From a virus (taxonomy: Duplodnaviria; Heunggongvirae; Uroviricota; Caudoviricetes), in the IMG/VR virus record IMGVR_UViG_648276656_000005: a DNA stretch of 7,258 nt; one strand, given 5' to 3'. A program made the position numbers and the translations under genes. This document shows positions 1 through 7,258 of this stretch, piece by piece. Numbering within the stretch: position 1 is the first letter of the stretch; the number at the start of each line of letters is the position of its first letter. The notes below the pieces were generated by a model. That model was not told the DNA's origin, made no database searches, and saw only the letters and a program-made list of their open reading frames with translations.

Positions 1-2
1 CA

Positions 3-26
3 CCCCGGGGGGGGCACCCCCCCCGC
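3..26. repeat. GC homopolymer dyad (G8 at 7-14 and C8 at 17-24, flanked by C4) upstream of the M ribosome-binding site
   Basis: Read directly: ccccggggggggcacccccccc. The G8 and C8 runs are mutually complementary and could form a very stable hairpin in RNA. It lies just upstream of GGAGAG (34-39) and the ATG at 45. Confidence 0.35.
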
Positions 27-44
27 CTGTAACGGAGAGAAAAA

Positions 45-845
45 ATGATTACTCCTGCACAGCAACACTGGCAGAACGTGATGGCACAGCGCGCAGGCCG
101 GGCGAATGAAGGCGTGGACCACGCCGCGCGTACCGCGCATGAAGAGGTGCTGTATCGTCTGCGTCTGGCACAGGCCCGGCTTAAGGGCGTACAGGCCAGA
201 AGCGCCAAAGCCGCCATCAAAAAAGAGTTGTTGCCGGACTTTTCCGGCTGGATTGAGGGAACACTGGAGGCTGACGGCGGGCAGCAGGATGAAGTGATTG
301 CCATGCTGATGGTGTGGGCGATTGACTGCGGCGATCTTCCGCTGGCGCTGCGTATTGGTGCATATGTGGTCCGTCACAACCTCATCATGCCGGATAACTT
401 TGGACGTACTGCTGCTACGGTACTGACCGAAGAAATCTGCAACCCGGTACTGACGCAGGCCGGGACGGATGCCGACGCGGATTTGTCCGCCTTTATCGAA
501 CCACTGGATACCCTCCGGGAGATTGTCACCGACCAGGACATGCCGGACGAAGTGCGCGCCAAATTATGCAAGGCGTGCGCCTTTGCCCGTCGTGGCCTGA
601 CCGATGCGGACAGCATGGCCTCATCACTGAAGCTGCTGCGCGAAGCGATGCACCTGAACCCGAACGCAGGTGTGAAACGCGAGATTGCAACCCTTTCCCG
701 CGCCCTGAAAAAAGCCGATTCCGCAGCCGCACCAGAAGATGCCAGCACACCGCAGGCGCAGGACGAAAGCAGCAAAAGTAAAAAGACAACGCGGAAGCCT
801 GCAACACGAAAAACCACCGCGACGCAGAAGGCGAAACGCGGTTAA
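45..845 (+). CDS. M: Terminase small (endonuclease) subunit, P2 gpM family
   Basis: 266-aa ORF with ATG at 45 preceded by GGAGAG; the translation (MITPAQQHWQNVMAQRAG...) resembles P2 gpM as I recall it; sits immediately upstream of the L-X-lysis genes as in P2. C-terminal about 40 aa is a Lys/Thr/Ala-rich low-complexity tail. Confidence 0.8.
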   Translation: MITPAQQHWQNVMAQRAGRANEGVDHAARTAHEEVLYRLRLAQARLKGVQARSAKAAIKKELLPDFSGWIEGTLEADGGQQDEVIAMLMVWAIDCGDLPLALRIGAYVVRHNLIMPDNFGRTAATVLTEEICNPVLTQAGTDADADLSAFIEPLDTLREIVTDQDMPDEVRAKLCKACAFARRGLTDADSMASSLKLLREAMHLNPNAGVKREIATLSRALKKADSAAAPEDASTPQAQDESSKSKKTTRKPATRKTTATQKAKRG

Positions 846-861
846 CGACTGACCCCGTCAG

Positions 862-932
862 CGGGCGGCGTGCGCGGTGTTCCGGTTTGACTCCGTGACC
901 GTTTACACCGCACACCCACCGCCCGATTTTTT
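862..932 (+). terminator. Imperfect GC-rich dyad followed by a T6 run in the M-L intergenic spacer (candidate intrinsic terminator or attenuator)
   Basis: Read directly: CGGGCGG (862-868) pairs with CCGCCCG (919-925); inner arms GCGGTGT (874-880) and ACACCGC (905-911); followed by A then TTTTTT (927-932), immediately upstream of the L RBS AGGAG (934-938). Function is not established. Confidence 0.3.
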
Positions 933-946
933 CAGGAGTGAACCCC

Positions 947-1441
947 ATGAGTATGGTTGCCAGAACCAACCCCGGCCCCGCAGAGGACGACATCACCGAT
1001 ACCGATGATGGTGATACCCGTATTTCAGCGGGCGCATTCTGGCCGGATATTGTGCTGCGTGAGCTGCGTCTGGCGATACGACTGCCGGGCCGTGTGACCA
1101 CCTCCCGCCTGCTGCATACCGCCACCGGGGCCGTGGCACACGTTACCCGCGAGCTGGAAGCGTGGCAGCAGGAACAGCAGGCGGCTGGCCATCAGACGCT
1201 GGCCGATGTTCCGGCACCCGTAATTAACGGAGAAAGCGTCAATCTCTGGCGCTGGCGCAATGCTGTTTATACCGCCACACGCGCCCTGATTCTGGAGCGT
1301 TACCGCGATGCGGACACAACGGACAAGGGCGACCGCCGGGCGGACGCACTGGATATACAGACATCGGATTTGTGGCGCGATGTGAGCTGGGCCATCTCTG
1401 ACATTCTGTGCCGCCCGCGAATCTTTGCGGAGTTGTGCTGA
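947..1441 (+). CDS. L: Head completion/stabilisation protein, P2 gpL family
   Basis: ORF in the track starts at GTG 938; the ATG at 947 has a well-spaced AGGAG (934-938), so 947 is preferred. The product (…FWPDIVLRELRLA…LWRDVSWAISDI…) resembles P2 gpL; position after M matches P2 synteny. Confidence 0.8.
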   Translation: MSMVARTNPGPAEDDITDTDDGDTRISAGAFWPDIVLRELRLAIRLPGRVTTSRLLHTATGAVAHVTRELEAWQQEQQAAGHQTLADVPAPVINGESVNLWRWRNAVYTATRALILERYRDADTTDKGDRRADALDIQTSDLWRDVSWAISDILCRPRIFAELC

Positions 1442-1641
1442 TGAAAGTGAAGGCACTGGAAGGCGACACCGTGGATTCGCTCTGTTTCCGGTACTACGGC
1501 ACGACGCAGGGCGTCACCGAAAAGGTGCTGGATGCCAACCCCGGACTCTGTCAGCAGGTATTTCTGGACGCCGGGCAGGAAGTGGAGATGCCGGAGCCGG
1601 AGAAGAAGAAACGAGAAATGATTCAGTTGTGGGGGGAGTAG
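1441..1641 (+). CDS. X: Tail protein X (small LysM-like protein), P2 gpX family
   Basis: ATG at 1441 shares one base with the L stop (TGATG); 66 aa, MKVKALEGDTVDSLCFRYYGTTQGV…NPGL, resembling P2 gpX. The track ORF from 1408 is an in-frame upstream extension that overlaps L. Confidence 0.8.
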   Translation: MKVKALEGDTVDSLCFRYYGTTQGVTEKVLDANPGLCQQVFLDAGQEVEMPEPEKKKREMIQLWGE

Positions 1642-1643
1642 CA

Positions 1644-1967
1644 GTGAGCACCATTCAAACAGGGATCACAGAGCAGGTTATTGCATGGCTCTTTGACCAC
1701 CTGCCAACGGTGTATGCAGTAGGCGCGGCGGTCAGCATTTCCGCGCTGATGAGTCTTTATGACGGACGAACACTGGTTCAGACCGTAACGGGATCGCTGG
1801 CGTGCGGCGTTCTTGCCATGGCCGTGGCCGGGTCGTTGCGCTTCTTCGGTTTTCCTGAAGATGCCGTGACGTTTATCGGCGCATCAATCGGTTTTATGGG
1901 GGCAGAGAAAGCACGCGACAAGGTTATTGCGGCCTTTAATCGCAGGGTGAAGGAGAAGGACGAATGA
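1644..1967 (+). CDS. Holin (predicted three-transmembrane class I type)
   Basis: GTG start at 1644, three nt after the X stop and preceded by GGGGGGAG; 107 aa with three hydrophobic segments and a charged C-terminal tail (EKARDKVIAAFNRRVKEKDE); sits immediately upstream of the endolysin with an overlapping stop/start. The holin call rests on position and topology, not on a recognised family match. Confidence 0.65.
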   Translation: MSTIQTGITEQVIAWLFDHLPTVYAVGAAVSISALMSLYDGRTLVQTVTGSLACGVLAMAVAGSLRFFGFPEDAVTFIGASIGFMGAEKARDKVIAAFNRRVKEKDE

Positions 1968-2356
1968 GCAACACATTTAAATTCAGCAGCCGGAGCGAAA
2001 AGAATTTGCAGGGCGTAAATCCTGATCTGGTGAAAGTGACCCGACGGGCACTGGAAATTTCGGAAGTGGATTTTGGTATCACCGAAGGGTTGCGCAGCCG
2101 TTACCGCCAGAAGCAACTTGTGGCCACAGGTAAGAGCCAGACCATGAACAGCCGCCACCTTACGGGACATGCCGTGGATGTTGTGGCTTATATCGGCAGC
2201 CAGGTGTCATGGGAATGGCCGCTGTACGAAAAAATCGCAGCCGCATTCAGACAGGCCAGCCGGGAACTGAATATTCCGGTGGAATGGGGCGGCGACTGGA
2301 AGACCCTGAAAGACGGACCGCATTTTCAGTTACCACACGGAGCCTATCCGGCATGA
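1964..2356 (+). CDS. Endolysin, zinc peptidase M15-like (L-alanyl-D-glutamate peptidase type)
   Basis: 130 aa; ATG overlaps the holin stop (ATGA); preceded by AGGAGAAGGA. Contains SRHLTGHAVDV (H-x6-D) and a downstream His in GPHFQLPHG, the zinc-ligand pattern of M15/LAS peptidase endolysins. It does not look like a P2 gpK-type lysozyme. Confidence 0.8.
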   Translation: MSNTFKFSSRSEKNLQGVNPDLVKVTRRALEISEVDFGITEGLRSRYRQKQLVATGKSQTMNSRHLTGHAVDVVAYIGSQVSWEWPLYEKIAAAFRQASRELNIPVEWGGDWKTLKDGPHFQLPHGAYPA

Positions 2357-2760
2357 AGCTCTGGCCAACGCTTGGCGTCGCTTTCCTTCTGATTGCCGGA
2401 TGGGGAACATCCATGCGTCTGTCATGGTCGCTGGGCCGGGAGAACGCCAGAAACGAAGCGCAGGCCAGCACCCTGAAACGTACCGCCGACACCCTGAATA
2501 TCATCAGCGCCGGGGTACAGGATATGCAGCAGGTGCTGGCGCAACTCCGCGTGGAAAATCAGCAACGCAATCAGGACGGAGAGGCAAGACGTGAACAGCT
2601 ACGCAACGATATTGCAAAAGATGAATGCGCCCACGCTTTGCCTGACGCTCGTTTTACTGACAGGCTGCGCAGGCACGCAGAACGCGCTACGGCCAGCGCC
2701 GTCAGTCCGGCTTATACCGCAGACGTTGACCATACCGGTAACGCCTCCCCCCTTCCCTGA
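2353..2760 (+). CDS. lysB: Inner-membrane spanin (Rz-like, P2 LysB equivalent)
   Basis: ATG at 2353 overlaps the endolysin stop (ATGA); 135 aa with an N-terminal transmembrane segment (LWPTLGVAFLLIAGWG) followed by a charged, Gln/Arg-rich probable coiled-coil region. The track ORF from 2209 is an in-frame upstream extension inside the endolysin. Confidence 0.75.
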   Translation: MKLWPTLGVAFLLIAGWGTSMRLSWSLGRENARNEAQASTLKRTADTLNIISAGVQDMQQVLAQLRVENQQRNQDGEARREQLRNDIAKDECAHALPDARFTDRLRRHAERATASAVSPAYTADVDHTGNASPLP

Positions 2761-2911
2761 CACTCCCACATGGGGAAATCTCGGTATATGGGGCGACCGC
2801 CTTCTGGATGCACTGGAAACCTGTAACGCGGATAAACGGGCCATTGAATTACTGGAACAGCGCAGGCTGCAACGACTGAACAACGAGGACAACAACCATG
2901 CTGAAAACTGA
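2621..2911 (+). CDS. lysC: Outer-membrane lipoprotein spanin (Rz1-like, P2 LysC equivalent), overlapped architecture
   Basis: Lies in a different frame from the Rz gene, starts inside it and runs 151 nt past its stop; signal peptide with lipobox LLTG-C (MNAPTLCLTLVLLTGCAG) followed by a proline-rich segment (PVTPPPFPDTP). Start is ambiguous: ATG 2621 (96 aa) or in-frame GTG 2591 with GAGG upstream. The 3' end overlaps the R start by 14 nt. Confidence 0.7.
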   Translation: MNAPTLCLTLVLLTGCAGTQNALRPAPSVRLIPQTLTIPVTPPPFPDTPTWGNLGIWGDRLLDALETCNADKRAIELLEQRRLQRLNNEDNNHAEN

Positions 2912-3365
2912 TTCCCTGCGTGAAGCCATGACCCGTTCATGCCGATGGTGTCAGGCCAACCCGGAAAAATTCACCATTTTCGTGGAGAGCGGCAACATTG
3001 AAACGACCGGAGAAACGCCCTCGTTTGTTTACCGCTATCAGATGGTGATGTTTATCATGGATTACGCCGGGGAGCTGGACGACCTCACGTTGCCGCTACT
3101 GGCGTGGTTATCCGAAAATCAGCCACAGTTGTTGCTCAATCCGGAGCGTAATCAGGACATCAAATTTTCCGCCGTTATCAATGACGATGACAGCGCCGAT
3201 CTCCTGTTTACGCTCCCCCTGCGGGAACGCGTTCGCATTACGCGCAACAGTCAGGGCACACCGCAGGCAGAACACCTGCCGGAGCCAAAACCCCGTCTGC
3301 CCTCTTCCGAAGGCGACTGGTCACATGTATTCCAGGATGTGACGTGGGGTGAAAGCGATGGATAA
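2898..3365 (+). CDS. R: Tail completion protein, P2 gpR family
   Basis: 155 aa, the size I recall for P2 gpR; the translation (MLKTDSLREAMT…LPLLAWLSENQPQ…) resembles gpR; position after the lysis genes matches P2 synteny. Confidence 0.8.
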   Translation: MLKTDSLREAMTRSCRWCQANPEKFTIFVESGNIETTGETPSFVYRYQMVMFIMDYAGELDDLTLPLLAWLSENQPQLLLNPERNQDIKFSAVINDDDSADLLFTLPLRERVRITRNSQGTPQAEHLPEPKPRLPSSEGDWSHVFQDVTWGESDG

Positions 3366-3993
3366 GGCATTCACCCGTGTGGATGAAACCTTTGAGGCCA
3401 TCCGCGACAGCCTGAATCAGCAGGCCATCAATAACATCGCCAGAAAGCTGGCACAGGATTTACGCCGCGCCCAGCAGGCACGTATCCGGTCACAGAAAGC
3501 GCCGGACGGGACCGCGTGGACACCTCGCAGACGCCGCGTAACCCGGATACAGGAGCGCATTCGCTTTATCTGGAATAACGAAGCACGCACGCTGAAAAAC
3601 TGGCATCACGACACGGGGAAATACGGGCGAACCATTACCGGGTGGGATGAGGATAAAAACAATATCCGCACGTTTTACCGGGATGACATCGACCGTTTTC
3701 TGGAAATACGCACCCGGCGCATCAACCAGGACAGCACAAAGCGCGTCCCCATGTTCGTAAAACTGCGCACCGCCCGCTACCTGAAAGCCCGTGCAGATAC
3801 TTCCGGTGTGACGGTGGGTTACAGCGGCGTGGCCGCACGTATTGCACGCGTTCATCAGTTCGGTGAGCGCGATCAGGTTGCGCCGGGCATTTTCACCGAT
3901 TACCCGGTACGTGAGCTGCTGGGTATCAGCCAGGCAGATGAGCGCCTGATTTATAACACGGTGCTGGGCCGGATTGCGGAGGCTGTACGGTGA
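3358..3993 (+). CDS. S: Tail completion/virion morphogenesis protein, P2 gpS family, apparently extended
   Basis: ATG at 3358 overlaps the R stop (in-frame GTG at 3349 is the track start); 211 aa; contains PDGTAWTP and VHQFGE segments that resemble conserved motifs of the phage tail S family as I recall them. Longer than the roughly 150 aa I recall for P2 gpS. Confidence 0.75.
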   Translation: MDKAFTRVDETFEAIRDSLNQQAINNIARKLAQDLRRAQQARIRSQKAPDGTAWTPRRRRVTRIQERIRFIWNNEARTLKNWHHDTGKYGRTITGWDEDKNNIRTFYRDDIDRFLEIRTRRINQDSTKRVPMFVKLRTARYLKARADTSGVTVGYSGVAARIARVHQFGERDQVAPGIFTDYPVRELLGISQADERLIYNTVLGRIAEAVR

Positions 3994-4571
3994 GCGCAGA
4001 ACTCATGCGACTGCTGAGCAACATCATTCGCACCGGGATCATCTCTGAAGTTGATGAGAAGTCCTGGCGCGTGCGCGTTCGCAGCGGCGAACTGGAAACA
4101 GGCTGGTTGCGCTGGAACACCACGCGCGCGGGAGCCTTCAATGTGTGGCTGCCGCCATCACCAGGCGAACAGGTGGTAATTGCCTGCATTGGCGGCAACC
4201 CGGAAACCGCCATGATAATTGGCAGCCTGTGGAGTGATGCCATTCCGGCCCCCGGCAAAAGCCTGAAAGAAATCGTGGTCAGCGCGCCGGATGGCGCGGT
4301 GTTCCGCTACGACGCGGCCGCAGGCGCACTGAGCGCCAGCGGCATGAAAACAGCCACCCTGCAGGCATCCGTCAGCGTGACACTGGACACGCCCGTCGTG
4401 GAATGCACAGACCTTCTGAGAACGGCGACACTTGACGTCACAAAAGGGGGAAAGATGAGCGGCAATATCACGCACAGCGGCGGCAATTTCACCTCAAACG
4501 GCATCACAGTGCATACGCATAAACACGGTGGCGTTAAAGGTGGCAGCGATTCGACAGGAGGCCCGCAGTGA
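3990..4571 (+). CDS. V: Baseplate assembly/spike protein, P2 gpV family
   Basis: GTG at 3990 overlaps the S stop (GTGA) and is preceded by GGAGG (3978-3982); 193 aa; NIIRTGIISEV near the N-terminus and a Gly-rich C-terminal region (ITVHTHKHGGVKGG) resemble P2 gpV. Confidence 0.8.
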   Translation: MSAELMRLLSNIIRTGIISEVDEKSWRVRVRSGELETGWLRWNTTRAGAFNVWLPPSPGEQVVIACIGGNPETAMIIGSLWSDAIPAPGKSLKEIVVSAPDGAVFRYDAAAGALSASGMKTATLQASVSVTLDTPVVECTDLLRTATLDVTKGGKMSGNITHSGGNFTSNGITVHTHKHGGVKGGSDSTGGPQ

Positions 4572-4918
4572 CAACCCGCTACACAGGAATGAACCCGGAC
4601 GGAACGGGAAACCTGAACGATATGGAGCACCTGAAACAGTCAGTCAGGGACATCCTGACCACCCCGCTGGCCAGCCGGGTTATGCGACGGGAATATGGCA
4701 GCCTTGTGCCTGATTTGATTGACGAACCCATGAATAACACCACGCGTCTGCAATGCATGAGTGCTGCCGTGATTGCGCTGACACGATGGGAACCCCGCAT
4801 TGCCCTGGATGCCATCGACGTTGTCTGGAAAGCGGGAGGCCGCGCCGGGGTGACGCTGTCGGGCACTGTCATGCAGACCATGCAGAATGTTGAGTTAACC
4901 ATCACGCTGAGGGAGTAA
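4568..4918 (+). CDS. W: Baseplate wedge protein (gp25-like), P2 gpW family
   Basis: GTG at 4568 overlaps the V stop (GTGA) and is preceded by AGGAGG (4556-4561); 116 aa; the N-terminus (TTRYTGMNPDG) and overall size resemble P2 gpW. Confidence 0.8.
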   Translation: MTTRYTGMNPDGTGNLNDMEHLKQSVRDILTTPLASRVMRREYGSLVPDLIDEPMNNTTRLQCMSAAVIALTRWEPRIALDAIDVVWKAGGRAGVTLSGTVMQTMQNVELTITLRE

Positions 4919-4921
4919 ATC

Positions 4922-5818
4922 ATGCCCGCCGTTGACCTTTCCCAGTTACCGGACCCCGCCATCATCGCGGAGCCTGACTTTGAAGCAATTCTGGCTGACA
5001 CAAAAGCCATGATGATTGCGTCCTATCCCGCCGAACAGCGTGAAGCCGTTTCCGCCGCGCTGGAGCTGGAATCGGAACCCCTTAACGTTATCGCTCAAAC
5101 CATGTCGTTTCGTGAAATGCTGTTACGCCAGCGGGTTAATGAGGGCGCACGCGCCTGTATGTTAAGCCACGGTTCAGGGACAAACCTGGACAACCTCGCG
5201 GGCAATATGAACACAAAGCGCCTGGTTATCACTCCGGCAACGGATACCACCGACGCGGTGATGGAGAGCGACACCTCGCTGAGACTGCGGGCGCAGCGGG
5301 CGTACGACGGCCTGAGTGTTGCTGGCCCGTCAGGTGCATACGAGTATTTTGCCCGCAGCGCCAGCGGTCTGGTGCGTGATGCGCGGGCTATCAGTCCGTC
5401 TCCGGCAAATGTGACGGTTTCCATCCTGTCCACTGAAGGCGACGGCACGGCAACGGAGGCGTTGCTTAATACCGTTCGCGCCGTTCTGAATGCAGAGGAT
5501 ACCCGCCCGGTGGCCGACCGCCTGACCGTACAGAGCGCCAGCATCGTAACATGGCGGCTGAATGCAAAACTGTACTTTTACCCCGGTCCGGAATCCGAAC
5601 CTATTCTGGCCGCGGCGGAATCGTCATTCAGGAAGTGGCTGGTTGAACAGGGGCTTATCGGTCAGGACGTGGCGTTGTCCGCCATTGCTGCCGCACTTCA
5701 TGTACACGGCGTGCAACGCGTGGAGATAATCGAACCCACACAGAATATGGCCATCAGCGACATACAGGCGGCGCGCTGTGAGTCATTCACCATCAGCGAA
5801 GGTGGGCGTAATGAGTAA
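4922..5818 (+). CDS. J: Baseplate assembly protein, P2 gpJ family
   Basis: ATG at 4922 preceded by GAGGGAG; 298 aa, close to the roughly 300 aa I recall for P2 gpJ; follows W as in P2. Confidence 0.8.
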   Translation: MPAVDLSQLPDPAIIAEPDFEAILADTKAMMIASYPAEQREAVSAALELESEPLNVIAQTMSFREMLLRQRVNEGARACMLSHGSGTNLDNLAGNMNTKRLVITPATDTTDAVMESDTSLRLRAQRAYDGLSVAGPSGAYEYFARSASGLVRDARAISPSPANVTVSILSTEGDGTATEALLNTVRAVLNAEDTRPVADRLTVQSASIVTWRLNAKLYFYPGPESEPILAAAESSFRKWLVEQGLIGQDVALSAIAAALHVHGVQRVEIIEPTQNMAISDIQAARCESFTISEGGRNE

Positions 5819-6341
5819 TTCACTGTTACCGCCATCAGCCAGCAATTTCATGCGTTGTGCCGAAGCTGTCGGAACGCGCATTACAGACATCCCGGTAGAC
5901 CTCAACACGCTGTGGTCGCCGGACACCTGCCCGGTGCACCTGCTGCCTTATCTCGCCTGGGCATTTTCCGTTGACCGCTGGGATCGCAACTGGCCGGAAG
6001 AGACAAAACGACAGGTGATTCGTGATGCATGGCTGATACACCGACACAAGGGAACCATCAGCGCACTGCGCCGGGCCATTGAGCCTCTGGGATACCTCAT
6101 TCGTGTGTCTGAGTGGTGGGAGTTCGGCGGAGAACCGGGAACATTTACCGTTGAAGTGGGCACGCTGGACAGTGGCGTGACGGAGGAAATGTATCTGGAA
6201 ATGGAGCGGTTGATTGCTGATGCCCGCCCGGTCAGCCGCCACATGACAGGGCTGAATATCATTCAGGAGATCCCTGGAGATATTTTCGCGGCGGCAGCAA
6301 CTTACGACGGTGAAGTCATTACCATTTATCCGGACGATTAA
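5811..6341 (+). CDS. I: Baseplate protein, P2 gpI family
   Basis: ATG at 5811 overlaps the J 3' end by 8 nt; 176 aa, the size I recall for P2 gpI. The track ORF from 5778 is an in-frame upstream extension inside J. Confidence 0.8.
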   Translation: MSNSLLPPSASNFMRCAEAVGTRITDIPVDLNTLWSPDTCPVHLLPYLAWAFSVDRWDRNWPEETKRQVIRDAWLIHRHKGTISALRRAIEPLGYLIRVSEWWEFGGEPGTFTVEVGTLDSGVTEEMYLEMERLIADARPVSRHMTGLNIIQEIPGDIFAAAATYDGEVITIYPDD

Positions 6342-6343
6342 AC

Positions 6344-7258
6344 ATGAGTACCACAACACGAAAATTTAAAACCGTTATCACCGATACGGGTGCAAAAAAA
6401 TTAGCGCAGGCAGCCGCGCCAGATGGTAAGCCTGTCCGCCTGACTCATATGGCCGTGGGCGACGGTGGCGGTACATTGCCCACACCTGACAGTAAGCAGA
6501 CCCGTCTGGTGCATGAGGTGTGGCGACACACTGTTAATCGCGTCATCCTGGACGCAACACATCAGAACCGCATTATTGCAGAGCTGGTTATTCCTCCAGA
6601 AACGGGCGGATTCTGGATCCGGGAAATTGGTGTATTTGATGAGCACGGCGATTTAATCGCGGTGGGCAATACTGCCGAAAGTTACAAGCCAGCCGTTGCC
6701 GAAGGGTCCGGTCGTGCACAAACATTTCGCACCATTCTGACCGTATCCAGCACTGCCACCGTGGCGCTTACCGTGGATAACACCATGGTGATGGCCACAG
6801 TGGATTACGTGGATGACAAACTGAAAGAGCATGAACAGTCACGACGTCACCCGGACGCCTCGCTGACCGCAAAAGGCTTTGTCCAGCTCAGTAGCGCCAC
6901 CAACAGCACGTCTGAAACATTGGCCGCGACATCGAAAGCGGTTAAGGCGGTAATGGATGAAACAAATAAGAAAGCCCCATTAAACAGCCCGGCGCTGACC
7001 GGAACGCCAACAACACCAACTGCGCGACAGGGAACGAATAATACCCAAATCGCAAGCACGGCTTTCGTTATGGCTGCGATTGCCGCCCTTGTAGATTCGT
7101 CACCTGATGCACTGAACACGCTGAACGAGCTGGCTGCGGCGTTGGGCAACGACCCGAATTTTGCGACCACCATGACTAACGCGCTTGCGGGTAAGCAACC
7201 GAAAGATGCCACCCTGACGGCGCTGGCCGGGCTTGCTACTGCGGCAGACAGGTTTCCG
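6344..7258 (+). CDS. H: Tail fibre protein, P2 gpH family, N-terminal part only (305 codons; continues past the window end)
   Basis: ATG at 6344, three nt after the I stop; I translated the frame by hand to the window edge and found no stop, which is why it is absent from the complete-ORF track. The N-terminus (MSTTTRKFKTVITDTGAKKLA…MAVGDGGG…) and the segment QPKDATLTALAGLATAADRFP resemble the conserved N-terminal region of P2-type tail fibres. Confidence 0.8.
   Translation, partial: MSTTTRKFKTVITDTGAKKLAQAAAPDGKPVRLTHMAVGDGGGTLPTPDSKQTRLVHEVWRHTVNRVILDATHQNRIIAELVIPPETGGFWIREIGVFDEHGDLIAVGNTAESYKPAVAEGSGRAQTFRTILTVSSTATVALTVDNTMVMATVDYVDDKLKEHEQSRRHPDASLTAKGFVQLSSATNSTSETLAATSKAVKAVMDETNKKAPLNSPALTGTPTTPTARQGTNNTQIASTAFVMAAIAALVDSSPDALNTLNELAAALGNDPNFATTMTNALAGKQPKDATLTALAGLATAADRFP

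Follow-up and report, generated by a model that had tools for sequence, protein, structure and literature searches.

Between two tail genes of P2 type, the DNA analysed here (7,258 nt, referred to as the window) carries a lysis cassette whose holin and endolysin do not look like those of P2, and an earlier sequence-only reading had suggested that the lysis module was replaced within an otherwise conserved late operon. The locus raises the questions of what kind of cassette this is, how much of the P2 module persists in it, and whether such a replacement can be seen. The combined evidence indicates, with high confidence, that positions 1644-2911 are an ordinary four-gene host-lysis cassette, belonging to an E. 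coli prophage or temperate phage of the P88-like kind (Xuanwuvirus, Peduoviridae). Its genes encode a lambda-type holin, a zinc L-Ala-D-Glu peptidase endolysin and a two-part spanin, packed closely together, with the P2-type tail genes X and R at either end (Table 1).

Table 1. Features of the lysis cassette and its flanks, in window coordinates.
Feature	Position	Strand	Evidence and remarks
Tail protein X, P2 gpX homologue, upstream flank	1441..1641	+	PF05489 E=8e-21; 48% identical to P2 X
Predicted class I holin, lambda S family, 107 aa	1644..1967	+	PF05106, phrog_126; GTG start, single start
Predicted soluble endolysin, M15C/LAS zinc L-alanyl-D-glutamate endopeptidase, 130 aa	1964..2356	+	PF13539, phrog_465, PDB matches
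Predicted i-spanin (Rz/LysB-like), 135 aa	2353..2760	+	phrog_214; N-terminal transmembrane segment at residues ~3-21
Predicted o-spanin (Rz1/LysC-type lipoprotein)	2591..2911	+	PF23793, phrog_456; +1 frame, overlaps i-spanin gene 3′ end
Tail completion protein R, downstream flank	2898..3365	+	PF06891 2.4e-40; 37% identical to P2 R
Exchange interval versus Citrobacter phage Shae_phiSM	1945..2373		blastn blocks; replacement is a 640-bp segment with a GH108 endolysin

Escherichia phage P88, which is mitomycin-inducible and forms plaques (PMC5285337), matches the window at 98-99% identity. In particular, across positions 1400-3000, P88 and further members of Xuanwuvirus (500465-2, P884B11, 520873 and Chuche) share 98.5-98.9% DNA identity with the window and have the identical four genes, starts and overlaps, with no difference of substance. 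By Pfam matches and comparison with P2, the neighbouring genes are M, L, X, R and S of P2 type; they are 26-48% identical to their P2 counterparts, which indicates a different genus and not a P2 with a swapped cassette. Moreover, of 5426 complete E. coli genomes, 1008 (about a fifth) have the version of the cassette with the M15 peptidase, annotated as holin, M15 metallopeptidase and LysC. The cassette is already known, having been sequenced and annotated, and its difference from P2 is a long-known variation among P2-like phages; their non-P2 holins, endolysins and antiholins were described already in 2010 (PMC3091744).

The genes follow one another without intergenic space. The stop codon of X (TAG, 1639-1641) is followed by the GTG start of the holin gene at 1644, served by the SD sequence GGGGGGAG at 1631-1638, and the holin stop (1965-1967) overlaps the ATG of the endolysin gene at 1964 in an ATGA junction, with AAGGAGAAGG preceding the endolysin start. 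A second ATGA joins the endolysin stop (2354-2356) to the ATG of the Rz-like gene at 2353, exactly as the sequence-only reading had it, and the end of the o-spanin frame at 2911 overlaps the start of R at 2898, leaving no room for a lysA-like or any other further gene. A scan of positions 800-4200 found promoter- and terminator-like sites in numbers not above shuffled controls, and the cassette would share its transcript with the late morphogenetic operon, in which it lies between X and R.

The endolysin had been read as carrying an H-x6-D…H zinc-peptidase signature in place of a lysozyme-like sequence, and the profile and structure searches bear this out. The protein matches PF13539 (Peptidase_M15_4; E=8e-12, 46 bits, cut-off 25) and phrog_465 (endolysin; 5e-77), with no match to a glycoside-hydrolase family in the profile search. 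The solved structures that it matches are ChiX (5OPZ, 2.5e-48), 8Q2G, 23RI and the T5 endolysin (2MXZ, 9e-23). Its alignment with ChiX of Serratia marcescens is ungapped, with 61.9% identity across 126 aa, and the signature, H65-x6-D72...H120 together with D117 and R44, corresponds to H68, D75, H123, D120 and R47 of ChiX, whose roles are those of zinc ligands (His/Asp/His), catalytic acid and substrate-binding Arg (PMC5778951). By this alignment, the putative zinc ligands H65, D72 and H120, the putative catalytic D117 and R44 are present, and all catalytic residues are conserved. ChiX has been assayed as an L-Ala-D-Glu endopeptidase (PMC5778951) and, because of the 62% identity, cleavage of the same bond is predicted here. 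The T5 endolysin shares the fold family and the size of about 130 aa, with about 38% identity in T5-like phages, but it is more distant than ChiX and belongs to another phage family and another cassette.

PF13539 is described as 'D-alanyl-D-alanine carboxypeptidase', a name used in some phage records, which could suggest a VanY-like carboxypeptidase or a virion-associated wall-penetration enzyme in place of an L-Ala-D-Glu endolysin. This is highly improbable, as the protein is much nearer to enzymes that have been demonstrated or named to be L-Ala-D-Glu endopeptidases (ChiX, 8Q2G, T5 endolysin and Ply500), its gene lies between holin and spanin with translational coupling predicted at both ends, and the phrog_465 match is to endolysins.

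The sequence-only reading had also proposed a three-transmembrane holin of another type than that of P2, which agrees with the family assignments. The holin matches PF05106 (Phage_holin_3_1, lambda S family) with 1.1e-19 and 71.1 bits (GA cut-off 23.8), an alignment that spans 95 of the 99 positions of the profile, and phrog_126 with 1.7e-35, whereas P2 Y belongs to PF04550. With TIGR01594, the NCBIfam equivalog holin_lambda, it reaches 54.5 bits, just short of the 55.05 required, and a search for solved structures returned only unrelated proteins (best E=0.08). Crude hydropathy gives three hydrophobic peaks (residues ~20-39, 44-68 and 73-89), followed by a charged C-terminal tail, EKARDKVIAAFNRRVKEKDE. 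By its profile matches, the holin is a member of the lambda S family, but a divergent one: in global alignment it is about 16% identical to lambda S, so that its triggering behaviour could differ. A pinholin/SAR-endolysin pathway, in which small holes depolarise the membrane and the endolysin is membrane-tethered, does exist in some P2-like phages, such as Escherichia phage Midge with its annotated SAR endolysin and antiholin; its operation in the present cassette is scarcely credible, as the holin has the three hydrophobic segments of the lambda S family and not the two-TMD build of the phage 21 pinholin, and the endolysin is without any hydrophobic N-terminal segment. Indeed, no hydrophobic segment was found anywhere in the endolysin, nor in the GH108 enzyme that occupies its place in a sister phage.

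Compared with the S-R-Rz-Rz1 cassette of lambda, the lambda-type layout of the present cassette shares a PF05106 holin with three hydrophobic segments, a cytoplasmic endolysin that would be released by the holin, and a two-component spanin. It differs in that lambda R is a transglycosylase and the enzyme here a peptidase, in that lambda Rz1 is embedded in Rz whereas the spanin genes here overlap, and in that lambda S has a dual start (Met1-Lys2-Met3, giving S107 and S105) whereas the holin here has one start. In particular, the alignment of the holin with lambda S begins at the S105 start, no lambda-style dual start was found at its gene, and GTG 1644 is the only SD-served start, annotated as such in P88 and by PGAP. 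The dual-start motif is a trait of lambda regulation and not a criterion for membership in the PF05106 family.

Dual starts are common among lambda-family holins (PMC4259817), and an antiholin could be hidden either as a longer holin isoform or as a small membrane protein whose gene lies in another part of the phage. The isoform would begin at GTG 1629, an upstream codon and the sole further in-frame start near the holin gene, which was rejected as a second start: it adds MGGVA, without the positive charge that makes lambda S107 inhibitory, and has no SD of its own, the strong SD being positioned for GTG 1644. Further, the holins of SEN4, Shae_phiSM and Enterobacter soli begin at the aligned position. 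The early region of P88 does encode small membrane proteins, gp07 (37 aa) and gp11 (67 aa), but both lie outside the late operon, and no similarity to LysA was detected in the window or the P88 genome. A hidden antiholin is, on this evidence, very unlikely, consistent with the earlier statements that the holin has no dual-start motif and that no antiholin candidate is visible in the cassette.

How much of the P2 module (Y-K-lysA-lysB-lysC) persists was addressed by tblastn searches of the six frames of the window and of the complete P88 genome with P2 Y, K, LysA, LysB and LysC, which returned chance-level matches only. In the window, the best E-values for Y, K and LysA were 0.13-1.0, and across the P88 genome none of the three had a match at E<=0.1. 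A scan of positions 1600-2950 that took in all stop-to-stop frames of 30 aa or more found no alternative-frame ORF with more than one hydrophobic segment; the annotated holin alone has more than one. An antisense frame at 2250-2558 has a single arginine-rich hydrophobic stretch and was dismissed as a chance occurrence. The two scans support the earlier statement that the cassette has no lysA-like gene; neither revealed a lysA homologue in an alternative frame. P2 K is an enzyme of lambda R type (1AM7, 4.6e-44) and P2 has a multi-TMD LysA, neither of which has a counterpart here. The absence of lysA is not special, as homologues of LysA are found in 79 of 50,697 phage records and phage 186 (orf24-P-LysB homologue-orf28) also does without it. 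Phage 186 has the same ATGA junction between endolysin and LysB and the same framing by X and R, but according to its record notes it retains a P2-type holin and a P2 K-type endolysin, both absent here.

The spanins are where the claimed difference from P2 has to be softened. The i-spanin matches phrog_214 ('Rz-like spanin', 1.2e-40) and, more weakly, phrog_89, the family of P2 LysB; its scores for DUF2570 (20.5, cut-off 26.6) and for TIGR03495 LysB (17.2) are below threshold, the latter far below its cut-off of 92.75. By these profile scores, it is an Rz-like protein and not a LysB equivalog. The o-spanin gene starts inside the i-spanin gene (2353-2760) at a +1 offset, either at GTG 2591 (SD GGAGAGG at 2576-2582) or at ATG 2621, and runs past its end to 2911; PGAP puts the start at 2714. 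Its product has the lipobox LLTGC, whose Cys is encoded at 2666-2668, and a proline-rich mature part, as read from the sequence, and matches PF23793 (LysC; 48.6 bits, GA 27) and phrog_456, the family of P2 LysC (6.8e-17). The Xuanwuvirus phage records differ in leaving the o-spanin unannotated and in naming the i-spanin 'DUF2570'. Direct BLAST of the window's spanins against P2 LysB and LysC gave nothing significant, while PF23793 matches the o-spanins of both phages, which also share phrog_456, and phrog_214 and phrog_89 cross-match both i-spanins. The spanins thus appear to be distant relatives of LysB and LysC, with a homology visible at the profile level only. Overall, the cassette shares with P2 its late-operon position between X and R and an overlapped two-component spanin layout, and the proposed difference from P2 holds for the holin, the endolysin and the lack of lysA, while not extending to the spanins; by sequence comparison, the holin and endolysin alone are non-homologous to their P2 counterparts.

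Modular replacement can be seen directly in Citrobacter phage Shae_phiSM, where blastn aligns window positions 9-1944 (96.9%) and 2374-4500 (97.3%) and the intervening segment has been exchanged. The exchanged interval runs from the last ~7 codons of the holin gene through the entire endolysin gene to codon 7 of the i-spanin gene; where the M15 enzyme would be encoded, Shae_phiSM has a muramidase, a GH108 + PG_binding_3 endolysin by annotation and Pfam. The endolysin has been exchanged as a module. Among complete E. coli genomes, the M15 version is found in 1008 and the GH108 version in 32. Salmonella phage SEN4, a P2-like member of the Peduoviridae like Shae_phiSM, has the same order X-holin-endolysin-spanin-R and no lysA, and its endolysin is of GH24 type; the lambda-type holins of Shae_phiSM and SEN4 are 91% and 57% identical to the present one, respectively. 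Citrobacter braakii has an M15C gene of 81% identity that stands behind Phage_holin_8 / Phage_holin_3_7 genes, and relatives in Burkholderia and Achromobacter adjoin P2-Y-type holins. The proposed modular replacement, taken without a direction, is supported by the exchange in Shae_phiSM, with the qualification that the surrounding late operon is conserved in gene order only.

By analogy with the characterised families, lysis would proceed as follows. The 107-aa holin would build up in the inner membrane and, at a threshold, trigger to form large, non-specific holes. The 130-aa endolysin, which has no signal or signal-anchor-release (SAR) sequence and would therefore wait folded in the cytoplasm, would leave through these holes and cleave, in the stem peptides of peptidoglycan, the bond between L-Ala and D-Glu, by means of the zinc site formed by H65, D72 and H120 and the catalytic D117. 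The membrane-anchored i-spanin and the lipoprotein o-spanin would then disrupt the outer membrane. Translational coupling through the two ATGA overlaps may keep the genes co-expressed. The gene identities are established, while hole size, bond specificity and timing are what those families would predict. As the cassette encodes no antiholin, the timing of lysis probably rests on the holin alone. Further, a large-hole holin would be indifferent to which soluble endolysin it releases, making the endolysin gene freely exchangeable, which matches the sister phages.

The similarity to ChiX brings in a different role. In S. marcescens, ChiWXYZ is a type 10 secretion system, and a cassette of this kind would release cargo non-lytically, or from a subpopulation of cells, and not release phage. 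Among homologues of the endolysin with known biochemistry, ChiX stands closest. ChiW, whose gene precedes two spanin genes, is described as a holin-like protein of the lambda family with three TMDs and a single start (PMC4259817), and in this it resembles the holin here. In addition, Yersinia massiliensis has a lambda-type holin, M15C and spanin set without phage neighbours. ChiWXYZ, however, is chromosomal, linked to chitinase genes and serves secretion, with the lipoprotein spanin gene placed first, whereas the present cassette has tail genes X and R on either side within a complete late operon of P2 type, its DNA matches that of a phage that forms plaques at 98-99% identity, and no cargo gene (chitinase or toxin) lies nearby. 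A secretion role for it is extremely improbable. A search of genome contigs with the endolysin yielded 77 loci, none of them from S. marcescens. Enterobacterial type 10 secretion cassettes such as ChiWX may have their phage counterpart in the P88-type cassette, which is possibly also near to their source lineage. This idea, which is tentative and rather unlikely, arises because both combine spanins with a single-start lambda-family holin and with L-Ala-D-Glu endopeptidases that are 62% identical to each other.

As a discovery, the cassette carries little weight, being already annotated and common. Its value lies in a clear natural example of an endolysin-only swap: two phages with 97% identity differ in having an M15C peptidase or a GH108 muramidase, and the breakpoints lie within the final codons of the holin gene and the opening codons of the spanin gene. 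It also indicates that current annotations miss or truncate the o-spanin. Moreover, it documents a ChiX-like peptidase and a lambda-type holin with a single start side by side in a real phage, which bears on arguments over what separates type 10 secretion cassettes from lysis cassettes. If the P88-type cassette were indeed the phage counterpart of ChiWX, a lytic phage would be using the single-start, antiholin-free layout that has been proposed as a mark of the non-lytic mode of ChiW, leaving that argument without weight, and a very common E. coli prophage family would time its lysis without any antiholin.

The endolysin of the lysis cassette (130 aa) scores over the threshold of Pfam Peptidase_M15_4 and hits PHROG 465 'endolysin' at 5e-77; 1326 phage records, spread over many families, contain M15C relatives. 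Among solved structures, those closest to the endolysin are L-alanyl-D-glutamate endopeptidases: Serratia ChiX (5OPZ, 2.5e-48), 8Q2G, 23RI, the T5 endolysin (2MXZ) and Ply500. In particular, the closest characterised homologue, ChiX of the chiWXYZ type 10 secretion cassette, aligns without gaps over 126 residues at 61.9% identity, which places H65, D72 and H120 of the endolysin on ChiX H68, D75 and H123, D117 on D120, and R44 on R47. In ChiX, H68, D75 and H123 are zinc ligands and D120 is catalytic, the D120A variant being inactive (PMC5778951). The M15 assignment made in the sequence-only reading is thus upheld by the profile match, and its H-x6-D...H signature coincides with the residues aligned to the ChiX zinc site; P2 K, in contrast, is a lambda-R-type enzyme (1AM7, 4.6e-44).

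By profile, the holin (107 aa) is a member of the lambda S family (PF05106, 71 bits; phrog_126), unlike P2 Y (PF04550, phrog_175), and its three hydrophobic peaks agree with the three-transmembrane protein that had been anticipated. Its alignment with lambda S begins at the S105 start. A second start resembling that of lambda S107 was rejected: the only other nearby in-frame start, GTG 1629, adds an uncharged MGGVA and has no Shine-Dalgarno (SD) sequence of its own, so that it cannot act like S107. In tblastn searches, P2 Y, K and LysA gave only chance matches to the six frames of the window and none at E ≤ 0.1 to the complete P88 genome, and the products of alternative frames in 1600-2950 each have at most one hydrophobic segment. 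The earlier claims of no dual start, no visible antiholin and no lysA-like gene therefore stand. Because the cassette contains no antiholin, the holin is probably the sole determinant of when lysis occurs. The P88 genome also has, outside the late operon, a hok/gef (MokW-like) toxin gene and two genes for small membrane proteins (34928-35068, 2931-3044 and 3884-4087), with no evidence linking them to lysis timing.

P2-type late genes fill the 7258-base window as a single run on one strand. Between 1400 and 3000, the window shares 98.5-98.9% identity with Escherichia phage P88, 500465-2, P884B11 and other Xuanwuvirus (Peduoviridae); P88 is a temperate, plaque-forming phage inducible with mitomycin (PMC5285337). 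The late operon had been called otherwise conserved, which holds for its gene order and not for its sequence, as M, L, X, R and S share only 26-48% identity with P2.

Positions of the late genes in the window
Feature	Position
Small terminase M	45-845
Head completion L	938/947-1441
Tail X	1441-1641
Lysis genes (n = 4)	1644-2911
Holin	1644-1967
Endolysin	1964-2356
i-spanin	2353-2760
Tail completion R	2898-3365
S	3349-3993
V	3990-4571
W	4568-4918
J	4922-5818
I	end 6341
Tail fibre H	start 6345, runs past the window end

The four lysis genes take up every base from X to R. The holin starts at a GTG three bases past the X stop, preceded by the SD sequence GGGGGGAG; the holin stop and endolysin start overlap in ATGA (1964-1967), the endolysin stop and Rz-like start overlap in a second ATGA (2353-2356), as had been noted, and the final lysis ORF ends within the start of R. 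The two overlaps favour coupled expression as part of the late operon; promoter-like and terminator-like sites in the region do not exceed the number in shuffled controls. Further downstream, between S and V (3349-4571), the terminator, orf30 and the separate V promoter of P2 are all absent, so that the tail and baseplate genes appear to belong to the same transcription unit. At 214 aa, S exceeds P2 S by about 60 aa; it has two separate Pfam stretches and overlaps the V start. A long minus-strand ORF (6847-7212), antisense to H, is probably spurious.

An N-terminal transmembrane segment is present in the i-spanin, whose matches are to phrog_214 'Rz-like spanin' (1.2e-40) and, weakly, to phrog_89, the P2 LysB family; P2 LysB, in turn, weakly matches phrog_214. 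The o-spanin, a +1-frame ORF, scores 48.6 bits against the Pfam LysC family and also matches phrog_456, two families that P2 LysC matches too; it carries an LLTGC lipobox followed by a proline-rich stretch. By these matches, the spanin half can be read as a diverged, overlapped pair of the P2 LysB/LysC type, and the holin and endolysin as the only cassette parts non-homologous to P2. The o-spanin start is likely GTG 2591 (SD GGAGAGG) or ATG 2621. In public records this gene (2591-2911) is missing or mis-annotated (compare loci L007, 4071-4268, and L001): PGAP lysC starts only at 2714 (TTG, 65 aa), losing the signal peptide and lipobox cysteine (codon 2666-2668), and P88-type phage records leave it without any annotation.

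The modular replacement suggested by the sequence-only reading is directly visible in Citrobacter phage Shae_phiSM of the same genus, which is 96.9% identical up to window position 1944 and 97.3% from 2374 on; between these points, the M15 segment of 429 bp is replaced by 640 bp that code for a GH108 + PG_binding_3 endolysin. The junctions fall within the final ~7 codons of the holin gene and the first 7 of the i-spanin gene. At a query coverage of at least 80%, the M15 version occurs in 1008 of 5426 complete E. coli genomes, the GH108 version in 32 and the P2-type Y-K-lysABC cassette in 1474. Other combinations include a lambda-type holin with a GH24 lysozyme in P2-like Salmonella phage SEN4, an M15C gene (81% identical) downstream of Phage_holin_8 and Phage_holin_3_7 genes in Citrobacter braakii, and more distant M15C genes adjoining P2-Y-type holins in Burkholderia lata and Achromobacter. 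More distant P2-like prophages of Enterobacter soli, Dryocola and Citrobacter sp. keep the order X, lambda-type holin, M15C at 56-75% identity, and the holin-M15C pairing is therefore old in the lineage, not a recent one-off. Their spanins are embedded and lambda-like; in Enterobacter soli (2457-3914 of the compared locus), a lambda-style Rz/Rz1 pair has its FLTGC lipobox inside the Rz gene. Spanins are thus exchanged independently of the holin and endolysin. The 2.9-kb contig SFIM01000060.1, from a 'Clostridiales bacterium' MAG, has genes for M, L, X, holin and endolysin whose products are 97-100% identical in amino acids to those of the window's E. coli prophage, and it is probably mis-binned or a contaminant.

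The chiWXYZ cassette comprises a lambda-family holin-like protein, an endopeptidase and spanins co-opted for chitinase secretion, and the single translation start of ChiW led its authors to suggest a mode of action possibly unlike that of phage holins (PMC4259817). In the window, a genuine phage combines a lambda-family holin that has one start with a ChiX-like enzyme; common descent of this pair with ChiWX is a candidate hypothesis. A Yersinia massiliensis locus (L068, 2604-3914) combines a holin of the lambda family, 46% identical to lambda S, with a DUF2514 spanin and with an M15C peptidase that shares 45% identity with the window's; its neighbours do not look phage-derived (AAA/STAND ATPase, DUF1120), and it may be a stand-alone, type 10 secretion-like cassette.

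Drawing on the characterised families of the identified genes, and on the general behaviour of lambda S and of spanins, the holin would build up in the inner membrane and trigger to form large holes, and the spanin complex would remove the outer membrane. As the endolysin has no hydrophobic segment, it would stay cytoplasmic until the holin triggers; once released, it would cut the L-Ala-D-Glu bond in the stem peptide, on the basis of ChiX (PMC5778951).

Phage 186 (2453-3788 of the compared locus) also has no lysA, and its endolysin P overlaps the LysB-homologue start in the same type of junction; LysA homologues are limited to 79 phage records, mostly P2-genus phages at least 90% identical. 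In P2-like Burkholderia phages, Lynch et al. (2010) described holins, endolysins and antiholins unlike those of P2, with LysB/LysC and flanking structural genes conserved (PMC3091744). The P88 paper described the phage's 'lysin' as standing apart phylogenetically from the lysins of other P2-like phages, a remark that we explain by the family difference found here. In RefSeq, the genes already carry the names 'phage holin family protein', 'M15 family metallopeptidase' and 'LysC'. Overall, the initial observation is confirmed and its interpretation is right in substance, with refinements, yet the biology is known: the prophage family is very common, and its lysis cassette is an ordinary one that has already been annotated.
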